Of a stretch of DNA of 64,000 bases, positions 1 to 64,000 are shown piece after piece. A program made the translations under genes and the position numbers. How positions within the stretch are numbered: the stretch's first letter is position 1; the number at the start of each line of letters is the position of its first letter. The notes beneath the pieces are model-generated. The model was given only the letters and a program-made list of their open reading frames with translations. It had not been told where the DNA came from and made no database searches. This DNA comes from Acidobacteriota bacterium (GTDB lineage: Bacteria > Acidobacteriota > UBA6911 > RPQK01 > JAJDTT01): contig CBDCJH010000002.1 in NCBI GenBank assembly GCA_965217775.1, positions 3,168,001 to 3,232,000 of the forward strand. Reading direction: 5' to 3'.

Positions 1-856
1 TCACCGCCTGTCCGTTCCGCAGCGACGAGAGGTGCTGCTCGGGGACCTGGGCAATCACCCATAGCCTCCTCAAATCGCTGATGACGTAGAGCGAATCCGA
101 CGCCGCGACCACGGCGCCCGGACTGACCATGCGCTCGATAATGGTGCCCGGCACCGGCGAGCGCACCTCGATCAAGTGCTCCTCTTCATGCGCGCGATGA
201 TGCTCACCGGCCGCGCTCGGCAGCCGCTCCGGGGAAAGGCCCAAGTAGCGCAAGTGTATCTCGGTACGCTTCACTCCGGCCCTGGCGATTTCGAGAAACA
301 TCTCGGCGCTGCGCAACTTGGTTTCGGCCTCCTGCACCTGCTGCAGCGAGCCCGCTTTCAACTCGTGAAGCCGGGATGCCCGCTTGTAAGTTTCCTGGGC
401 GAACTGCAGTTCCGTCTGCCTTCGTTTCAACTCGGCCCGGGCCTGCCAGTACGAGGCTTCAGCGTCATGGACCTCGTGGCTGTGGAGTCGCGCGAGCACT
501 TGTCCCTTTTCGACGTCGGTGCCGACCGACTCGCAACACTCGACGACCACGCCTTCGGCAAAGGAGCCCACGCGCGCGGTGTCGTCCTCGTTGACCGTGA
601 TTCGTCCCGAGACCTGCAGTTCTCTTTCGAGTTTTCCGGTTTCCACGTCAGCGAGCGTGATGTCGGCGATTCGAATCGCCTCCTCGTCGAGACGGATCAA
701 GCCCGGGTCGGGCGCGGCCTCAGTCTCGATCGCCTCCGCTTCGGCTGCCGGCTCCGTTTCGGCTTCCGGTGCCGAGCATCCGGCCCATGTCATCACCAGA
801 ATCGCGGTCACCGCCGCCAGGGGTATTCGCCCGATTTCAAGTTCCAACGTTCTCAT
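1..856 (-). CDS. RND efflux periplasmic adaptor (CzcB/CusB-like membrane fusion protein), runs off window start
   Basis: Manual translation from ATG 856: lipoprotein-like signal (VMTWAGC), then ..LQVSGRITVNEDDTARVGS..EVRSPVPGTIIERMVSPG..YVISDLRRLWVIAQVPE, typical of MFPs; directly downstream of a TolC-family gene. Not in the ORF track because it has no stop in the window. Confidence 0.85.
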   Translation of the reverse strand, partial: MRTLELEIGRIPLAAVTAILVMTWAGCSAPEAETEPAAEAEAIETEAAPDPGLIRLDEEAIRIADITLADVETGKLERELQVSGRITVNEDDTARVGSFAEGVVVECCESVGTDVEKGQVLARLHSHEVHDAEASYWQARAELKRRQTELQFAQETYKRASRLHELKAGSLQQVQEAETKLRSAEMFLEIARAGVKRTEIHLRYLGLSPERLPSAAGEHHRAHEEEHLIEVRSPVPGTIIERMVSPGAVVAASDSLYVISDLRRLWVIAQVPEQHLSSLRNGQAV

Positions 857-867
857 CGTCAACAGCT

Positions 868-2196
868 TCACTCGGCTGTCGTGCCATAATGCGCGGCCGC
901 CGTTTGGGTCGCGCCGGTGGACAGAAACAGATTCGGCGTGCCCGAGGCGGTCTCCAGATCCACCCAGCTCAATTGGTAGTCGAACACCAACCGCGAGTGG
1001 AACAAGACGAGTTCGTTCTGGGCGCGCTGGGCGTCGAGCACGTCGAGCATTTCGACCCCGGCTTCCTGATACGCGGCAAGCGCGATCCGAGAGGTCTCCC
1101 GCGCCCGATCAAGGACTCCGGTCTCCATCGAGCGCAACATTTCCGAGCGCCGCCGCACCGTCTCAACCGCTGCGGCCACGTCGGCAGAAATGCGCGCTTC
1201 CGCTGCCCGCAAGGCCGCTTCCCTGCGGCGAACCTCGGCCAAGGCCTCCCCGATCCGGCCCGCGTTGTCGTCGCGAACCGGCAACGGAATCGAAATCCCG
1301 CCGACGAGCGTGTGGAACGCGTTGTTCCGCTTGTAACCAAGATAGGGTCTCACGTCGGGGCGCGCCAGCGACCGCTGCAGTTCCACGGCCGCGCGGGCGC
1401 GCTCCACCTGGGCTTGGCCGAGCAGGATCTCCACGCGATTGGCCAACGCCTTCCCCACGGTCTGTCGAGTGGCCCCGGCGTCTTCCCAGCCGACGTCGAC
1501 TGGCCGTGCGTCCGGCTTCCGAAGCTCGAAGCTGGTGCTCAACTCCGGGATCCCCATCGCCTTCAGCAAGGCGATCTTGGCGCGGCTGACCTCCAATTCG
1601 GCGCCGGAGAGGGCCAGTGCGGCCCGTCCGACTTCGACTCGAACCTTGATCAGGTCCACTTCAGCCATCGCACCCAGCCGCACGCGCGCCTCGTGGTAGT
1701 TCTCGAGGCGTTCCAGGGTCTCGCGGCTGCGCTCCAGCATCTCGACATCGCTTTCGGTTGCCAGGGCTTCCCAATAGGCCTTCTTGACGCTCTGGCGAAT
1801 CCTCCAGGCGGCCAGTTGGCGTTGGTGCTCCGCGATGCGCTCATCAGCCTCGGCAAGCTCGACGCGCCGGGTCCGCTTGCCCGCGGTCTCGACCGGCACG
1901 CTCACCCACGCAAACAGGTCAAGGTCGCGGGAGGCCGAAAAGCCCGGGTTCCCGTAGAACCGCCAGTTCTCGGTTTGTAAAGAGAACACCGGGTTTGGCG
2001 ACAACCCGGCTTGCTGCGTTGAACCGGCACGCGCATCCATCGCCGCCCGGGCGGCGTCCAAGTCGGCGTGGCTCGAGAGTGCGATCTCGATGGCCCGGTC
2101 GACTTCGAGAGTTCCGGGGAGCGGTTGAGCCCGCAGTTCCAGCGCCAGACCTGCCAAGACGAGGAGTGTCCCGGCTACAAGTATTTTCACGTTCAT
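868..2196 (-). CDS. TolC-family outer membrane efflux protein (CzcC-like)
   Basis: Signal peptide, two OEP-type helical repeats (PNPVFSL.., ETAGKRTRR, YQEAG..MLDVLDAQR); operon with the MFP gene. Confidence 0.85.
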   Translation of the reverse strand: MNVKILVAGTLLVLAGLALELRAQPLPGTLEVDRAIEIALSSHADLDAARAAMDARAGSTQQAGLSPNPVFSLQTENWRFYGNPGFSASRDLDLFAWVSVPVETAGKRTRRVELAEADERIAEHQRQLAAWRIRQSVKKAYWEALATESDVEMLERSRETLERLENYHEARVRLGAMAEVDLIKVRVEVGRAALALSGAELEVSRAKIALLKAMGIPELSTSFELRKPDARPVDVGWEDAGATRQTVGKALANRVEILLGQAQVERARAAVELQRSLARPDVRPYLGYKRNNAFHTLVGGISIPLPVRDDNAGRIGEALAEVRRREAALRAAEARISADVAAAVETVRRRSEMLRSMETGVLDRARETSRIALAAYQEAGVEMLDVLDAQRAQNELVLFHSRLVFDYQLSWVDLETASGTPNLFLSTGATQTAAAHYGTTAE

Positions 2197-2252
2197 CGCC
2201 GTCTCCGTGCTGTTGATTGATGTCGCCCTTACGGGCTGCCACGTCCCAGCGG

Positions 2253-3590
2253 CTATAGCGTCCAGCCCTTGCGGTATTCCTTGTGGACGAGCTGCTGGGC
2301 GGCCGCCGAGTTGGTGATGCTAAGGGAACTCGCGTCCCACTCGATGGCTTCGCCGCTCCGGTAGGCCACGACCCCCAGCAGGACGGCCTCGGTGAGGGCC
2401 CCCGAATAATCGAAATTGCAGTTGGCGGTCCCGCCCGATTTGATGGCCTGGATCCATTCCTGGTGATGTCCGGGCGACCGGGGAATGAAGGGATCCGGAC
2501 GTTTGAACCCGGCAAACTTTTCCACCGGCAGCAGCATGTGCTCCGAGTAGTTGGAGAGGATCATGCCTTCGGAGCCGACGAAGAGCTGACCGCGGTCCGG
2601 GTCCAGGGGCTGGCCCTCGGCGTCCTTGAACCCGGACAGAAGGTCCGGCCTCTTTCCGCCGTCGTACCACTTCAAGGTCACCGGCGGCAGGGAGCCCCGG
2701 GCCGGATACTCGTAGGTCACGATCAGGCCGGAGGTCGCGCTCTCCAGGAGCGGAGAGGGGCCGGCCGCCGACACTCGAGCCGGATGCTTGAGATCCAGCG
2801 CCCAATGGGGGAGGTCCATCCAGTGGCAGGCGAAGTCGCCCAGGGCACCGGTGCCGTAGTCCCAGAACCAGCGCCAGTTGAAGGGGTGAACCGCGATCAC
2901 CGAACCGTCCTCCTGGACGCTCTCGCAATAGGGACGGGCTGCCGCGGGACCCAGCCAGAGATCCCAGTCGACGTGGCCGGGGCGCGGTTTTCCGGTGATC
3001 ATCCGGCGGCCCGAGTAGTCGACGTTGACCCAGACGTGCACTTCCCGAATTTCACCGATGGCGCCGCTCCGGACCAGCTCGACCACCAGGCGATAGTTCT
3101 CCTCGGCGTGGACCTGCGTCCCCATCTGCGTGACCAGGCCATTTTCGGCCGCCAGTTCGGCCAGTCTTCGCGCCTCGTAGATAGTGTGGGTGAGTGGCTT
3201 CTCGCAGTAGACGTGTTTCTTCATCTGCAGGGCCATCGACGCCGCCGGTGCATGGGTATGGTCGGGCGTGCTGACGAGGACGGCGTCGATCTTCTCGGCC
3301 TCCTTCTCCAACATGACCCGGTAGTCCCGGTACCGGCGGGCGTTGGGATAGGTCTCGCCCGCGGCATCGAGAAATTCCTCGTCGATGTCCACAAGGGCCA
3401 CGATGTTCTCGCTGGCGACACCCTTCAGATTCGCTGCTGCCCGATTGTGAACACCGATCGAAGCGATGTTGAGACGGTCCACCGCCGATCCGGACTGGGC
3501 TCGAGAAATCAGGGAATGCGAAGATCCCAGCGCCACCGCCGTAGCGGCCGACCTTCCCAGAAATTGTCGACGATCGAGTTTCTTCACCAC
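2253..3590 (-). CDS. Gfo/Idh/MocA family oxidoreductase with TAT signal
   Basis: DRRQFLG twin-arginine motif; STPDHTH, HVYCEKP, WDLWLGPA motifs; start moved to GTG 3590 behind a GGAGGA RBS. Confidence 0.9.
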   Translation of the reverse strand: MVKKLDRRQFLGRSAATAVALGSSHSLISRAQSGSAVDRLNIASIGVHNRAAANLKGVASENIVALVDIDEEFLDAAGETYPNARRYRDYRVMLEKEAEKIDAVLVSTPDHTHAPAASMALQMKKHVYCEKPLTHTIYEARRLAELAAENGLVTQMGTQVHAEENYRLVVELVRSGAIGEIREVHVWVNVDYSGRRMITGKPRPGHVDWDLWLGPAAARPYCESVQEDGSVIAVHPFNWRWFWDYGTGALGDFACHWMDLPHWALDLKHPARVSAAGPSPLLESATSGLIVTYEYPARGSLPPVTLKWYDGGKRPDLLSGFKDAEGQPLDPDRGQLFVGSEGMILSNYSEHMLLPVEKFAGFKRPDPFIPRSPGHHQEWIQAIKSGGTANCNFDYSGALTEAVLLGVVAYRSGEAIEWDASSLSITNSAAAQQLVHKEYRKGWTL

Positions 3591-3648
3591 AACAATCCTC
3601 CTCTCCGCTGGCGCAGCCGGCCTCATCCCGCGAACGGCGGGCGCCGGC

Positions 3649-5808
3649 TCAGGTTTCGGTCTGTTGGAACCCTTCCTCCACACCTCGCCGACTCAGGTCC
3701 CGAATCTCCTCGGCGCTCAAAGCTCTCTTGACCACCAGCACATCGTCCACCCAGCCCGTGAGTTGGTGACGATTCGAGCCCTCGCTGCGCCATCCGTGGC
3801 CGACGAAAGTTCCGTCGCGGTCTGCTCCCAGATGCAGGTTGTCCGACAGATGGACGCCGGCCAGCGGCAGACCATCCGGAGGACCGAAGATCTCAAAGAC
3901 CGTGTCGTTCCGGCCGAGGCGAGCAGCTCCGGATAGGACTTGGCCCGATCCCGCCATCCGGCCATCCAGGTAGAGACGGACCCGGCCCCGATCGTAGGTG
4001 GCCGCCAAGTGATGATACATCCCTGCAGCCAACGAAACGGCTTGGGAGGAGATCTCCTGCCCGTTGACGATCAGGCGCAGAAACCCGGTTCCGGGACTGA
4101 AGTCGAAGATCAGCTCACCCAGTGAAGCGGAGCCGCTGCCCCGATGGGTGCTGAACAGACGCATGCGGTCTCGGCTTTGCGTCTTGACCCGGGCCGCCAG
4201 GGTGAATTGGTGACCGAGATGTGCGGTGCCCGGCACCTCCAGCCGGTTCGCACCCGTTCCCGGCTCGGAAAACAGCAGCGTCGAGGATCCTCCCGCGCCC
4301 GCATCGGGATCCTGGACGGTGGAGAGGTCGCCATGCCGACGCCCCGGTTGGATCCCGTCCGCCGTCGCTTCGTCGTCGAATCCGTCTCCGTGGAATGACT
4401 CGAACGTATAGAAGACCTCCAGCGGCGCAGGCGGGTCGGCGACCTGAACCGAATCGCCGGCCCGGAAAGAGAAGAGGGAGGCGCGCGTCAAAAGAAAACG
4501 TAGCCGCCGGGGTTCGGAGGAATCGGGCAGTTCGTCCCGCGCCTTCCACCTGATGGCGAAGTCCACGCTGTCTTCCGTCATGGGCCGGCACTCTTCCTTT
4601 GCGTAGCCGGTCAGGACCCGGCCCTCCCCGTCCAGCACCTCCACCCGGATTTCTCCTCCACCAGCATTTGCGTTGAGCCGTAGCTCACCCTCCAGGCCGA
4701 ACAGGAGGCGGGTGGTGACCGCCCCGCCGCCTGACCCGGCGTCCAGGGAAACGAAGCCGTCCCTGCGCAAGGTGGCCAAGCCGATGGCGCCCTCCCCTCG
4801 CTGCAACCCGTGGGTAGAATCGAAGGCCCCATAGTAGACCCGCAACGTCTCGCCGGGCATTTGCGGATGGTTGAAGGTCTGGACTTGGCCGCTGTCCCAC
4901 GCGCCTGGAGGGCCGGTAGGCAGAATCGGGGTTCTTTCTCCCTCCTGGCGGTCCCACGTGACCCCGTCCCGGCTGCTCACCAGCTCACAGAAGATGGGAC
5001 CGTCGTTCTTCCCGTCCACGATCCTAAAGATCCAGAGGAATCCCAGATACAGACTTTGATAGGGAAAGGCCGCGAGGCCGTAGAAGTCGGTGTGCTGCCC
5101 GCTCCGGGTCACCCAGCGATCATCGACCTCGTCCGGGACCAGGATCAACTCCGCCGGGGGCCAGTGCTGGAAACGGGTCGTGGTGCTGACCGCCACCGAA
5201 CGGCGCCGGTATCCCCGCACCGGAGCGTAGAGCTTTGTATAACCCACATAGGCCCGGCGGTTGGGATCCCAGAGAAAGTGCCCCACGTCGCCGGGATCGG
5301 GCAGGACCGGATTCCTGGGAGTCTCGGTCCAATGGACCCCGTCCGGAGAGGTGGCCCCCCAGTAGCCTCGGACGGCGCGCCCGGGAACGTCGGCGCGGAA
5401 GTCGAAATTGACCATCTTGTACCGTCGATCGGCGTCCGCTTCCCAGGGGGTATGGATGATCTGGGGCATGTGGTCCAACCGGGTCCGGCGAAAGAAGAGG
5501 TTGTTGGCCCGCGAGCCCTGGTGCTCGACCAGGTCCAGGCGCGGCCGGATCCAGCGGAACCCATCCCGGCTGGTGGCGTAGAAGTTGTGGCAATCCCCGT
5601 CCCAGATGTCATACCAGATGCGGTAGCCGTGACCGTCCTCTCCCGGCAGTACGGTGCCGTAGGGGGTGGTGCGCCGCTCGCCCCAGGATCCCGTCATGCC
5701 CAGCACGGGATTGTCCGGGTGTTTTTCGAGGGGATGCCAGGTTCGGACGACGCCCCGCTTCTCCTCAATCAGGTAGTCATCCACCAGGAGTTGCCAGGGT
5801 CCGGTCAA
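3649..5808 (-). CDS. Secreted beta-propeller glycosidase-like protein (GH32/43/130-like fold) with C-terminal LamG/concanavalin-like domain
   Basis: QLLVDD, NPVL, SRDGxxW repeats, LRRDGFVSL..LNA..LRF module; C-terminal HHLAATYDRGRVRLYLDG and GWVDDV..RALSAEEI; true start uncertain (open frame with a signal-like segment continues upstream). Confidence 0.65.
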   Translation of the reverse strand: MTGPWQLLVDDYLIEEKRGVVRTWHPLEKHPDNPVLGMTGSWGERRTTPYGTVLPGEDGHGYRIWYDIWDGDCHNFYATSRDGFRWIRPRLDLVEHQGSRANNLFFRRTRLDHMPQIIHTPWEADADRRYKMVNFDFRADVPGRAVRGYWGATSPDGVHWTETPRNPVLPDPGDVGHFLWDPNRRAYVGYTKLYAPVRGYRRRSVAVSTTTRFQHWPPAELILVPDEVDDRWVTRSGQHTDFYGLAAFPYQSLYLGFLWIFRIVDGKNDGPIFCELVSSRDGVTWDRQEGERTPILPTGPPGAWDSGQVQTFNHPQMPGETLRVYYGAFDSTHGLQRGEGAIGLATLRRDGFVSLDAGSGGGAVTTRLLFGLEGELRLNANAGGGEIRVEVLDGEGRVLTGYAKEECRPMTEDSVDFAIRWKARDELPDSSEPRRLRFLLTRASLFSFRAGDSVQVADPPAPLEVFYTFESFHGDGFDDEATADGIQPGRRHGDLSTVQDPDAGAGGSSTLLFSEPGTGANRLEVPGTAHLGHQFTLAARVKTQSRDRMRLFSTHRGSGSASLGELIFDFSPGTGFLRLIVNGQEISSQAVSLAAGMYHHLAATYDRGRVRLYLDGRMAGSGQVLSGAARLGRNDTVFEIFGPPDGLPLAGVHLSDNLHLGADRDGTFVGHGWRSEGSNRHQLTGWVDDVLVVKRALSAEEIRDLSRRGVEEGFQQTET

Positions 5809-6004
5809 GTCGCCCAGAAACGAATCCTGAGCCGGAAGCGGCAGGGAAATCGCAACCAGGGAAATTAGAAGAGCAACCGGAATCAGTCCATGAGCCCGAA
5901 AGCTGGACGTGCGCCGTGCGTTTTCTGTGGCAGACGGCTCCGTATCGGGTTCTATCCCGCCGTTACAGGTGGTGATCAGAAGCCTCCCGCCGGCTCCCCT
6001 TCCC

Positions 6005-7126
6005 TCATTTGCCGGGCCTGATGAAGAAGACGTGCTCGTTGGTGTCCTTTCCCTTGTAATTGATGCTATAGAGGACCATCAGTTCGTCGGGCGCACCATC
6101 TTCGTCGGTTTGGATCAGACAGTTTGCGCTGTATCCGTCCCCCCGCCCGGTGTTGCTGCTGACGAGGATGGCGCTGCCCCAGTTCTCGCCGTCGGAGGAC
6201 TGGTACAGAACGAAGCGGTTCGCGCCCTCGCCATAGCTTCCGGACCGCCCATGGAGGTAGTACCGGCCCCCGACGTAGCCCAGTTCCGGGTCCCGAACCT
6301 TCTGGTCGACCCGGGCCTTCCTCTGCCGGGTCCAGGTGCGGCCCCGGTCCTTGCTGATGCAATAGTAGAAGTGGTGCTCGTCGTCCGAGTTGTAGGCCCC
6401 GGCCAGCAGCCCGCCGTCCTCCATCAAGGTCACCGCCCCGTACCAGACGTCGTCCTGCAGCGGCAGTGTGCTCCGCTTCTGCCAGGACCGCCCATCGTCG
6501 GTGCTGACGTACAGCACATGGGGGCCTCGGCCATCGGAGTCGGAGATGACGTAGTTGGTGCCGCCGTCGACTGCCGTGCCGACGGGGTAGCCGATGTGGA
6601 CTCCGTCGACGGACTCGTAGTGGGTCCAGGTGGCGCCCTGGTCGAAACTCCTCAGGAAACCGCTCATGGTCCGGGTGCCGCCCAAGATGAAATGGGTGAC
6701 GAAGACGACTACGGTTCCCTTGGAAGTCACCAAACCCGCTTCGATCCAGGCCGGCCGCTTGGCGTCTCTCGAGTAGGCCTCGAAGGAATAGGGGAACCGG
6801 TTGTACATGTCCCAGGTCCTGCCGCCGTCGCGGCTCTCGGCATGCTCGCTCCAGCCATCCAGGTTGTGGTCGCTGGTGTTGGTGTTGAAGGCCACGATGC
6901 GGCCGTCGGGATACTGCATGCAGACCGGTCCACCGTGGGAATTCCGGCCCGGAAAGTCGCGCTCCAGATAGGACACGATCGTCCCGAAAACATCGTCCCC
7001 CAGCTTCGTCGACGGATCGTAGTCATAGACGACGGCTCCGTCGATGGATTCGTAGTCCTGGGCGAAGGCGGCGCCCATGGCCAACCCGAAGACCCAGACG
7101 GCCAACATCGATCTCCTCAGTTTCAT
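6005..7126 (-). CDS. Asp-box (BNR) repeat exo-alpha-sialidase-like secreted protein, paralog 1
   Basis: Signal peptide; five SxDxGxxW boxes (SRDGGRTW, SFDQGATW, STDDGRSW, SKDRGRTW, SSDGENW); start at ATG 7126 with GGAG RBS. Confidence 0.75.
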   Translation of the reverse strand: MKLRRSMLAVWVFGLAMGAAFAQDYESIDGAVVYDYDPSTKLGDDVFGTIVSYLERDFPGRNSHGGPVCMQYPDGRIVAFNTNTSDHNLDGWSEHAESRDGGRTWDMYNRFPYSFEAYSRDAKRPAWIEAGLVTSKGTVVVFVTHFILGGTRTMSGFLRSFDQGATWTHYESVDGVHIGYPVGTAVDGGTNYVISDSDGRGPHVLYVSTDDGRSWQKRSTLPLQDDVWYGAVTLMEDGGLLAGAYNSDDEHHFYYCISKDRGRTWTRQRKARVDQKVRDPELGYVGGRYYLHGRSGSYGEGANRFVLYQSSDGENWGSAILVSSNTGRGDGYSANCLIQTDEDGAPDELMVLYSINYKGKDTNEHVFFIRPGK

Positions 7127-7216
7127 GGATCGCTCCCTTGATCTCTTTCCCATCGGCATCGGACATCCGGACCAGTGCCCATGGTGATAAGAAGCCTCCC
7201 GCCGGCTGTTCTTCCC

Positions 7217-8338
7217 TTATTTGTCGGGCCTGATGAAGAAGACGTACTCGTTGGTGTCGACTCCCTTGTATTGGATGCTGAAAAGGACCATCAGCTCGTC
7301 GGGCTTCCCATCGTCGTCGGTGTGAATCAGACAGTTGGCGCTGTATCCGTCCCCCCGGCCGGTTTGTTTGCTGACGACGATGGCGCTACCCCAGTTCTCC
7401 CCGTCGGAGGACTCGTAGAGGACGAATCGATCCGAGCCCTCACCGTAGCTTCCGGACCGCCCATGGAGATAGTACCTGCCTCCGATTTGGCCCAGCTCAG
7501 GGTCCCGAACCTTCTGGTCGACCCTTGACTTCCTCTGCTCGGTCCAGGTCCGTCCCTGGTCCTTGCTGATGCAGTAGTAGAAGTTGTACTCGTCTTTCGA
7601 GTGGTAGGCCCCGGCCAGCAATCCGCCGTCCGCCATCAAGGTAATGGCCCCGTACCAGACATCGTCCTGCAGCGGCAGAGTGCTCCGCTTCTGCCAGGAT
7701 CGCCCGTCGTCGGTGCTGACGTACAGAACATGCGGACCGCCGCCATCGGAGTCGTAGATGACGTAGTTGGTGTCGCCGTCGACCGCCGTACCGACGGGGT
7801 AGCCGACATGGATCCCGTCGACGGACTCGTATGCGGTCCAACTCGCGCCCTGGTCGTAACTCCTGATGAAACCGCTCATGGTCCGGCTTCCGCCCAAGAT
7901 GAAATGGGTCACGAAGACGACCACGGTTCCCTTGGAAGTCACCAAACCCGCTTCGATCCAGGCCGGCCGCTTGGGGTCTCTCACGTAGGCCTCGAACGAG
8001 TAGGGGAACCGGTTGTACATGTCCCAGGTCTTGCCGCCGTCGCGGCTCTCGCCATGCTCGCTCCAGCCGTCCAGGTTATGATCGCTGGTGTTCGTGTTGA
8101 AGGCCACGATGCGGCCGTCGGGATACTGCATGCAGACCGGTCCGCCGTGAGAATTCCTGCCGGGAAAGTCGCGCTCCAGGTTGGAGATGACGGTCCCGAA
8201 CACATCTTCCCCCAATTTCGTTGACGGATCGTAGTCGTAGATGACAGCCCCGTCGATGGACTCGTAGTCCTGGGCGAAGGCAGCGCCCGCCGCCAACCCG
8301 AAAACGCAAACCGCCAACAAGAGTTTCTTCACGTTCAT
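7217..8338 (-). CDS. Asp-box (BNR) repeat exo-alpha-sialidase-like secreted protein, paralog 2 (tandem duplicate)
   Basis: Near-identical to 6005..7126 over the mature region; same Asp boxes. Confidence 0.75.
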   Translation of the reverse strand: MNVKKLLLAVCVFGLAAGAAFAQDYESIDGAVIYDYDPSTKLGEDVFGTVISNLERDFPGRNSHGGPVCMQYPDGRIVAFNTNTSDHNLDGWSEHGESRDGGKTWDMYNRFPYSFEAYVRDPKRPAWIEAGLVTSKGTVVVFVTHFILGGSRTMSGFIRSYDQGASWTAYESVDGIHVGYPVGTAVDGDTNYVIYDSDGGGPHVLYVSTDDGRSWQKRSTLPLQDDVWYGAITLMADGGLLAGAYHSKDEYNFYYCISKDQGRTWTEQRKSRVDQKVRDPELGQIGGRYYLHGRSGSYGEGSDRFVLYESSDGENWGSAIVVSKQTGRGDGYSANCLIHTDDDGKPDELMVLFSIQYKGVDTNEYVFFIRPDK

Positions 8339-8797
8339 CTATCGCTCCTTCTGTTTCTGTCCCATTGGAACCGGATATCCAGACGTGATTCGGAGATTAA
8401 CACCCCCATGGCAGAATTTCGAATTGGACCCTGAATCTCACATCGTTAGTCAGCGAAGCGTGCCGGTCCTGTGAGCACGAGATCGGTCCGGTGCAAGAGG
8501 CGGCGAACTTGCAGCCGCCGAGTTCCCTTCGTCCAATAAACCCAGTCTCTCGAACCCATCCCAAGGTGTCACGCCCGATTCCTTGTTCCTCGTTTCTGTT
8601 CAACCGCAACATGACATCTTTCCCGCAATTGACGCGACAGGCTGCCGCGCCGCGGCTGTCGCAAGCCCCGAATCCATTGGAAAAGTGCAGTTTGGAATGA
8701 GCATTGCATGTAGCCAATGGCCTTCCGCCAACTACGGCGGATCTTTCGTTCGAGCGGGTCGGTTCGAATTGGACGCGTGCTAAACTGGAAAGAAAAT

Positions 8798-9388
8798 ATG
8801 GCGACAACCCCTGAGACTTCCACCAAGACCGAATCGGCCGGAACACTGTTCCAAGCTCTGCGGAACGCGGGCGTCGAGCCTGACTTGGCCTACCGAGCCG
8901 ACGACGAGGTGCGAAATCGTGCCGGCCAGAACGTGATCTCCGTCATCGGCGCAAAGATGGACGCCAAGACCAAGGAACTTGGCACCCGAATGGATGCTCA
9001 GGCGAAGGAACTTGGCACCCGAATGGATGCTCAGGCCACGGCCCTGGAGACCAGGATCGACCAACAGGGCGCGGAACTCCATGCGAAGATCGACACCAGG
9101 ACGGAGGAGCTTGCCACCCGAATGGATGCTCAGGCCACGGCCCTGGAGACCAGGATCGACAAACAGGGGATGGAACTCAATGCGGACATCAAGGAGCTTG
9201 GCGCCGGAATGGATGCTCAGACGGCAGCAATAGGGGCCAGGATTGACGCTCAAGCTGTCCAAATCGCGTCGAACGGGGCCCGAATCGACGATCTCCGTGT
9301 ATTGATGTTGCGGGTGATCTGGCCTCTGATCATACTCTTGGCCGTTCCAATATTTGGTGAACTCTACAGAACGCTCTCGGCACGGTAG
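8798..9388 (+). CDS. Coiled-coil repeat membrane protein (DUF1640/CCDC90-like)
   Basis: N-terminal LFQALRNAGVEPDLA head, 11-residue repeats (ELGTRMDAQAK/ALETRIDQQGA), single C-terminal TM helix. Confidence 0.6.
   Translation: MATTPETSTKTESAGTLFQALRNAGVEPDLAYRADDEVRNRAGQNVISVIGAKMDAKTKELGTRMDAQAKELGTRMDAQATALETRIDQQGAELHAKIDTRTEELATRMDAQATALETRIDKQGMELNADIKELGAGMDAQTAAIGARIDAQAVQIASNGARIDDLRVLMLRVIWPLIILLAVPIFGELYRTLSAR
8955..9260 (+). repeat. In-frame 33-bp (11-codon) tandem repeats
   Basis: Recurring AAGGAACTTGGCACCCGAATGGATGCTCAGGC and GCCCTGGAGACCAGGATCGAC units. Confidence 0.8.
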
Positions 9389-9426
9389 GAGCGGCGACTT
9401 TCTTGTCGCCGAACTCCAGAGCAACA
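9385..9426 (+). repeat. REP-like palindrome, GGAGCGGCGA..TCGCCG family
   Basis: GTAGGAGCGGCGACTTTCTTGTCGCCGAACTCCAGAGCAACA; shares the hairpin and the GAACTCCAGAG tail with 19021..19090. Confidence 0.6.
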
Positions 9427-9511
9427 TCGTCGCGGCGAGCCCACGGGTGCACGTCGGGATGAACGCGTTGAAATGGGGGACTAACAGTCCACCCTCCTAT
9501 GCCCGCAACCT

Positions 9512-10546
9512 TTACCCCGCGACCCGCCGAAAGACCCTCAAAAAATTCCCGCCCATTATCTTCCGAATCGCAGCGTCCCCGTACCCGAGTTCCAGCAGCC
9601 CCTCGACAAACCGTGGAGTCTCGCCAACATCCCCGAAACCAGCGGGACGGAACCCCGTCTGATCCAAAAAGTCGGTTCCAAACCCGACGTGATCGGGCCC
9701 CACCAGGCGAACCATGTGATCGACATGCCGGAGCATCATCTCCAAACTGGGCCGCTCCCGCGTTGGCCCCAGCGGAAAGGGACTCGGACAAATGATCCCC
9801 CCGGTTTCGGCCACAGCCCGGATCTGCTCATCGGTCAGATACCTCACCGTGTCCCGGAGCGACCGGGCGTTTCCATGGGAGGCAATCACAGGCGCAGTCG
9901 AGACCTCCAGCGTGTCCCAGAAGCTCTCCGCGACCATGTGGGTGACGTCCACCAACATTCCCAGCCGGTTCATCTCACGGACGACCCGCCTGCCGTCCGC
10001 ACTCAGTCCTCCCCGGGCGTCGATCACGGGATCGTAGACCCGCATGGTCGAATCCTCCCAGACCTGCGTCGCCACGCCCATCGCGTTCCGACCCTCATGG
10101 ACGAGGCCGACATGCCGTAGACCGGCCTCGTAAAGCGCCCGGAGCCGTCCCAGATCTCCCCGGAGCGCATCTCCTCCCTCGAGTCCCAACACGAAGGCGG
10201 TCTTCGACTCTGCCGCCGCCCCCTCGATGTCCCCGGCGGTCCGGGCCAGCACTACGTGTTCCCCCGCTTCTCCCTCCAACTCCCGGTGGACGTAATCCAG
10301 CATCTTCATGACGTCCCGAAAGGGCTGCCGGCTGCCATGGGGCCCGCCGACCCGGACGTCGGGCATCCAGCAGGCCGTCAACTGGGCAGACACGCCGCCC
10401 GCGCGCATCAGCGGCACGTCGGTGAGCCCTCCCAGAGACTCATGCAACCGACGGCCCGAATCGGCGGCCATGTCCAGGAAATGGCCGTGGGCGTCGATGA
10501 TGATCGAGTCTTGCAGGATCGTTTCCGCGGACAGAGTGGGTGTCAT
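9512..10546 (-). CDS. Membrane dipeptidase (peptidase M19 family)
   Basis: IIDAHGH, GLEGG, EMNRLGMLVDVTH, VIASHGN, DHVGFGTDF, KIMGGNFLRVF. Confidence 0.9.
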   Translation of the reverse strand: MTPTLSAETILQDSIIIDAHGHFLDMAADSGRRLHESLGGLTDVPLMRAGGVSAQLTACWMPDVRVGGPHGSRQPFRDVMKMLDYVHRELEGEAGEHVVLARTAGDIEGAAAESKTAFVLGLEGGDALRGDLGRLRALYEAGLRHVGLVHEGRNAMGVATQVWEDSTMRVYDPVIDARGGLSADGRRVVREMNRLGMLVDVTHMVAESFWDTLEVSTAPVIASHGNARSLRDTVRYLTDEQIRAVAETGGIICPSPFPLGPTRERPSLEMMLRHVDHMVRLVGPDHVGFGTDFLDQTGFRPAGFGDVGETPRFVEGLLELGYGDAAIRKIMGGNFLRVFRRVAG

Positions 10547-10607
10547 GCGGGCAAGGATACCAACCCCGGTTTATTGTCGGCGAGATCAAGTTTGGTAGCC
10601 GAAGAAT

Positions 10608-13208
10608 CTACTTGAAGCTGAAGGAGTAGAGTCTTGGATACCCCTCGGACCCCACGAGATGAAAGCGCACCTGAAACGCCTCGTCGAGATCGGAAAGACC
10701 CCGGCCTCCCGCCCAGCTGATCCGGTGAGACACGGCATCGCCCCGAAACGGGACGCTGTCGGACCGGTGGAAGCCGGGTAGCGGCCTGCCACTCTCGGGA
10801 TCCAGCAATTCGGCCAGAAGATAGCCCCCTTCGCCACAATCCGCATTGACGTAGAGCTGGGACGCACCACCCGGCTCCACCGGTATGGTGGTCAACGCCG
10901 CACGCTTCCCCGGTTCCACCAGCTCGAGGCGGGTGTAACCGTCGAGCCTCAGAACCGCGACTCCACCCGAGCGCCTTTCCCCGGCCGTTCCCTCGCCGCA
11001 GATCGCTCCGTAGTAGACCTTGATCTCCCGGTCGTCCACCAGCGGCAGAGAGGGAGCGATATGGTCGCAGTCCCAATCCTCGACCGCACCCGAAGGCACC
11101 ACCTTCCGTCCCGGGTCGACGAAAACGAAGTTCTCTCCGTCCCGGCTGAACGCCAGTTCCAGGTCCAGCTCCCGGCCGTTGCGCTGGTACTGGTAGAGGG
11201 AGAGGTAGTAGTCGCCATCCTTCCAGACCACCCAATCGTGAATCTGCTCCACCTTGCCCCCCCTCACCACTGGAATCGCCCGGGCGAAGGGATCGAGCAT
11301 GGGGTTGTCGGGATGGGCGGTCCAGTGGTAGGCGTCCGGGCTGTAGGCGTAGCCGCCGCCTCGGCGAGCCAGGTTCAGAGACGAGAATCCGTATGCCTTG
11401 TAGCGTTTGCCGGGGTCTTTCTCCTCCGGATCGTAGAGGACCGACTGGGGCATGAGGGAGAAGGGGCGCCCCCCCGGAAAAAACATGATGGCCGGTTCGG
11501 GAATCCAGTCGATCCCGTCCCGCGAGGTCGACAGTGTTCCGGCGTTGGTCTCCTGCCACGGATTGTAGCGGCCGACCCGCGCCGCCTGGGCCCGGCTGCC
11601 GTGGGTCGGGAACTTGAGGAGCTTGTAGCGGCGGTTGGGATTCCGAGCGTTTGCGTCCTTGAGCACCATGGGGACATAGGGGGTGTTCCGGAGCAGTTCC
11701 TTTTTCCGGAAGCGGTATCCGTCCGTGCTCTCGGCATATCCCACGCCATACCACTCCCACCAGGGAAGGCTGCGATCCCGCCGCATGGTCGAATACCACA
11801 TGCGATAGACGTTTTCTTCTTTCAATACTCGCAGGAAGTTCCCGGCTCCGTGGACATCCGGATCGCCCTCCTTGCCGGCCTGGATGACAGGATTCCCGGC
11901 GTGTTTCCGAGCCGGATTCAAGCGCAGGCGGAGATTCTCCAACGCCTGCACCTCCGCCAGGTCCAGGAAGAGAACCTTCTTCCCGGGAGACGCCTCCAGC
12001 GAGGGGACGGGAACGGAACGAAGGACCTGTTGATCTCCATGGGTCACCAGAATCTTGATTCCCGGCTCCCCCTCGCCCATCTCCGTCTCCACCGCGAGAC
12101 GTTCGATGGAGAGATGGTTGTCTTCCATGCGGGGCGAGTTCCGGACCAGCTTGGCGGTATTGTGGACGGGACCCCAACCCTGGCCCAGCCACCGGGTGCG
12201 AAAGACATGTTGGCGGGCGCTGTCCACGAAAAACAACCAGGCGACGCCATACCGGTCCAGGGCGAATTGGGGCGAGTGAAAAGTGTGCCAGGCAAAGCGT
12301 GGCCGGGACCGGGTCAGGGGCACGGCCCGCGGCGGCGCCTCTTCGGGAAGAACGGTCATCAGGTGGGAATAGGTATCCTCGTATACGGCCAGTGTCCGTC
12401 CTTGCGTCCGGGTCAGGATCGGTTGGAAGGCGCGGCTCTGCAGGCGCACGACTCTCGCCGCTTTGGGGTCGTCCAATCGGTCCAGCCGCCCGGAGGCGTA
12501 GTACGACTCCTCGTAGATGTCGTGCCAACCCAGGTGGAAACGCTCCTGCTCATCCAGGAAGAGGCTGGCCGGAAAAAGGCCGTCGCCACGGACGATGCGC
12601 CAAGATGACAAACCGCCGTCATGGACACGGCCCAGATGGATCGACACCTGGTGATCCGATATCGACTCGGTCCAGGTGAACCAGACGCTTCCGTCCGCTG
12701 CCGTCGCAATGTCACCGATCCTCGAGTACTCGTCGGCCAGGACCAGCGCTCCGGGAGATTTGGTCTGGGGGTTTTGCCAGAGCAGATCGGTGCCGCCGGC
12801 GCCGGGAAAATCCACGATTGCATATCCGCTGAGTCCGGTCACGGTGCTCCAGACCAGATGGATGCGATCCTGGTGATCCAGACTGATTCCGGCACTGATG
12901 AGGAAACCGCGCTCTTCCAACGGCGGTTCCAGAGCATACGCCGGTCCGAAGTCGCGCAATGATTCAGGCGACGAGCCCTGGGACATTCGCAGAGAGAATC
13001 CGCCGCGGGTTCCGGAACCATTCCGTGGCGACAAGAGAAGGTAGTTGCCCTGGCGATCCCGCACGATCCACTTCCGGACCGATCCCTCCAACTCCTGGCG
13101 CAGCAGAGCGCGGGGAAGAGCGTTGGCATCGGCACTCAACATGGCCCCGATCCCGAGGAAAACGCCGATCCACAAAAGGCTCTCCGTCACCGTCCGCTGC
13201 ATCCACAT
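10608..13208 (-). CDS. Large secreted beta-propeller glycosidase-like protein
   Basis: Signal peptide from ATG 13208; GNPVI, YAESTDG, SRDGIDW, LRLDGY..LYVNA..LYSFSF module shared with four other genes in the window. Confidence 0.6.
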   Translation of the reverse strand: MWMQRTVTESLLWIGVFLGIGAMLSADANALPRALLRQELEGSVRKWIVRDRQGNYLLLSPRNGSGTRGGFSLRMSQGSSPESLRDFGPAYALEPPLEERGFLISAGISLDHQDRIHLVWSTVTGLSGYAIVDFPGAGGTDLLWQNPQTKSPGALVLADEYSRIGDIATAADGSVWFTWTESISDHQVSIHLGRVHDGGLSSWRIVRGDGLFPASLFLDEQERFHLGWHDIYEESYYASGRLDRLDDPKAARVVRLQSRAFQPILTRTQGRTLAVYEDTYSHLMTVLPEEAPPRAVPLTRSRPRFAWHTFHSPQFALDRYGVAWLFFVDSARQHVFRTRWLGQGWGPVHNTAKLVRNSPRMEDNHLSIERLAVETEMGEGEPGIKILVTHGDQQVLRSVPVPSLEASPGKKVLFLDLAEVQALENLRLRLNPARKHAGNPVIQAGKEGDPDVHGAGNFLRVLKEENVYRMWYSTMRRDRSLPWWEWYGVGYAESTDGYRFRKKELLRNTPYVPMVLKDANARNPNRRYKLLKFPTHGSRAQAARVGRYNPWQETNAGTLSTSRDGIDWIPEPAIMFFPGGRPFSLMPQSVLYDPEEKDPGKRYKAYGFSSLNLARRGGGYAYSPDAYHWTAHPDNPMLDPFARAIPVVRGGKVEQIHDWVVWKDGDYYLSLYQYQRNGRELDLELAFSRDGENFVFVDPGRKVVPSGAVEDWDCDHIAPSLPLVDDREIKVYYGAICGEGTAGERRSGGVAVLRLDGYTRLELVEPGKRAALTTIPVEPGGASQLYVNADCGEGGYLLAELLDPESGRPLPGFHRSDSVPFRGDAVSHRISWAGGRGLSDLDEAFQVRFHLVGSEGYPRLYSFSFK

Positions 13209-13443
13209 GGCAAATCTCTCCTGGTTGGCGGGTTCTATTATTCCCCAGAACCGCCACCGATGGGTAAGGACACTCTCCCGAGTTTCTCTTCCCTGGGACG
13301 ACAGTGCATGAACGGGCCTCCGCAGCAGATCGCTCCGACGTCCTCGAGACCGTAGTGATATTTTGGCTCCCGCAGTGGCCGGGACCGGATCTCCGATGCA
13401 GCCTGAGGCGTCCCGATCCTGAACCGTAGGAGGAACGCGATCG

Positions 13444-14433
13444 ATGCCCAGACCAAACATCCTGGACCGACTCAACGACGGCCAGACACTGCTGCTGGAC
13501 GGCGGCACCGGCTCCGAGCTGCAAAGACGCGGCGTCGATGTCCTTCTGGGAGCGACGGACGGCCTGAAGGCTTGGTCGGCGACCGCGAACATCGAATTCG
13601 CCGACGTCGTGCAACAGGTTCATCAGGACTATCTGCGGGTCGGGGCCGACATCATCACCAGCAACAACTTCTGGACGGGGCCCACCCGGCTGGAGCGCTG
13701 CGGGTTGGGCGGGGAGTGGAGACGTTACGCGCGGGCGGCCGCCGAGAATGCGCTGAAGGCCCGCGACAAGCTCAACCCCGCAGCTTATGTGGCCGGCGGA
13801 ATCGCGGCGCCCACCTTACAGGGACCGCCGGAATCGAGCCCGGTGTCCGACACCCGGCAGATGGGGCGGGAGGCCTGCTTCCGGGAGTGGGCGGAACACG
13901 CCAGGCTCCTGGTCGAGATGGGAGTGGACTTGATCCAGGCCGAATACGTGGGCTTCATCGAGGACTGCCTGACCGCTGTCGACGCCTGTTCCGACGCCGG
14001 CGCAACGGTGTTTCTGGGCATTCGGCATCTCCGGGCGGACGGCACCATGCAATACGGCGAGCGGCTGGAAGACTTGGCCGAGGCTCTGGAGGGACGCCCC
14101 GTGGGGGCGGTCCTGCTGATGTGCAGCAACCCGGAGGCAATCTCCGTCGGATTGCCCCGGCTCCGGGGGGCTTTCTCCGGTCCGGTCGGGGCTTATCCCA
14201 ACCTGGGGTACAACCCAACCGGGCCCTTGGTCAACCGCCCCATGCTGAGCAACCAGAAGGTCAGTACGGGTCCCGACATTCTGCAGAACGCCGAATACTA
14301 TCCCTCACGGATGGCCGAGTTCGCACTGAACTGGAAGCGGATGGGAGCCCGGATTATCGGCGGTTGCTGCGCCTCGGGGCCCGAGCACATCGGCGCCATG
14401 CGGCCGGTGGTCAAGGGGCATGGCGGAGCTTGA
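13444..14433 (+). CDS. Homocysteine S-methyltransferase family protein
   Basis: LLDGGTGSEL, VHQDYLRVGADII, GAYPN, IIGGCC Zn motif. Confidence 0.9.
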   Translation: MPRPNILDRLNDGQTLLLDGGTGSELQRRGVDVLLGATDGLKAWSATANIEFADVVQQVHQDYLRVGADIITSNNFWTGPTRLERCGLGGEWRRYARAAAENALKARDKLNPAAYVAGGIAAPTLQGPPESSPVSDTRQMGREACFREWAEHARLLVEMGVDLIQAEYVGFIEDCLTAVDACSDAGATVFLGIRHLRADGTMQYGERLEDLAEALEGRPVGAVLLMCSNPEAISVGLPRLRGAFSGPVGAYPNLGYNPTGPLVNRPMLSNQKVSTGPDILQNAEYYPSRMAEFALNWKRMGARIIGGCCASGPEHIGAMRPVVKGHGGA

Positions 14434-14441
14434 TCGCCAGA

Positions 14442-14533
14442 GCCTCAGTCTTCGGTATCGGATAAGTCGAAGCGCTGCACCACCCGGCCCAATTCGGCCA
14501 AGGGGATCAAGCGCTCCAGATCGAACTCAGGAA
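14442..14533 (-). repeat. Diverged duplicate of the 3' end (with stop) of the esterase gene; direct repeat of 16981..17072
   Basis: TTCGGCCAAGGGGATCAAGCGCTCCAGATCGAACTCAGGAA identical at both sites, with recognisable similarity out to the stop codon. Confidence 0.85.
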
Positions 14534-14542
14534 AGCAAGCAT

Positions 14543-14565
14543 GAGAAGGGGACAGTCACCTTCTC
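14543..14565 (+). repeat. Imperfect palindrome GAGAAGGGGACAGTCACCTTCTC (further copies at ~15833 and ~16833)
   Basis: GAGAAGGGGACAGTCACC seen three times inside the 14.5-17 kb insert. Confidence 0.75.
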
Positions 14566-14686
14566 CCCGCGGGCACCGAGCGCGCGCGGGCACCGAGCGC
14601 GCGGGCACCGAGCGCGGATACTCTCTCGGAAAATGCTCCCCCGACAGCGTCCCGCCGACGGTCGTTGTGGTAGCTTAAGCTTACTC

Positions 14687-15820
14687 TTGAAGCTCCTGAA
14701 ACTTCACGCGAATCGCTACCGCAGCCTTCTTGATCAGACTATCGAGCTGAACGATTTCAATCTGTTCATCGGCTCTAATGCAGCGGGCAAGAGCACCATT
14801 CTCGACGCGCTCCGTTTCTTGAGTGAAGCCGTGCAGGCGCGCGATTTTCGAGAACCGGTATTCACACGGGGCGGCTTTATCCACTTGGCATGGAAGGGAG
14901 CGGGGGCGCAGCAGCAGATTGAACTGAACGTCCACCTCGAAGACGACGACAGGAGGTTCGAATGGGAACTCTATCTCGTCCGGCGCAGATTCGGGTTTTA
15001 CACCGAAGAGTATGTCAACGAGTTGCATCATGACCGTCCGCCAGAGCGTCTGCTGGAGGCCAAGATTGGTAGCGGCTGGTGGTGGTCTGGAGAACAAGGC
15101 AAAGTCGCGTTGAAACAGGGACCGACATCATGCGCTCTGACCGCAGCGGCAGCCGATGCATCCTTTCGGGCTCGAGACGTGGCCGAGTTCATCAGCCGTT
15201 GGGGTTTCTTCGATCCCCATCCGTTTTTGCTCCGTCGCGATTGGACAGGACTGGATTCAGGAAGGTTCGACCACTATGGCCGCAATCTGGGCGGGACGCT
15301 GCATGCGCTCAACGCCGATTCTCCAGAGACATTCGACCGCGTCGTGGAAACGACACGGTCGATTCTCGGACTTCCCGTGACCATAGAGCCGCGAGAATCC
15401 GAAGATCGCTTCTATTTTATCCAGAAGGAGCCGGGGCTTGAGTGGCCGGTGCACCAGATGGGAGCATCCAGCGGAACGTTGCGCTTGTTGGCACTGATGA
15501 CGGCGCTGCACTCGGAGTCCGAAACAAATCTGATCGGAATCGAGAAGGCTGAGAACTACATCCATCCGACAGCGCTGTCTGCGTTCCTGGATCACCTTCA
15601 GAGTGAGGGTCACCGCGTCCAGTTCCTAGTGACGACCCACTCTCCGCTGCTACTCGACTTTCTGAACAAACCGGAAGCGGTTCGCGTCGTCCGGCGCGAT
15701 TCCCAAAGGGGCACAACGGTCTTGAGTCAGGAGAATCCGGAACGCGTGCGCAGGGCATTGAACGAGTCCGGATTCGGTCTCGGAGAGTTCTACGAAACGA
15801 AGGGATTCGGCAGCGACTAG
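14687..15820 (+). CDS. ABC/SMC-type AAA ATPase (AAA_21/COG4637-like)
   Basis: FIGSNAAGKSTILDALRFL Walker A, SSGTLRLLAL signature, IEKAENYIHP (degenerate Walker B), VTTHSP; TTG start inferred. Confidence 0.85.
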   Translation: MKLLKLHANRYRSLLDQTIELNDFNLFIGSNAAGKSTILDALRFLSEAVQARDFREPVFTRGGFIHLAWKGAGAQQQIELNVHLEDDDRRFEWELYLVRRRFGFYTEEYVNELHHDRPPERLLEAKIGSGWWWSGEQGKVALKQGPTSCALTAAAADASFRARDVAEFISRWGFFDPHPFLLRRDWTGLDSGRFDHYGRNLGGTLHALNADSPETFDRVVETTRSILGLPVTIEPRESEDRFYFIQKEPGLEWPVHQMGASSGTLRLLALMTALHSESETNLIGIEKAENYIHPTALSAFLDHLQSEGHRVQFLVTTHSPLLLDFLNKPEAVRVVRRDSQRGTTVLSQENPERVRRALNESGFGLGEFYETKGFGSD

Positions 15821-15997
15821 TGAGAAGGGCGTGAGAAGGGGACAGTCACCTTTTCCGTGTCATTCAGAGCGGGTAGGGCGGGCACTGTCAAGCCGGAGGA
15901 CTCTCGACCTCAAGCGTCCATTTGCAGTATCGTGCCCAATTCGGGAAATGATACCGCACGCAGGCTGGCGAGGCTCGGCTTCCTCGCCGATAGGACG

Positions 15998-16396
15998 GTG
16001 AGAGCTCTGGAAAACCTGAAGATCACTGATTTGATCGGCCGCGCGCCGTGGCGTGAAGCCGTCACCTACAGGAACACGTGGCCCCACGAGTACGTCCTCA
16101 GCCGCAAGGACGGTCAGCGTGAGTTGATCGAGTTGGTCGGTGCCCGCTTCCGCGCCGACGAAGGCGTTGCCGGCACCTTCTTCGGGAGGCCCAACACCTA
16201 CCTGTTCATCGGCGACTACAAGTACTGGCTCATGACTCACTGGGACGCAGTCGACCTCGACGACGGGCAAAACTACGTGCTGAACCGGGCGCCCCTGTAT
16301 CGCGACCGGCGCGACTTCGTGATTCAGCCGGGCGATACAGGCAAGCGCGACGATTACCCCTCCAAACCCGCTCGGTCAAGTCGACGCGCGGATTGA
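15998..16396 (+). CDS. Hypothetical protein (W..A.TY..WPHEY..YL..GDYKYW.M motif)
   Basis: Protein-like ORF, GTG start after AGGA; function unknown. Confidence 0.6.
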   Translation: MRALENLKITDLIGRAPWREAVTYRNTWPHEYVLSRKDGQRELIELVGARFRADEGVAGTFFGRPNTYLFIGDYKYWLMTHWDAVDLDDGQNYVLNRAPLYRDRRDFVIQPGDTGKRDDYPSKPARSSRRAD

Positions 16397-16523
16397 CGCT
16401 GAAGGATGCAGACAAGGCCCGGGGGGGCACCGGCGAGCGGCCCAGCGACGCGCCAGTCGCCCACGGGGAGCCGTCAGGGCCGTGTAGCACCCGGTCGTAT
16501 GTCCACTGCCGGTACGCGACGCC

Positions 16524-16670
16524 TCACTCCAGCACCTTGAACACCCCGTCTTGGGCATCCGCGTAGTACTCGATGTTCACCGTCGTCCAGAGCTCGTCCG
16601 GCAGGTTCATCAGCTCGCGGCGGGATCCCACCGACATCAGCAGGACAGCCGCTGCTTGTCCACGGCCAAG
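16524..16670 (-). pseudogene. Remnant resembling the C-terminus of BREX Lon-like protease BrxL
   Basis: (LAVDKQ)/AAVLLMSVGSRRELMNLPDELWTTVNIEYYADAQDGVFKVLE* resembles the BrxL tail as I recall it; frameshifted and lacking the rest of the gene. Confidence 0.45.
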
Positions 16671-16734
16671 GCGGTGGGGCAGGCCGCCGATGCGGGCGGA
16701 CCGCGAGGCACCAGGAGGGAATGCGGTCTGGTGG

Positions 16735-16835
16735 TCGACCCCTTTCCTTGACGCTGTGAAGGACGCGCTGGTGCGCGGCGGCCACATCGAGCTCTGGGGC
16801 TTCGGCACCTTCACAGGAAATGAACGACGCGGGAG
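16735..16835 (+). pseudogene. HU/IHF family fragment
   Basis: FLDAVKDALVRGGHIELWGFGTFTGNERRGR matches the HU/IHF core (..AL..G..VELRGFGTF..R.AR.GRNP); cut off at a GGGGACAGTCACC repeat. Confidence 0.65.
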
Positions 16836-16983
16836 AAGGGGACAGTCACCATCTCTGCGTCGGCGTGGGACCAACAGCTTTCCGGCCGCCGGTTCTGCGT
16901 CGGTGATGAAGACGGGGACAAGATTGTCCCCGCTCCCAGGGCGCCCGGAATATCGGAGGCTGCCGCGCTTCAGAGCCGACGCC

Positions 16984-18975
16984 TCAATCTCCGGAATCGG
17001 ATGGCTCTAAGCGCTGCACGACCCGGACCGGTTCGGCCAAGGGGATCAAGCGCTCCAGATCGAACTCAGGAAGGAGCCCCAGGCAGAACAGTTCTGGAGC
17101 CTCACTGTAAAGGACCGGTTTGGCCAGCAGGTGGCCCAGGCTCCTCATGCCCTTCTCGACCCTGACCTCCGAAAAGGCCGTGGGTTCGAGTGCTGCGCTC
17201 AGCAGGGCCACGACTTGACTCCGGAATCCCTGGGCTTCGACCCGGACCTCCGTCGCGGCGTGATGGTCCTTAAGCCATTTGGCCAGGGCCAATAGATGCG
17301 ACGCCCGGATCCCCAGCGACCGATCGCCAATCGTGGCCAGGAGCTGGGCGTAGCGGTGGGAGTCCGACTCATTCCTCCTCCGGGGCTGTGCTTCCCCGGT
17401 CAGGATCAGGTCCACCACCAGCACCTGTTCTCCGCGGTTGATCCGGTCCGAGGCTCGTTGGCCCGCATTCGCCTTGCCCTCGTCCAGCAGCAGGATCGAG
17501 GCTGGAGCGCCTTCCCCAGTGGCGATTCCCTTCCCCCAGAGGGCGGATGCAACGAGTCCGTCGCTGAAGTGAATTCGATAGGAATACGTTTCCACTCCCC
17601 GGTTCTTGGTGTTGTGGAGCGCCCACCCATGCTTGACGTCCACCGGCTGGAAACGGACCAGCGATCGAAGTCTGGCCCTGCGGTCCTCGAGGTCTTCGAC
17701 CGCCCGGCCTTCTTCCGGGTCCGCTTCTCGCAGGTTCCTGTCGGCCAGATGGCGCGCCACGCCCAGGATGGTGAGGTTGTCCTCCGGGAGACCGACCACC
17801 AGATCCTCATAGCTCTGAATCTCCCGATCGACGGGATCTTCCCGGTCCCAGGGCCCGAGGCCGAAATGCCGGGACAGATGCCGGTAGGCCTGAAGCCGGT
17901 TGTCCAGTTGATAGTTGTGGGTCGAGGGATCGGTGTTTTCGTGCCAGTCCAGATGGCCGGCCTTTCCGAATAGGTCGAAGAAGGGCTGGACGTCGTCGTA
18001 AATATACGGCTTGACCAATGGCGCCCGGAAGCAGCATTGGTCCTCGGCGTTGTAGATCAGCAGAGTCGGCTTGGGCGCCCGCATGGCGGTCAACGTCGAG
18101 TAGTCCTGACCCCGGAGCAGGTCGGTGGCGTTCTGTTCGATGTCCCCCGTGTCCTGTGGCCGTTCGATTCTCGAGATCAGGGCCGAGTAGCCGGCCACCG
18201 GCACGGCCACGGCCACCCGCTCGTCCAGGGAGGAGAGGATGATGGTCTGCCAGCCGCCGCCCGAGAGTCCGGTGACGGCCAGCCTTTGTGGGTCGACCCG
18301 GGGATGCTGTTCCAGGTAGTCGAGTCCTTTCCGCATGGCCAGGTAGAAGAGGCCGATGGCGTTGGCTCCCACCAGGTCGAGATGGGCACCGAACCAATGC
18401 GAATTCTCGGGATGGGACAGCTCGCCGCAGGCCAGCCATTCCAGATTCAACGCCACGACGCCCCGGCGAGCCAGGGAGATGCACCGCTTCTGCTTGTATT
18501 CGACGGACTTGCCGGGGCCTCGGACGTGTCCGTTCACGTTGAGGACCGCCGGCAGGGAACTCCGGTCACCTGTCGGTTCGTAGAGGAGCGCCGGGATCTG
18601 GAGGCCGGGCAAGACCTGCAAGAGGAGCTTTCGGAGGCGGTATCCGCGGTGTCCTTGCGGCGGACCGACCTCGAGGAAACGAAGCGGAGCCTCCACCCAT
18701 TCCTGGGGCCAGCCGCGGTAGACGACGTCCCGGAGCAGCTTTTTGCGGATGGCGTTCGTTTGGGCTGTCCATTCTTCCGCACGGTTGGGGAGTGGAGGCA
18801 GTTTTGGGGATCGCGCCAGGAGGTATTCTCCGAGCAGGTGGTGAAGCAACCCGGGTTCCAGGGTTTCTTGTTCCAGAAGGGGTGTGAGTTGGCGGGTGGT
18901 GCTCTGGCCGTGGAGGGTGAGCATGCAGGGTAGGAGCAAGCAGATTCTCAGGAGGGAGTTGTTGAATTGCGGCAT
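16984..18975 (-). CDS. Secreted alpha/beta-hydrolase (acetylxylan esterase-like)
   Basis: Signal peptide, PAVLNVNGH, DPQRLAVTGLSGGG nucleophile elbow, MRAPKP. Confidence 0.8.
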   Translation of the reverse strand: MPQFNNSLLRICLLLPCMLTLHGQSTTRQLTPLLEQETLEPGLLHHLLGEYLLARSPKLPPLPNRAEEWTAQTNAIRKKLLRDVVYRGWPQEWVEAPLRFLEVGPPQGHRGYRLRKLLLQVLPGLQIPALLYEPTGDRSSLPAVLNVNGHVRGPGKSVEYKQKRCISLARRGVVALNLEWLACGELSHPENSHWFGAHLDLVGANAIGLFYLAMRKGLDYLEQHPRVDPQRLAVTGLSGGGWQTIILSSLDERVAVAVPVAGYSALISRIERPQDTGDIEQNATDLLRGQDYSTLTAMRAPKPTLLIYNAEDQCCFRAPLVKPYIYDDVQPFFDLFGKAGHLDWHENTDPSTHNYQLDNRLQAYRHLSRHFGLGPWDREDPVDREIQSYEDLVVGLPEDNLTILGVARHLADRNLREADPEEGRAVEDLEDRRARLRSLVRFQPVDVKHGWALHNTKNRGVETYSYRIHFSDGLVASALWGKGIATGEGAPASILLLDEGKANAGQRASDRINRGEQVLVVDLILTGEAQPRRRNESDSHRYAQLLATIGDRSLGIRASHLLALAKWLKDHHAATEVRVEAQGFRSQVVALLSAALEPTAFSEVRVEKGMRSLGHLLAKPVLYSEAPELFCLGLLPEFDLERLIPLAEPVRVVQRLEPSDSGD

Positions 18976-19020
18976 CTATTTGGTGGGGTGAATACGAGTC
19001 GCCCGTTACGGCCTTGCTTG

Positions 19021-19090
19021 GTTGTTACTCTGGAGTTCGGCGGCTAGGAAACCGCCGCTCCTGTTCGGCGATTGGAAATCGTCGCTCCAT
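19021..19090 (-). repeat. Tandem pair of REP-like palindromes inside the gene 3' end
   Basis: Minus strand GGAGCGACGATTTCCAATCGCCGAACAGGAGCGGCGGTTTCCTAGCCGCCGAACTCCAGAG. Confidence 0.6.
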
Positions 19091-21382
19091 GGCGACTAGT
19101 TTGGGCTCGGTGCCGAGGTGCCGGATCCACTCGGCCACCAGTTCGGCTCCGCGCTCGTCGATCCGATTGGTGCTGGTCGGGGGCATCTGGTTCAGGCCTC
19201 GTACGATCAGCCGCCGGTAGAGAAGGGACCGCTGAGGATCGCCCGGGACCACCATCCGGGCGCCGTCTACTCCCATGTTGTCGTGAATCGGCGCCTCGCC
19301 AATCAGGCGGACCTTGTCCGGTTCCGCTGTGTAGGTCAGGTTGATCCGGGAGTTTCCTCCGCCGCTCGGAGCGTGGCACATGGCGCAGTTCACTTGCAGG
19401 TAGGCCCGGGTCCGAGCCTCCACGTCAGCATCCGTGCCGAAAGGATCCGGGAGGGCCGGGTACTCCGCGGGAGTCTTCTCGATCGATTCTTTGAAGATTC
19501 CGATGTGATCCAGCGTTCTCAACTGATTGTCGGTGGTCTCGCCGTAGTCTTGACCGCGGTTCATTTGCCGGGTGTTCAGACCGAGCGCGAATCCGGCCGC
19601 GCGGGAATGGCAGTACATGCATTCCTCGCGGCTGGGATAGCGCCAGACTTGGTCCCGCTGCCCGCCGGGCGCGCTCCGGTCCCGGATCTGATAGGTTTGG
19701 TCGCGGCCTTCCCCTGCGACCAACTCCGCATCGGTCTGCTCTTCGTTCCAGGCGTAGGTGTATCCGACCCACCGGTCGTCCTGCTTCACCAGCAGCCGGG
19801 TTTCGATGAATTGGCGCGTCTCCGGGCTGCCTTCCTCGGTCTCCAGGGTGAACGACTTCACCATCACCGCGCCGTCGTCGAACACCCAGGTGCCTTCCTC
19901 GTTGAACTTGATCTGCGTCTCGCCCGGCAAGGCGAGGAACCGCTCCTTGCCGGCGCCGTCGGACCAGAAGGGGACGTTCACCGAATACGGGATGAGGCCG
20001 GGAGCCGGACGATGATCCTTCACCGATGCGAACAGTCCGGTTTCACTCAGCTTCTGCGGAAAAGGCGGCCTCTTTTCCAGCACTGGCCGGTGGTCCAGTT
20101 CGAAGATCTCTCCGCTGTCGTAGTCCAGCGCATAGAAAGCTCCGTCGCGCCCCTGGCCGAAACTGACGATATTGACGGACGAGTCGGCGAGTTCCTGGTG
20201 CCAGACCACCTTCTTCTGATCGTGGTCGTATCGCAATCCCCAGATTTTTCCGTACGAGTAGTCCCCGTAGAGGTAGGCGCCTTTCAGCTCGGGGAACTTG
20301 TCTCCCTGGTAGACGTAGCCGCCGGTGATGGACCGGCATTCCCGGTGGTGATGCTCCATGACGGGCGGGACGATGGGTGTGGGACCCGGCTTCGTGTTGG
20401 GATGAAAGGGGTGTGAGCCCTCCTTCACGGGCCAGCCGTGATTGCTGCCCCGGCTGACCAGCTCGATGAGCTCCCAGAGATCCTGCCCCACGTCTCCGAC
20501 CCAGGGCTGTCCGGTGACCGGATCGAAGCTGAAGCGCCATGGATTGCGAAAACCGTAGGCCCAGATCTCCTCCCGGGCCCCGGGCACGCCGACGAAGGGA
20601 TTGTCCTGGGGAATGGAATAGGCCCGGCCAGGGTCCGGCCGCTCCAGGTCGAGCCTCATCATGACCGCCAGCAGGTCGTCCACGTCCTGACCGGTGTGCT
20701 CCCGATCGGAGCTTCCGGTGCCGTCTCCGGTGGCAACGTAGAGGTACCCGTCCGGACCGATGATGGCTTCGCCGCCGTTGTGTCCACCGGACGGCCACTC
20801 GATGATGACCTTCTCCGATTCGGGACGCAGCCGCGGCGGATCGCTTCCCGGTTCCAACTCGAACCTGGAGACCCGGCTGAGTTGCGTGACCGGGTTGCCC
20901 TCTTCATCCTTCTTCCCTTCCAGCTTGGGGTCGGTCGGGCTGAAGACGAACACCTGGCCGTTCTCGCGGTAACGCGGATGGAAGGAAAAGGCTGAAACCC
21001 GGCGGTTCCAATCCAGGAAGAGGTCTTTCCCGGCATCGGGATCGTTCCCGTGGAAGCTGTAGATCGGGCCCCGATACTCGGCGACCAATAGCCGCTCCGA
21101 GTTCGGGTCCTGAGCGATGAAGGTCGGATTCTCGAAGGTGTGCTGCGGGAATACGCGCCGGAGCTGATACGGCGGCGGGGGCTCCGGTGATCCCACCACG
21201 CGCGAGGTGTTCCAGAGAGCCCGCTCCGTCAACCCGTAGGGCGCGTCTCCCTCTCCGGACGAGGCCGATCCGCAGGCCGACAGGAACAATCCGGCAACCA
21301 GAGCCAACGCACCCGTGCGATCGGGATTTCGAGTGATCAATTGCTTAACCCATATGGAATTCTTGTTTCCATTTCTCTTCAT
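19025..21382 (-). CDS. Glucose/sorbosone (PQQ-dependent sugar) dehydrogenase-like lipoprotein with c-type heme domain
   Basis: Lipobox LSAC, GHNGG..GPDGYLY, EIWAYGFRNPWRFSFD, SITGGYVY; CxxCH motifs CMYCH and CAMCH; start ATG 21382. Confidence 0.85.
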   Translation of the reverse strand: MKRNGNKNSIWVKQLITRNPDRTGALALVAGLFLSACGSASSGEGDAPYGLTERALWNTSRVVGSPEPPPPYQLRRVFPQHTFENPTFIAQDPNSERLLVAEYRGPIYSFHGNDPDAGKDLFLDWNRRVSAFSFHPRYRENGQVFVFSPTDPKLEGKKDEEGNPVTQLSRVSRFELEPGSDPPRLRPESEKVIIEWPSGGHNGGEAIIGPDGYLYVATGDGTGSSDREHTGQDVDDLLAVMMRLDLERPDPGRAYSIPQDNPFVGVPGAREEIWAYGFRNPWRFSFDPVTGQPWVGDVGQDLWELIELVSRGSNHGWPVKEGSHPFHPNTKPGPTPIVPPVMEHHHRECRSITGGYVYQGDKFPELKGAYLYGDYSYGKIWGLRYDHDQKKVVWHQELADSSVNIVSFGQGRDGAFYALDYDSGEIFELDHRPVLEKRPPFPQKLSETGLFASVKDHRPAPGLIPYSVNVPFWSDGAGKERFLALPGETQIKFNEEGTWVFDDGAVMVKSFTLETEEGSPETRQFIETRLLVKQDDRWVGYTYAWNEEQTDAELVAGEGRDQTYQIRDRSAPGGQRDQVWRYPSREECMYCHSRAAGFALGLNTRQMNRGQDYGETTDNQLRTLDHIGIFKESIEKTPAEYPALPDPFGTDADVEARTRAYLQVNCAMCHAPSGGGNSRINLTYTAEPDKVRLIGEAPIHDNMGVDGARMVVPGDPQRSLLYRRLIVRGLNQMPPTSTNRIDERGAELVAEWIRHLGTEPKLVAMERRFPIAEQERRFPSRRTPE

Positions 21383-21390
21383 TCCCCGGC

Positions 21391-22860
21391 TCAGGCCAGG
21401 AGCGGTTTCAGCACCTTGCCGTGAACGTCCGTCAGCCGGTGGTCCCGGCCCTGGAACTTGTACGTCAGACGCAGGTGGTCGATTCCCAGGAGATGCAGGA
21501 TGGTGGCGTTCAGGTCGTGGACCTCTACCGGATCCTTGACGATATTGTAGCTGAAATCGTCCGTTTCGCCGTAGCTCAGACCACCGGAGGCCCCGCCTCC
21601 GGCCAGCCACATGGTGAAGCAGCGCGGATGATGGTCCCGCCCGTAGTTCTCCTTGGTCAAATCTCCCTGGCAGTAGATGGTCCGTCCGAATTCGCCGCCC
21701 CAGACGATGAGGGTGTCGTCCAACATCCCTCGTTGCTCCAGATCCAGAATCAGGGCCGCCGTGGCCCGGTCGGTGCTCTTGCACTGGCCCCTCAGGTCCC
21801 GCGGCAGGTCCCGGTGCTGATCCCAGCCCCGGTGGAACAACTGAACGAAGCGCACCCCTCGCTCCACCAGCCGCCGGGCCATCAGGCAATGGGACGCGTA
21901 GGTGCCCCGTTCGCGGGCTTCGTCTCCGTAGAGCCGAAAGATATGCTCCGGTTCATCGGACAGGTCCGTCAGCTCGGGAACCGAGGTCTGCATCCGGAAC
22001 GCCAGTTCGTACTGGGCGATTCGGGTGGCGATCTCAGGGTCTCCGAACTCGGCCTGCTTCAACTCGTTCAACCGGGCGACGTCGTCCAGAATGTGCCGTC
22101 GGGTGACGCTCTCCATCCCCGGCGGATTGGAGAGGTACAGGACCGGATCGCCGACGCCGCGGAACCTCACCCCCTGGTGCCGCGTGGGCAGGAAGCCACT
22201 GCCCCACAAGCGCTTGTACAGCGGCTGCGACCCCTTCTTGGAGTTGGAGGTCATGACCACGAAGGTGGGCAGATCCCGGTTCGCGCTTCCCAACCCGTAG
22301 GAGAGCCACGCCCCCAGACTCGGGCGGCCCGACCGCTCGAAGCCGGTCTGCATCAGCGTTATGGCGGGGTCGTGGTTGATGGCATCGGTGTGCATCGACT
22401 TGATCAGGCAGAGCCGATCGACCACGCCGGCCGTGTGCGGAAGCAACTCGCTGACCCAGGCGCCGCACTCCCCATGCCGTTGGAATTCGAAGATGGACGG
22501 CACCACCGGGAAACGATCCTGGCCCGAGGTCATGGTGGTCAGGCGCTGACCCTTCCGCACCGAGTCGGGGAAATCGACGTCGAACATTTCCCGCAGGCCC
22601 GGCTTGTAGTCGAAGAGGTCCATCTGAGCCGGTCCGCCGGCCTGGCACAGATAGATCACCCGCTTGGCGCTGGGCTCGAAGTGGGGCAGACTTGCCGCAC
22701 CGGCCGCTGCTCCGGGAGTTCGCAACGGGGCGGCCAGAAGGTCATCCGCCAGCAGCGAGCTCAACGCCGCCGCGCCGATTCCCATCCCCGACCGGCCAAA
22801 GAAGTGCCGGCGGGTCAAGAGCTGTCGGGCGTTGTCGATTGGATGCGTGGGAGAAGCCAT
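21391..22860 (-). CDS. DUF1501 domain protein (sulfatase-like), TAT signal
   Basis: TRRHFFG, HFEPSAKRVIYL..GGP.QMDLFDYKP, YELAFRMQ, GWDQH, WGGEFGRT, GRDHHP. Confidence 0.9.
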   Translation of the reverse strand: MASPTHPIDNARQLLTRRHFFGRSGMGIGAAALSSLLADDLLAAPLRTPGAAAGAASLPHFEPSAKRVIYLCQAGGPAQMDLFDYKPGLREMFDVDFPDSVRKGQRLTTMTSGQDRFPVVPSIFEFQRHGECGAWVSELLPHTAGVVDRLCLIKSMHTDAINHDPAITLMQTGFERSGRPSLGAWLSYGLGSANRDLPTFVVMTSNSKKGSQPLYKRLWGSGFLPTRHQGVRFRGVGDPVLYLSNPPGMESVTRRHILDDVARLNELKQAEFGDPEIATRIAQYELAFRMQTSVPELTDLSDEPEHIFRLYGDEARERGTYASHCLMARRLVERGVRFVQLFHRGWDQHRDLPRDLRGQCKSTDRATAALILDLEQRGMLDDTLIVWGGEFGRTIYCQGDLTKENYGRDHHPRCFTMWLAGGGASGGLSYGETDDFSYNIVKDPVEVHDLNATILHLLGIDHLRLTYKFQGRDHRLTDVHGKVLKPLLA

Positions 22861-22868
22861 CGTTTTTC

Positions 22869-25255
22869 TCATTCCCGGTGAATGGTTTCGTCCAGGTTCA
22901 GGAGGCCGTTCGCGAGGGCCGTGTGGGCGGCCAGTTCGACGGTGTCCATCCCAGGATCCAAAGGGGACTGACCGACCTGGGCCAGTTTGCGGGCAGCCTC
23001 GGGGTCGTTCTCGTAGGTCGACCGATGACGCTGCAGACCGCGCGTCAGCACCTCGATTTCCGCCGGCTGGGGCTGCCGCGACGTGACCAGGCGGAAACCG
23101 AAATCGACCCGCTCCCGATCGTTCGAACCTCCCTCCCGGATCAGGCGCTGGGCGAGAGCACGCGCCGCCTCGACGTAGGTCACGTCGTTCATGAGCGTCA
23201 ACGCCTGGAGGGGCGTGTTGGTCCGCTCGCGCCGGGCCGTACAGACCTCGCGGCTCGGAGCATCGAACACCTCCATGCCGGGAGGATGGATGGTGCGCCG
23301 CCAGAAAGAATAGAGGCTGCGACGGTAGAGATGGTCGCCGGTCCCCTGCTCGTAGCCTTTCTTGTAGGCGCCGGTCGCTCCGCCGGCGATCTCGTCCCAG
23401 ATGCCCGCCGGCTGATACGGCTTGACCGATGGTCCCCCAACCGACTCGACCAGCAGCCCGCCCACCGCCAGGGCCTGATCCCGAATCATCTCGGCAGGCA
23501 GGCGCAACCGGGGACCCCGCGCCAGCAGACGGTTGTCCGGATCTTTCTGAAGCAGCGCGGGCGTGAGCCTCGACGACTCCAGGTAGGTTGCGCTGGTCAC
23601 GATCATCCTCTGGAAAGACTTGACGTCCCACTTCAGCCGCACCAGTTCGCTGGCCAGCCAGTCCAGCAGGAGTGGGTGCGTCGGGGGCTCCCCCTGCGCC
23701 CCGAAATCCTCGGGCGTCGGCACCAGTCCCAAGCCGAAGTGCAACTGCCACAATCGGTTCACCGCCACACGGGCGGTGAGTGGATGGGACGGGTGCACCA
23801 GCCACCGTGCCAGGAGCAGACGATTGGCCGGGACGCCGGGGGGCAGCGGTGGCAGCACCCTGGGGACGCCCGGAGTCACCTTGGCGCCAGGCTGATCGTA
23901 TTGTCCGCGTCCCAGAACGAACGTCTCTCGAGCCTGGTCATCCCGCATGATCATGGTTGCGGGGACCTGTTCCCAGAGGCGTTGATGCTGCGCCTCAAGC
24001 GCGGCGTACGCGGGTGAACTCCGCTCCAGAATCTGAAGTTCGCGATGGATCCGATCCAATCGGAGTTGAACGGCCCGCGGCGGAACCTTGATGGTGGGCG
24101 CGGCGCTTCGCCGATAGGTACCCGGCTCGGAGACGGCGTTGAAGAAGGCGAAGAGACGGTAGAACTCGGTCTGGGAGATGGGGTCGTACTTATGGTCGTG
24201 ACAACGCGCGCAGCCGACCGTGAGTCCCATCCAGGCGGTCGAAACGGTGTTGACGCGATCGACGGCGTACTCGACCCGGAACTCGTCGGCGATGGATCCG
24301 CCTTCGCCGTGACGCGGTTGTTGCGAAGGAAGCCGGTGGCCAATTTCTGGTCCGGACTCGCCTCAGGGAGCAAATCTCCGGCCAACTGCTGGACCGTGAA
24401 CTGGTCGAAAGACAGATTCTGGTTCAGCGCGTCGACGACCCATTCGCGCCACCTCCACATGGTTCGAGGCTCGTCGTCCTGATAGCCGTCGCTGTCGGCG
24501 TACCGCGCCAGATCGAGCCAGATCGCCGCCATGCGCTCCCCATACCGGGGCGAAGCCAAGAGCCGGTCGACGGCCATCTCGTAGGCCGCGGGAGACGAGT
24601 CTGCGAGAAAGGCGTCCAATTCGTCCAAGGTCGGCGGAAGCCCGGTCAGGTCGAACGTCACCCGGCGCAGGATCCGGCTCTTTTCCGCGGCCGGCGCAGG
24701 ATCCAGTCCTGCGGCCTCCAGGCGGTTGAGGACAAAGTAATCCAGATCCTGCCTGGTCCAGGAGGTGTCCTTGACCTGAGGCAGTTCCGGCCGCCGTAGC
24801 GAAGTGAACGCCCAATGCTGCTGCCAGACGGCTCCCTGTGCGATCCAGCGGCGGATCAAATCGATCTGGTCGTCGCTCAGCGTCTTTTGCGAGTACGCGG
24901 GAGGCATCCGATGGTTCGCGTCTTCGTGGGTGATGCGCCGAAAGATCAGGCTGTTGTCCGGATCTCCGGGAACGACGGGCGCTCCGGAGGTCCGCGCCTG
25001 GAAGACATTGTCCCGCAGATCGAGCCTCAGTCCGGCCATGCGGACCTGGGGATCGGGACCGTGGCACTGAAAGCAGGCGTCGGACAGTAGGGGACGAATC
25101 TGCCGCTGAAAGTCGACTTGGGAATGCTCAGAGTGGGCGTTTCCGACCAGCGGCGGCAGGAGGAGGGACAGCAGGACAAGCCGGAGGACCGGCCGCCGTG
25201 CCGAATCTCGAATCCGAGCCCGGAGCGGGCAAATACTCCACGTGCGTTTTCTCAT
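22869..25255 (-). pseudogene. Planctomycete cytochrome c / DUF1549-DUF1553 protein, split by a 1-bp frameshift near 24310
   Basis: N half: CFQCHGPD, HWAF, LRRVTFDLTGLPPT, WLDLARYADS; C half: CARCHDHKYDP, LTARVAVNRLW, TNTPLQAL; one extra base restores NRV-NGEGGSIADEFRVEYAVDRVNT. Confidence 0.8.
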
Positions 25256-25374
25256 TCGGTTAATGGAGTTTATTCTAGCAGCCTGCGCCAAAAACTCTCG
25301 ATGACGTCCGCGATGCCGGCAATGGCCGGTCCAGGGGGCCGAACCGAACGGCGCCGGATCGGAAAGGAGTTGCG

Positions 25375-26499
25375 ATGAAGCGATCGATACTGGTTCCCGT
25401 TGTCCTGTTCCTGTTGGGTCCCGCTCTCGTAGCGTTCGCGCAGGAGGCCATCCAATTTCATCCCATCGACGGGGCTTCGATCTACGATCATGATCCTTCC
25501 ACGCGGCTCGGGGACGACATCTTCGGCAACATCATCGCCGACCTGGAGAACGACGCTCCGGGGCGATGCTCGCACGGAGGGCCGGTCTGCCTGGAATACG
25601 CGAACGGTCACATCGCGGCCTTCTACGCCAACACCAGCGACCACAACTCCGACGGGTGGAGCGATTACGCCCTCAGCAAGGACGGCGGCAGGACCTGGGA
25701 AAGATACAACAAGTTCGAGTACTCCTACGCGGCCTACCAGAGAGATCCGAAGCGGCCGGTGATCGTCGAAGAAGGGCTGACGACCCGCAACGGAATCGTC
25801 GTCCTGCTTCTCACCCATGTCGACAACGGCAGGAGCCGGAGCGGATTCATGAGAAGCCGTGACCATGGCGCCTCCTGGATCGACTACGAACCCCTCGACG
25901 GAGACTTCGTCGGGTATCCCTGTGCGGTGGGGGTGACGGGGGACACCAACTTCGTCCTCTACGACATCAGCAAGGGCCCCCACGTCCTGTACGTCAGCAC
26001 CGACGACGGACAGAGCTGGCGCCGGAGAAGCACCCTGCCCCTGGACGACGACAAATGGTACGGCGCCATGTGCATCATGGAGGACGGCCGGCTGTTGGCC
26101 GGCGCCTATACCGAGAAGGACGAGCACCATCTCTACTACTGCATCAGCCGGGACCAGGGGAGGACCTGGACCGAGCAACGGCGCGCCTATCTGGACAAGA
26201 AAGTTCGCGATCCCGAACTGGCCTATCTGGCCGGCAAATACTATCTGCACGGAAGGTCGGGCCAATACGGCGAAGGGAAAGACCGTTTCGTCCTCTACCA
26301 GTCCGACGACGGCATCAATTGGGGGAGCGGGATCATCGTCAGCGGCGATCGGAGACACGCCGACGGATACAGTCACAACTGCGTCATCAACAAGTATGAC
26401 GACGATGTCCCCAACCAACTGATGGTCCAATTCAGCATCGTCTACGACGGCCTCGACACCAACACCCACGTGTTCTTCATCAGGCCGGATTCCGAATAG
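25375..26499 (+). CDS. Asp-box (BNR) repeat exo-alpha-sialidase-like secreted protein, paralog 3
   Basis: Colinear with the 6.0 and 7.2 kb paralogs (SHGGPVC, NTSDHN.DGWS, KVRDPEL, YLHGRSG). Confidence 0.75.
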   Translation: MKRSILVPVVLFLLGPALVAFAQEAIQFHPIDGASIYDHDPSTRLGDDIFGNIIADLENDAPGRCSHGGPVCLEYANGHIAAFYANTSDHNSDGWSDYALSKDGGRTWERYNKFEYSYAAYQRDPKRPVIVEEGLTTRNGIVVLLLTHVDNGRSRSGFMRSRDHGASWIDYEPLDGDFVGYPCAVGVTGDTNFVLYDISKGPHVLYVSTDDGQSWRRRSTLPLDDDKWYGAMCIMEDGRLLAGAYTEKDEHHLYYCISRDQGRTWTEQRRAYLDKKVRDPELAYLAGKYYLHGRSGQYGEGKDRFVLYQSDDGINWGSGIIVSGDRRHADGYSHNCVINKYDDDVPNQLMVQFSIVYDGLDTNTHVFFIRPDSE

Positions 26500-26746
26500 T
26501 AGCAGCCCGTGGCAAAAGTCATCACGGCATTCGACCGTCCCTGCATCCCGGCGGACGGCGTTGCGATTCGGGCACATACTCCCGGTATGCACCCGAATCG
26601 CGCCTTGTCCGGCGGGCGCAGGAACGGTCTCGGTGCTCGCGGGACTTTCACCACGGACTGGTAGAGGTGCGGGGGTTTGCAACCTCCGATTCGGGGGACA
26701 GGGATCTCCCCCTTCCTATGGGTGACAAGAATGTCCCCCTCCTGGC

Positions 26747-28231
26747 TCAAGCCGCCCGGAACCGAAACGCGTAAAGCCGCGCGCGCCGCTGCAGCCAAAA
26801 GCTGAGCCGAACCGGTCTCCCCGCCAGATCGGACAGCCGGGCTCCCGACTTCCACCGAACCGTCCCCCGCAGGAAATCCCCAATCAGGGGCTCGCACTCC
26901 TCCTGGCCAAGACCCGGGACCGGAGCGCCGTCCACCCCCATGACCCCAACCTGAATCCGGCCGCCGGCTCCGCAATCGGCGTTCAGAGTCAGCCGTCGCC
27001 CCGAAAAGATCAGCGGCTTTGTGAGCAGGTGCCCCTGGGTCGACTCCGCGGCCTGAGCGACGAGCCGGTGACGCAGGTACCTGACCCGGCCGACGCCTCC
27101 CATGCCCGGCGCCCGCTTGACCTGTTCGTGACCGACGTCGAAACCGCCGTAGTACATCCAGATCTCGTCCCCCCGGGGAATCATTCCCACGCCCATGTAG
27201 ACCATGCGGCTGTCGAAGTCCCCTTCCCTTCCGGGACTCAGAAACGGATTGCGGTCGGGCCTCCGCCAACCCACGCTGTCGCGGCTGGTGGCGATCTGAA
27301 TCTCCAGGTTGTCCGTGTCGTGGTAGTAGGCCGCCGGAAACAGCAGGGAGACCCCGTCGGCGAACGGGTAGGGCTGGGCAGCCGAATTGTAGAGGTCCAT
27401 TCCCGGCGGATCCTCCCGGTCGGGCGCCAGGACCCGCTGCGGGCGGGGGAAGTCGCCGAAGGTCGCGCTCTCGGTCCGGCCGATGCAACGGATGGCTCCG
27501 CCCTTGAAGCGAGGGTACTGGTTGTCCCGGACGAAGCAGACGTATTTTCTCAGTCGGGAGTCGTAGTAGCAGACGTTGCAGGTATCGGTGTACCAGTCCA
27601 TCAGAGGACCGGAACCCTTGGTCCAACGGATCCCGTCGGGCGACGACGCACCTTCGATGGTGGGCCCCAGCCATTCCCGAGTCCACCCCCGATCCCGAAG
27701 CGTCATCCGGTACCCGTAACCACGCTTCTTGTCCCGTTCACCGAAGACACACTTGTACCGCTGACCCGGCTCCGCGGAAGGATCGAGAAACACCCCGCCC
27801 TCATGCTGGACGGTGAGGACGATATTGTTCTTCCGGCTGCCTTGAAACGGGGTCACCCCACAGGGCGGCTTGTCCCAATGAACGCCATCCTCCGACTCCG
27901 CGTAGCAGAGCCGGCTGACCTCGGCCGGATCGCCGAGCGCCCGGCCCGAGTACCACATTCGCACCCGTCCACCCTCATCTCCCACCGTGACCCAGGCCCA
28001 CACCCCGTCCTGATCCGTGGGTATGTCAGGCGAAATCACCCGGACGTGATCGGCCCGGACGGGGGTCACCCGGAGCCGGACGCCCTCTTTCCGCTCCACG
28101 AAGTGATCGTCCAGGAGCAACTGGGCCCGGTCGCCAACATCCAGCACCGTTTCTGAATGAGCGGTTCGAGCAACCAGCGCTCCCGCAAATCCGGTACCCA
28201 GAAACACGCGCCGATTCACCTGCAATGCCAT
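26747..28231 (-). CDS. TAT-exported beta-propeller glycosidase-like protein
   Basis: NRRVFLG; QLLLDD, YAESEDGVHW, QIATSRD, LLTKPLIFSGRRLTLNA..LYAFRF. Confidence 0.65.
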   Translation of the reverse strand: MALQVNRRVFLGTGFAGALVARTAHSETVLDVGDRAQLLLDDHFVERKEGVRLRVTPVRADHVRVISPDIPTDQDGVWAWVTVGDEGGRVRMWYSGRALGDPAEVSRLCYAESEDGVHWDKPPCGVTPFQGSRKNNIVLTVQHEGGVFLDPSAEPGQRYKCVFGERDKKRGYGYRMTLRDRGWTREWLGPTIEGASSPDGIRWTKGSGPLMDWYTDTCNVCYYDSRLRKYVCFVRDNQYPRFKGGAIRCIGRTESATFGDFPRPQRVLAPDREDPPGMDLYNSAAQPYPFADGVSLLFPAAYYHDTDNLEIQIATSRDSVGWRRPDRNPFLSPGREGDFDSRMVYMGVGMIPRGDEIWMYYGGFDVGHEQVKRAPGMGGVGRVRYLRHRLVAQAAESTQGHLLTKPLIFSGRRLTLNADCGAGGRIQVGVMGVDGAPVPGLGQEECEPLIGDFLRGTVRWKSGARLSDLAGRPVRLSFWLQRRARLYAFRFRAA

Positions 28232-28301
28232 GTCACCTCGCCGTCTCTTCCCCACTCTTTCCTCTTTTCTATTTTCTCTTACCTCTCTTCTCCCTCTTCC
28301 C

Positions 28302-29525
28302 TCACCAGTTGGTGATGGAGCCGTCAGGACGCCGATTCAGGGGAGCGCCCTCCATCGGCTCCGTGACTTCGGCCACCAGCTTCAGAGGTTTCGTATCGAC
28401 CTCCACACCCAGGCCCGGCCGGTCGGTGGGCCAGAGTTTTCCCTCCCGAAAGTCGTAGCTGACCGGCAGGTGCTCCAAGTCCTTTTTCCGGCCGCCCAAC
28501 ATCTCCATCAGCACGGGTCCCGGAAAGGCGTTGCAGGCTTGGACCAGGGCGGCGGTGGCAATGGGCCCGGTGAAATGGGGAACCAGCCCGACGTAGTGGG
28601 TCTCGCACAAGGCTGCGATCTTCATGAACTCGGTGATGCCGCCGGCGTTGGGCAGGGAGATCCTCGAATAGTCGATCAACCGTTCCTCGATCAACTCGTT
28701 GATGTCCCAGCGGTCGCCGAATTGCTCGCCGACGGCGATGGACACCTTCACCTGAGGGCGCAACTGCCGGTAGACACCCGGGTTCTCGCTGCGGATCAGG
28801 TCTTCGACGAAGTAGGGTTCCAGGTCCTCGATGAGGCTGGAGAGCCGGATGGCATCGGGCATGTCCAGACGCGTGTGGTAATCGATGGCCCAATCGCCGC
28901 TGGGTCCCACGCCTTTGCGCACCTCGACACAGAGCTTGTACGTGTCGCGAACGGATTGGCGCGGGTTGAACTGGTCGCCCGAACCCCGGGTGCTGGTTCG
29001 GTAGGCCCGGAAGCCGGCGTCCATGCAGGCGCGCGCCGCGTCGCGCGTGTTCTTGTAGCCGGGAAAACCCGTCGAGTAGCACTCGATGTGGTTCCGTACG
29101 GGACCTCCGAGCAAGTGGTAGACCGGGACCCCGAGAGCTTTGCCCCGGATGTCCCAGAGCGCCAGATCCAGGGCACCCAGAGCATGGATCTTTTCCCGCC
29201 CGGGCGGATAGAAGTGACCTCGGTACATGAGCTGCCACAAGTGCTCGATGCGGGCCGGGTTCTCTCCGATGAGCAGGCCGGCGCACTGGCGGATGGTGTC
29301 CGCCGATCCCCCTTCGCCCACCCCCACGATGCCCTGGTCAGTTTCGACAAGCGAGACGTGGGAACTCTGATTGAACATGACCCGGGAGGGAGCCTCATAG
29401 AAGCGAATCCGGGTGATCCGCATGGATGAGAGAGCCTGATGTGCTTCCCCACGAGCGTTTTGAGCCATGGCGGCGGCCAACCCGGCGGTTCCGGCCACCG
29501 AGCCGACGAATCGTCTCCGGTTCAT
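28302..29525 (-). CDS. Mandelate racemase/muconate lactonizing enzyme family (galactonate dehydratase-like), TAT signal
   Basis: NRRRFVG; DLALWDIRGKALGVPVYHLLGG; IDYH, FVED, GEQ metal ligands; PHFTGPI. Confidence 0.85.
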   Translation of the reverse strand: MNRRRFVGSVAGTAGLAAAMAQNARGEAHQALSSMRITRIRFYEAPSRVMFNQSSHVSLVETDQGIVGVGEGGSADTIRQCAGLLIGENPARIEHLWQLMYRGHFYPPGREKIHALGALDLALWDIRGKALGVPVYHLLGGPVRNHIECYSTGFPGYKNTRDAARACMDAGFRAYRTSTRGSGDQFNPRQSVRDTYKLCVEVRKGVGPSGDWAIDYHTRLDMPDAIRLSSLIEDLEPYFVEDLIRSENPGVYRQLRPQVKVSIAVGEQFGDRWDINELIEERLIDYSRISLPNAGGITEFMKIAALCETHYVGLVPHFTGPIATAALVQACNAFPGPVLMEMLGGRKKDLEHLPVSYDFREGKLWPTDRPGLGVEVDTKPLKLVAEVTEPMEGAPLNRRPDGSITNW

Positions 29526-29702
29526 GGATTCCTACCTTGCGTTGTTGTGCCGTGTGATAATCGAGTCTCCAGGAAAGCCCCCTTCTACGCAAGCCGGAGA
29601 CCGGACTTCTCAGTCCGGAGGATCGCTTCCGACACCCGGCGGCGCCATTTACACCGGGGCCAAAATTCACCAGCGAGTATCATGGAGGGCGGATTGGCAA
29701 TC

Positions 29703-32700
29703 ATGAATTTCATCCGAAGAGTTCTGGCGCCGGCTTCGGTCCTCTGCCTGGCGGCCGGCGTCCTCCTCGAGGCCCAAATCGACACCGGGACCATTCTGGG
29801 CCGCGTTCTGCTGGAGGACGGATCGCCTGCGGTGAAGGCCCAGGTCAGTCTGAGACACCAGGACACGAATCAACTTGTCGATCATCTCACCAGCCCAGCG
29901 GGCTATTTCCGGCGCGACGGTCTCCGGGTGGGGAAATATCAGTTGACCGTGACGCTGCCGGGATTCCGGACCGAAGTTCTCCGAGATCTGGATCTGCTGG
30001 TGGGACAGTCCCTCCGGGCGGATTTCCAACTCCGGCGGGGGACGGCCGCCGGCGCCTCGGTCAAACAGGCAGGACCGGCTCTGCTGGGAGCCGGAAGGAC
30101 GGATCTGGGACAGGTCATCGACCAGGAGAAACTCGACTCTTTGCCCGTCAACGCCCGGGACATCGGAAAGCTGGCCGGCTTGGCGGCCGGGGCTACTCCT
30201 TCGGCCTCGAACCGGGGCAGCGTCAAGGTCATGGGGATGAGGTTCAAGGACAATCTCACATATATCGACGGCACCCTCTTCACCCACGGAGACGGGGAGA
30301 CCTCCTTCAGGGCGAGTACCGACGCCTTGAAGGAGTTCGACGTGAAGACCGGCCTCTATTCGGCCGAGTACGGCGTGCGTCCCGGCGGCCAGATCACCGC
30401 CGTGACCAAGAGCGGCAGCAACCAGTTTCACGGAAACCTGTACTGGTTTCACCGGAACGACAATCTGGATGCCCGCAACTTCTTCGAACAGGGAAAGGCC
30501 GAATTCAAGCGCAACCAGTTGGGCGCGACCCTGGGGGGACCCATCCTGATCCCGGGCCTGTTCGATGGGACGGACCAAGCCTGGTTCTTCCTTTCCTACC
30601 AGTTCCGGTCGATTCGGGAGACCCGGCCCTTGACCGGAGTCGTTCCCACCGATGCCGAAAAACGAGGCGAGTTTTCATCGCCCATCCTGGACCCGGCGAC
30701 CGGACAGTTGTTCCCGGACGGCCGGTTGCCCGAGCAACGCCTGGATCCCGTAGCCAGGCAACTCCTCCACTACTGGCCGTCTCCGAATACGCCCGGCCCC
30801 CTGAACTTCACCAGTCCCGACTCAAAGGCGAATCTGGACAATCCCCAGCTCATCTCGCGCGTGGACCTTGCGACCTCGCCCGGCAACCGATGGGCCGGCC
30901 GCTTCATCTGGGATTCGAGTCCCCAGGTGTCCACACACACGTTCAGCGTCTTCTCCGCAGTGCAGCCCCTGCGGACCTACGGACAATCCATCTCCAACAT
31001 CAGGACGTTGGGAAACGGCCTGATCAACGCGGCGAGTATCCACTGGTTTTTCCGCCCCTATATCGCCGGTCCTTCCCGCGCCAAGCCCCAGGTCCCTTTG
31101 AGTCTCGGCATTCCGCAACTGCTGACGAGTGAAGCCGACCGGAGCGGCGTTCCCACGGTCGTCATCCAGGGCTACACGGGAATCGGCGACTCGGGCGCCG
31201 TGGGACACGCCAATCTGGGAAATTGGCAGGTCAAGGACGACGTCTCCTGGTCCCGCGGCGACCACACGTTGAGGGCAGGAGTCGAATTCCGGCAGCACTA
31301 CAACTTCTACGTGATGGAGCGCCGATCCCGATTCGAGTTTTTCAGCCGGTATACGGGAAATGCCTTCGCCGACTTTCTTCTGGGACATCCGGTGCGCACC
31401 GAGTTGGGCAGTGAGGACTTCCGGGGAAACTTCCACCAGAACAGCTTCTATTTCTACTTCAAGGACGTCTGGAGAGTCCGGCCCAGGTTGACCCTCACGC
31501 TGGGACTACGATACGAGCTTCGGCTCCCGTGGCGAGACAAGCGGGGCTTCATGGCCAACTTCGACGTGGCCGAGGGACGTCTGATTCCTCCGCTCTCGAT
31601 CGCCGACCCGCCGCCGCCCGAAACCGGCCGTTTCGAACCCGGCTTCCCCCTGGTCGAGTGGAACCGGGCTGCCGCCATCCTGCCCCGGTTGGGAATTTCG
31701 TTTCGACTCGGAAACGCTACCGTGCTGAGGAGCGGATACGGGATCTATTCCAACGAGCCCGATCTGAACATGGTTCAGGAAATGGCCAAGAATCCACGTC
31801 CGGGGGCCCGGCGCCTGGTGTTCCTCGCGCCCCTGGATCAGGCCACCTTGAGGTTGTCCGATCCGTTTCCGGAAAGCCTGGCGGATTCGGCGGCTCCCAA
31901 CCACTCGGGGATGCAGACGCCGCTTCCGCTTGCAACCACGCATTCGTGGGGGCTCACGCTTCAGCACCGGGTATCCCCGGGCGTCCTGCTGCAGGTAGGG
32001 TACCTGGGGTCTCGTTCCATCAACCGTCTGGAGACGATCTCTCTGAACGATGCGGTCCCCGGTCCGGGGGACCGGAGCCGGCGCCGCCCTTACTCCGAAC
32101 TGCAAACCGTCGAGATGCCCTTCGCCGGTGCCGATGCCTGGTTCCACGGCATGCAGTTGCAGGTGGAGAAGAGGCCGGACCGCTACGGTCTCTCGGCCCT
32201 GTTGGTTTTCGACTGGTCCCGGCAGATCGACAACGGGGGCGGATACCAGGGCCCGCCCTCGAGACGCCGATTCCGGTCCCGCAACATGCCGCCGGCCGTC
32301 AACCGGGCCCTTTCGGAATCCCATGTGCCCAGAAGAATGATGGTGACCGCCGGTTACGATCTGCCCTTCGGCGCCGGACGCGCCTTTTTTTCCAGAGGGC
32401 CGTCCGCGAAGATTCTCGGCGGCTGGTCGATCCGGGCCATCGCCAGCTTCCAGGACGGCGGTTGGTTTACGGTCTACCTGCCCGGCGACCCACTGGACAC
32501 CGGCTCCTACCACTCGCAATGGCCGGACCGGATTCGGAATCCCAATCTCAGTGACTCGGAGCGAAGTCCTTCCCGGTGGTTCGACACCGGGGCGTTCATG
32601 CGTCCGGGGGAGTTCCGTTACGGTAATGCGGGACGGAGTTCGGTCGAGGGACCGGGCGTCATCAATCTGGACCTCTCACTCCGGCGCACATTTCATCTCC

Positions 32701-32873
32701 AGGACAACCAGCGGCTGGAGCTGCGCCTGGAGGCCTTCAACGCCACCAACCATCCCAATTTCCTGCTGACGGGCAGGTCCAGAACCGGCGAGTTCGGGAC
32801 CTCGGAGTTCGGAGCTCTGGGGAGAGCCCAACCGGCTCGGCAGCTGCAGCTGGCGCTAAAGTTCTATTTTTGA
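29703..32873 (+). CDS. TonB-dependent receptor (Oar-like, carboxypeptidase-regulatory N-domain)
   Basis: VTKSGSNQFHG..RND.LDARNFF..RNQLGATLGGPI, LGLRYE, LRLEAFN, C-terminal QLALKFYF. Confidence 0.9.
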   Translation: MNFIRRVLAPASVLCLAAGVLLEAQIDTGTILGRVLLEDGSPAVKAQVSLRHQDTNQLVDHLTSPAGYFRRDGLRVGKYQLTVTLPGFRTEVLRDLDLLVGQSLRADFQLRRGTAAGASVKQAGPALLGAGRTDLGQVIDQEKLDSLPVNARDIGKLAGLAAGATPSASNRGSVKVMGMRFKDNLTYIDGTLFTHGDGETSFRASTDALKEFDVKTGLYSAEYGVRPGGQITAVTKSGSNQFHGNLYWFHRNDNLDARNFFEQGKAEFKRNQLGATLGGPILIPGLFDGTDQAWFFLSYQFRSIRETRPLTGVVPTDAEKRGEFSSPILDPATGQLFPDGRLPEQRLDPVARQLLHYWPSPNTPGPLNFTSPDSKANLDNPQLISRVDLATSPGNRWAGRFIWDSSPQVSTHTFSVFSAVQPLRTYGQSISNIRTLGNGLINAASIHWFFRPYIAGPSRAKPQVPLSLGIPQLLTSEADRSGVPTVVIQGYTGIGDSGAVGHANLGNWQVKDDVSWSRGDHTLRAGVEFRQHYNFYVMERRSRFEFFSRYTGNAFADFLLGHPVRTELGSEDFRGNFHQNSFYFYFKDVWRVRPRLTLTLGLRYELRLPWRDKRGFMANFDVAEGRLIPPLSIADPPPPETGRFEPGFPLVEWNRAAAILPRLGISFRLGNATVLRSGYGIYSNEPDLNMVQEMAKNPRPGARRLVFLAPLDQATLRLSDPFPESLADSAAPNHSGMQTPLPLATTHSWGLTLQHRVSPGVLLQVGYLGSRSINRLETISLNDAVPGPGDRSRRRPYSELQTVEMPFAGADAWFHGMQLQVEKRPDRYGLSALLVFDWSRQIDNGGGYQGPPSRRRFRSRNMPPAVNRALSESHVPRRMMVTAGYDLPFGAGRAFFSRGPSAKILGGWSIRAIASFQDGGWFTVYLPGDPLDTGSYHSQWPDRIRNPNLSDSERSPSRWFDTGAFMRPGEFRYGNAGRSSVEGPGVINLDLSLRRTFHLQDNQRLELRLEAFNATNHPNFLLTGRSRTGEFGTSEFGALGRAQPARQLQLALKFYF

Positions 32874-33091
32874 GTTCAGAAAAAAGAGAAATCCGGGGCG
32901 GGTGAGGATTCCGAATGTAACGTGGTCGGGTGCGCTGGAATTCGAGTGATTTGTCCGGGGATTCCGGAGAGATGGTAAAGGTGGCTGAAAACGCCCGGAA
33001 TCGGACGAGGCACGACTGCCACCAACTCGGCTTGGCCCCCTTGTCACAGGCTCAGCCAAGTTGCTCGTCGCGCGCTATGAAGAGGCGAGAG

Positions 33092-33122
33092 GGAGAGGAG
33101 CGGCTGGAAACCGCTCCTCTCC
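33092..33122. terminator. GC-rich hairpin between convergent genes (possible terminator)
   Basis: GGAGAGGAGCGG-CTGGAAA-CCGCTCCTCTCC 12-bp stem; no clear U-tract. Confidence 0.4.
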
Positions 33123-33129
33123 GCGTGAT

Positions 33130-33459
33130 TTAGCCCTTGAGCCTGTTGACAATTCTCACCACGAGAACGGTGGCGGCGCCGGCATACAGCGCTACGACAA
33201 TCTGTCCGAGAATGGCGTTCAGATGTGAGCCAATCCCAGCGATAACGTCCAACCCGCCCAACGCGCCCGAGCTCACGGCAGCACCAGAGGCGATGACAAC
33301 GGCTAGCTCGGCAGTCGCATCTTCAGCATCGACCTCGGTTATGGCGTAGACGATACCCAGGACGACCAGGGCCAAGGCGAGTATGCCTCCCGTTTCCGGT
33401 TTGGCCACACCCTCGATGATTGCCACCAAGACGGTCAACGCAACGATAATTCTACCCAT
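33130..33459 (-). CDS. Small multi-pass membrane protein
   Basis: 109 aa, about four hydrophobic helices, GGAGGA RBS, AT-rich upstream region. Confidence 0.7.
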   Translation of the reverse strand: MGRIIVALTVLVAIIEGVAKPETGGILALALVVLGIVYAITEVDAEDATAELAVVIASGAAVSSGALGGLDVIAGIGSHLNAILGQIVVALYAGAATVLVVRIVNRLKG

Positions 33460-33797
33460 GGATGTTCCTCCCCCCAAAAGAAAGTTGTAGTGACACGCTA
33501 CATCGGCTTCGTTTTCGCTGTGGATAAGGAAGACAATGGCGCAAGGTTGCGAGGTTTATACCACGGCGGAAATGTAAAGAACAGCACCGATGCAAAAAAA
33601 TTTGCATAAAGAAACTATTTCACGAAAGCGGCCGCTACTGTGCCCAAGAGTGTGCGGATTTCCAGCCTGAATCGCTGTTCGTCCGGGTTCCAGCAAGAGC
33701 TTCGAATGAGCAGAGCGTCCTCACGGCCCTTGCCGCTCTCGCACATCGTTTCCGACGCCGACGGCGGCACCGATGTCAATGTGGGTCAGTCCGTCTC

Positions 33798-35660
33798 TTA
33801 CCCGAGCTGGGAAATGTCGCGGACGGCGCCCTGGGCGGCGCTGGTGGTCAGGGCGGCATAGGCGGCCAGGGCCTGGGATATGGGACGATGGCGGTCGCGG
33901 GGACGGTAAGCCTCCCGACCCCGGGCTTCCATCTGGCGGCGCCGGCGCGCCAACTCCCCTTCCGAGACGGCCAATTCCAGCGTGCGGTTGGGAATGTCGA
34001 TCCGGATGAGGTCTCCCTCTTCGACCAGGGCGATAGCTCCACCCTCGGCCGCCTCGGGGGAGACGTGCCCGATGGACAATCCGCTGGTCCCGCCGCTGAA
34101 GCGTCCATCCGTCAGCAACGCGCACTTGGCGCCCAATTGCCGGGCCTTGATGTAGGAGGTCGGATAGAGCATCTCCTGCATTCCCGGACCGCCCTTGGGC
34201 CCTTCGTACCGGATCACGACCACGTCGCCGGCCTGGACCCCTCCGCCCAGGATCCCGTCGCAGGCTTCCTCCTGCGACTCGAAGACCCGGGCCGGTCCTT
34301 GGAAGATCCAGATCGACTCGTCCACTCCGGCCGTCTTCACGATGCACCCGTCTTCGGCCAGATTGCCGTACAGGACCGCCAGCCCTCCGTCCTGGGTATA
34401 GGCGTGCTCGGCCGACCGGATACAGCCTTCCCTCGAGTCGAGGTCGGACACTTGATAGTAGTTCTCCTGAGAAAATGCCTCCCGGGTGCGAACCCCTCCG
34501 GGAGCCGCCAGCGCCCGGCGGCGGGCGAAATCAGATAGCGACCCGTTGCCGTCGCGCAGGTCATTCTTGCGAATCATGTCTCCCATGCCGTCCCCGGAGA
34601 CGGTTCCCACCCCGGAGTGGATCTTGCCGGCGCGCTGGAGCTCTCCCAGGATGGCGGGGATCCCGCCGGCCCGGGCCACGTCCTCCAGGTGAAATTTTCC
34701 CGTGGCCGGCGCCACCTTGCAGATGCAGGGCACCTGCCGCGACAGGCGGTCGATGTCGGCCATGGTGAAATCCACGCCCGCCTCCCGCGCCATGGCCAGG
34801 ATGTGCAGCACCGTGTTGGTGGAACCACCCATGGCGATGTCCAGACTCATGGCGTTCTCGAAGGCTTCGAAGGTGGCGATGCTCCGGGGCAACACCGACT
34901 CGTCCCCCTCCAGGTAATAGGCGCGGGCCATCCGGACGATGCGCTTGGCGGCCCGCTCGAAGAGCTGCCAGCGCAGTGCGTGGGTCGCGAGGATGGTCCC
35001 GTTGCCCGGCAGGGCCAATCCGATCGCTTCGTTGAGACAGTTCATGCTGTTGGCCGTGAACATGCCCGAGCAGGACCCGCAGGTGGGACAGGCCTCCTCC
35101 TCCATCTTCAGGACCTGGGCGTCGCTGATCCGGCTGTCCCCGGCCGCCACCATGGAATCCACCAGATCCAGCTTGGCCGGCCCGGAAGCCAGCAGGGCCC
35201 GGCCGGCCTCCATGGGGCCTCCCGAGACGAAAATCGTGGGCAGGTTCAGCCGCAGGGCGCCCAGGAGCATCCCCGGAGTGATCTTGTCGCAGTTGGAAAT
35301 GCAGACCAGGGCGTCCGCCTTGTGGCCATTCACCATGTACTCCACGCTGTCGGCGATCAACTCGCGGCTGGGGAGGGAATAGAGCATCCCGTCATGTCCC
35401 ATGGCGATGCCGTCGTCCAGGGCGATGGTGTTGAACTCCACTCCGTAGCCGCCGTTGGCGTCAATGACCTGTTTCACCCTCTGGCCGATGGGATGCAGGT
35501 GAACGTGGCCGGGAACGAACTGGGCGAACGAGTTGGCGATGGCGATGATGGGTTTCCGGAAGTCCTCCGTCTTCATGCCGGTGGCCCTCCAGAGAGCCCG
35601 GGCCCCGGCCATGCGCCTCCCCTGGGTGGTGATACTGCTACGGAATCCCCTCTGCTGCAT
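33798..35660 (-). CDS. ilvD: Dihydroxy-acid dehydratase
   Basis: [79 protein letters not shown]. Confidence 0.97.
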
Positions 35661-35731
35661 GACGCCCTCCTCCGACTACGATACTGACGGAACAAGACAG
35701 GCTGCAAGACGATAGGCGAGGAGCGACGACT

Positions 35732-37375
35732 TTATTGTCGACCTGGAGCGGGGACTTTTAGTCCCCGATTGGGGGGGCAGGGGGTGAACTGGAATGAATA
35801 CAGGCGAGCGTCGCGCATGACGAAGCGGAGGCGGACCGGTTGGCCCGCCAGCGAGCTCACGTCCGACCGGCCTCTCCAACTGGCGGCGACCCTCAGGTAG
35901 TTGCCATTGATCTCGTCGGCATCGGCCGCCTTGAATCCCGCCAACGGCCGGCCCGACTCGTCCTGGATCTCCACCTGTACGATGCCGCCGGCGCTGGTGT
36001 CCGTATTCAGTTGGAGCTTATTCCCATCGAAGACCAACGGCTTCGTGGTCAATTCTCCTCCCGTATAGGCGGCTTCGGCCACGATGAAGCCGTCGGTCCG
36101 GGTGACGGCCACGCCCCGCACCGGCTGCCCCGTCCGGGTCGGATCGTTGTGAACCTTCCGCCAACCGTCGAAGAAGACCTCCAGGCGCGGATCCGACGCC
36201 GAGGGGAGCGGGCGCTTGACGAAGAGCATTCCGGCCCAGAAACTCCCCTCCGGACCCAGCCGAATGAAGGGGGTCCGCCCTGGGGACCGGCTCCAGTGGA
36301 TACCGTCACGGCTGGTGGCCAACTGGATGTCGGCCCGGCCCGGGAACTGGCTCAGAGATCCGTCCTTCTTGACCCGGGCTTCCCAGTGACTGTAGATGGA
36401 GACGAAGGCGATGTAGACCCGGCTCGTGTACTGGATCACGGGCAGGCTGTAGAAGTCCACGCGGTTGGGCGCGATGGAATTGGCCTCGTCCACATCGTCG
36501 GGAGCCAGGACGATCTCCTCGGGGCTCCATTGGATGAAATCGTCCGACACCGACCGCCCCATGCGGAGAAGCCGGGCCCGCCAGTTCATTTTTCGCTTGC
36601 CGTAGACCCGGTGGTAGTAGGCCACCTGCCGCGGATCGTCGAAGGTCTTGACCCGGCTGTAGGCGACGTACTTGCCGATGCGACCGTCCCAGAAAGGCTC
36701 GAAGCCCCCATCCCCCGAGGTCCCCAGCTTGCCCGTGATCCGTTTCCAGTGAATGCCGTCGTCGGAGACAAAACCGTACTTCCCCTTTCCATCGGGAAGC
36801 GGTTCCATTGCATTGTCGGGATCGGTCTCCCGGGGCGGCGTGAGTTTGTAGCTGGCCTTGAGCCGATCCCCGGGACCGGAGGCGTTGGGGTCCACGAACA
36901 CGGTGTTGACGCCGACGGAGGCCACGGCATAGGGGAAATCGTCGTTGGGGAAAAGGATGTTGTTGTCGCGGGAGCCTTCCCACTCCACCAGATCCAGAGA
37001 CGGGTTCCTCCAGTTGACGCCGTCGTCCGACTCCGCGTAGCGCAGGAGATTGCAGTGGAGTTTCTGGTTCCAATAGTCGCATTCGACGCCCGGTGCGCCG
37101 TAATAGAGACGGTATATGGATCCGTCGCGAACCACGAACCCCGGCGCCGGAAGTGACACCTTCTTACCGGTGGCGATCGCCTCGCCCGTCCGCATGATGA
37201 CGTTGCGCATGGAGGCGACGAGATATCCGTCTCGCCCATCTTCGGTCCAGGGTCCGACAAAAAGTTGTTTCTCGCTGCCGACTTCGACCGGCTCGTTCGA
37301 GGCCGACGCGGCGAGGGTGTGCAGCAGCACAAACGCCACGCCCGTTAGACCGCAGGCCGCATGACGAAATTTCAT
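35732..37375 (-). CDS. Secreted beta-propeller glycosidase-like protein
   Basis: Signal peptide; YAESDDGVNW, QLATSRDGIHW, RTDGF..LTTKPLVFDG..LQLN..VRLRF..LYSFQF. Confidence 0.65.
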   Translation of the reverse strand: MKFRHAACGLTGVAFVLLHTLAASASNEPVEVGSEKQLFVGPWTEDGRDGYLVASMRNVIMRTGEAIATGKKVSLPAPGFVVRDGSIYRLYYGAPGVECDYWNQKLHCNLLRYAESDDGVNWRNPSLDLVEWEGSRDNNILFPNDDFPYAVASVGVNTVFVDPNASGPGDRLKASYKLTPPRETDPDNAMEPLPDGKGKYGFVSDDGIHWKRITGKLGTSGDGGFEPFWDGRIGKYVAYSRVKTFDDPRQVAYYHRVYGKRKMNWRARLLRMGRSVSDDFIQWSPEEIVLAPDDVDEANSIAPNRVDFYSLPVIQYTSRVYIAFVSIYSHWEARVKKDGSLSQFPGRADIQLATSRDGIHWSRSPGRTPFIRLGPEGSFWAGMLFVKRPLPSASDPRLEVFFDGWRKVHNDPTRTGQPVRGVAVTRTDGFIVAEAAYTGGELTTKPLVFDGNKLQLNTDTSAGGIVQVEIQDESGRPLAGFKAADADEINGNYLRVAASWRGRSDVSSLAGQPVRLRFVMRDARLYSFQFTPCPPNRGLKVPAPGRQ

Positions 37376-37403
37376 CCTGGATGAATTCCTTCCGCGCTTC
37401 GAA

Positions 37404-38948
37404 TTACCTGAAGCGAATCGAATAGAGATCAGCATCGTTCATCTCGAATACCAGGCGGACCTTCTTGCCGGCCCAGGCGCCCAGGTCGCCGTTTCCGTTC
37501 CAACGGACCACCCGCTCGATCTTGTCACCGTAGATTTCGGGGCATTCCTTCAGGCTCAGGCCCTGAACGGGTCGACCCAACTCATCCTGCAGACCGACCT
37601 TCACGTAGCCGACCGCCGACGTCGAGTAGTTGAGGACCAGCTCCTTGCCGTCGAAAGTGAGAGGATGAGTCAGGAGGCTGCCGCCCCCGAAGTCGGCGTG
37701 GACCGACGCGAAGCCGTCCGCTCTCAGGGTGTGGCGGCGGAGCCGGCAAGTGGGCAACTCATAGTGTTCCCCCAGATAGAGGGACACCTCTGCAGGGCCG
37801 GTCTGAAGAATTCCCCAGGCCGTCATGTTGTTTCGATGGCCCCAGTTGCCCTGGTCCAGGCCAGCCCGGACGAACCCCTCCCGAAACGTACGCTGGAAAC
37901 GAACCCCGTCACGGCTGCTGATGAGGACCGCATCCGAGACCCCGCCGAAGAGGGCGATTCGGTACCACTCCTCCAGCGGCTGACCCGCCGCCTGGGCCCG
38001 CTTCCGGTTCCGTTCGAGCCTTTCCTCGTTTCCAGGCTCGTTCAGTTTCTCCCAATAGTTCTGAAACAACGCCTCATCCGTTTCCCGGACGATTCGGGTC
38101 GGCACGAAGCGCTTGGGAAAACCCAGGTAGATGTGTGGCGCCCGGGGATAAGGGGTGATGGCGTTGGTGTAGAAATGCTCCAGGGGCGCGTCCTCATAGT
38201 CCAGGTACCTGCCCTCGGTCCAGTTGAGGAAATCGCTGGAGGTCGCCGTCTTGATGGCCCGCACACCCGAATACCTCCACGCGTCTCCAACGGGACGGAT
38301 GAAATCCCGGTAGAAGGCCACATACTTTTTTCGCCCCGGATCCCAGAACGCCAGGTTCTGCGAGTCGAAGGCGCCGTCACTGATGACCGGCTCCTCCCGG
38401 ATCCGGCTCCAGTTCAAACCGTCGCCGGAGACGAAGGCCAGCAGTGGCCCCCCGCCCAGCGCCTTGTAGCGCTGTTCGGCCGGAACCTCGGGGTTGGAGT
38501 CCTTGAAGGGAGCGAAGTTGTGCGATCCCTTGCCCGTCCAGATGATGTTGTTGTCCGTGGAGCCGTTGTGGGAGTGCAGGCCGAGAGAGGGGCGTGTCCA
38601 GTGGATGCCGTCGCGGCTCTCAGCGTAGCAATAAACCTGTTTGGCGTCTTCGGCCGTCCCCACTCCCCGGTAGTACATGCGGAACCGGTCGCCGTCCCGG
38701 AACACGGTCACGTAGGCCGAATACTCCCCTTCCCAGGGCTGGTCGAATTCGATGGCCACCTCGGCCGGGCGCGGCCGGTGCAGGGCCAGGCGAAGATTGT
38801 CCATACGCGCAATCAGCCAGTCGTCGACGAAGAGCTCCAGACGCGACCCGACGTTCCGAATGGCGTCGTGAGACCCGGCAGACAAGGAAGGCGAGAGCGG
38901 CCCCGCCAGCCAGATCGTCCCAAGTGTCCACAAAATCAACTTTCTCAC
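37404..38948 (-). CDS. Secreted beta-propeller glycosidase-like protein
   Basis: GTG start after GGAGG; RLELFVDD, YAESRDGIHW, FDSQNLAFWD, LRADGFAS..LYSIRF. Confidence 0.7.
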   Translation of the reverse strand: MRKLILWTLGTIWLAGPLSPSLSAGSHDAIRNVGSRLELFVDDWLIARMDNLRLALHRPRPAEVAIEFDQPWEGEYSAYVTVFRDGDRFRMYYRGVGTAEDAKQVYCYAESRDGIHWTRPSLGLHSHNGSTDNNIIWTGKGSHNFAPFKDSNPEVPAEQRYKALGGGPLLAFVSGDGLNWSRIREEPVISDGAFDSQNLAFWDPGRKKYVAFYRDFIRPVGDAWRYSGVRAIKTATSSDFLNWTEGRYLDYEDAPLEHFYTNAITPYPRAPHIYLGFPKRFVPTRIVRETDEALFQNYWEKLNEPGNEERLERNRKRAQAAGQPLEEWYRIALFGGVSDAVLISSRDGVRFQRTFREGFVRAGLDQGNWGHRNNMTAWGILQTGPAEVSLYLGEHYELPTCRLRRHTLRADGFASVHADFGGGSLLTHPLTFDGKELVLNYSTSAVGYVKVGLQDELGRPVQGLSLKECPEIYGDKIERVVRWNGNGDLGAWAGKKVRLVFEMNDADLYSIRFR

Positions 38949-39075
38949 GATCCCTCCTATTTGGTTCGCGCCGATTAAATCATCCGAGGGGCCAAAATAA
39001 CACGCGGGCGCCGATTCCCCCGGCTCCGGCGCCGGTGGTATAAACGGGACGAAATCATTAAGGAGAAGCAAGCCC

Positions 39076-40212
39076 ATGGATGCCCTCGACTATTTGCATG
39101 ACCTGGTTCCCATGAACACCACCAGCAGCCGTTCCAACCTGCCGGCGGCCGACTACGTGGAAAAGGCACTAAAGCGCCTGGATTTCGCAACCGAGCGGAT
39201 CGAATACGACGATGCCAACGGGGTCCGCAAAGCCAGCATCGTGGGCAAGCGGGGAGAAGGCCAGGGCGGCATGGCCTACTTCGGGCACACCGACACGGTT
39301 CCCGCCGACACCTGGTTCACCGACGAGCACGGACCCTTCGAGCCGACCGTCAAGGGGGACCGGCTCTATGGGCGCGGCTCCTGCGACATGAAGGGGTCCA
39401 TCTCCTGCATGCTCGCGGCCGCGGGCCGGCTCTCGGGCGCCCGCTTGCGTGAGCCGCTCTACATCACCCTGACATCCGACGAGGAGATCGGCTACGGCGG
39501 GGCGGCCGCCGTGGCCAGCGAGTCCCGATTCTTCCGCGAAATGGTCACCGGGGGGACCCGTGGCGTCATCGGCGAGCCGACCATGCTGGAAGTGGTCTAT
39601 GCCCACAAGGGCACCTACGGGTTCATCGCCACCTCCCATGGAAAGGCGGCCCACTCCAGCAGCCGCGAGGGGCTCAACGCCAACCTGGCCATGATTCCCT
39701 TCCTCTCCGAGATGAAGCGCATCCACGACGAGACGGAGGTGGATCCCGAGTGGCAGAACCACGAGTTCGACCCGCCGGGGATCAGCTGGAATATCGGAAT
39801 CAACGACCACACCCGGGTGGTGAACATGAAGGCGGCCCAGAGCATCTGCACCGTCTATTTCCGTCCCATGGCCGGCATGGACGCCGACGGCCTGATGCAG
39901 CGGGCTCACGACAAAGCCCTGGAGTGCGGGATCGAGTTCAACCCGCTCTGGACGGGCAAACCGATCTACATGGATCCCGGCTCGGACTACGTTCGGGAGG
40001 CGCTGGAGTTGGCTGGACGGCGGCACTCCCGGACCGTTGCCTTCGGCACCGACGGCGCCATGCTGACGGAGCTGGAGCGATTGGTGGTGATGGGCCCGGG
40101 GGACATCGCCCAGGCTCATACCCACGACGAGTGGATCCTGTTGGACCAGATCGAAAAGGGGACCCGGCTCTTCACACAGATGATCCGCCAATGGTGCAGT
40201 GTCCCCGATTGA
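39076..40212 (+). CDS. M20 family deacylase (ArgE/DapE-like)
   Basis: GHTDTVP, LYGRGSCDMKG, DEEIG, IGEPT, AHKG, GPGDIAQAHTHDE. Confidence 0.9.
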   Translation: MDALDYLHDLVPMNTTSSRSNLPAADYVEKALKRLDFATERIEYDDANGVRKASIVGKRGEGQGGMAYFGHTDTVPADTWFTDEHGPFEPTVKGDRLYGRGSCDMKGSISCMLAAAGRLSGARLREPLYITLTSDEEIGYGGAAAVASESRFFREMVTGGTRGVIGEPTMLEVVYAHKGTYGFIATSHGKAAHSSSREGLNANLAMIPFLSEMKRIHDETEVDPEWQNHEFDPPGISWNIGINDHTRVVNMKAAQSICTVYFRPMAGMDADGLMQRAHDKALECGIEFNPLWTGKPIYMDPGSDYVREALELAGRRHSRTVAFGTDGAMLTELERLVVMGPGDIAQAHTHDEWILLDQIEKGTRLFTQMIRQWCSVPD

Positions 40213-40238
40213 GACGAACACTACCTGGAGAACCTTTC

Positions 40239-41579
40239 ATGACGAGCACTAAGACTGAACTTCTGACGCGGGACCGAGCCCATCTGATCCATCCCCTGCA
40301 CGACCGCAACCTCCAGGAGCAGGGGCATGTCTGGATCAAGGGGGATGGGGCGGTTCTCACCGACGCCGACGGCCGGGAATACATCGACGGCCTGGCCGGG
40401 TTGTGGAACGTGGTCGCGGGTCACGGGCGGAGGGAATTGGCTCATGCCGCCTCGGGACAGATGGAGCAACTGGGTTACTGCTCAGGCTACGCCGGCAGCT
40501 CCAACCCGCCGGCCATCCGGCTGGCCCAGCGGATCTCGGATCTCACCTACCCGAGCATTTCCCGATTCTTCTTCACCTCCGGCGGCGGCGAGTCCACCGA
40601 GAGCTGCGTCAAGACGGCCCGTTACTACTGGAAGCTCCTGGGATATCCGCACAAGACCAAGGTGATCTCCCGGCAGTGGGGGTACCACGGGGTCACGCTG
40701 GCCGCCATGAGCGCCACCGGGATCACCGCCTATTGGCCCATGTTCGAGCCCCGCGTGCCCGGCTTCCTCCATATCCCGTCCCCCTATCCCTACCGCTATG
40801 AGGCCCCGTCCGGCGCCGACCCCGCCGTGGCCGCGGCCGATGAGCTGGAGCAGGCCATCCTCCGGGAGGGTCCGGACACGGTGGCCATGTTCCTGGCCGA
40901 ACCGGTCCAGGGCGCCGGCGGCGTCATCGTGCCGCCCGACGGCTATTTTCAGCGCATCCGGGAAATCTGCGACCAGTACGAAGTGCTTCTGGTCTCCGAC
41001 GAGGTGATCACCGGCTTCGGGCGGACCGGGCGCATGTTCGGCCTGGAGCACTGGGGCATCGAGCCGGACATGATCCAGTTCGCCAAGGCCGTGACCTCCG
41101 GTTACTTTCCTCTGGGAGGGATCGGCGTCAACGAGCGTATCGCCCAGGTCATGGACGAGGGCAAGGCGACCTGGATGCACGCCTACACCTACAGCGCCCA
41201 TCCCGTCGGCTGCGCCGTCGCTCTGGCCAACCTGGACATCATCGAGGGAGAGGACTTCCCGTCCCAGGCCGCCGAGAAGGGGCGCTACCTGCTGGACGGA
41301 CTCCAGTCGGCTCTGGGAGACCATCCCCACGTAGGAGAGGTCCGCGGGCTGGGTCTCATGATCGGAATCGAACTGGTCCAGGACAAGGAAACCAAAGCCG
41401 AGTTCCCCGCCGCCGAGAAGGTTGGGATAAGGATTCACCAGGCGGCCCAGGAGCGGGGGCTCTTCAGCCGCCTGAGGCAGGACGTCTTCTGCCTGGCGCC
41501 GCCCGTCATCATCAGCCGGTCTCAGATCGATCGTGTGGTCGAGATCATGACCGAGTCCGTGGGCGAGGTCCTGGGTTAG
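40239..41579 (+). CDS. Class III PLP-dependent aminotransferase
   Basis: YIDGLAGLWNV..GHG, EPVQGAGG, DEVITGFGRTG, PD..FAKAVTSGY. Confidence 0.92.
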   Translation: MTSTKTELLTRDRAHLIHPLHDRNLQEQGHVWIKGDGAVLTDADGREYIDGLAGLWNVVAGHGRRELAHAASGQMEQLGYCSGYAGSSNPPAIRLAQRISDLTYPSISRFFFTSGGGESTESCVKTARYYWKLLGYPHKTKVISRQWGYHGVTLAAMSATGITAYWPMFEPRVPGFLHIPSPYPYRYEAPSGADPAVAAADELEQAILREGPDTVAMFLAEPVQGAGGVIVPPDGYFQRIREICDQYEVLLVSDEVITGFGRTGRMFGLEHWGIEPDMIQFAKAVTSGYFPLGGIGVNERIAQVMDEGKATWMHAYTYSAHPVGCAVALANLDIIEGEDFPSQAAEKGRYLLDGLQSALGDHPHVGEVRGLGLMIGIELVQDKETKAEFPAAEKVGIRIHQAAQERGLFSRLRQDVFCLAPPVIISRSQIDRVVEIMTESVGEVLG

Positions 41580-41611
41580 CCGACCTCCGACCTCATCTCC
41601 AGGAGGAAACC

Positions 41612-42895
41612 ATGAGAAGTGTCCTCGTGTGCCTTTTGCTGCTCTTTCCCCTGACCTGCCGGGCCGAGAACCGCCTCTTTGTGCTTCAGGGGGAAGAAGC
41701 CATCCTGGAGGTCGAAATCGACGACGAAGGAAACGCCCAGCGGGTCCGGACATATCGGGACCGTGACCTGCCCGGCGCCTTCCCGGCGCAGTCGCTGGAA
41801 ATGCGGGACGGAAACATCCTGGTCACTTACGACGGCCAAAAGCGGCAGACGGCTCGGCTTCTGTATCGCCGTTCACACAGTCTGACGAAATACGACGGCG
41901 GGCCGGGACAGGCCACCGATCCCGAGGGCCGGCGGCTGGAGAAGGCCGATACGGAGCAGAACTTCCGCCGCGGAAGTCGACTGTACGCCGAGACCGGCGG
42001 CAGTCATTACAGGGACCGTCAGCTTCTCGCCCAGGTGCAAGGGGTTGCCGGGAACCGCTACCGAGACGTCTTCGTCCTGGACGCCGCCGCTTTCGGAGTG
42101 GCTGCGGACCGGATCGACCTGCTCTCCGGGGTCGACGCGGGCACCCTCGAGGCAACGGAAGCGCTGGCCCTGCCGGGCAGCCGTTTGACGGCAGCCACCG
42201 TGAGCCCGTGGGGAGAGGTCTTCGTCTCCGACGACTCCCAACCCACGATTCATCGGCTTCAACTCGAGGACGGCACTCTGGTTGCCAATGGGACATTGAC
42301 CCACCCCGGCCTCCGGGTTCCCCGCGGACTGGAGTTCACCCGGGACGGGGAGCTGCTGGTGGCCAACGCGGGACCCGGACCCGACGGGGTGCTCCGCTTC
42401 GAATTCGTGATGGTCGACTTCGACTGGAGGGCAAAGCCCAAGGGGGGAATCGACCTGGACGGGAAGGGCGCGTCCGATCTGGTTTTGGCCCGGACCGTGG
42501 GCTACGTCCTCTCGGAGAAGCAGACTCCCCTGATCAAGTTGAGCCCGGAGCGGGCGGGAGGCCACTTCGGGATCTCCCAGGTGGGCTTCGTGCTTCCAGC
42601 CAAGAACTCGGAAGCCGCCATCATCGCCCTGGTCCAGTACGAGCCCGGCGGCTACACGCCGGTGCACTACCATCCCGACATGGAGCAGGCGGAGATCGTG
42701 GTCTCGGGCAGAGCCCTCTGGGAGGTGGGCGAGTTCGAGCGGGAGGTCGGCCCCGGAGACGTGATCTTCTGTCCCCGCTACGCCAAGCACGGCTACAAGG
42801 TCCTGGGAGACGAACCCTTCAAGTTCTTCCAGTTGGAGTGGCGGAACCTGGGCAACCGGTACCAGCCCGCGGACAAGACCATTCAGAATCGGTGA
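41612..42895 (+). CDS. Secreted protein with beta-propeller-like N-part and C-terminal cupin domain
   Basis: Signal peptide; PRGLEFTRDGELLVAN; cupin PGG..PVHYH..EQAE..VSG..VGPGDVIFCP...HGY. Confidence 0.7.
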   Translation: MRSVLVCLLLLFPLTCRAENRLFVLQGEEAILEVEIDDEGNAQRVRTYRDRDLPGAFPAQSLEMRDGNILVTYDGQKRQTARLLYRRSHSLTKYDGGPGQATDPEGRRLEKADTEQNFRRGSRLYAETGGSHYRDRQLLAQVQGVAGNRYRDVFVLDAAAFGVAADRIDLLSGVDAGTLEATEALALPGSRLTAATVSPWGEVFVSDDSQPTIHRLQLEDGTLVANGTLTHPGLRVPRGLEFTRDGELLVANAGPGPDGVLRFEFVMVDFDWRAKPKGGIDLDGKGASDLVLARTVGYVLSEKQTPLIKLSPERAGGHFGISQVGFVLPAKNSEAAIIALVQYEPGGYTPVHYHPDMEQAEIVVSGRALWEVGEFEREVGPGDVIFCPRYAKHGYKVLGDEPFKFFQLEWRNLGNRYQPADKTIQNR

Positions 42896-42921
42896 CGGTC
42901 GCCGGAATCGTCCGTACCCGG

Positions 42922-44130
42922 TCAGTTCTCGAACAGTTGGAGTGGAAGCGAGGTCAGCATCTCGCAACCGGTGGCGGTGACCCGCACCGAGGCACTGGCC
43001 CCGCAGCCGAACTCGCCGGGAATGAGGACGCCGGCCACCAGGTGGAAGGTCATGTTCTCCTGGAGGCGCCGCTTTTCCCCTTGGCGAATGCTGATGATCT
43101 GGCCCTCACCCCAGTCGGGGGGATAGTTGATGCCGATGGAATAGCCCAGCCGGCTCACGTGCCACTTGCCGAACCCCGCCTTGGCGATGACGTCTCGTCC
43201 GATCTGGTCCACCTCTTCGGAGACGGCTCCCGGCCGAATGGCGTCGATCACTTCCCGGATGGCCTGGTTCTGGGCATCCGAGAGCCGGCGCAACCTGGGA
43301 TTCACCCGGCCCACGGTGGCGACCCGAAAAATCGCACCGCAGTAGCGACGCTTGGAGGCCGCGATTTCGAAACAGCAATGGTCGTCCTCCTCCAGCCGGC
43401 GGCCCCGCCAAGTGGCGTGGCAGGCGCCGGAACGGGGTCCCGAGACGATGAAGTTGGGCAGACCGGTGTACTCGGCGCCGGCTTCGCACCATTCCTTGTA
43501 GACCGCCGCCGCGATCCGGTCCTCGGTCGTGCCCGGCTGGGTGGCCCGGATCCCCGCCAGACAGGCCCGGTCGGCAATGGCCACGGCCTGACGGATCACC
43601 TCCACTTCCTCGGCGGACTTGATCATCCGCGCCTCCTCGATGACGCTGGAGCAGTCGGCCAGCGTGGCATGAGGCAACGCACCGGCAAGGGCCTGATGCT
43701 CGTTGACCGTCAGGAACCAGCTTTCCGATTCGATTCCAAGTCGCTTCCGGGCCAGACCCAGACGGGAAAGGGTGCGGATGGTGACCTCCACCGGCACCTC
43801 GTCGTCTTCCACCGGCGCCACCTCGGTCAACCAGGAGAATTCGGGGACGTTCGTCCCCACCTCCAACCGCCGGCCCACCAGGACCGGCGACTCTCCCGGG
43901 ACCAGGATCAGGCAGTGGTAGCCATAGTAGCCGGGGGTCTCGTAGCCGGTGAGGTAGGTGATGTTCTCCGGGCCTCGGACCAATAAGGCATCGACGCCCG
44001 CCTTGCGGATGCCGTCCATCACCAGCCGGTAGCGGCGCAAGTATTCGTCCTGGCTGAAACTCAACCCGGGATGGAGGTTCATCCTGGGATTCGGATCTCG
44101 TCCGGGTGTCATCTTCTCTTCTCGGTTCAC
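42922..44130 (-). CDS. M24 family Xaa-Pro peptidase-like protein (ectoine hydrolase DoeA/EutD-like)
   Basis: FSQDEY..R, ENITYLTGY, RMIKSAEE, HATW, RLGYSIGINYPPDWGE, ENMTFH. Confidence 0.8.
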   Translation of the reverse strand: MNREEKMTPGRDPNPRMNLHPGLSFSQDEYLRRYRLVMDGIRKAGVDALLVRGPENITYLTGYETPGYYGYHCLILVPGESPVLVGRRLEVGTNVPEFSWLTEVAPVEDDEVPVEVTIRTLSRLGLARKRLGIESESWFLTVNEHQALAGALPHATLADCSSVIEEARMIKSAEEVEVIRQAVAIADRACLAGIRATQPGTTEDRIAAAVYKEWCEAGAEYTGLPNFIVSGPRSGACHATWRGRRLEEDDHCCFEIAASKRRYCGAIFRVATVGRVNPRLRRLSDAQNQAIREVIDAIRPGAVSEEVDQIGRDVIAKAGFGKWHVSRLGYSIGINYPPDWGEGQIISIRQGEKRRLQENMTFHLVAGVLIPGEFGCGASASVRVTATGCEMLTSLPLQLFEN

Positions 44131-45701
44131 CGTTGCGTCCCGCTACGTCGCGTGCCGGCGACTCTCAACACGGGCCTTTGAATAGCCTCACATTCCCCAT
44201 ACGGTCACCGTGGCCCCACCCGCCGTTTCGTCGCGGCGATAGATCTTGTCTTCCCATGACCTCCCCTCGGAGCGGTCGAAGATCACGAGGTGTCCCTCCG
44301 ATGCGGCGCAGCGTTCCATGTAGGCGCGCGTTTGCGCCAAGCCTTCGCGAAGCGTTGCATCGAGGCCCCGATGCAGCACTTTGCATTCGACGACCACCTT
44401 CTGCATCTGCCGGTCCGTTCCGGATTGCGCCTCGCTGGCGCGCCCTGCAACTGGTGACAGGATCAACAGATCCGTCCGCCTCCGGCCCAGGCCGTACTCG
44501 CGCTCGATCCGCCCGCCGCTGTTGACGATGCGCTGCAGGAACGCTTGCAACAAAAGTTGTGGGCCAGCCTCCTTGTACTGGAAGCGCTCCACCCAGTGCT
44601 CCGAGTGCTCCCGGAAGAACTCCTGGAACGCGGCCATCAGCTTGACGGACCGCAACGCCCCGTTCTCATCGACGTACCACGCCGGATCGTGATGGATCGA
44701 CATCTCCTGAGTGGTATAGGTGAGACCGCGCGGGATCACTTCGCGGTAGATGGGATTGGCGATGGCCACGGGGCCGGTTCGCGTCACCAGGCCCAGGTCG
44801 CGCACATACGCCAGATCGTCGGCTGGGATCGGGTCAACCGCGCCGGACCCCTTCAGCAGCGGCTCGACGACCCGGCGCACCCGCTCCTCCTGCAGCTTGT
44901 CGGTGAGCTGGTCCAGATGGGTCTCGCGACGCAGGATCAATTGCTCGCGCGCGTCCTGGATGGCGTCGCCGGTGATCTCCCGGCTACGGTCCCGGCCTTC
45001 CTTGTTGTCGAAACAGGTTTCGTAGGCCAGGGCGTTCACCAGCCAGGGCTGGCCCTGCGTCAACCTCCAGATCTCGTCCCGCCCCTCGTCCGTGAACACT
45101 TGGTCCGTCTCCCCGGTATGTTGTGCCAACAGGGACTCGACCTCGCGTGGCAAGAAATCTCCGAGCCGCAGGGATTCGGCCCGAATGTTGAATGCGCTGC
45201 CACCGGCGACGATGGCGTTTTCGGCCCTGGACCGAATTCGGTAGTCGCGCACGTCGCGAACGCCGCACAGAATCACGCTCTGGGGAAACCGCCGGGGGCG
45301 GTCCGGATAACCGGCCCGGAGCTGACGCAATACCGACAGCAGCGTGTCGCCCATCAGCGCATCGATCTCGTCGATCATGAGCACGAGCGGCTTGGCGTCG
45401 GCTTCGCTCCATCGGGCCAGCGTCTCCCCCAGCGCGTCGTTGGGGCCCGCTGTTGCTAGAATCCCCGGCCAAACTTCAGCCACGAACAGGTCGTCCAGCG
45501 CGTGGCGCGCCGCCCGCGCCAGGGCGCTGAGGATCGCTCGCACACCCTCACGGACATTTTCCCGGGCCGCCGGGCCGCCGGGCCGCCTTCGACGTTGACG
45601 TACACGCACCGGAACTCGCCGCCGAGGTTCAACTCGTCCCTCAGCGCCAGCAGTGCCGAAGTCTTGCCCGTCTGACGCGGCGCGCGCAGGACGAAGTATT
45701 T

Positions 45702-45801
45702 GGGGCTTATATACCTAAGTGCCATTGGCATACAGTTCTGGCACCACGCTTTCCCCAACGAGATACGTTCCGGTACCCAGGGCAAGAACCCCAGCCCTGA
45801 G
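45702..45801 (-). ncRNA. Predicted TnpB omegaRNA scaffold overlapping the tnpB 3' end and right TIR
   Basis: By-eye stems: CTCAGGGC/GCCCTGGG; GGTACC..ACG/CGT..GGTGCC; TGTATGCC/GGTATATA; loop GGGGTT complementary to terminal AGCCCC. Confidence 0.6.
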
Positions 45802-46890
45802 AATGTTCAGGGCGGCATTGTGGTCCCTGTCCATTCTAAGTCCGCAGGCCCTGCACCGGAAGGTTTCGCTCCGCCCTGGATCGTGGCGGGCGCCGCACCG
45901 GTGGCAGTCCTGCGATGTAAATGCGGGATTCACGTCTACGAACTTCCGACCGGCCCATTCTGCCTTGTACTGGATTTGATTCCGCAGAAGCCCCCAGGAT
46001 TGCGTCAGTATTTCTCGATTCAGCCCCTTCTTCTTCGAGCCCTTCGTTACCATCCCTTGGATGTTCAGCTTCTCCACAGCGATCAGACCGTGCTCACGAA
46101 TGATGCTGCTGGAGAGACGATGGCAGGCATTACGGTTTCGGACCGATTCCCGGTGACGGAGCCGAGATAGCTGTACGATCCGCTTCCGTCTGGTCTTGGA
46201 AATCTTCTTGCACCTGGAGACCTTTCTCTGCTGCTTTCGGATCCCCGCCCAGTCCCGTCTATTCCGTTCGATCCTCTCACCCGTGGACAGCACCGCTCGC
46301 TGGCGGACTCCCAGGTCGATCCCCACCGAAGACTCGCATTTCGGCAGCGGCAGCTTCTCCACCTCGTACGTCAGGTCCACGGACACCCGGTTCGGCTTGC
46401 GGACGATCCGCAACGCCTTCAACGGGCATCCGTTCGGCAACGGCCGGGACGGAAAGATCCGGATCGTCGGAAAGCCCTTGGGCCGGATGGCGTAGCCCCG
46501 AGCCCGCTTCTTCACCAGGGTCGCCTTGGGGTCGACGACGTCCATGGTCTCCATCCTCGCCAGGGGCCGGAACCGAGGATACCCCGGCTTCTCCCCCGCC
46601 TTGCATCGACGGAAGAACGCCTGGAAGGCCCGATCCAATCGAACCAGCATCCCACGCTCCGCCTTGACCGCCACTGACCCGAGCCCCTCCGGATCTTCCT
46701 TCCTCATGGAGGTCAACCCCTTCATCTGATCGTACAGGGTCACACCGCGCTGCTCGGACTCCCATGCCATCCTCCGTTCCTCCAGTGCCGCGTTGTACAG
46801 CCGATTCAGGATGGACCTCACCCAGTCCAACCGCCGGATTCCACCCTTGGACAGCTTGGCTCTGCACTGGATAGTTGCGTGGCCTTTCAT
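45715..46890 (-). CDS. tnpB: RNA-guided endonuclease TnpB
   Basis: LYNAALEER, RLDRAFQAFFRR..GEKPGYPRF, RuvC-I VGIDLG, RuvC-II IAVEKL, YKAEWAG, TSQDCHRCG..CRACG zinc finger, RuvC-III DRDHNAALNI. Confidence 0.96.
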   Translation of the reverse strand: MKGHATIQCRAKLSKGGIRRLDWVRSILNRLYNAALEERRMAWESEQRGVTLYDQMKGLTSMRKEDPEGLGSVAVKAERGMLVRLDRAFQAFFRRCKAGEKPGYPRFRPLARMETMDVVDPKATLVKKRARGYAIRPKGFPTIRIFPSRPLPNGCPLKALRIVRKPNRVSVDLTYEVEKLPLPKCESSVGIDLGVRQRAVLSTGERIERNRRDWAGIRKQQRKVSRCKKISKTRRKRIVQLSRLRHRESVRNRNACHRLSSSIIREHGLIAVEKLNIQGMVTKGSKKKGLNREILTQSWGLLRNQIQYKAEWAGRKFVDVNPAFTSQDCHRCGARHDPGRSETFRCRACGLRMDRDHNAALNILRAGVLALGTGTYLVGESVVPELYANGT

Positions 46891-47199
46891 GGTAGGACTT
46901 GTAAACCATCAGCCTGAATTCTCGGCACTTAGGCATATAATCCCCAAGTATTTCCACTGCCGGATGAGCATCAGGAAATCGTCGACGTCGAGCCGCTCCA
47001 GGGGCGGGATACTGTAGTGCATTTCCGGGTTCACCGGGCCGGCGGTGTTGAAGAAACGCATAGTTTGAGTATCGCACGTTGTCTCGGGTCACGCAGTGCA
47101 CCGAGAGGAGGGGCGTCCTCGGAACAAGACGCGGCATCGCCTCAAGACGCTGTAGACAGCAGGGTCGGAAGAACTGAGACGTGAACCGGTACGAGCAGT

Positions 47200-49047
47200 T
47201 CAGCCCGACGGGAGTGCGTACCCCAGGGCATGGGCGGCTCGCCGAAAGGCGGTTTCGGATCTTGCGGGAACGACGAGCCCGCGCGGACCGGCGCGCACGC
47301 AGTACCTGGCCGCCCGCCGGTCGGCGGCAATCCGTTCGGCGATCTCCTTGTCCGCGCACTCGATCATCAGGGCCGGGCCCTTCCGCTTCAGGGCGCGCCC
47401 GCCGAGCTCGACGCTTCGGATGAAGCCTTCGACCTTCTGCGGCAGCGGCTGATCGTCACGCGCGTCAAGAAATTCCCTCAACTGCGCCACGTCCTGACCG
47501 CTCTCGACGGCCGTGAGAGCGCGCGTGAGATCCAGTCGCCAGACCCCGTCGGACTCGACCCGGGCATAGGTCTCCAGCACCACGAGTTCCTCGGGCGGCA
47601 GCGGTGCCGCCGATTCGACCCGCAGGTCGGTATACAGAGTCAGAGCGGTTCGAATCGGCGGACTGCCCGGCTCGTATTCGTCCGTCTGGCCGACACAATA
47701 GGCGCCCAAGGGATTGAGCCGGAAATACTCCAGACCGTCGTAACGGCTCAGGAATTCCAGATCGTCCGCACCCCACATGTGCCGGAAGTCCCGCCGTGCC
47801 CCGTGCGGGTCGGTGAACGCGACGTCCACCAAACCCAGGGTGGCCACGTACTCGAGCAACAAGCACAGGACATAGCGTCCCTGGAGCAGACTCCACTCGT
47901 GATTGCCGGCAAAGCCGAAGCTGCCGTGCCGCATCTCAACGAGGTAGAGGCGCCACGGATCCCGCGTGACACTGACGTCCAGTTCCGCCGCCTCCATGAA
48001 GCGGAAGAATTCGTCCACCTGCACCCACCCCCCCACGGGACACTCGGCGAGCGCCTCGTCGATCATGGGCCGGCGATTCCGCACGGCCGTCATCGTCCGT
48101 TTGCCCCGCCCCCGGTGCTGGCCCTTGATGTCCTCCATGCGGCTGAACTCATCCAACAACGTGCTCTTCAGCCACCACTGCCAGATCCGCCGCAGCGTCT
48201 CAGCGGGCGGGGTCGTGAAGGCCGCGCGCCCGGCCTTGGTCAACACCAGCTTGGAGCCGCGCCGTTGGACCAGCTTGCCGGCCTGCACCAGCCAGGGCCA
48301 AGCGAATGCCCGGATGGAGCCGATCGTCTGTTCCCAGCGCTTCCTCTTCTCGTTCGGGTCGAAGAAATCGCCGCCGTGCAGCACCTCCGCGATGCGGCGC
48401 ACGGAAACCGCCGACGCGCGCCGGGTCTTCACGCTGACGGAGATCTTGCCTTGATCGACCAGACGCAGCACTGCGAACAGGTCGTAAGCCGCAGGCTGCT
48501 CCATGTCGCGCCGAGTCAGGCGTACTCTGTCGAATTGCGGTTTCTGACCCTTGGGAACGAAGGCGATCCGGCGCCGATCGACGAATTCCGGAACTTCATC
48601 CACGGCAGAGACGGTCGGTTCCTCCGGCTCGGGCACGAACTCCAGGAGCTGATTTTCGAGGTCTCTGGGGATGGTCGTCGGTGCAAAATACCGGTAGCCG
48701 TCCGCAGGGTAGAGAAACAGGTGCAACAGGGTAGGCTCAATGGTATCGCCTTTGTCGATGCGCTTCGGCAACACTCCGTACTTGGCGCGAAACCGTTTGG
48801 CCTCGAATCGGCCCTCCAGGCCATAGAGCGCTTCCTTCACCGCCAACTGCTGAGTCTTGTCAAGCCGCTCCCACAGTTCTCGCAACGGCCTGCCAGTCAG
48901 ACGGAGCGAGATGGCCTCCACCATGTCCGCCTTCAGTCTCGGCCGCGGCTTGGGGATGGACAGCAGATTCATCATCGGTTTGAGGGTCGGAACCGACAGG
49001 GCCGACAGGGCCTTCTTCAGGGTGGCGGACGGTAGTTTGATTCTCAT
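47200..49047 (-). CDS. Helicase-associated domain protein (XPB/Ssl2-N, Helicase_C_3-like C-terminus), paralog 1
   Basis: AFAWPWLVQAG, LLEYVATLGLVDVA, FLSRYDGLEYFRLNPLG, VWRLD..PLPQKV; no ATPase motifs seen. Confidence 0.65.
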   Translation of the reverse strand: MRIKLPSATLKKALSALSVPTLKPMMNLLSIPKPRPRLKADMVEAISLRLTGRPLRELWERLDKTQQLAVKEALYGLEGRFEAKRFRAKYGVLPKRIDKGDTIEPTLLHLFLYPADGYRYFAPTTIPRDLENQLLEFVPEPEEPTVSAVDEVPEFVDRRRIAFVPKGQKPQFDRVRLTRRDMEQPAAYDLFAVLRLVDQGKISVSVKTRRASAVSVRRIAEVLHGGDFFDPNEKRKRWEQTIGSIRAFAWPWLVQAGKLVQRRGSKLVLTKAGRAAFTTPPAETLRRIWQWWLKSTLLDEFSRMEDIKGQHRGRGKRTMTAVRNRRPMIDEALAECPVGGWVQVDEFFRFMEAAELDVSVTRDPWRLYLVEMRHGSFGFAGNHEWSLLQGRYVLCLLLEYVATLGLVDVAFTDPHGARRDFRHMWGADDLEFLSRYDGLEYFRLNPLGAYCVGQTDEYEPGSPPIRTALTLYTDLRVESAAPLPPEELVVLETYARVESDGVWRLDLTRALTAVESGQDVAQLREFLDARDDQPLPQKVEGFIRSVELGGRALKRKGPALMIECADKEIAERIAADRRAARYCVRAGPRGLVVPARSETAFRRAAHALGYALPSG

Positions 49048-49113
49048 TGCTCAGGGTCTCCGAGATCGATGGCTCCCCGGCCTCAGGACGCATCGCGTTC
49101 AACCGCGAGAACT

Positions 49114-50949
49114 TCAACGCAAGGACAAAGCGTACCCCAAGGCGCGGGCCACTCGCCGAAACGCCGCTTCGGATCCTGCATGAACGACGAGGTGGCGGAG
49201 GCCGGCGCGCAGGCAGAGCTTGGCCGCCCGCCGGTCGGCAACGATCCGGTCGGCGACTTTCCGGTCCCGGCATTCAATCAACCAGGCCCTGCCCTTGGGC
49301 GTCAGAGCGCTCGCACCGCGCTCGACGCTGCGGAGGAATCCTTCGACCCTTTCCGGCAACGGCTGATCGTCGCGCACGGCGAGAAATCGCCTCAGTCTCG
49401 CCACGTCCTGACCGCTCTCGGCGGCCGTAAGTGCGCGTAAGAGATCCAGGCGCCAGACACCGTCGGACTCAGCCTGGGCATAGGCCTCCAGCATCAGACG
49501 TTCTTGAGGCGTCAGCGGCGCCGCCGAATGAACGCGAAGATCGGTCTGGAGAGTCAGGGCGGTGCGAATCGTAGGCGTGGTCGGCTCGTAGGCCTTGGTC
49601 TGGCCGAGGCAGTAGGCGCCGAGCGGATTGAGTCGAACATACTCCAGGCCGTCGTAGCGGCTCAAGAAATCAAGCTCATCGGCGCCCCACAGGTGCGTGT
49701 AGTCCAACCGCGCGCCCCGCGGGTCGGTGAAAGCGACGTCCACCATCCCCAGCGTGGCCGCGTACTCGAACAACAGACACCGGGCATAGCGACCCTCGAC
49801 GAAGTTCCAGAGCAGACCTGCGGCATGGCCGAGGCTCCCGTACTCCGGGTCGACGAGGTAGAGACTCCGAGGATCCCGGGTGACGCCGAAACCAAGACCC
49901 GTCGCGTGCATGAAGCGAAAGAGACCGTCCACCTGGACCCAGCCGCCCACGGGGCATTTCGCGAGCGCCTCGGCGATCACGGGTCGGCGCTTTCGCGGCG
50001 ACGTCATCAGCCGCCTGCCCCGTCCTCGAAACTGGCCCTTGATGCCGTCCACGCGGCTGAACTCGTCCAACAAGGTGCTCTTCAACCATCGCTCCCAGAG
50101 GCGTCGCAACGTCTTTTCGGGCGGAGCTGCGAATGTCGCGCGTCCGGCCTTGGTCAAAGTCAGCTTGGAGCCCCGCAATTCGGCGAGTTGGGCGGCTTGC
50201 ACCATCCAGGGCCAAGCGAATGCCCGGACGGGGCCGATCATCTGACCCTGTCGTTTCTTCGCGGTCGGGTCGAAGAAGTCGCCGCCGTGCAGCACCTCCG
50301 CGATGCGTCGGACGGAAACCGCCGTAGGCCTCCGCGTTTTCACGCTGACGGCGATCTTGCCCCCGTCGATCAGATGCAGCACGGCGAACAGGTCGGGCAC
50401 CGCAACCGGCTCCATGCGGCGTCGGATCACGGGCACCCGATCGAACTCCGGTTTCTCGGAACCGTGGGTGCGGCGACGCCGATCTAGGAAGTCCGGAACC
50501 TCATCCAGAGAATCGATGGCCGGTTCCGGCGGCCGGGGGACGAACTTCACCAGTTGGGGCTTGAGTTCCTTGGGGATGACGATCGGAAGATCCCGGTAAC
50601 TGAACGGCGGATAGAGAAAAAAATGCAGCAGCGAAAATTCGCGGTCATAGTACTGATTGATGCCCTCCGGCAGCGCACCGTATACAGCGTAAAAATGTTG
50701 GAGATGGAATCGATGCTCCGGGCTGTAGAGCGTTTCCGACACCGCGAGCTGCTGGGTTTCATCCAGATACCGCCATATCGTTCGTAACACATCTTCAGTC
50801 AGTCGGAGTCGGACGGCCGCTATGATGGCCGGCTTTCGGGTCGGCCGCGGCTCGGGGATGGACAGCACCTCCATCATCGGCTGGAGGTTCGCGATCGTCA
50901 TGTTGCCCAGAGCCTTTTCCAGGGTGGCCGGCCTCGGGTCGACACTCAT
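49114..50949 (-). CDS. Helicase-associated domain protein, paralog 2 (tandem duplicate)
   Basis: Colinear with 47200..49047; upstream sequence TCAGGGTCTCCG..TCGATGG also duplicated. Confidence 0.65.
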   Translation of the reverse strand: MSVDPRPATLEKALGNMTIANLQPMMEVLSIPEPRPTRKPAIIAAVRLRLTEDVLRTIWRYLDETQQLAVSETLYSPEHRFHLQHFYAVYGALPEGINQYYDREFSLLHFFLYPPFSYRDLPIVIPKELKPQLVKFVPRPPEPAIDSLDEVPDFLDRRRRTHGSEKPEFDRVPVIRRRMEPVAVPDLFAVLHLIDGGKIAVSVKTRRPTAVSVRRIAEVLHGGDFFDPTAKKRQGQMIGPVRAFAWPWMVQAAQLAELRGSKLTLTKAGRATFAAPPEKTLRRLWERWLKSTLLDEFSRVDGIKGQFRGRGRRLMTSPRKRRPVIAEALAKCPVGGWVQVDGLFRFMHATGLGFGVTRDPRSLYLVDPEYGSLGHAAGLLWNFVEGRYARCLLFEYAATLGMVDVAFTDPRGARLDYTHLWGADELDFLSRYDGLEYVRLNPLGAYCLGQTKAYEPTTPTIRTALTLQTDLRVHSAAPLTPQERLMLEAYAQAESDGVWRLDLLRALTAAESGQDVARLRRFLAVRDDQPLPERVEGFLRSVERGASALTPKGRAWLIECRDRKVADRIVADRRAAKLCLRAGLRHLVVHAGSEAAFRRVARALGYALSLR

Positions 50950-51321
50950 GGGTCAGGGTCTCCGCATTCGATGGTTTCCATAGGTCGGCCCACAGTGGGC
51001 TCGGAACGCAGACTCACGGAAATCCCTCAAATGATAGACGACGATACCTGGAATCCAAGGGGCGCTAAATCGATGGCGCCTCCGGATCACCCGGGACGGA
51101 CGGAACACCCCTTCAGGATGAAGAGTCGTCCGGTCCGGACATGTCGGATCGTGGCTGGATCGAGCATCGGAAGCGAATCCAACCCGCCACGTGCTGCGCC
51201 GGCCGAACTGAGCGGCCGGGAGAGATTCATCCTGGCGCTCTGCAGATCCCAAACCTTCCCTACGCCTTAACCCCAGCGCTACCTTGATACATAATTATGG
51301 TGATATTAAGATGTCGCTATA

Positions 51322-51582
51322 ATGATGGTTCGTACTCAGATTTCCCTCAGCGCGGAAGTTCACTCCCGAGTTCGTGCACGGGCAGCCGACCTTGGCATTT
51401 CACTCGCTGAATACATGCGCCGGCTGGTGAACCAGGACTTGTCCCAGCCCTCCAGGAACACCGATCATTCTCTGGTATTCGATCTCGGCTCTTCCGAGGG
51501 GACGGATATCGCATCCGAAAAGTCCCGCATGATTGCGGAAGCGATCGGCGCCCGCAAGCGCCGAGGGTCCGACTCGTCATGA
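51322..51582 (+). CDS. RHH-type antitoxin (VapB-like)
   Basis: MVRTQISL..RARAADLGISLAEYMRRLV; ATGA overlap with the PIN gene. Confidence 0.8.
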   Translation: MMVRTQISLSAEVHSRVRARAADLGISLAEYMRRLVNQDLSQPSRNTDHSLVFDLGSSEGTDIASEKSRMIAEAIGARKRRGSDSS

Positions 51583-51992
51583 GTTTCTTCGTGGACACCT
51601 CGGCCTGGTATGCCGCCGCCGATCGGAGCGACCGATACAATGGCCGTGCGAAGCGACTGCTGTCGACGGATGAATCGCTCGTCACGAGTGACCACGTGCT
51701 GGCCGAAACTTGGCGACTTATCCACCACTACATCTCCGCTGATGCAGCGGAAACCTTCTGGGGGGCTCTGCGTGGTGGCGTCTCAACTGTTGAACAGACC
51801 ACCAATGCTGATCTCGAAGCCGCATGGGCGATCGGAGAACGCTTCCCGGATCAGGACTTCTCTCTCGTCGATCGCACTTCCTTCGCGCTCATGGAGCGAC
51901 TCGGCATCTCGCGTGTGATCACCTTCGATAGCGATTTCGCAATCTATCGTTACGGGCGTGGCCGCAGGTTCGCGTTTGAAGTGCTCAGATAG
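51579..51992 (+). CDS. vapC: PIN domain toxin (VapC)
   Basis: FVDTSAWYA, VLAET, FSLVDRTSFALM, TFDSDF acidic tetrad. Confidence 0.9.
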   Translation: MSFFVDTSAWYAAADRSDRYNGRAKRLLSTDESLVTSDHVLAETWRLIHHYISADAAETFWGALRGGVSTVEQTTNADLEAAWAIGERFPDQDFSLVDRTSFALMERLGISRVITFDSDFAIYRYGRGRRFAFEVLR

Positions 51993-52299
51993 ACAGGAGC
52001 TTCGGTGACTCCGGGCACAGGTCGAATTCCCCCAAAGGATGAACTCCCGTTCCCGGCGTCAGACCCGTGATGCCCCGGTTCGTCCGGGATTCGCGCGCGA
52101 TAGTCCCGGCCAAGACCCAACCCGGCATAGCCGGGACCAAAAATTCTTCGCCGGAGTGGCCGCTGTCAGCTACCAACTCTTCATCTGACCGGGTTTTGCT
52201 CCAATTTGCACCGAAGAGGGCGCCCACAAGGTGTTTGGTATCAAGACATCCTTTACAAGTTGTATCAGGACATCCTTTACAGCTGGTCCATGGCCGTTG

Positions 52300-53830
52300 T
52301 GTCAATGACCATCGAAAATTGCACACTTCGGGCCATCGAGAACTGCATACATCGCAGGAGCCCCGCCTTCTCGGTCCGGAGTCCTCTGGGCGAACCGCTC
52401 GCGCGGTCGTCGGATGGATCGTCCTGGAGCGTTCCGCGGGGCGGCGTCGCCGGTCGCTGTGGCCGCAGGACAAGTCTCGGTCCAGAAGGGCCGCCACCAC
52501 CCCCCAGGATCTGGTCCCAGGGCGCAAGACCCGGGTTCCAGGTCAGCTCCGTCGAGGTCGGCTCGTCACGCCGGTTCCCCCGTTGGACCAACCGAACCGC
52601 GCCGCTCGGGCGGACCGGTAGGTTGAAGGGATCGCGTTTGGGTGGACGGTTGGGTCATCTGGTTCAAGTGGGTCTCGGTGGTCATTCCGCTTCGGTCAGG
52701 GGGAGGCAGGGCGGCTGCCGGTTGCAGCCAAGGGCGGGATCACGTCCATGCAAAACAGAGCCGGCGGGGGTCTGCAACAGCGAGCCTGGGGCGCCGGGTG
52801 CACCCGGCGCCCCAGGCTCGCTCCGAATCGCACCGACGGCCGGCGTGACGGTTCCGGACGCTGGGGACAGGCCGGAATCCCGGCCCTGTCAATCGGCCGC
52901 AAAAATGGCATCCATCGCGGGAGACCCCGTAGCCGGCCGGGGTCCCGTCATGCCCCCCTCCTTCCCGCTCCCGCAGCCCTGGGCGGACCGTGTCCATGGC
53001 CATTGAGAAGGGACGGCCTTCAGGACACGGTTGCTCCGACGGCGAGAGCTTCACCCCATCTTCGGAGGGCGCCCGGATGGCGCCCCCTTGGAGAGCTCGG
53101 CGGCACGGCGCCGCCGGTCGCTGTGGCCGCAGGGCCGAACCCGGTTCACCAGCACCGCCATCACCTGCTCTCCCAGGATCTGGCCCCAGGGCTCAAGAGC
53201 CGGGTTCCAGGTCAACTCCGTCGAGGTCGGCTCGTCACGCCGGTTCCCCCGTTGGACCAACCGAACCGCGCCGCTCGGGCGGACCCTAAGGGTGCCGATC
53301 TCCTCCCCCTCCAGGGGTGCCGGACGGATCCGGGTCTTGGACGTTGGCCCCGCGGAGGGCTCGAGACGTTGGGCCCACCCCGGGCGGACCCCGCAAGACG
53401 AGGTTCTCCCTTCGCTCCACGAAGCCCAGCTCGTCGAGCGAGTCGATCGGCTCCCGCTGAATCGATCGCTGGAGGCTGAAGTCGAAGTCCGGGGACGGCG
53501 TTTCGCGTCCACCCTCCTCGGCCGCTTCGTCGCCGGTGACGGGAACGCCCTCGGCTCCGGCAGTGAAACGAACCTGAGTCCGGCCAAGATGCCCCAGCAG
53601 TTCGCCATTCCCGCTCCCGTTCGAACCGGCCCCCCGGCCGCTCCGCCACGCCGAGCTCTCCAGGGCGATCCATCCGACCGCCGCCCGAGCGGTCGGCGCA
53701 CAGGAATCCGGAGCCGAAAGGAGGGAGGCATGAAGGGACCAGATCCGGCCGCTGGAGACCCCGTGGCGGTCGCGGCCGCGACCGCCACGGGGTCTCCAGC
53801 GATGTGTGCAATGTTCAGTGGCCATTGACA
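52300..53830. mobile_element. Degenerate IS21-family element
   Basis: Inverted ends TGTCAATGACCATCGAAAATTGCACAC / TGTCAATGGCCACTGAACATTGCACAC; internal IstB fragment and rearranged repeats. Confidence 0.7.
53340..53500 (-). pseudogene. istB: IS21 helper ATPase IstB fragment
   Basis: DFDFSLQRSIQREPIDSLDELGFVERRENLVLRGPPGVGPT, Walker A lysine lost. Confidence 0.75.
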
Positions 53831-54210
53831 TTCAGGTCCCCCATCACCTCCATGAGCACCGACGGCTGGCCCCACGGCAACCGGAAATCCGCTGCGGCCA
53901 CACCGGGCGGGTGACCCCCAGGCGGCTTGATCCAGTGACCGACCGGCCGGCGGCGGACTCCCCACGGCCATGCGATCGCGGCCTGGCGCCTCCCCCGTCC
54001 CCGATCGTCTCGCACCAGCCCCCTCTCGTCGCTCCCCAACCGGGCGTCTCCTGCGGGTCCTCCAGACGCTCCGCAGCCCCATCCCGGCCCCTCGGCGAAT
54101 CTCTCGAACCCCTCCTTGTGGCTCCCCCCCCGAACGGCCTCGCCAGGAACCGGAAGGGGACCGTTCTCGACGGCCACTTCGGTGCCCTCCTCCCGCGCCG
54201 CCCACACCCT

Positions 54211-55368
54211 TCAGTCCTGCCCCACCCGCCAGACCAGAGCTCGCGTCTGCCGGGTCTGCAAGTGGACTTCACGGATGTACAGGTGCCGGTAGCGGACCAG
54301 CAGCTTGTCTTCCAACTCTTCCACGCCCACCCACTCCTCCGCCAAGGACTCACACACAAAGTAACGGTCCCCGCCCGCGCTCAAACACCCCCGGCGATTG
54401 AGCCGTTTCACCTGCAGCCCCCGGGGATACTCCCAGGGAGCCGGGTCCCGATCGTAGCCACGCGTACTGCGACGGTAGTGTTGGGCCGGGACCTCCATCC
54501 GCAGCGACTCATGGGGTCGAACCTGATTGTATTCCTGGCGAAAGTCCTGCAGAAATCGCTCCCACTCCTGCCACCGTTGCGGTCGCCCCCGGTGCGCCAC
54601 CGAGTCGCTCAAAGTGCGATGAAATCGTTCCACCTTCCCCTGCGTCTGCGGGTGCCGGACTCGCCCGTAGATCAGGTCGATCCCTTGCTTGATCAATTCC
54701 ACGCTCAATCGCGTCAGCCCCCATCCATTGCTGGTACTCCACCAAGGGGCCCCATGGTCCATCAGCATGGCCTCCGGCACTCCGTAGCCCTCAAAGGTCC
54801 TTCGTAGACAGGTTTGCACCGGATCCATTTGCGTGGTCGGCAAACCATACAACCCCACCGAATACCGCGAGCAGTCGTCCAGGATCGAGAGCGGATGACA
54901 CGGCCCTTCGGGGCCCTGAAACGGCCCCTTGAAGTCCATTTGCCACAACTCGTTGGGCTGGGATCGTTCGAATCGTTGCGGTGCCGGCCGTTGCGCCTGG
55001 TATTCCCCCAACTCGCCCTGCCGCCGCAGAATCCGATTCACCGTCGGGACACTCAAGGACACGCCTTCGCGCTCCAGCAGCACCTGCAGCTTCTTGCCTC
55101 CCCACCCGTATTGCCGCCGCAGTTCCACCACCCGAGCTTCCACCGCCGCCGCCGTTCTCGCCGGACTGTGCCGGGGCCGCCGGGAGCGCTCCTCCAGTCC
55201 GGTCACGCTGTGGGCTTCCCGATACCTCTTCAGCCACTTGTAACCTGTCGGCCGACTGATCTGAAACTCCCGACACAGGGCGCTCATGTTGGCCCCAGGC
55301 TGCACGGCCCGAAGTACGAAACGGATCTTCTGATCCATCACATTCGTCACTTTCCAGGGCATCTTCAC
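54211..55368 (-). CDS. IS481-family transposase
   Basis: MPWK..MSALCREFQISRPTGYKWLKRY, RFERSQPNELWQMDFKG, LDDCSRY, DHGAPW, HPQTQGKVERFHRTL, YNQVRPHESL. Confidence 0.95.
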   Translation of the reverse strand: MKMPWKVTNVMDQKIRFVLRAVQPGANMSALCREFQISRPTGYKWLKRYREAHSVTGLEERSRRPRHSPARTAAAVEARVVELRRQYGWGGKKLQVLLEREGVSLSVPTVNRILRRQGELGEYQAQRPAPQRFERSQPNELWQMDFKGPFQGPEGPCHPLSILDDCSRYSVGLYGLPTTQMDPVQTCLRRTFEGYGVPEAMLMDHGAPWWSTSNGWGLTRLSVELIKQGIDLIYGRVRHPQTQGKVERFHRTLSDSVAHRGRPQRWQEWERFLQDFRQEYNQVRPHESLRMEVPAQHYRRSTRGYDRDPAPWEYPRGLQVKRLNRRGCLSAGGDRYFVCESLAEEWVGVEELEDKLLVRYRHLYIREVHLQTRQTRALVWRVGQD

Positions 55369-55453
55369 CTCCTACCCAAAGAAGGCTACTTCTCACCCTG
55401 ATGTGTAAAGGATGTCCTGATACAAACTGTAAACGATGTCCTGATACCGTACA

Positions 55454-55515
55454 CCTTGTGGTCGCCCTCGACCGGGTTGGCAACCGAGGTTCGGACAAAA
55501 GAGGGCACCCACAAG
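55454..55515. repeat. Pair of convergent GTAG-family REP half-hairpins
   Basis: CCTTGTGGTCGCCCTC (55454) and GAGGGCACCCACAAG (55501); a related half GAGGGCGCCCACAAGG at 52216..52231. Confidence 0.75.
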
Positions 55516-56157
55516 GTCGCGGTAGGGACGCCGGTTGCCCAGCGCCCCCCGCGCAGATCCGTGCGTGCCCGCTAAGGCACACGGCTCCTACCTCAGGTAA
55601 TGACGGCAGGTCGCGACGCCCGCCGTATCCGACCCCCGCCTGTGTCACGGCAGCCCGGCTCTGAGTCCGGTCCGTACTTTGGTGAGCCGAATTCCCCTTG
55701 GTTCCACCCCTTCGCTCCACCGACTCCGCAGAGAGTTTCCCCTCCTTGTTCGCCCGCTTCATCACTACTATGGATGAATCCGATTGCTTCCTCTCTCCCC
55801 TCATGGGTTACGGCTTTCTCCTTTCCCACAAGGCCCCGGATTTCGCCGGGGGAGAGCAAGCCCTCCCAGGTCCCGACACAAGACGTACGTGCGTGCTTGG
55901 GTTCCTCGACACCGCGGTGCCCGACTGTCCCTCACCTTCCCGGTCCAGCCGGTGTTGCCTTCGACCGCACCCACGGCCTCGGCACTTCCGGTCACGTAGG
56001 TTTCGATGCTCCATAGCCCCGCCCACACGCGCCGCTGCCGACGCTTCGCCGATACCCTCACGAGTGCCGACGCACGGCTTGCGGAGAAACGTGGATGGTT
56101 AGTCCTTCGTTTCAGCGGACTTTCACCACTTGTCTTGTGCCAGTTAGCCTGGCGCTC
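55516..56157 (-). mobile_element. ORF-less (RT-deleted) group II intron, 642 bp
   Basis: 5' GAGCGCCAGGC (GUGYG-like); domain V GAGCCGTGTGCCTTAGCGGGCACGCACGGATC with CGT catalytic triad; domain VI GGGGGCGC..CGTCCCTACCGCGAC ending AC; only IEP N- and C-terminal stubs remain. Confidence 0.9.
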
Positions 56158-56249
56158 GGGTGCCCCTACGTCGCGATCCTCGTTCAAACCTGCTTTCCCT
56201 GTTCTCCCGGACCCCCAGAAAAATGGGGAAGGTCCTGCCCTCCCGACTC

Positions 56250-56278
56250 TTGACAACATTGGGGCGAATTCCTAAGAT
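56250..56278 (+). promoter_or_regulatory. Sigma70 promoter of tRNA-Gly
   Basis: TTGACA (56250) - 17 bp - TAAGAT (56273), 15 bp upstream of the tRNA. Confidence 0.8.
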
Positions 56279-56293
56279 TCAAGCACATTTGGT

Positions 56294-56368
<75 letters not shown>

Positions 56369-56624
56369 TTTACCCCCAAGAAACGGAACCCATCTTCCAG
56401 ACCCAACATGAGGTCTGGAGAGGTTCGCGTTCCCGCGCATTATCCGTACCCGTCTCGTTTGGAATCTCCTCTCGGTCAAGGCGGCTCGGGGTGACTGCTG
56501 GCACCCTCCGTAACCTACCATCCTAGCGGTCCGGTCCGAGCCGACATCAGTGAGCCGGTTTAGTCAGGGAATTCACATTCGATTGTAGCCGCCGGTCATC
56601 AACGAATCCGCAGGGAGGAGGACT

Positions 56625-57188
56625 ATGAGGAATCTCTTTCGAAGCGACGGGAGTATCTTCAGAAAATGGACAGCGACTGGACTCATTCCCTCGCTCCTGC
56701 TGGCGTGTCTTCCGGGCTGCGCCATGCGGGACCTTACCGATTGGTCCAGAGTGCAATCCGCTGCATCCGGAATTGAGACCGAGGTACACCTGCACGAGAA
56801 TGACATTCTCCTGAGCCACACGGCCAAGGGAACCCTCGAGTCAGCAACGTCTGAATCCGTGACGCTGGAGTTCAAGGACCGGCAAGCGGAAACCTTTCAA
56901 AAGAAATATGTGCACAAGGTACGAACTTGGCGTCATCCGGACAAACGATGGACAGCATGGATCGCTCTCGGCGTTTCTGCCCTACTCGTGGCACAGCTGG
57001 GAAACTTGGACGGCCCCGAATCGAATCGCATCTATATTCAGCTGTTCACGACACTTCCGATCGCAGCCGGATTCTTTTATGGGTCGAGGATGGGAACGAT
57101 TTTCGATGTTCCCCCAGCGGAAAGAGATTCCTCTGGAGGGTCGGAGGCGCCGACAGCCGAGGCGATGACCAACAAGAATTCAAGATAG
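56625..57188 (+). CDS. Hypothetical membrane lipoprotein
   Basis: GGAGGA RBS; lipobox-like LPGC; two C-terminal hydrophobic segments; lower GC. Confidence 0.6.
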   Translation: MRNLFRSDGSIFRKWTATGLIPSLLLACLPGCAMRDLTDWSRVQSAASGIETEVHLHENDILLSHTAKGTLESATSESVTLEFKDRQAETFQKKYVHKVRTWRHPDKRWTAWIALGVSALLVAQLGNLDGPESNRIYIQLFTTLPIAAGFFYGSRMGTIFDVPPAERDSSGGSEAPTAEAMTNKNSR

Positions 57189-57317
57189 CTCCGAAACGTT
57201 GAGTCGGGAGCAATCCGGCTGAACGCGTGACAGCACATCGGAGCGCGTTTTTGGTAAACTCTCCCCGTCCCGAACCCTCTCGAAATACTGTTAACCTCAA
57301 TCATATCAGTGGATTGA

Positions 57318-60300
57318 GTGGATTCTGGATTTCTGGTGATGACTGGAAATCTCCCGAAACACACCGATTCAGGTCTGAAGAACCGCTTCGCGCCGTTGTT
57401 CACGGTCGGATGCCTCGTCTTCCTCCTCATGAGTCAGTGGGCCCAGGGACAGGCGGAGAGCGCCACGCTGCTGGGCACTGTCCAACTGGAAGACGGCGCC
57501 CCCGCCGGGAACGTGGAGATCACGATTCGGCGCCCGGACATCAATGAGACCTACTCCCTCTTGACCGGCTCCGGCGGCAACTACCGCCGGGACAGCCTGG
57601 CCGCCGGCGCCTACGAGATCCAGGTGGCGGCTCGCGGCCACGCCGGTCTGCTTCGGGTCGGAGTCCAACTCCTGGTGGGCCAGGTCCTCCGCGAGGACTT
57701 TGTCCTGATTCCGGGCGACGAGAACGAAGTTCGGGTTCAGGAGAGCGGGTGGGTCCCCAGCGGCTCGGACCGGGACGACCGGGGCCTGGTCATCGACCGG
57801 GAGAAACTGGAAACGCTACCGGTGGCCTCCCGCGACATCGGCCAATTGGTGGACATGGCTCCGGGCGCCTCCCGCACCAGCAGCGGGCGGCGCCGGGGCG
57901 TGAAGGTCATGGGCATGAGACGGAGGGACAACCTGCTCTATATCGACGGGACCCTCTTTACCCATGGCGACGGCGGAACCACCTTCCAGGCCAGTACCGA
58001 CGCGCTCCAGGAGTTCGACATCAAGAGCGGACTCTACTCGGCCGAGTACGGGATTCGTCCCGGGGCGCAGATCGTGGCGGTGACCAAGAGCGGAACCAAC
58101 GCCTATCACGGCAGCCTCTACTGGTTTCACCGAAACGACAATCTGGACGCCCGGAACTTCTTCGAGCAGGAGAAGAAGGAGTTCAAGCGGAATCAGATGG
58201 GCGCCACCCTGGGCGGCCCCATCCTCCTTCCGGGGTTGTTCAAGGGCACGGATCGAGCCTGGTTCTTCCTCTCCCACCAATACCGGTCCATACGGGAGAC
58301 CAAGCCGCTCACGGGCGTGGTCCCGACGCGAGACGAGAAGAAGGGACTCTTTTCGTCTCCGATTCCGGACCCCTCCACGGGTGCTCCTTTCCCCAACAAC
58401 CGCATTCCCGAAAACCGGTTCGACCCGGTGGCGCTGAAGCTGCTTCCCATTTGGCCGGATCCCAACACCGTGGGCCCCCTGAACTTCACCAGCCCCGACT
58501 CGGTTTCTCCCACCGACAACCCCCAGATCATCGCCCGCGTGGACCTGAAGACCTCCGACGTCAGCCGTTGGAGCGGCCGTTTCGTCTGGGACTCGCGGCC
58601 CATCACTTCGGCCCGGGCCGTCAGCATCTTTTCGTCCACCAGCCCCCTGGCCACCTATGGACAGTCCATCTCCTACAGCCGGAACCTGGGCTCCCGGGAC
58701 ATCAACGTGGCCAGCATTCACTTGTTCCGGCGGCCTTACGAGTCGGTTCCCTCCAACCCTCTGCCCAACCTCGCGGGCAGGCTGGGCATCGACGAACTGC
58801 TCCTGGCCGAGGTGGACCGTCACGGGGTCCCCAGGACCCGAATCACTGGGTTTACCGGCATCGGCGACCAGACTCTGGCCGGCAGGGCGGCGCTGGGAAA
58901 CTGGCAGGTGAAGGACGATCTGGTCCTTCCCCGGGGCAACCACACCCTGAAGCTGGGTCTGGAATACCGACAGCACTTCAACCAGTATGGCCAGCACCGC
59001 CGATCCGAATTCGACTTCTACAATCGGTACACGGGGAACGGCTGGGGGGACTTTCTCCTGGGACATCTGGCCCAGAGCCAATTGGGAGGCGAGATCAATA
59101 GGGGCCGTTTCCACCAGAACAGCATCTACGCCTACCTTTCCGACGAGTGGCGGGTGACTCCGGGGCTGGATCTGAACCTGGGTCTCCGGTACGAGCTCCG
59201 GTTGCCCTGGGTGGACCTGCGGGGCTTCATGGCCAACTTCGATCCGGCCACCGGCCGCCTTCATCCGGAATTGCTGGACCTGGATCTGGCGCCCGGTGAG
59301 ACGGGACGATTCAGGCCCCACATGCCCCTCATCCAGTGGAACCGCTTGGGTGGAATCCAGCCCCGACTGGGGCTGGCGCTACGGTTGGGCGAGCGCACGG
59401 TGCTGCACACCGGAGCTGGCCTGTATTCCAACGAACCGGACGTGGGCATGGTTTCCCGGCTGGGAAGAAACCCGCGGCCCGGGGCCGAGCGGCTGATCTT
59501 CGAATCCGATCTGGAAACACCTCTCCTGTCGCTGTCCGACCCCTTTCCCGAGACCGGCAGGGCTGCGGCCGTGCCGGATCACTATGGCGTCGAGACTCCC
59601 CTGCCCCTGGCCACGACCCAGTCGTGGGGTCTGAGCCTGCAGCACCGGCTCTTCAGAGAACTCATGATCAATGCGGGATATCACGGATCCCACACCATCC
59701 ACCGCCTGGAGACGGTCTCCTTGAACGACGCGGCTCCGGGCACCGGCGACCGGCAGCAGCGCCGGCCCTTCAGCGATCTGCAGAACGTCCAGATACCTCA
59801 GGCCGACGGCGGGGCCTGGTATCACGGCCTGCAACTGCAGGTGGAAAAAGCTCCCGGAGCGCACGGCCTATCCTTGCTGGCCTCATTCAGCTGGTCGCGG
59901 CTGATCGAGATCGGAGCCAGCGACGTCGGATCACACCACCCCACTTTCTTTCGCTCCCGAAACATGGACTTGGAAGCCACCCGGGGACTGGCCGACTTTC
60001 ACGTGCCGCGCAGACTCCTCATGAGCGTGGGCTACGATCTTCCCTTCGGGTCGGATGGAACGCTCTCCCGGCCGGAGTGGATCTCCAATCTGGTCCGCAA
60101 CTGGTCGCTACGGGTGATCTCCAGCGCTCAGGACGGCCCCTGGATCACCATCAATCTTCCTGGAGATCCGTTGGACGTGGGTTCGGTGGCCTCCCAGTGG
60201 CCCGACCGCATCCGCGACGCCAACCTGCCCGAGAGCCGACGCGTGCCGACCCGTTGGTTCGACACCGAGGCCTTCCGCCTGCCCCGGGCCTTCCACTATG

Positions 60301-60551
60301 GAGACGCAGGGAAGTCCACGGTGGAAGGCCCGGGCCTCGTCAATCTGGACGTCTCTCTGAGGCGGAGCTTCCGGTTGGAGGAGGAACGCCGCATCGAGCT
60401 ACGACTCGAAGTCTTCAATGCCGCCAACCGCGCCAATTTCGCCGTCGGCCGGAGTGACCCGGCCATCGAGTTCGGCACCACGGGCTTCGGAAGCATCGGC
60501 CGTGCGCTTCCTGGCCGTCAGATCCAACTGGGATTCAAGGCCTATTTCTGA
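57318..60551 (+). CDS. TonB-dependent receptor (Oar-like), paralog of 29703..32873
   Basis: Shared YIDGTLFTHGDG.T.F.ASTDAL.EF, LDARNFFEQ, C-terminal QLGFKAYF; exact start uncertain. Confidence 0.9.
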   Translation: MDSGFLVMTGNLPKHTDSGLKNRFAPLFTVGCLVFLLMSQWAQGQAESATLLGTVQLEDGAPAGNVEITIRRPDINETYSLLTGSGGNYRRDSLAAGAYEIQVAARGHAGLLRVGVQLLVGQVLREDFVLIPGDENEVRVQESGWVPSGSDRDDRGLVIDREKLETLPVASRDIGQLVDMAPGASRTSSGRRRGVKVMGMRRRDNLLYIDGTLFTHGDGGTTFQASTDALQEFDIKSGLYSAEYGIRPGAQIVAVTKSGTNAYHGSLYWFHRNDNLDARNFFEQEKKEFKRNQMGATLGGPILLPGLFKGTDRAWFFLSHQYRSIRETKPLTGVVPTRDEKKGLFSSPIPDPSTGAPFPNNRIPENRFDPVALKLLPIWPDPNTVGPLNFTSPDSVSPTDNPQIIARVDLKTSDVSRWSGRFVWDSRPITSARAVSIFSSTSPLATYGQSISYSRNLGSRDINVASIHLFRRPYESVPSNPLPNLAGRLGIDELLLAEVDRHGVPRTRITGFTGIGDQTLAGRAALGNWQVKDDLVLPRGNHTLKLGLEYRQHFNQYGQHRRSEFDFYNRYTGNGWGDFLLGHLAQSQLGGEINRGRFHQNSIYAYLSDEWRVTPGLDLNLGLRYELRLPWVDLRGFMANFDPATGRLHPELLDLDLAPGETGRFRPHMPLIQWNRLGGIQPRLGLALRLGERTVLHTGAGLYSNEPDVGMVSRLGRNPRPGAERLIFESDLETPLLSLSDPFPETGRAAAVPDHYGVETPLPLATTQSWGLSLQHRLFRELMINAGYHGSHTIHRLETVSLNDAAPGTGDRQQRRPFSDLQNVQIPQADGGAWYHGLQLQVEKAPGAHGLSLLASFSWSRLIEIGASDVGSHHPTFFRSRNMDLEATRGLADFHVPRRLLMSVGYDLPFGSDGTLSRPEWISNLVRNWSLRVISSAQDGPWITINLPGDPLDVGSVASQWPDRIRDANLPESRRVPTRWFDTEAFRLPRAFHYGDAGKSTVEGPGLVNLDVSLRRSFRLEEERRIELRLEVFNAANRANFAVGRSDPAIEFGTTGFGSIGRALPGRQIQLGFKAYF

Positions 60552-60746
60552 TCGCTGGAAGCAATCGCCGATCGTTATTGGCAATTACTGGTGGAAGTCT
60601 TTTTTCTCAAAACCGTTACGAGGGCATCAGCTGAATTGGTGCAGGAGAGCCCGACCCACGAAAATTGACGCGAAACGAGCGTTTTTCCTCGACCGGGGTG
60701 AGAGGCAATTGAGTCTTTCCCCCGCCACGGGCAGAATGGAGTTCCA

Positions 60747-62150
60747 TTGATTGATCTGGACCTGTTCGTCATCGGCACCGGACCCGCAGGTCAGAGGGCC
60801 GCCATCCAGGCGGCCAAGCTGGGCAAGAGAGTCGGGATCTGCGATCGGCGCGACGTGGTGGGCGGCGTCTGCGTGAACACCGGAACCATCCCCTCCAAGA
60901 CCTTCCGCGAGGCCCTCCTCTATCTGACAGGTTACCGGCAGCGGCCCATTTACGGAGAATCGTATACGCTCAAGGAAAACTTGGAGATGCAGGATCTCCT
61001 CTTCCGTTGCCAGCACGTCATCCAACAGCAGATTCACGTGATTCGGCAACAGATGCGCCGTAACGGGGTGACGATTCTTTCGGGCACGGCGTCATTCAGG
61101 AACCCGCATGAAGTGGAAGTCCGCGGGCACCGGGGGGTGACGCGGGTCCGTTCGAAATATTTTGTCATCGCCACCGGCAGCGAGCCGGCCGCTCCCGACG
61201 GCGTGGCGGTGGACGGAGCCACGGTGATCACGGCCGACGAGATCCTGAGCCTGGACTCCCTGCCCCGATCGATGACGGTCGTGGGAGCAGGTGTGATCGG
61301 TCTGGAGTACGCCTCCATGTTCGGTGCGCTCGACACCGAGGTGACCATCATCGACAAAAGACCGCGGCCTCTCGAGTTCGTCGACTCGGAAATCATCGAC
61401 TCCCTGCTGTATCAGATGCGGAACAAGAACTGCGTCTTCCGGCTGGGAGAGGAGGTGGAATCGATCCACCTGAGGAACGGCGGCGCCGAGGCCTGGCTCA
61501 AGTCCGGGAAACGGGTCCGGTCCGAGGTCCTGTTCTATTCCATCGGCCGGGTCGGCGCCACGGCATCCCTGAAACTGGAGGCCGCCGGCCTGGAGAGCGA
61601 CCACCGGGGACGCATCCCGGTCGGTGTCACCTTCCAGACCCAACAGCGTCACATCTACGCCGTGGGTGACGTCATCGGATTTCCGGCCCTCGCCTCCACC
61701 TCCATGGAACAGGGACGAATGGCGGCCTGCCATGCGTTCGACGTGCCCTGCGAATCGATCCCGGAACTCTTTCCTTACGGCATCTATTCCATTCCCGAGA
61801 TGTCCATGGTCGGAAACACCGAGCAGGAGCTGACCCGGAACAAGGTTCCCTACGAAGTGGGCACCGCCCGTTACCGGGAGATCGCGCGAGGCGTCATCCT
61901 GGGAGACGATTCGGGTCTGCTCAAGATCCTCTTCCACCGGGACACGCGAAAAATCCTGGGGGTCCACATCATCGGAACCGGCGCCGCGGAACTGATCCAC
62001 ATCGGCCAGGCCGTGTTCGCCCTGAACGGGACCATCGACTACTTCGTCGATACGGTGTTCAACTATCCGACTTTTGCCGAGTGCTACAAAGTGGCGGGAC
62101 TGGACGGCTTCAACAAGGTCGGCCCTCCGAAGACGTCGCAGTTTGGCTAG
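60747..62150 (+). CDS. sthA: Soluble pyridine nucleotide transhydrogenase
   Basis: VIGTGPAGQRAAIQAAK, GGVCVNTGTIPSK (CxxxxT), GAGVIGLEYAS, GDVIGFPALASTSMEQGR, FNYPT. Confidence 0.92.
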   Translation: MIDLDLFVIGTGPAGQRAAIQAAKLGKRVGICDRRDVVGGVCVNTGTIPSKTFREALLYLTGYRQRPIYGESYTLKENLEMQDLLFRCQHVIQQQIHVIRQQMRRNGVTILSGTASFRNPHEVEVRGHRGVTRVRSKYFVIATGSEPAAPDGVAVDGATVITADEILSLDSLPRSMTVVGAGVIGLEYASMFGALDTEVTIIDKRPRPLEFVDSEIIDSLLYQMRNKNCVFRLGEEVESIHLRNGGAEAWLKSGKRVRSEVLFYSIGRVGATASLKLEAAGLESDHRGRIPVGVTFQTQQRHIYAVGDVIGFPALASTSMEQGRMAACHAFDVPCESIPELFPYGIYSIPEMSMVGNTEQELTRNKVPYEVGTARYREIARGVILGDDSGLLKILFHRDTRKILGVHIIGTGAAELIHIGQAVFALNGTIDYFVDTVFNYPTFAECYKVAGLDGFNKVGPPKTSQFG

Positions 62151-62318
62151 GAGCCTGCGCCGCAGAAATTGATCTACTGCGAAAGCGGTAGAATCGGTCC
62201 AGATTTCCCCGATTTCTCGGCGAATAGAACAACTATGCACCTCCAAATCGAGAAAATCTGGCCTCGATTCCCCACTTTCTCGCTACGATCATTTCTACAG
62301 CGCAGACTCCTAGTAACC

Positions 62319-63056
62319 GTGACTCGTCTTCTCCTGCTCCCGGTCCCCTTGCTTTTACTCGCCGCCGCCTGGTCCTGCGGAGAACTGCATCTGCAGGGAC
62401 GCACCGACGAGGAACTGGTCGAGCTGCTCTCCGATGAGCAGTGGCGGACCCGGGAGGAAGCCCGGCAAGAGTTGGTCGCCCGGGGACCGGACCGGGTCGT
62501 CCGACTACTACTGGAGGAATGGGAGCGTACGGGGGATCCCCGGGTTCGGGACCGGATCGCCTTCATCCTGCATCCCTGGGGCGTCTTCGCCATCGGAGAC
62601 CGGTCGGTCCCGGTGCTGACGGAACTCGTCGTCTTCAACCGCCACTTGAGAGAGGCGCTCCCGGAGATCCGGTCCGCACCGGAGTCGGCCCTTCAGGAGA
62701 TCTCCGAGGGAATCGTCCGCCGCTTCGGAACCCTGATGGAGGCCTTGAGAATGGAGATCGACGCGGAGCTGGTCCGATATCGGGACAATCTCGTCTCTTC
62801 GGTCATTCACCTCCGACTGCTCCTGAAACGGGGAGACCGGGCACGGACCATCGGCGCCGTCGCCGAGATGAGCCGGAAGATCGCCCAACGCATCGAGGCC
62901 CACGGCGATCTGGACCAGGACGGCCTGCCCACGTCCTGGGAGCTGGAGCACGATCTGGACCCGCTCCTGGACGATTCGCAAGTCGACCCCGACGGCGACG
63001 GCCGGTCGAACCTGGAGGAGTACCGGCAGAATCGGGATCCTGGGGTTTCGGATTAG
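62319..63056 (+). CDS. Hypothetical lipoprotein with HEAT-like repeat and C-terminal DxDxDG Ca-binding repeats
   Basis: AAAWSC lipobox-like; LVELLSDEQWRTREEARQEL; DLDQDGLP..WE..DPDGDGRSNLEEY. Confidence 0.55.
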   Translation: MTRLLLLPVPLLLLAAAWSCGELHLQGRTDEELVELLSDEQWRTREEARQELVARGPDRVVRLLLEEWERTGDPRVRDRIAFILHPWGVFAIGDRSVPVLTELVVFNRHLREALPEIRSAPESALQEISEGIVRRFGTLMEALRMEIDAELVRYRDNLVSSVIHLRLLLKRGDRARTIGAVAEMSRKIAQRIEAHGDLDQDGLPTSWELEHDLDPLLDDSQVDPDGDGRSNLEEYRQNRDPGVSD

Positions 63057-63108
63057 TGGGAACTGAGGCAAAGTGCGCCGCTGTCAACGCTTCGATACCA
63101 AATCCGTT

Positions 63109-63375
63109 TTACCGGTACACCTTGTCGCGGCCACCGACTCTCACCACCAGGACCCGCAAAACATCGTCCTGAATGTCGCAGATCACGCGGCAGTCCCCTA
63201 CCCGATAACGCCACAGCTCACCCAGTGGGCCGGTCAGTGCCTTTCCCAGGTTCCGTGGGTCCTCCAGTCCCGCAACCCGCTCGTTCATGTAATCGACAAT
63301 GCGTCGAGCCATCTGCTTATCGAGCTTGCGAAGCTGGGTCCGGGCGGACGCGGTGTACTCAATCGTCCAAATTAA
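63109..63375 (-). CDS. relE: RelE/ParE family toxin
   Basis: WTIEY..QLRKLD..DPRNLGKALTG.LGELWRYRVGD.RVIC.I; TTG start overlapping the antitoxin. Confidence 0.9.
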   Translation of the reverse strand, partial: LIWTIEYTASARTQLRKLDKQMARRIVDYMNERVAGLEDPRNLGKALTGPLGELWRYRVGDCRVICDIQDDVLRVLVVRVGGRDKVYR

Positions 63376-63586
63376 GAGCATTCATCACATCGGAGGAAGA
63401 GTACACCTTCTCTTTGCCTTGGCGAAGGCGCTCCAGTACGTCCGCGGCAAGGTAGTAGTCCTCCATATCCTCAAGGCCACGCTCGATCATCTCACGCAGG
63501 TAGAAAGCCTTGGTGCGCCCGGTCTGCGAGGCGAGAAAAGCAAGCCGTTGCTCGGTTTCAGGCGCCAGCCGAATCGAAGTTGCCAT
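63359..63586 (-). CDS. RelB-like RHH antitoxin
   Basis: MATSIRL..EQRL..LASQTGRTKAFYLRE.IE.GLEDMEDYYLA; upstream of and overlapping relE. Confidence 0.88.
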   Translation of the reverse strand: MATSIRLAPETEQRLAFLASQTGRTKAFYLREMIERGLEDMEDYYLAADVLERLRQGKEKVYSSSDVMNALNLDD

Positions 63587-63630
63587 GTCGCCGGTCCTCC
63601 AGAAGCTTCTGCATACAAGTATTCATCGTA

Positions 63631-64000
63631 TCACATCATCGCGGGCGGCGCGCCCGGCGGCGGCGAGCGCCTTCGGTTGCCGCTGCTGCCGGGAGGAGAC
63701 CCCTCGATCCCCGTTGTCTGAAAAAGGACGAACATCTTGCGGGTCTGCACGGCGCAGTCTCCATTCTCCTGGAACACGAACCGAACCTCTCTCTCACCCG
63801 GACGAACCGACCTATATGCCCTCAACGTGGCCTTCCAATTGCGCTTCTCGTACTCGTACTGGGCCTGACCCGTCTCGCTGTAGTGGCGTTCTTCATCGGT
63901 CCCGATGGGATCTGCCCTAGAGCGTAGAAAAAGGGTTCCTAGCACCGGGACAACCCAGTTCTCGGTGGTCTGCTCGTCGTAGGGACGCCCGGTGACGACG
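63631..64000 (-). CDS. 3' part of a hypothetical protein entering from beyond the window end
   Basis: Open frame to the edge (..VVTGRPYDEQTTENWVVPVLGTLFLRS..); no recognisable motif. Confidence 0.4.
   Translation of the reverse strand, partial: VVTGRPYDEQTTENWVVPVLGTLFLRSRADPIGTDEERHYSETGQAQYEYEKRNWKATLRAYRSVRPGEREVRFVFQENGDCAVQTRKMFVLFQTTGIEGSPPGSSGNRRRSPPPGAPPAMM

What the first reader, a model, noticed from the sequence alone, without database searches (positions are those of the whole stretch)
45694..46953. TnpB nuclease mobilised between IS1595-like terminal inverted repeats with an 8-bp TSD
Seen: a 1244-bp insert splits an ATPase gene at ..QWKY|FVLRAPRQTGKT, with perfect 8-bp direct repeats (AAGTATTT), 22-bp TIRs (20/22 identical; GGGG[A/C]TTATAT[G/A]CCTAAGTGCC) and one gene, a 391-aa TnpB with all three RuvC acidic residues and the zinc finger. 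There is no transposase. Established: TnpB normally travels with IS200/IS605 (Y1) or IS607 (serine recombinase) elements, which make no TSD and lack true TIRs. An 8-bp TSD with ggnnatTAT ends matches, as I recall it, the ISNwi group of the IS1595 DDE family, which also forms transposase-less passenger cassettes. Inference: a bacterial DDE-transposon lineage has captured an RNA-guided nuclease and is mobilised in trans, paralleling Fanzor capture by eukaryotic DDE elements. I cannot confirm whether this pairing has been reported.
Basis: partly seen in the sequence, partly recalled or inferred. Interest (0 to 1): 0.95.

Follow-up and report, generated by a model that had tools for sequence, protein, structure and literature searches.

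The report
TnpB cassette moved by IS1595 transposase
A small mobile element that carries only an RNA-guided nuclease gene (tnpB) has the ends and 8-bp target duplication of a cut-and-paste IS1595 insertion sequence, has spread to about a dozen copies, and always sits in one orientation beside a G|A motif that looks like the nuclease's own recognition signal.

Summary
Window 45702-46945 is a 1244-bp insert with 22-bp inverted ends (20/22) and a perfect 8-bp duplication, and it holds only a 391-aa TnpB. The genome has 12 full-length copies. It also has five copies of a 1762-bp IS encoding a true IS1595-family DDE transposase with near-identical ends and 8-bp duplications. A related genome and RNA-library contigs carry the empty site. 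Sister cassette subfamilies occur in 5 of 8 other genomes of the genus, and two occur in metagenome contigs at 42-44% identity. The last ~130 nt, including the inner part of the 3' inverted end, form a structured RNA with compensatory changes. A model of it also matches the 3' end of a Deinococcus tnpB 38.5% identical in protein.

New here: in tnpB orientation, 22 of 22 cassettes with a clean duplication have G just upstream of it and A as its first base, against 6 of 21 autonomous IS1595 copies. I read this as a TAM-like signature.

The general idea is already published: Altae-Tran et al. 2023 report DDE-associated TnpBs with inverted ends and solo copies moved in trans. IS1595 was not named in any text I could read. 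Verdict: real, a new variant of a known kind, moderately high interest.

The parts
45694..45701 (.). Target-site duplication, copy next to the 3' end of tnpB (AAGTATTT on +; AAATACTT in tnpB orientation). Candidate start of the guide or last part of the scaffold.
   Evidence: A single copy is present in the empty site of G006.
45702..45723 (.). Terminal inverted repeat at the tnpB 3' side. It holds the tnpB stop codon, and its inner part pairs with the conserved GUAU segment of the RNA.
   Evidence: Helix 4 is 98.8% paired, with 2 pairs showing changes on both sides.
45715..46890 (-). tnpB, 391 aa, intact RuvC D/E/D and zinc finger.
   Evidence: dN/dS is 0.31 over 36 pairs of 9 intact copies.
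45702..45836 (-). Structured RNA region, a candidate omegaRNA scaffold. Hairpins lie at about 45801-45836 (weaker), 45778-45799, 45740-45777 (long hairpin) and 45709-45733 (terminal hairpin that includes the TIR).
   Evidence: RNAalifold and pair counts. Synonymous change drops about 5-fold in the overlapping codons. Model R1 matches the tnpB 3' end of a Deinococcus plasmid tnpB.
46924..46945 (.). Terminal inverted repeat at the tnpB 5' side. In the other copies it is 21/22 identical to the ends of the 1762-bp autonomous IS1595 element.
46946..46953 (.). Target-site duplication, copy next to the 5' end of tnpB.
46954..46955 (-). GG on the minus strand, directly upstream of the duplication in tnpB orientation. 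This is the invariant G(-1) and frequent G(-2) of the TAM-like motif.
   Evidence: Position counts (G at -1 in 22/22, G at -2 in 14/22). Control.
44188..47061 (-). Host gene (AAA-type ATPase-like) interrupted by the element. It also carries an 8-bp duplication near 45562 that shifts the frame.
   Evidence: In one search, '8 left out at 45562' in all 4 runs.

Best explanation
The insert is a non-autonomous member of the IS1595 insertion-sequence family (a mobile insertion cassette). Its only cargo is tnpB together with its guide-RNA scaffold.

Shown:
- It has IS1595-type inverted ends and makes an 8-bp duplication at AT-rich sites.
- It has inserted at least 22 separate times in this genus.
- The same genomes hold autonomous IS1595 elements with near-identical ends.
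- TnpB is intact and under purifying selection.
- The last ~130 nt form a conserved structured RNA. The 3' inverted end is part of it, so one sequence would serve as both transposase binding site and RNA scaffold.

Inferred:
- The IS1595 DDE transposase moves the cassette in trans.
- Transcription runs through the 3' end into the flank, so the guide is the duplication (or its distal part) plus the downstream flank.
- TnpB with this RNA cuts the unoccupied site, which has the form upstream ...GG | AWW..., and so favours keeping or re-copying the element by recombination, as shown for IS605 TnpB.
- The invariant G(-1)/A(+1) in tnpB orientation is the TAM, or part of it. It lies across the flank/duplication border, as the 5' duplication is part of the TAM in Fanzors. 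The element's own 3' junction reads ...CCCC|AWW, which lacks the G and would be spared.
For: - Copies and duplications. There are 12 full-length copies 95-96% identical to the window copy. Across own and genus genomes, 22 of 26 end pairs have a duplication of at least 7/8.
- Autonomous partner. 21 copies with 8-bp duplications in G000, G002 and G006; ends 21/22 identical to the cassette's 5' end.
- Empty site.
- Lineage-wide architecture: five to six TIR subfamilies in G004-G008, and metagenome elements L116/L117 and L119/L120 at 44% and 42% protein identity with the same ends and 8-bp duplications.
- RNA: 29 pairs, 96.8% paired against 89.0% in shuffles, 10 pairs with changes on both sides, 0/500 shuffles as high, slid controls 36-46%. 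With the distant elements added: 27 pairs, 14 with changes on both sides, 92.7% against 82.4%, 0/500.
- In L116, L118 and L119 the ORF stops before the long hairpin, yet the hairpin and the CCAGAAC.GUAU motif persist.
- dS falls from 0.0615 to 0.0130 in the overlapping codons.
- R1 matches a Deinococcus tnpB 3' end at 33.2 bits.
- TAM-like motif: G(-1) 22/22, first duplication base A 21-22/22, second base A or T 22/22. Both G and A occur in 6/21 autonomous copies in transposase orientation and 4/21 in the opposite orientation; Fisher p = 3.6e-7.
- The two distant elements also have G at -1.
- No terminator-like site follows tnpB.
Against: - No experiment or raw read shows the RNA, its 3' end, nuclease activity or mobilisation.
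- The runs laid were contigs, which cannot show strand, ends or transcription.
- Rfam has no matching family.
- A DDE cut-and-paste element already leaves a break on excision, so the benefit of a homing nuclease is less obvious. The review PMC13565253 makes this point (passages).
- Retention by selection alone seems weak for a 22/22 bias.
- One distant element (L116/L117) has T, not A, as the first duplication base.
- All four 1255-bp cassettes of G005 carry an in-frame stop yet have clean duplications, so TnpB is not needed in cis for insertion.
- Part of the R1 score on other tnpB genes may come from the conserved coding sequence at the start of the model.
- The cassette copies differ by 3-5% while the autonomous copies differ by 1-2%, so current activity of the cassette is not shown.
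Confidence: 0.8

Rival explanations
1. An ordinary IS200/IS605- or IS607-type tnpB element sits nested inside an unrelated inverted-repeat MITE. On this reading the TIRs and duplication have nothing to do with tnpB.
For: TnpB's nearest solved and plasmid relatives are IS200/IS605 types: ISDra2-type structures at E about 5e-32 and Deinococcus and Thermus plasmid copies at up to 38.5% identity, some next to tnpA.
Against: There are only 33 bp between the 5' TIR and the ATG, and the stop codon lies inside the 3' TIR, so there is no room for IS605 ends. No copy of the TIR pair without tnpB or the transposase was found among the 35 pattern hits. The architecture is kept through five to six TIR subfamilies and in 42-44% relatives. 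The TIR covaries with the upstream RNA segment.
Confidence: 0.03
2. The cassette is a real IS1595 derivative, but tnpB is a passive passenger. The G|A bias comes from the target preference of whichever transposase moves the cassettes, not from TnpB.
For: IS1595 elements here carry other passengers, for example an Mrr-like ORF in the 1762-bp element. G005 cassettes with in-frame stops still show clean duplications. The transposase prefers AT-rich 8-mers, which in a 62% GC genome are often flanked by G or C.
Against: A symmetric TIR-binding transposase should not give an orientation-specific motif. Autonomous copies with near-identical ends show G|A in only 6/21 and 4/21 in the two orientations. 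The bias holds in subfamilies whose two end tips are identical and whose ends differ from one another, that is, probably different transposases. dN/dS of 0.31 and the conserved RNA argue for function.
Confidence: 0.15
3. The conserved 3' structure is a DNA or transposase-related signal, such as subterminal binding sites or an attenuator, rather than a guide-RNA scaffold.
For: It overlaps the TIR, which must bind the transposase. No direct RNA evidence exists.
Against: The autonomous IS1595 elements lack this region; similarity between cassette and IS stops after about 27 nt of TIR. The same hairpin architecture sits at the 3' end of TIR-less tnpB genes, including a Deinococcus tnpB 38.5% identical in protein. 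G-U pairs are tolerated on the tnpB sense strand.
Confidence: 0.05

Closest known systems
DDE-transposase-associated TnpB branches (DDE-1 to DDE-6) of Altae-Tran et al. 2023, PNAS, PMC10691335 (section 9 and passages read; figures and supplements not seen)
   Same: Prokaryotic TnpB inside elements with inverted terminal repeats. The tnpB 3' end lies close to the transposon end. Solo TnpBs have ends nearly identical to those of transposase-bearing elements, implying movement in trans.
   Different: Only IS630 (DDE-6) is named in the main text, and the 2026 review PMC13565253 lists ISL2, IS630 and IS1031. IS1595 occurs 0 times in the PNAS main text. Here no copy co-encodes the transposase, the duplication is long (8 bp) and variable, and an orientation-specific flank motif is documented. 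The supplements, which I could not open, may hold an IS1595 case.
IS1595 family insertion sequences (ISXO2-like DDE transposase), including members with passenger genes
   Same: Inverted ends beginning GGGG.TTATA, an 8-bp duplication at AT-rich sites, and a partner element with Pfam DDE_Tnp_IS1595 and NCBIfam transpos_IS1595.
   Different: The cassette has no transposase. Its cargo is an RNA-guided nuclease whose RNA uses the inverted end. The ISNwi1 subgroup consensus is recalled and was not tested.
IS1341-type solo tnpB elements of IS200/IS605, for example ISDra2 TnpB and its omegaRNA
   Same: Protein family, catalytic residues, and an RNA hairpin architecture at the tnpB 3' end.
   Different: Those elements have no TIRs and no duplication, have hairpin ends, and insert 3' of a fixed 4-5-nt motif through a Y1 transposase (review passage). 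This element has TIRs and an 8-bp duplication.
Fanzor1 and Fanzor2* in eukaryotic cut-and-paste DDE transposons
   Same: A TnpB-family nuclease rides in TIR/TSD transposons, often as non-autonomous copies. The TIR and TSD are built into the guide-RNA scaffold, and the 5' TSD is part of the TAM (passages in PMC10711439, and PMC13565253).
   Different: Bacterial host, compact TnpB-size protein, and an 8-bp duplication of which only the first three bases are constrained.

Membership tests
IS1595 family (as a non-autonomous derivative) | Terminal inverted repeats shared with an element that encodes an IS1595-type DDE transposase | tested here: met
   In the other copies the cassette's 5' end is 21/22 identical to both ends of the 1762-bp element. 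That element's ORF matches PF12762 (1.8e-38), PF12760 and NF033547 (4.7e-52).
IS1595 family (as a non-autonomous derivative) | 8-bp target-site duplication | tested here: met
   19 perfect and 3 with 7/8 among 26 cassette end pairs. 21 autonomous copies with at least 7/8. The empty site has a single copy.
IS1595 family (as a non-autonomous derivative) | Actual mobilisation by the IS1595 transposase | not testable with these tools
   Inferred from shared ends and co-occurrence. G002 has the IS but no cassette. G005 has cassettes but only fragmentary transposase matches.
ISNwi1 group of IS1595 | End consensus GGnnatTAT and 8-bp duplication (ISfinder definition, recalled) | not testable with these tools
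   The ends GGGGATTATAT fit the recalled consensus by eye. ISfinder is not on hand. Plasmid annotations say only 'IS1595 family transposase'. The search for ISNwi1 found nothing useful.
TnpB RNA-guided nuclease | Family profile match over the whole protein | tested here: met
   NF040570 guided_TnpB 2.8e-60, residues 9-365. Pfam OrfB_IS605 and Cas12f1-like_TNB.
TnpB RNA-guided nuclease | RuvC D-E-D triad and zinc finger | tested here: met
   D192, E273, D356 and C329/C332/C346/C349 are aligned and conserved.
TnpB RNA-guided nuclease | Structured RNA overlapping the 3' end of the gene and reaching the element end | tested here: met
   Covariation. The model matches the tnpB 3' ends of relatives. 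Its expression as RNA is not shown.
TnpB RNA-guided nuclease | TAM-dependent, guide-dependent DNA cleavage | not testable with these tools
   Only the G|AWW flank signature is available.
IS200/IS605 (IS1341-type) | No TIRs, no duplication, subterminal hairpin ends | tested here: not met
   The element has 22-bp TIRs and an 8-bp duplication, and there is no space for hairpin ends.
DDE-associated TnpB (Altae-Tran 2023) | TnpB and DDE transposase encoded in one element | tested here: not met
   All TIR pairs in the genome are 1243-1406 bp (tnpB only) or 1531-1762 bp (transposase only). This fits the paper's 'solo TnpB with matching ends' class.

The most novel reading that the evidence does not exclude
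TnpB with its RNA does more than guard the element after insertion. It reads its TAM (..GG|AWW) at the moment of integration and so sets where and in which orientation the IS1595 transposase inserts the cassette. It may do this by being tethered to the 3' inverted end that doubles as its RNA scaffold. That would be a minimal, nuclease-competent, CAST-like coupling between a TnpB and a simple DDE transposase. It would explain why 22 of 22 insertions obey the motif, while the same transposase's own element obeys it in about 1 of 4.
Probability: 0.12. Interest if true: 0.9.

Novelty: new variant of a known kind. Interest (0 to 1): 0.62.

Why it matters
TnpB's accepted role is to cut the scarless empty site left by IS605 or IS607 excision so that the element is copied back. 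That role does not transfer obviously to cut-and-paste DDE elements, which duplicate their target. The 2026 review (PMC13565253) calls prokaryotic OMEGA systems outside IS605/IS607 a gap.

This lineage is a compact natural case: 1.24 kb, many independent insertions, known empty sites and an identifiable partner transposase. It also shows a sequence signature linking the nuclease to the target site, which gives a predicted TAM that can be tested in a day.

It shows how a single 22-bp end can serve both a transposase and a guide RNA. It is a bacterial counterpart of the Fanzor arrangement. If the bias arises at integration, it would bear on how RNA-guided transposition (CAST) could start.

Tried and rejected
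- Rfam scan of 45500-47200: only a sub-threshold COG3860 match (16.8 bits against a gathering score of 42.5), so no known RNA family.
- Genome-contig scan with alignment A2: the patterns chosen were too specific and returned only the same genus, 12 loci.
- Phylum-wide search of 401 genomes: nothing outside the genus except one match at 35% identity.
- Plasmid collection with TnpB: 26 records, all below 60% identity (best listed 38.5%). Those listed are ordinary solo tnpB or tnpA-tnpB IS200/IS605 contexts, and I did not inspect their ends.
- Plasmid collection with the transposase: annotations give only 'IS1595 family', so the subgroup is not resolved.
- Viral contigs, pattern for the 3' end: 119 stretches matched and 80 loci were listed. 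With model R1, 0 of the 80 gave a match at the pattern site; there was one weak hit elsewhere in L269. So these were chance matches.
- Promoter and terminator scan: no minus-strand promoter-like site upstream of tnpB and no terminator. This is not informative for this phylum.
- My first TIR finder, which needed exact 10-mers, missed the ends of the more distant IS1595 lineages. A motif scan recovered them.
- RNA-library contigs cover tnpB and continue 18-51 nt past the 3' end into the flanks of other copies. In X5 a 255-nt contig over the 3' region of a sister subfamily has depth 1897, against 9.6-26 for contigs over the gene body. Contigs cannot show transcription, strand or ends, so I treat this only as a hint.
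- The dN/dS run that included copy C2:2021673 was invalid because of an indel. It was repeated without that copy.
On the tree, 8 of the 16 rows in the TIR-bearing group therefore have unknown ends.
They may name the DDE families of branches DDE-1 to DDE-5.
- Literature searches behind the 'not in print' statement: TnpB + IS1595 gave 9 papers, none from its title or abstract start on this pairing. I checked the one with most tnpB mentions.
Full report
**1. The observation**

- AAGTATTT flanks a 1244-bp insert at 45702-45946 minus one, that is 45702-46945.
- The two 22-nt ends are inverted copies that agree at 20 of 22 positions.
- The single long ORF (45715-46890, minus strand, 391 aa) is a TnpB. 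It matches Pfam OrfB_IS605 and Cas12f1-like_TNB and NCBIfam guided_TnpB at 2.8e-60.
- Its closest solved structures are the ISDra2-type TnpBs 8bf8/8exa/8h1j, at E about 5e-32 over residues 31-376.
- The RuvC aspartate, glutamate and aspartate (D192, E273, D356) and the four zinc-finger cysteines are in place.
- The element is almost nothing but tnpB. Only 33 bp lie between one end and the ATG, and the stop codon lies inside the other end.

**2. It is a multi-copy mobile element with IS1595 ends**

The 22-nt end pattern (up to 3 mismatches) occurs 35 times in the 6.43-Mb genome. The same pattern read backwards occurs 0 times.

The hits pair up into two size classes.
- 1243-1406-bp elements carry tnpB. 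There are 12 full-length copies, 95-96% identical to the window copy.
- Five 1760-1762-bp elements and one 1531-bp relative carry a 332-334-aa ORF.

That ORF is a bona fide IS1595-family DDE transposase: PF12762 at 1.8e-38, the IS1595 zinc ribbon, and NF033547 at 4.7e-52. Its element has ends that are 21/22 identical to the tnpB-proximal end of most cassettes, and it also makes 8-bp duplications. The 1762-bp element additionally carries an Mrr-like passenger ORF.

I examined 29 tnpB loci, 14 in this genome and 15 in five other genomes of the genus.
- 26 gave an end pair.
- 22 of those had a duplication identical at 7 or more of 8 positions; 19 were perfect.
- All 22 have different flanks.

**3. 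Empty site**

The orthologous ATPase-like gene of G006 (94% identical) has one AAGTATTT and no insert, exactly as predicted. Contigs of two RNA-library runs join 45693 to 46946. They skip 1252 = 1244 + 8 bases, and 8 letters fit on either side of the joint.

**4. Distribution and relatives**

With the window TnpB as query, matches at E <= 1e-30 were found in 5 of 8 other genomes of the genus. None were found in the 32 genomes of other genera of the family and order that were searched.

Among 401 genomes of the phylum, only the genus and one hit at 35% identity reached 1e-40. The record titles of the relatives read Acidobacteriota MAGs.

Within the genus there are five to six cassette subfamilies, at 72-95% protein identity. 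Each has its own inner TIR sequence but the same GGGG.TTATA tip and 8-bp duplication. The genus also holds several IS1595 transposase lineages, at 98, 66, 62, 59, 58 and 52% identity to the query, with the same tip. Some of their inner ends resemble particular cassette subfamilies. I judged this by eye and did not test it systematically.

In a library of 1.84 billion representatives, 723 proteins match at 1e-30. The nearest full-length ones are 40-51% identical.

Of 80 metagenome loci at 33-44% identity, a motif scan found IS1595-type ends in five.
- L116/L117 (44%) are solo cassettes with inverted ends and 8-bp duplications.
- L119/L120 (42%) are the same kind of solo cassette.
- L118 (44%) shows the 3' end only.

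Loci at 40% identity or below lacked such ends. L123 shows an IS605-like hairpin end.

On a 60-row tree, the TIR-flanked rows fall in one 16-row group (SH-aLRT 86) together with 8 rows of unknown context. L121, which has no such ends, and the ten TIR-less metagenome and phylum rows lie outside it. Support is moderate, and the tree was made with the quick method.

**5. A structured RNA that includes the inverted end**

I aligned the last 170 nt of 14 cassettes. RNAalifold predicts 29 pairs, and 10 of them have changes on both sides.
- 96.8% of cells are paired, against 89.0% in shuffles.
- 0 of 500 shuffles reach any of the five measures.
- With partners slid by 1-3 columns, only 36-46% are paired.

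Adding the three distant elements gives 27 pairs, 14 of them with double-sided changes. 92.7% are paired against 82.4% in shuffles, and 0 of 500 shuffles are as high.

The last helix pairs a conserved GUAU segment with the TATA part of the 3' inverted end. It is 98.8% paired, with 2 compensated pairs. The transposon end is therefore part of the RNA fold.

Three further observations point to RNA-level constraint.
- In L116, L118 and L119 the ORF ends before the long hairpin, yet the hairpin and the invariant CC.GAA..GU motif remain.
- Among 9 intact copies in this genome, dS drops from 0.0615 in codons 1-340 to 0.0130 in codons 341-391. Overall dN/dS is 0.31 over 36 pairs.
- A covariance model of the region matches the 3' end of tnpB in almost all of the 80 metagenome loci. 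It also matches a Deinococcus wulumuqiensis plasmid tnpB, 38.5% identical in protein, at 33.2 bits and E 1.3e-8.

Part of these scores may come from the conserved coding sequence at the start of the model.

That the ISDra2 guide RNA comes from this part of the gene is established knowledge that I recall. I did not re-read it here.

**6. An orientation-specific target motif**

For the 22 cassettes with clean duplications I rebuilt the empty site in tnpB orientation.
- The base before the duplication is G in 22/22.
- The base before that is G in 14/22.
- The first duplicated base is A in 21/22 (3' copy; 22/22 in the 5' copy).
- The second is A or T in 22/22, and the third in 21/22.
- The far side is not the mirror image. 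The last duplicated base is T in 7/22, and the next base is C in 10/22.

The 21 autonomous IS1595 copies with clean duplications come from four transposase lineages in G000, G002 and G006. They show G before and A first in 6/21 in transposase orientation and in 4/21 in the other orientation. Fisher's exact test gives p = 3.6e-7.

The bias holds in subfamilies whose two end tips are identical. Both distant metagenome elements have G at -1, and one of the two has A first.

A symmetric transpososome should not produce this, so the motif travels with tnpB. In the occupied locus the G lies 1.25 kb from the RNA. It is next to the guide-matching sequence only in the empty site.

This is what a TAM would look like. 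Either ..GG lies 5' of a guide that starts with the duplication, or GGAWW is the TAM and the first duplicated bases belong to the scaffold. The second arrangement is reported for Fanzors, where the 5' duplication is part of the TAM and the 3' duplication is part of the scaffold (passages of PMC13565253, and PMC10711439). The element's own 3' junction reads CCCC|AWW and would lack the G.

How a 22/22 bias arises is unexplained. It could come from retention after random insertion or from a role of TnpB at insertion.

**7. What is known**

Altae-Tran et al. 2023 (PMC10691335; section 9 read in full, passages) report several things.
- There are six TnpB branches associated with DDE transposases, all with inverted terminal repeats.
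- The tnpB 3' end lies within 250 bp of the transposon end.

Only IS630 is named in the text, and IS1595 occurs 0 times. A 2026 review (PMC13565253; passages and reference list) lists ISL2, IS630 and IS1031. It calls such prokaryotic systems rare and uncharacterised.

Full-text searches for TnpB with IS1595 found 9 papers, none from its title or abstract start on this pairing; I checked the likeliest. Searches added nothing. I could not see the supplements, so an IS1595 case may be hidden in them.

**8. Verdict**

It is not a categorically new principle.

It is a new variant of the DDE-associated TnpB class in four respects.
- It has an IS1595 partner.
- It consists of solo cassettes only.
- It makes a long, variable duplication.
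- One inverted end is shared between transposase and RNA.

It also carries a target-site signature that gives a concrete, testable TAM prediction. The signature raises the question of whether TnpB influences where a DDE transposon lands.

Noticed in passing
window 45555-45585: The interrupted ATPase-like gene also has an 8-bp tandem duplication in a CCGGGCCG-rich run that shifts the frame. All four runs laid and the G006 orthologue lack these 8 bases (table 4, 794 against 802 bases). The gene is therefore doubly broken in this genome, or the assembly has an error here.
   Followed up: partly
G000:C2:445385-447146 (L022/L023) and four more copies: The autonomous 1762-bp IS1595 element carries about 700 bp of passenger DNA. 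It includes a 110-aa ORF with Mrr_cat / NA-iREase1 (restriction-endonuclease-like) matches.
   Followed up: partly
G005 loci L039, L043, L046, L049: All four 1255-bp cassettes of this genome have one in-frame TAG in tnpB, yet have clean 7-8/8 duplications at different sites. G005 has only fragmentary IS1595 transposase matches. Either a dead tnpB subfamily was still mobilised, or the stop is read through. I did not look further.
   Followed up: no
G000:C2:4647309-4648714 and C2:2358592-2359856: Two cassette copies are longer, at 1406 and 1265 bp. They have insertions or rearrangements inside tnpB that break the ORF. The 162-bp extra piece was not identified.
   Followed up: no
G000:C2:1186780-1188023: This full-length cassette has flanking 8-mers that do not match each other. 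Each side still obeys the rule: G then A upstream, and A after the 3' end. This fits recombination between two copies.
   Followed up: no
window 47200-49047 and 49114-50949 (minus strand): Two tandem paralogous genes of 615 and 611 aa lie next to the ATPase gene. They have only a weak Helicase_C_3 match. Together with the ATPase-like gene this may be a defence-type or mobile-element neighbourhood. I did not pursue it.
   Followed up: no
G002:C1:4123212-4125984 (L071, L090): Two 1762-bp IS1595 copies sit back to back, and the flank of one reads into the end of the other. G002 has 14 transposase matches and no tnpB cassette.
   Followed up: no

Follow-up and report, generated by a model that had tools for sequence, protein, structure and literature searches.

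A transposon of 1,244 bp carrying tnpB as its cargo was delimited on the minus strand of the window, a stretch of 64,000 nt (GCA_965217775.1, CBDCJH010000002.1, 3,168,001 to 3,232,000) whose own positions serve as coordinates throughout. It is probably a non-autonomous cassette derived from an IS1595 element, with an omegaRNA scaffold ending in the terminal inverted repeat (TIR), a guide formed by the TSD and the adjoining flank, and a candidate nuclease target motif (TAM) on the opposite side. This account draws on the structure of the element, its TSD and empty sites, TIRs shared with an IS of known transposase family, the catalytic residues of TnpB, covariation among homologues and an oriented flank motif, all of which were observed directly.

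Element structure and the IS1595-type partner

The element spans 45702..46945 (minus strand), as fixed by the agreement of its ends across copies in the same genome and by empty sites in six related genomes. Twelve copies, 92-100% identical and with coinciding boundaries, are present in the same genome, and their 8-bp TSD is perfect in ten, carries one mismatch in one and is missing from one. Among the 31 tnpB elements compared in all, 24 have an 8-bp TSD. An inverted-repeat search returned arms at 45693-45723 and 46924-46954 (31 nt, TSD included, 87% complementary), within which lie the left TIR (46924..46945, minus strand, 22 bp, GGGGATTATATGCCTAAGTGCC read inward) and the right TIR (45702..45723, minus strand, 22 nt). 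The repeats are imperfect, matching at 20 of 22 positions when counted by hand; in most copies the left TIR is GGGGATTATATACGTAAGTGCC, which differs at 1 of 22 nt from the TIR of an IS1595-type IS. The left TSD copy, AAATACTT (46946..46953, minus strand, 8 bp), is present once in empty alleles, and the right copy (45694..45701, minus strand), its direct repeat, would provide the first 8 nt beyond the scaffold. Eight further genomes of the genus were compared; in six of them the two flanks adjoin and overlap by 8 bp, leaving an empty site with one TSD copy, and the alignment of three of these six empty-site genomes reads ...CAGTGG AAATACTT CGTCCTGC....

Three other structures were considered for the ends. 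A 7-bp TSD with an A owned by the element was ruled out by the partner IS, whose TSDs are 8 bp without that A, and by the presence of the A in the empty allele. An IS1341-type element nested in an unrelated MITE was ruled out by the covarying pseudoknot, which uses the last six TIR bases. The organization of IS200/IS605 elements (IS1341-type, tnpB-only), with asymmetric ends bearing subterminal hairpins and neither TIRs nor TSD, was not found; the element has 22-bp TIRs and an 8-bp TSD.

The tnpB coding sequence (45715..46890, minus strand, 391 aa) was identified from its open reading frame and from Pfam, with matches to Cas12f1-like_TNB (2.1e-25; PF07282, 89.1 bits against a curated cut-off of 26.3) and OrfB_IS605 (6.3e-17; PF01385, 62.3 bits against 30.5). 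It is the sole long open reading frame with a family match, and a transposase gene of the element's own is absent, for which reason the element is called non-autonomous. D192 (GIDLG), E273 (AVE) and D356 (DRDHNAA) are invariant in all seven subfamily representatives, and these motifs correspond to RuvC I-III with the D-E-D catalytic residues. Cysteine pairs are likewise conserved among the representatives, the window copy carrying CxxC plus CxxC as its zinc finger. Judged by its sequence, tnpB is thus intact and retains its catalytic residues. Its stop codon, TAG at 45717-45715, lies inside the right TIR with 13 nt left to the element end, just as had been described beforehand. This overlap of TIR and coding sequence varies between subfamilies: in the window copy only a non-conserved five-residue tail is involved, and the other subfamilies stop earlier or later. 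A metagenome scan returned 161 relatives, and because only three among the best 80 of the 161 exceed 40% identity, the covariation set described below stayed at eight subfamilies. A tree of 15 TnpB proteins, built to count independent pseudoknot switches, was star-like, with 6 of its 12 inner branches left open and the translation of one relative, L133, apparently in the wrong frame (branch length 4.98), and no conclusion is based on it.

Elsewhere in the genome, the TIR tip motif delimits five elements of 1,760-1,762 bp and two that are shorter. The 1,762-bp IS has near-identical TIRs and encodes an IS1595-family DDE transposase: its 334-aa open reading frame matches DDE_Tnp_IS1595 (1.8e-38) and Zn_ribbon_IS1595 (2.6e-05; 24.5 bits, just below the 25.4-bit cut-off), and in the second of the two partner variants scanned, a 331-aa frame reaches 35.5 bits for Zn_ribbon_IS1595, above that cut-off. 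An 8-bp TSD is the usual length in the IS1595 family, and of 30 transposase loci retrieved, 17 have a perfect one. At its tip, the TIR resembles that of the ISNwi1 group of this family. Most likely, therefore, the IS1595-type transposase, encoded elsewhere on the 1,762-bp IS, moves the tnpB element in trans as a non-autonomous cassette, each insertion producing an 8-bp TSD; this reading is drawn from shared TIRs and co-occurrence. The earlier note had assigned the right end a role as transposase binding site and named no family for the transposase that owns the TIRs, which is IS1595. For the D-type tnpB elements, a search of one related genome for a cognate IS with the same TIR (at most 3 mismatches in 17 nt) found none, and the matches were that genome's four tnpB elements only. 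As for Y1_Tnp, the genome holds three weak partial matches (39.2, 30.6 and 22 bits), all of them away from the tnpB elements, while in a relative whose protein is 35% identical (L034), Y1_Tnp adjoins tnpB (8.2e-42).

The predicted omegaRNA scaffold and its covariation

The last 100 nt or so of the element (45702..45799, minus strand) would encode the TnpB omegaRNA scaffold, composed of P1, P2 with P2b and P2c, a linker, P3 and a pseudoknot, as delineated by covariation, RNAalifold and per-sequence folds of P3. P1 (45778..45799, minus strand) is formed by arms 45799-45794 and 45783-45778, and GGGGTT in its loop (45792-45787) is the predicted 5' strand of the pseudoknot. The earlier note had drawn this first hairpin with longer arms, CTCAGGGC at 45801-45794 and GCCCTGGG at 45783-45776 around the loop TGGGGTTCTT; the hairpin was retained without its two outer pairs, which compete with the GG of the second stem, so that the consensus comprises a 6-bp P1 and a 6-bp P2. 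The rest of the proposed layout was recovered as drawn. In P2 (45740..45777, minus strand), GGTACC at 45777-45772 pairs with GGTGCC at 45745-45740, with ACGT and GCGT pairing inside; covariation and RNAalifold place P2b at 45768-45765 with 45749-45746 and P2c at 45763-45760 with 45755-45752, within the same interval. The single-stranded linker AGAAC (45735..45739, minus strand) appears as RGAAY in 28 of 28 alignment rows. In P3 (45708..45734, minus strand), TGTATGCC at 45734-45727 pairs with GGTATATA at 45715-45708, a 3' arm made of TIR positions 7-14. Finally, AGCCCC (45702..45707, minus strand), the outermost 6 nt of the right TIR, complements the GGGGTT loop through four G-C pairs, one U-G and one U-A, and would be the 3' strand of the pseudoknot. 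With both the 3' arm of P3 and one pseudoknot strand in the TIR, the same DNA would serve as coding tail (including the stop codon), RNA scaffold and transposase substrate.

Covariation across homologous elements, including GGGGTT/AGCCCC, had been set beforehand as the test of this structure, and its outcome was favourable. The set comprised 28 distinct 3' ends from eight subfamilies, with 33 pairs and 904 cells. Paired cells made up 97.2%, compared with 88.0 +/- 0.6 in shuffles, and 14 of the 33 pairs had changed on both sides, compared with 7.9 +/- 1.6; none of 500 shuffles reached either observed value, a significance that is overstated, the sequences being related and the tested structure having been derived from them. 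When the partner was shifted by 1-3 columns, only 31-48% of cells were paired. RNAalifold, supplied with no structure, recovered exactly the nested stems P1, P2, P2b and P2c, with compensatory changes in 10 of 20 pairs. Three of the six pairs of P1 had changed on both sides, with 100% of cells paired, as had four of six in P2 and three of eight in the P2b/P2c helix, with more than 99% paired. P3 is absent from the RNAalifold consensus of the 28-sequence alignment, as MAFFT misaligns its variable inner part. When each sequence was folded separately, 26 of 28 formed P3 at -3.5 kcal/mol or below, and its seven in-register pairs were 90.9% paired. The 5' arm of P3 is specific to each subfamily and always pairs with that subfamily's TIR.

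For the pseudoknot, a window of the P1 loop is complementary to the terminal hexamer at five or more of six positions in 28 of 28 sequences and at all six in 21 of 28, and no other window is consistently complementary to it. The partners follow each other between loop and TIR tip (GGGGTT/AGCCCC, GGGAAT/ATTCCC and GGGGC/GCCCC), and 95.8% of cells are paired. Two pairs changed on both sides in the E subfamily (GC to AU and UG to AU), where the loop is GGGAAT and the end ATTCCC; the same combination occurs in L133, whose TnpB is 42% identical. The lineages behind this covariation are few: the E subfamily consists of two sequences, the C subfamily contributes one one-sided change, and L133 stands outside the alignment. 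Mismatches comprise a U-U at the fifth pair in four D-type sequences and a G-G in one degenerate copy, and the four G-C pairs hardly vary and are uninformative either way.

The support for the structure lies in covariation across homologues rather than in the fold of the single sequence. The latter is not significant (-43.5 kcal/mol, z = -1.52, with 16 of 200 shuffles folding as well), and the minimum-energy fold of the window copy uses a competing upstream hairpin. A permissive Rfam search of 45000-47500 yielded only a chance-level match to Guanidine-II (17.8 bits, E = 1.5), and the predicted RNA is thus outside the curated families.

The region is coding, and it might be asked whether the pairings reflect constraint on the TnpB C-terminus, or features that a transposase reads in DNA, such as the TIR tip repeated inside the P1 loop or a subterminal hairpin at the right end. 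Indeed, the P1 loop, being the complement of the right tip, necessarily resembles the left TIR tip, over about 8 nt in the E subfamily. However, the compensatory changes alter amino acids of TnpB on both sides of the stems (LRAGVLALG becomes LAAGVSAAG or LRAGNFALG), the opposite of what coding constraint predicts; the loop repeats only six bases of a 22-nt TIR; no counterpart was seen in about 60 nt inward of the left TIR; and the architecture and distances match those of a solved omegaRNA. An explanation without RNA is accordingly judged very improbable. The preferred reading, a structured RNA that overlaps the 3' end of tnpB and places its pseudoknot next to a flank-derived guide, is supported at the level of sequence by the covariation and the consensus fold.

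Flanking sequences, the predicted guide and the candidate TAM

A transcript that leaves the element would acquire a guide from the TSD and flank (45682..45701, minus strand; placed by its position after the predicted scaffold), matching the unoccupied target site. The empty allele to which the earlier note had matched this guide proved real in related genomes, the closest of which differs at guide position 17. No terminator-like site was found by a scan after the element, and the promoter/terminator scan gave nothing on the element's strand. Directly after the element end, an A stands in 38 of 39 right flanks. This invariant A may correspond to the lone A that separates guide from pseudoknot in the omegaRNA of ISDra2, and the first base of the predicted guide may accordingly be scaffold linker rather than guide.

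On the other side, GG lies just 5' of the left TSD copy (46954..46955, minus strand), where it is also found in the empty allele, and flank counts mark it as the candidate TAM. GG precedes the TSD in 15 of 24 tnpB elements and 3 of 17 partner IS sites. G at -1 occurs in 23 of 24 versus 8 of 17 (Fisher p = 5e-4), A at +1 in 24 of 24 versus 9 of 17 (p = 2.5e-4), and both together in 23 of 24 versus 6 of 17 (p = 3.8e-5), the partner sample being 17 sites, of which a single IS variant accounts for 16, obtained in a run that repeated 20 of the 30 transposase loci. The G|A pattern looks like a TAM combined with a scaffold linker, G or GG before the left TSD copy acting as the TAM.

It could instead be a property of the IS1595 transposase, in which case scaffold and nuclease would be real, coupling to a TAM would not exist, and the element would be a cassette mobilized by the transposase, with a nuclease that acts on any flank or none. 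The partner, too, is inserted at 8-mers rich in A/T that often have G or C next to them, and in 9 of 17 cases G|A stands at one end or both; moreover, the TIR tips of the main-type tnpB element are slightly asymmetric (GGGGA versus GGGGC). Against this, the bias is strictly oriented to tnpB, as the joint counts above illustrate, and the D and E subfamilies, where both TIR tips are identical, show it as well; near-identical ends should insert either way, as those of the partner IS do. We consider an origin in the transposase improbable.

A slightly less improbable, still unlikely, possibility is that the scaffold is real and the TSD falls outside the guide, its eight bases acting as scaffold or spacer, with the guide starting after them and the TAM formed by the 3' part of the empty-site TSD. 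Precedents are reported for Fanzor1 and Fanzor2*, in which the scaffold includes both TIR and TSD, and for IS607 TnpBs, which assimilate a right-flanking nucleotide into it (PMC10711439 and PMC13565253). Among the tnpB elements themselves, position 1 of the TSD is invariantly A and position 2 is A or T (each 24 of 24), which would suit such a role. On the other hand, positions 4-8 vary and so provide no fixed scaffold; the bias at positions 7-8 is the same in the partner IS (A or T at +7 in 24 of 24 and 17 of 17, and no C at +8 in either); and the tnpB-specific signal falls at -2, -1 and +1, where the TSD has its 5' edge.

On the favoured account, in which the guide begins within the TSD, the RNA-protein complex could cut empty alleles and spare the occupied one, in which the target is preceded by CCCC. 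Production of the RNA, the start of the guide, the identity of the motif as a TAM, mobilization in trans and cleavage of empty sites are the steps that we infer. The claim that one stretch acts as coding sequence, RNA scaffold and transposase site, implying co-adaptation rather than passive cargo, gains support at the level of sequence, because the 5' arm of P3 tracks the TIR of each subfamily and because the oriented target motif is missing from the partner IS.

A more ambitious version is put forward tentatively: TnpB was captured by a DDE transposon, its TIR tip became a pseudoknot strand, and the TSD supplies the linker A and the first guide bases with the TAM opposite, yielding a homing drive that cuts naive empty alleles (GG-A...). 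If true, TnpB would not restore the excised copy as in IS605; only insertions correctly oriented on the TAM side would be driven to fixation, which would explain the orientation bias of 23 in 24, and the element would represent a homing gene drive of natural origin, built on a DDE transposon and guided by sequence from the TSD.

Relation to known TnpB and Fanzor systems

The cooperation of TnpB with transposases beyond Y1 and serine enzymes finds in this family a compact, multi-copy natural case, with clear ends, real empty sites and a cognate transposase in the same genome, and with eight diverged subfamilies in which predicted scaffold and transposase substrate already use common bases. The account predicts that the TIR tip forms part of the pseudoknot, that the TSD provides both the linker A and the start of the guide, and that a short G-rich TAM lies across the TSD. 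If these are confirmed, a variable 8-bp TSD would be usable as guide, as opposed to its absorption into the scaffold in Fanzors, and a small nuclease with an unusual TAM would join the candidate genome-editing tools. A 2026 review states that prokaryotic TnpB systems with other transposases should be characterized, and also that DDE cut-and-paste excision already leaves a break, making TnpB homing less beneficial (PMC13565253).

In the ISDra2 omegaRNA, four stems and a pseudoknot make up a 116-nt scaffold; the 3' strand of this pseudoknot occupies -6 to -2, and -1A separates it from the guide (PMC10097598), which fits the description of characterized omegaRNAs in the earlier note: overlap with the tnpB 3' end, a closing pseudoknot and a guide from the flank. 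The element shares with ISDra2 the Pfam families of its RuvC nuclease and a predicted scaffold of about 100-116 nt that overlaps the tnpB 3' end and contains several stems. As in ISDra2, its pseudoknot would join a 5' strand some 103 nt upstream to a 3' strand directly preceding the guide, with a single A in between (same source). Unlike in ISDra2, the pseudoknot 3' strand would be the TIR tip and the A would be supplied by the target. IS200/IS605 elements, according to PMC13565253, lack TIRs and TSD, and their Y1 transposase both moves them and sets the TAM, whereas here, in contrast also to ISDra2, the element has TIRs of 22 bp and a TSD of 8 bp, and its DDE partner is of the IS1595 type.

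DDE-associated TnpBs have already been published, as have Fanzor RNAs with a TIR in the scaffold. Inverted terminal repeats surround all six DDE-associated TnpB branches, with tnpB 3' ends at most 250 bp from the transposon end, and solo TnpBs have ends nearly identical to those of transposase-carrying elements, which suggests mobilization in trans (PMC10691335). The present element shares these inverted-repeat ends, the proximity of the tnpB 3' end to the transposon end and a solo TnpB with matching ends. The main text of that study names IS630 as its sole DDE family and mentions neither IS1595 nor ISXO2, although its supplements may list an IS1595-type branch; the 2026 review gives ISL2, IS630 and IS1031 as DDE families with TnpB (PMC13565253). 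The analysis of RNA structure, of the pseudoknot in the TIR and of the TSD as guide distinguishes the present account from the accessible text of PMC10691335.

Similar to Fanzor1 and Fanzor2*, the element has a TIR in its predicted scaffold, is a non-autonomous nuclease-only element and would produce an RNA extending past the transposon end (PMC10711439). For Fanzors, the same source describes the TSD as a portion of the scaffold and Fanzor1 as lacking a pseudoknot, whereas here a fixed TSD in the scaffold was not found: beyond its first base the TSD varies, the pseudoknot is kept and is apparently built from the TIR tip, and the host is bacterial. Compared with the IS1595-family ISs, with which it shares near-identical TIRs and an 8-bp TSD, the element differs in having no transposase gene, in carrying a predicted RNA-guided nuclease as cargo, and in a right TIR that would double as RNA scaffold.

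The element, its copies and its empty sites

On the minus strand of the window, a tnpB ORF of 391 aa (45715-46890), which scores far over the cut-off for both TnpB Pfam families, is enclosed by a 31-nt inverted repeat with 87% complementarity. This repeat resolves into imperfect 22-bp terminal inverted repeats (TIRs) at 46945-46924 and 45723-45702 (minus strand) and an 8-bp direct repeat, AAATACTT, the target site duplication (TSD), with one copy on each side of the element. The tnpB stop codon is located within the TIR, and 13 nt follow the codon. The insertion splits an ATPase-like gene, and joining both flanks gives back one unbroken reading frame. Since the frame differs between ORF 45456-45785 and ORF 44188-45609, this gene may carry a second lesion besides the insertion; three copies of a tandem 8-bp unit resembling GCCGCCGG lie within it at 45558-45589. 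Beside the insertion are two adjoining paralogous ORFs of about 610 aa each (47200-49047 and 49114-50949, minus strand), one with a weak Helicase_C_3 match under the cut-off (30 bits). A 127-135-nt stretch upstream of the site recurs, at roughly 80% identity, both close by and in related genomes.

The 1,244-bp element is present in 12 genomic copies at 92-100% identity. A further copy has 84% identity, and there are several fragments with 72-77%. Among the 12 copies, the 8-bp TSD is perfect in ten, has a single mismatch in one and is absent from one. Of the genus's eight other genomes, six have the two flanks of the window copy adjoining with an overlap of exactly 8 bp, and three aligned empty sites read ...CAGTGG AAATACTT CGTCCTGC..., so the guide predicted by the earlier note matches a true empty allele; at guide position 17, the closest such allele and the window differ. 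Internally deleted elements, one of 649 bp (L040) and one of 466 bp (L017, G000:C2:4150407-4150872 in the window's own genome), retain the left TIR as well as the 3' part that includes the predicted RNA scaffold and the right TIR. Two copies are over-long owing to internal insertions, G000:C2:4647309-4648714 (1,406 bp) and G000:C2:2358592-2359856 (1,265 bp), the latter with an in-frame TGA. Additionally, two inverted TIR tips of the D/E subfamily type lie only about 257 bp apart in another genome (G044:C1:4815243-4815499), which may represent a MITE-like derivative that lacks tnpB.

No transposase gene is present in the tnpB element itself. A TIR-tip scan of the genome returned 49 sites, and besides the tnpB elements these tips bound five elements of 1,760-1,762 bp and two shorter elements, every one of which is flanked by a TSD. 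The partner ORFs of 334 aa and 331 aa match DDE_Tnp_IS1595 at 1.8e-38 and 1.6e-38, respectively; for Zn_ribbon_IS1595 (cut-off 25.4 bits), the 331-aa ORF passes with 35.5 bits and the 334-aa ORF falls under it with 24.5 bits. In most tnpB copies, the left TIR differs from that of the partner IS by one base over 22 nt. We infer that the tnpB element is a non-autonomous IS1595-type cassette moved in trans; for the D subfamily, no IS with matching TIRs was found in its genome at the stringency used. The partner IS at G000:C2:445385-447146 (1,762 bp) holds about 700 bp outside the transposase gene, and in this extra region a 110-aa ORF (L129:314-646, minus strand) matches restriction-endonuclease-like families (NA-iREase1 1.4e-07, Mrr_cat 2.3e-04); the region may be passenger DNA.

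By its TIRs and TSD the element falls outside the IS200/IS605 family, whose members have neither (PMC13565253). Y1 transposase is represented in the genome by three weak partial matches, none adjoining a tnpB element. It adjoins tnpB in a 35%-identical relative from another phylum, indicating that the nuclease lineage has classical relatives. In two such Y1-associated loci (L034 and L037), a hairpin loop GGGGCU 3' of tnpB is followed downstream by AGCCCC, with one more hairpin between this hexamer and the element end; the hexamer of the IS1595-type TIR tip was thus already present in the RNA of relatives, and this may have made capture easier.

Predicted RNA scaffold and pseudoknot at the right TIR

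The earlier note had proposed that an omegaRNA scaffold is built into the right TIR, with a guide beginning at the TSD, and every sequence feature it listed lies at the coordinates given there. The 3' ends of all related elements were collected and duplicates removed, leaving 28 distinct sequences from eight subfamilies, aligned from just upstream of the first hairpin to the element end. With no structure supplied, RNAalifold recovered the stems proposed in that note, namely P1 (columns 9-14 with 25-30), P2 (31-36 with 63-68), P2b and P2c, with 10 of 20 pairs kept through two-sided changes. When the full structure was counted, comprising the stems, the in-register part of P3 and the pseudoknot (33 pairs, 904 cells), 97.2% of cells were paired compared with 88.0 +/- 0.6 in shuffles, and 14 of 33 pairs showed a two-sided change compared with 7.9 +/- 1.6, neither value being reached in 500 shuffles; sliding the partners by 1-3 columns left only 31-48% of cells paired. 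Both the relatedness of the sequences and the derivation of the tested structure from them inflate the significance given by these shuffle and slide controls. The RNAalifold result is independent and shares only the weakness of relatedness. Conservation imposed by the protein could also maintain such stems; paired changes alter the protein on both stem sides (for example, LRAGVLALG to LAAGVSAAG), which argues against coding constraint.

P3 (columns 74-112) was folded sequence by sequence, as the MAFFT alignment goes wrong in the variable inner part of this third hairpin. It folds at -3.5 kcal/mol or below in 26 of 28 sequences (-3.5 to -15.1; z -1.0 to -4.5 against mononucleotide shuffles), with the conserved UGU.../...AUA outer bases paired in 25 of these, and fails to fold in two degenerate copies (G_L014 and G_L122). 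The 3' arm of P3 is the inner part of each subfamily's own TIR, and the 5' arm is subfamily-specific and matched to it.

In 95.8% of cells, the six bases at the outer end of the TIR are paired to the P1 loop. In subfamily E, the tip ATTCCC faces the loop GGGAAT, a two-sided change at two pairs that converts Val to Asn in the protein; in subfamily C, a U-G pair becomes C-G; and in subfamily D, the tip is ATCCCC with the loop unchanged, so that 4 of the 28 sequences carry a U-U mismatch. When all hexamer windows were scanned, the loop position alone reached a complementarity to the tip of 5/6 or better in each of the 28 sequences (6/6 in 21). Metagenome contig L133, outside the alignment and of different overall fold, likewise combines GGGAAT within a hairpin loop with an ATTCCC tip. 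This covariation, in two or three lineages, is supportive of the predicted pseudoknot. The solved ISDra2 RNA, as described in PMC10097598, has a 116-nt scaffold of four stems and a pseudoknot between -105 to -103 and -5 to -3, with one A at -1 preceding the guide; the structure here matches this geometry. The outcome of the covariation test suggested in the earlier note favours its interpretation, and, judged from sequence, the last part of an omegaRNA scaffold probably lies in the TIR.

A flank motif at the TSD edge

A further feature, added to those of the earlier note, is a flank motif at the TSD edge. Both ends were located for 31 tnpB elements; the other eight of 39 loci were omitted (six without a left end found, one whose sole left-end match, 818 bp upstream, was spurious, and one TSD-less distant relative). 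A TSD with at most one mismatch borders 24 of the 31, and in 23 of these a G stands directly ahead of the left copy, with GG there in 15; the first TSD base is always A and the second always A or T. A directly follows the element end in 38 of 39 right flanks, two of these loci looking like a single site shared by two genomes. The IS1595 partner was assessed at 30 loci, of which 20 were carried forward and 17 had a perfect TSD; in transposase orientation, G stands at -1 in 8/17 and A at +1 in 9/17. Fisher tests separate tnpB elements from the partner (G at -1, p = 5e-4; A at +1, p = 2.5e-4; joint p = 3.8e-5). An asymmetric transposase substrate might produce such a bias; it persists in subfamilies with two identical TIR tips, making this cause unlikely.

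The A after the element would be the counterpart of the ISDra2 -1A, supplied by the target rather than the element, and the G or GG before the TSD would serve as the TAM. An empty site (GG, then A, then TSD and flank) would then be cleavable, and an occupied site, with CCCC ahead of the same bases, would not. Reading the flanking bases as a TAM linked to a guide derived from the TSD is tentative, with chances even or somewhat below.

Distribution and comparison with published systems

All relatives with an identity of at least 59% come from records titled as Acidobacteriota metagenome-assembled genomes, one of them Candidatus Aminicenantes. Across the order, 6 of 76 genomes, including this one, match at E <= 1e-60, all from one genus. 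Among the best 80 of 161 relatives in a metagenome scan, none exceeds 47% identity; contigs L132 (47%) and L133 (42%) terminate in a TIR tip of this type. Of 73 loci at greater distance, only L133 and L036, a Rhodoblastus sp. record whose tnpB is 36% identical, have tnpB bracketed by an exact inverted repeat of 12 nt or longer. In the L036 element (1377-2676), the repeat is 16 nt, exact and unlike this TIR in sequence, with an apparent TA duplication in the flanks; these ends, reminiscent of IS630/Tc1-type ends, would make it another type of tnpB-only element bounded by TIRs.

Published work describes six TnpB branches associated with DDE transposases, each bearing inverted terminal repeats, as well as solo TnpBs whose matching ends suggest trans-mobilisation (PMC10691335). 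The main text of that paper names IS630 alone, without 'IS1595' or 'ISXO2', and its supplements may list an IS1595-type branch; the 2026 review lists ISL2, IS630 and IS1031 (PMC13565253). Going by titles and abstract openings, none of the papers retrieved seemed to deal with a TnpB element of IS1595 type, and the literature searched held nothing on a prokaryotic TIR-embedded omegaRNA. According to PMC10711439, the TIR and TSD of eukaryotic Fanzors belong to the RNA scaffold, and IS607 TnpBs absorb the right-flanking nucleotide. DDE-associated TnpBs and Fanzor RNAs with the TIR in the scaffold are therefore already published, and the TIR-in-scaffold idea is common to Fanzors and the present element. 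In contrast to the Fanzors described there, the element here retains a predicted pseudoknot, for which the TIR tip supplies one strand, and its 8-bp TSD is too variable to be scaffold.

What the first reader, a model, noticed from the sequence alone, without database searches (positions are those of the whole stretch)
46946..46965. TAM puzzle created by pairing TnpB with a TSD-making transposase
In IS605/IS607 the TnpB TAM equals the transposase target motif. Here the bases 5' of the predicted target in the empty allele are ..CGGCAGTGG, outside the duplicated 8-mer. The occupied left junction offers the same upstream bases plus an 8-nt seed match. Inference: either the partner transposase prefers a motif just outside the TSD, or this TnpB has a very relaxed TAM and avoids self because the right flank is preceded by CCCC. 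A relaxed-TAM compact nuclease would be of tool interest.
Basis: inference. Interest (0 to 1): 0.7.

Follow-up and report, generated by a model that had tools for sequence, protein, structure and literature searches.

The report
TnpB riding an IS1595 transposon
A small RNA-guided nuclease gene (TnpB) sits in a cut-down IS1595-type jumping element, and almost all such copies lie beside the same two-base G|A junction, which may be the nuclease's short recognition motif.

Summary
Window 45702-46945 (minus strand) is a 1244-bp element. It has 22-bp imperfect inverted ends, an 8-bp target duplication (AAATACTT) and one gene, an intact 391-aa TnpB. It splits an ATPase gene, and the unsplit allele exists in a sister genome.

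The partner is an IS1595-family DDE insertion sequence of 1762 bp in the same genome. Its ends match the element's ends at 24 of 26 bases, and it also makes 8-bp duplications.

The TAM puzzle has a data-based lead. 26 of 27 independent TnpB/ωRNA-element insertions have G just before the left duplication and A as its first base. Only 7 of 26 insertions of transposase-carrying IS1595 elements show this. So the motif is tied to TnpB/ωRNA orientation, not to the transposase.

A covariation-supported ωRNA ends in a pseudoknot that uses the element's CCCC tip. The invariant flanking A probably plays the role of the unpaired −1A of the ISDra2 ωRNA. That would make the TAM a short 5'-(G)GA.

Cleavage activity, the TAM and how the filter works are inferred, not shown.

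Verdict: a new variant of the known DDE-associated TnpB elements, worth a TAM assay.

The parts
46954..46958 (-). Left flank bases -5..-1 (minus strand CAGTG-G; -1 = G at 46954). Candidate TAM positions in the empty allele.
   Evidence: Across 22 script-scored insertions, -1 is G in 22/22 and -2 is G in 14/22, with purines enriched at -5..-3.
46946..46953 (-). Left copy of the 8-bp target-site duplication, AAATACTT.
   Evidence: (D7).
46924..46945 (-). Left-end terminal inverted repeat, GGGGATTATATGCCTAAGTGCC.
   Evidence: I1. Ends of the 12 copies are aligned. Compared with the IS1595 ends.
45715..46890 (-). tnpB, 391 aa, intact. RuvC D192/E273/D356 and a CxxC..CxxC zinc finger.
   Evidence: Pfam. 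Alignment to ISDra2 TnpB 8bf8/8exa/8h1j, E 5e-32. The catalytic triad of ISDra2 was read. dN/dS is 0.21-0.49 against 8 other intact copies.
45702..45816 (-). ωRNA scaffold core (115 nt). It overlaps the 3' end of tnpB and the right-end repeat.
   Evidence: Alignments A1 and A2, RNAalifold, model R1. R1 hit at G000:C2:3213702-3213816, 110.7 bits. Pair counts.
45787..45792 (-). Hairpin-loop GGGGTT, the 5' strand of the predicted pseudoknot.
   Evidence: A2 columns 28-33 pair with columns 123-128. 95% of cells are paired and 2 pairs change on both sides.
45702..45723 (-). Right-end terminal inverted repeat, GGCACTTAGGTATATAAGCCCC. It contains the tnpB stop codon. Its last 6 nt (45702-45707) form the 3' strand of the pseudoknot.
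45694..45701 (-). Right copy of the duplication. Its first base (A, 45701) is the invariant flank base, proposed to act as the ωRNA -1 linker.
   Evidence: The right end is followed by A in 29 of 31 ωRNA hits and in 12 of 12 G000 main copies. The ISDra2 -1A is described.
45685..45700 (-). Predicted 16-nt guide template (TSD positions 2-8 plus 9 nt of right flank). The start and length are inferred.
   Evidence: By analogy with the ISDra2 116-nt scaffold plus 16-nt guide. Matches the G006 empty allele at 15 of 16 positions.
46946..47061 (-). 5' part of the interrupted ATPase gene (MRFFNTAGP...IRQWKYF).
   Evidence: The uninterrupted 537-aa orthologue is in G006.
44188..45701 (-). 3' part of the interrupted ATPase gene. 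It is also frameshifted by an 8-bp tandem duplication near 45566-45589.
   Evidence: weak AAA_22; D1.

Best explanation
The locus is a non-autonomous IS1595-family element: inverted ends, an 8-bp duplication and no transposase. Its only cargo is an active-looking TnpB and its ωRNA. An IS1595 DDE transposase encoded elsewhere in the genome moves it (inferred).

The transposase dictates that the element must end in ...CCCC. The ωRNA has adapted by using that tip as the 3' strand of its guide-proximal pseudoknot.

The unpaired linker nucleotide that precedes the guide in ISDra2 (-1A) is supplied here by the first base of the target duplication (inferred). The guide is then TSD bases 2-8 plus about 9 bases of right flank.

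In the empty allele the bases read as the TAM would be the end of the left flank plus that A, roughly 5'-(R)(G)GA. At the occupied right junction the same position reads CCCCA, so the element does not target itself. At the left junction only 7-8 nt match the guide.

Only insertions that happen to land in the orientation giving G|A at the left junction give TnpB a usable ωRNA and TAM. Such copies are the ones kept or spread, by TnpB cutting vacant alleles followed by recombinational repair. That would explain why essentially all surviving copies obey the rule while the transposase-carrying IS1595 copies do not.

Shown here: the anatomy, the partner, the junction rule with its controls, the ωRNA covariation, the intact catalytic residues and the existence of the empty allele.

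Inferred: cleavage activity, the identity of the TAM, the -1A role, and the retention/homing filter.
For: (1) Anatomy and duplication.

(2) Partner. G000 has five copies of a 1762-bp IS with perfect ends GGGGATTATATACGAAAGTGCCGAAA, matching the main TnpB-element left end at 24 of 26 bases. They have 8-bp TSDs and a 334-aa DDE_Tnp_IS1595 + Zn_ribbon_IS1595 protein. None of the 143 tnpB-side loci screened (the G000 and same-genus element loci plus 80 loci of mostly distant TnpB relatives) has a transposase next to tnpB.

(3) Junction rule. 22 of 22 script-scored TnpB-element insertions have G(-1)/A(+1), against 5 of 16 for the 1762-bp IS (Fisher 3.6e-6). Four more elements found with the ωRNA model fit the rule, including a 257-bp MITE that keeps the ωRNA but has no tnpB. 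One decayed copy does not fit. The total is 26 of 27, against 7 of 26 for all transposase-carrying IS1595 controls (Fisher 9e-8). The rule holds in at least five subfamilies at 72-96% nt identity, including ones with near-symmetric ends.

(4) ωRNA. 98.8% of cells are paired, against 86% in shuffles and 33-49% when the partners are slid. 11 of 26 pairs show compensatory changes. In the pseudoknot helix, GGGG/CCCC covaries to GGGA/UCCC in L092.

(5) The ISDra2 structure paper describes a pseudoknot at -6..-2 with an unpaired -1A before the guide, and a 116-nt scaffold.

(6) A precedent exists for taking flank or TSD bases into the scaffold, in IS607 TnpB and in Fanzors.

(7) TnpB integrity. D192/E273/D356 align to ISDra2 D191/E278/D361. 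10 of 12 copies have an intact ORF, and dN/dS is 0.21-0.49.

(8) The residues aligned to the ISDra2 TAM-contact residues all differ. R79, aligned to Q80, is invariant in 10 of 10 subfamily proteins.

(9) The empty allele is present in G006 and in RNA-library contigs from a sponge-labelled community.
Against: No biochemical or expression-end data exist. The RNA evidence is contigs only, and these cannot show RNA ends, strand or level, and may contain DNA.

The control elements are young (98-100% identical copies) whereas the TnpB copies are older (92-96%). Age or a different mobilising transposase could therefore contribute to the difference.

For the G005 subfamily, no transposase-carrying IS with matching ends was found. 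All 8 hits of its end motif in G005 are the ends of 4 TnpB elements.

One insertion (L291/L094) has A at -1.

Three copies lack a duplication and were left out of the count. One (G000 C2:1188023) still has G|A at its left junction. The left junctions of the other two (L090, L093) read G|T and A|G.

A classic cut-and-paste DDE excision already leaves a double-strand break, so the selective benefit of TnpB here is not obvious; the review read raises this point.

Alignment of the TAM-contact region to ISDra2 is of low similarity.

n = 27 from one genus, so the insertions are independent events but the elements are related.
Confidence: 0.55

Rival explanations
1. The G|A junction is a target preference of the transposase that actually moves the TnpB elements. 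This could be an IS1595 variant other than the controls, or an asymmetric transpososome caused by different subterminal sequences. It would have nothing to do with TnpB recognition.
For: G|A is the phosphodiester that the right-end 3'-OH would attack (DDE chemistry, established knowledge plus inference). Some IS1595 controls also use G|A: 7 of 26 at the left and 4 of 26 mirrored at the right. The cognate transposase of several TnpB subfamilies was not found. Two different subfamilies hit the same position of an orthologous locus, which suggests strong site selectivity.
Against: Three different transposase-carrying IS1595 lineages give 5/16, 0/6 and 2/4. The rule is one-sided: TnpB elements show the mirror T|C at the right in only 5 of 22. 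It holds in subfamilies whose two ends are near-identical. It also follows ωRNA orientation in a MITE that has no tnpB.
Confidence: 0.2
2. TnpB has no TAM or a very relaxed one. The invariant A is needed only as an ωRNA scaffold nucleotide. The G at -1 comes from another cause, such as site hot spots, local purine-rich DNA structure or sampling.
For: Only 2-3 positions carry information and no 4-5-nt motif is seen upstream. The A follows the right end in 41 of 43 ωRNA hits, whether or not a left partner is found.
Against: G at -1 occurs in 26 of 27 against 9 of 26 in controls: 7/16 for the 1762-bp IS, 0/6 for the G002 IS and 2/4 for the other relatives. -1 is present only in the empty allele and the left junction, which is where a TAM is read. 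All TnpBs in the papers read here use a TAM.
Confidence: 0.13
3. Fanzor-like arrangement. The whole 8-nt duplication is part of the ωRNA scaffold, the guide starts after it, and the TAM lies inside the AT-rich duplication.
For: In Fanzor1 and Fanzor2*, the TIR and TSD are part of the reRNA scaffold and the RNA extends about 15 nt beyond the TSD. T at TSD position 7 occurs in 17 of 22, against 3 of 16 in the control as oriented (Fisher 7e-4).
Against: The duplication varies at positions 2-8, so it cannot be a fixed scaffold. A TAM lying wholly inside the duplication would also be present at the occupied right junction, so the element would target itself. The position-7 signal disappears if the control is flipped (9 of 16, p 0.29). 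This model does not explain G at -1.
Confidence: 0.07
4. The TnpB is a decaying or domesticated passenger, with no nuclease function and no TAM constraint.
For: 2 of 12 copies are disrupted. Several truncated or internally deleted copies exist.
Against: The catalytic D/E/D and the zinc finger are intact. dN/dS is below 0.5. The ωRNA shows compensatory changes, even inside coding sequence and in a MITE. There are multiple copies at different sites.
Confidence: 0.05

Closest known systems
DDE-transposase-associated TnpB branches (DDE-1 to DDE-6) of Altae-Tran et al. 2023, PNAS (PMC10691335)
   Same: TnpB inside elements with symmetrical inverted terminal repeats. Solo TnpB is flanked by ends nearly identical to those of transposase-bearing elements. 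The tnpB 3' end is close to the transposon end (passages read).
   Different: The passages I read name IS630. A 2026 review names ISL2, IS630 and IS1031. IS1595 is not named in those passages, and the supplements that define the branches could not be opened. No TAM or junction rule for such elements appears in the passages read.
ISDra2 TnpB of IS200/IS605 (PDB 8bf8, 8exa, 8h1j)
   Same: Best solved relative (E 5e-32, aligned over residues 31-376). Same RuvC triad and CCCC zinc finger. An ωRNA of about 115 nt with a guide-proximal pseudoknot. The nearest relatives without inverted ends (34-35% identity) sit beside a Y1 TnpA.
   Different: ISDra2 has no inverted ends and no duplication, is moved by Y1 TnpA, and its TAM TTGAT equals the TnpA target. 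Here there are inverted ends, an 8-bp duplication, and an IS1595 DDE partner acting in trans. All seven residues aligned to the TAM contacts differ. The candidate TAM is G-rich and short.
Fanzor1 / Fanzor2* in eukaryotic cut-and-paste transposons, and IS607 TnpB (Yoon et al. 2023 NAR, PMC10711439)
   Same: A TnpB-type nuclease coexisting with a transposase that imposes end and flank sequences. The TIR is part of the reRNA scaffold, and a flank or TSD nucleotide is taken into the scaffold.
   Different: Those TSDs are treated as fixed scaffold parts. Here the duplication is 8 bp and variable, and only its first base is fixed. This case is prokaryotic and a pseudoknot is retained (Fanzor1 lacks it).
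IS1595 family insertion sequences (ISXO2-like DDE transposase)
   Same: Inverted ends starting GGGG, an 8-bp AT-rich duplication, and ends matching a resident IS1595 at 24 of 26 bases. That 8 bp is typical of the family is recalled from ISfinder, not checked here.
   Different: There is no transposase in the element, and the cargo is TnpB plus ωRNA.

Membership tests
TnpB (OMEGA RNA-guided nuclease) | OrfB_IS605 / RuvC core and TNB zinc-finger domain | tested here: met
   Pfam PF01385 6.3e-17 and PF07282 2.1e-25, both above the curated cut-offs. Full-length match to ISDra2 TnpB.
TnpB (OMEGA RNA-guided nuclease) | RuvC catalytic D-E-D present | tested here: met
   D192, E273 and D356 align with ISDra2 D191, E278 and D361. 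They are conserved in 10 of 10 subfamily proteins.
TnpB (OMEGA RNA-guided nuclease) | ωRNA overlapping the tnpB 3' end and reaching the right end, with a conserved structure and pseudoknot | tested here: met
   11 of 26 pairs are compensatory and 98.8% of cells are paired, against 33-49% in slid controls. Model R1 finds 43 hits in 6 of 9 genomes of the genus. This is computational only.
TnpB (OMEGA RNA-guided nuclease) | TAM-dependent, RNA-guided DNA cleavage | not testable with these tools
   The only indirect signal is the G|A junction rule, 26 of 27.
IS200/IS605 family element (including the IS1341 tnpB-only group) | No terminal inverted repeats and no target duplication; inserts 3' of a fixed 4-5-nt motif | tested here: not met
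   22-bp inverted ends and variable 8-bp duplications in 10 of 12 copies. The family definition was read.
IS200/IS605 family element (including the IS1341 tnpB-only group) | Y1 HUH TnpA in cis or in the genome | tested here: inconclusive
   There is no other ORF in the element. I did not search the whole genome for Y1_Tnp. Relatives at 34-35% identity do have it upstream.
IS1595 family (non-autonomous derivative) | Ends matching a DDE_Tnp_IS1595-encoding IS, and the same duplication length | tested here: met
   24 of 26 end bases are identical to the 1762-bp IS. Both make 8-bp duplications.
IS1595 family (non-autonomous derivative) | Mobilisation by the IS1595 transposase | not testable with these tools
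   Inferred from the ends, the duplications and co-residence in G000 and G006. No cognate IS was found for the G005 subfamily.
Fanzor-type TSD-in-scaffold arrangement | The duplication is a constant part of the guide-RNA scaffold | tested here: not met
   Positions 2-8 of the duplication vary among copies. Only position 1 is fixed.

The most novel reading that the evidence does not exclude
TAM recognition by TnpB acts at the moment of integration, not only afterwards. TnpB-ωRNA, held at the right end whose tip it uses as a pseudoknot strand, docks on a 5'-GGA site. It presents the adjacent G|A phosphodiester to the IS1595 transpososome. This would be a minimal, natural coupling of a TnpB to a DDE transposase, a proto-CAST in which a TAM rather than a guide sets the site and orientation of insertion.
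Probability: 0.08. Interest if true: 0.9.

Novelty: new variant of a known kind. Interest (0 to 1): 0.62.

Why it matters
TnpB is understood mainly in IS605 and IS607, where excision is scarless and the TAM equals the transposase's target. How it works with a DDE transposase that duplicates a variable 8-bp target has hardly been described for prokaryotes.

This locus, with 26 sister insertions and matched controls, gives three things:
- a concrete and testable answer (a target-supplied linker A, a pseudoknot built from the TIR tip, and a short G-containing TAM);
- natural evidence that TnpB/ωRNA constraints shape where a DDE-mobilised element is found;
- a compact 391-aa nuclease whose candidate TAM (GGA-like) differs from the T-rich TAMs of characterised TnpBs, which is of interest for genome-editing tools.

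It also offers a system to test whether TnpB helps cut-and-paste elements at all.

Tried and rejected
1. More insertion sites from public metagenome contigs: the best relative had 39% identity and there were no close copies. Genome contigs gave close copies only in the same genus. A DNA search of 40 relatives hit 6 of 8 genomes of the genus and 0 of 32 outside it.

2. Inverted ends in distant TnpB relatives: a seed-based scan of 57 loci found convincing TIR plus TSD only in the close clade and in L159. The wider TnpB clade is therefore not TIR-type.

3. A composite element with both tnpB and the IS1595 transposase: none among the 143 loci screened, and none in G000.

4. A cognate transposase-carrying IS for the G005 subfamily ends: not found.

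5. RNA-library contigs (4 runs of one study) cover tnpB and cross the right end into other flanks. Contigs cannot show RNA ends, strand or level, and the libraries may hold DNA. I do not use them as proof of expression or of guide length.

6. T at TSD position 7 (17 of 22) looked like a second signal, but it depends on how the control is oriented. It is left unexplained.

7. Shine-Dalgarno or promoter explanations for the purine-rich left flank: rejected, because the window's site lies inside a coding sequence.

9. Supplements of the papers are closed. The SI tables of PMC10691335 that define the DDE branches may already list IS1595-linked TnpBs.

10. I did not fold the protein or model a complex. 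No call would have tested DNA recognition.

Full report
OBSERVATION. On the minus strand the finding's coordinates read ...ATCCGGCAGTGG AAATACTT, followed by GGGGATTATATGCCTAAGTGCC. About 1.24 kb downstream the sequence ...GGCACTTAGGTATATAAGCCCC is followed again by AAATACTT (D7 and I1). The segment 45702-46945 is therefore a 1244-bp element with 22-bp imperfect inverted ends and an 8-bp direct repeat of flank. Its only long ORF (45715-46890, minus strand, 391 aa) matches Pfam OrfB_IS605 and Cas12f1-like_TNB above their cut-offs.

THE 8-MER IS A TARGET DUPLICATION AND THE EMPTY ALLELE IS REAL. The window's genome (G000, 6.43 Mb, 2 contigs) has 12 full-length copies at 92-96% identity. Ten have perfect 8-bp flanking repeats that differ between copies, one has one mismatch, and one has unrelated flanks. 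The element splits a gene. Sister genome G006 has that gene uninterrupted (537 aa) with a single copy of the 8-mer...cggcagtgg AAATACTT cgtcctgc.... Six further orthologues or paralogues in five genomes of the genus are also uninterrupted. Contigs from 2 of 4 RNA-library runs (one study, labelled sponge metagenome) join 45693 to 46946 with 8 shared letters. This is the empty allele, and it co-exists in such communities.

THE PARTNER. Scanning G000 for the end sequence found, besides the TnpB elements, five copies of a 1762-bp IS. Its ends are perfect inverted repeats, GGGGATTATATACGAAAGTGCCGAAA, matching the main TnpB-element left end at 24 of 26 bases. They have 8-bp duplications and a 334-aa protein with DDE_Tnp_IS1595 (1.8e-38) and Zn_ribbon_IS1595 domains. 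Two more distant IS1595 relatives are also present. None of the 143 tnpB-side loci screened, and no place in G000, has this transposase next to tnpB. The TnpB element is thus a non-autonomous IS1595-family derivative, presumably moved in trans. That last step is inferred.

THE JUNCTION RULE. I oriented every element by tnpB/ωRNA and scored insertions whose two flanking 8-mers agree (at most 1 mismatch). 22 of 22 had G at -1 and A at TSD position 1. G at -2 occurred in 14 of 22 (binomial p 0.002 against 31% G), and purines were enriched at -5..-3. The right side was unremarkable: the mirror T|C occurred in 5 of 22.

I then built a covariance model of the ωRNA (R1). It found 43 hits in 6 of 9 genomes of the genus. 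Four more elements with both ends turned up, all obeying the rule:
- internally deleted copies of 649, 846 and 1102 bp;
- a 257-bp MITE that keeps the ωRNA but has no tnpB.

One decayed copy (L291/L094) reads GGGA|A. The total is 26 of 27.

Three copies without a duplication were left out. One (G000 C2:1188023) still has G|A at its left junction. The left junctions of the other two (L090, L093) read G|T and A|G.

The first base after the right end is A in 29 of 31 hits and in 12 of 12 main copies of G000.

The rule holds in at least five subfamilies (72-96% nt identity) with different inner end sequences, some with near-identical left and right ends.

CONTROLS. Transposase-carrying IS1595 elements were oriented by their transposase gene.

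| Control set | Insertions | G\|A at left | T\|C at right |
|---|---|---|---|
| 1762-bp IS (G000, G002, G006) | 16, all with perfect AT-rich 8-bp duplications | 5/16 | 2/16 |
| 2677-bp relative in G002 | 6 | 0/6 | 1/6 |
| Four other relatives | 4 | 2/4 | 1/4 |
| All controls | 26 | 7/26 | 4/26 |

Against 26 of 27 for the TnpB elements, Fisher p is 9e-8. The binomial p against the per-junction control rate (11 of 52) is 6e-17. So the IS1595 transposases like AT-rich 8-mers, but the oriented G|A is specific to elements carrying the ωRNA.

Caveats: the controls are younger copies, the mobilising transposase of some subfamilies is unknown, and all data come from one genus.

THE ωRNA. The last 115 nt or so of ten diverged elements and the MITE align with clear compensatory changes, even inside the tnpB coding region. 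I counted a structure of three helices plus a pseudoknot, in which the hairpin-1 loop GGGGUU pairs with the element's last six bases ...AAGCCCC.
- 98.8% of cells are paired, against 86.3% in shuffles and 33-49% when partners are slid.
- 11 of 26 pairs change on both sides.
- In the pseudoknot, one lineage (L092) changed both inverted-repeat tips to GGGA/TCCC and the loop to GGGA.

The ISDra2 structure paper describes a 116-nt scaffold. Its pseudoknot uses nucleotides -6..-2 paired with -102..-106, and an unpaired -1A is sandwiched before the 16-nt guide. Here the pseudoknot strand ends exactly at the transposon tip, which the DDE transposase requires to be CCCC. The invariant flanking A is therefore the natural candidate for the -1 linker.

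Yoon et al. report the same kind of solution elsewhere: the right-flank nucleotide is taken into the scaffold in IS607 TnpBs, and the TIR/TSD in Fanzors.

THE PROTEIN. D192, E273 and D356 align with the ISDra2 catalytic D191, E278 and D361, and the four zinc-finger cysteines are present. 10 of 12 G000 copies keep the 391-aa ORF. dN/dS between the window copy and eight other intact copies is 0.21-0.49.

The residues aligned to the ISDra2 TAM contacts (Y52, S56, K76, F77, Q80, T123, N124) are L, M, V, K, R, P, K. None of the seven is conserved, which fits a different TAM. R79 (aligned to Q80) is invariant in 10 of 10 subfamily proteins. Reading an arginine as a guanine reader is speculation on a low-similarity alignment.

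MECHANISM PROPOSED. The guide would be TSD bases 2-8 plus about 9 nt of right flank. In the empty allele, the TAM would be the end of the left flank plus the A, roughly 5'-(R)(G)GA. The right junction reads CCCCA and is spared. The left junction offers the TAM but only 7-8 matching bases.

An IS1595 insertion produces a functional ωRNA and TAM only when it lands with G|A on the left, which happens at about one junction in five in the controls. Such copies can then be defended or spread by TnpB cutting vacant alleles. This is the homing role described for IS605 TnpB in an abstract seen and discussed in the passages. Other copies are transient. This explains the near-total rule, but it is inference.

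The review read notes that DDE excision already leaves a break, so the benefit of TnpB is unclear. The alternative that recognition acts during integration cannot be excluded. One observation hints at strong site selectivity: two different subfamilies hit the same position of an orthologous locus in G004 and G006, with different duplications.

COMPARISON WITH THE LITERATURE. Altae-Tran et al. 2023 report six DDE-associated TnpB branches with inverted terminal repeats, and solo TnpBs with the same ends as transposase-bearing elements (passages). A 2026 review names ISL2, IS630 and IS1031.

A full-text search for TnpB with IS1595 gave 9 papers. For 8 I saw only the listing, and for PMC12507524 one passage. 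None deals with such an element. Searches also found none. Supplements were closed and may list it.

The association is therefore a new variant of a known kind. The junction rule, the pseudoknot built from the TIR tip and the target-supplied linker are, as far as these searches go, not described.

The nearest TnpBs outside the clade (at most 39% identity) lack inverted ends, and two of them sit next to a Y1 TnpA. The clade therefore looks like a recent capture of an IS605-type TnpB by IS1595 ends in one Acidobacteriota genus; the lineage is named from the record titles of relatives.

LIMITS. There are no biochemical data. n = 27 from nine genomes of one genus. The RNA evidence is contigs only. 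The control elements differ in age. Guide start, guide length and the TAM are inferred by analogy with ISDra2.

Noticed in passing
window 45558-45589 (within the ATPase gene, minus strand): Relative to the G006 orthologue there is an extra 8-bp tandem copy in a GGCGGCCC-type repeat. It shifts the frame of the already interrupted ATPase gene, so the gene is decaying as a pseudogene.
   Followed up: partly
L253/L278 (G004:C1:4815243-4815499): A 257-bp MITE with the same type of inverted ends and an 8-bp duplication. It carries the ωRNA core (R1 105.9 bits) but no tnpB, so it is a standalone, mobilisable ωRNA. In ωRNA orientation it also obeys the G|A rule.
   Followed up: partly
L273 (G004:C1:5789066) and L265 (G006:C1:1410204): Two different TnpB-element subfamilies are inserted at the same position of an orthologous locus. 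The flanks are about 86-92% identical (110 of 120 left, 109 of 127 right), and the duplications differ (AAACGAAA vs AAACCCAA). This means independent hits on one site, hinting at strong site selectivity.
   Followed up: partly
L159 (Methanomassiliicoccaceae MAG contig, 1435-bp element): A distant TnpB (29% identity) flanked by 24-bp inverted ends starting GGCTCTTCGG and a perfect 8-bp duplication CCTTTTAA. This is apparently another, independent capture of TnpB by a DDE-type element. From memory the ends look ISL3-like; I did not check this.
   Followed up: no
L019:1544-1927 (inside the 1762-bp IS1595; G000:C2:836929-838690): The autonomous IS carries a second 127-aa ORF overlapping the transposase stop. 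It has no Pfam match. About 330 bp of further non-coding sequence lie before the right end.
   Followed up: no
L309-L314 (G002, six identical copies): A 2677-bp IS1595 relative (transposase 58% identical) with about 1.6 kb of extra sequence beyond the transposase. This may be passenger genes; it was not annotated.
   Followed up: no
TSD position 7 of TnpB elements: T occurs in 17 of 22 TnpB-element duplications, against A in 13 of 16 for the 1762-bp IS as oriented by its transposase. The contrast vanishes if the control is flipped. Unexplained.
   Followed up: partly
G005 subfamily ends (e.g. L095:1435-1458): The inverted ends of this subfamily contain a perfect TTGACA hexamer at positions 19-24. 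This could be a -35 box for tnpB at the left end and for outward transcription at the right end.
   Followed up: no
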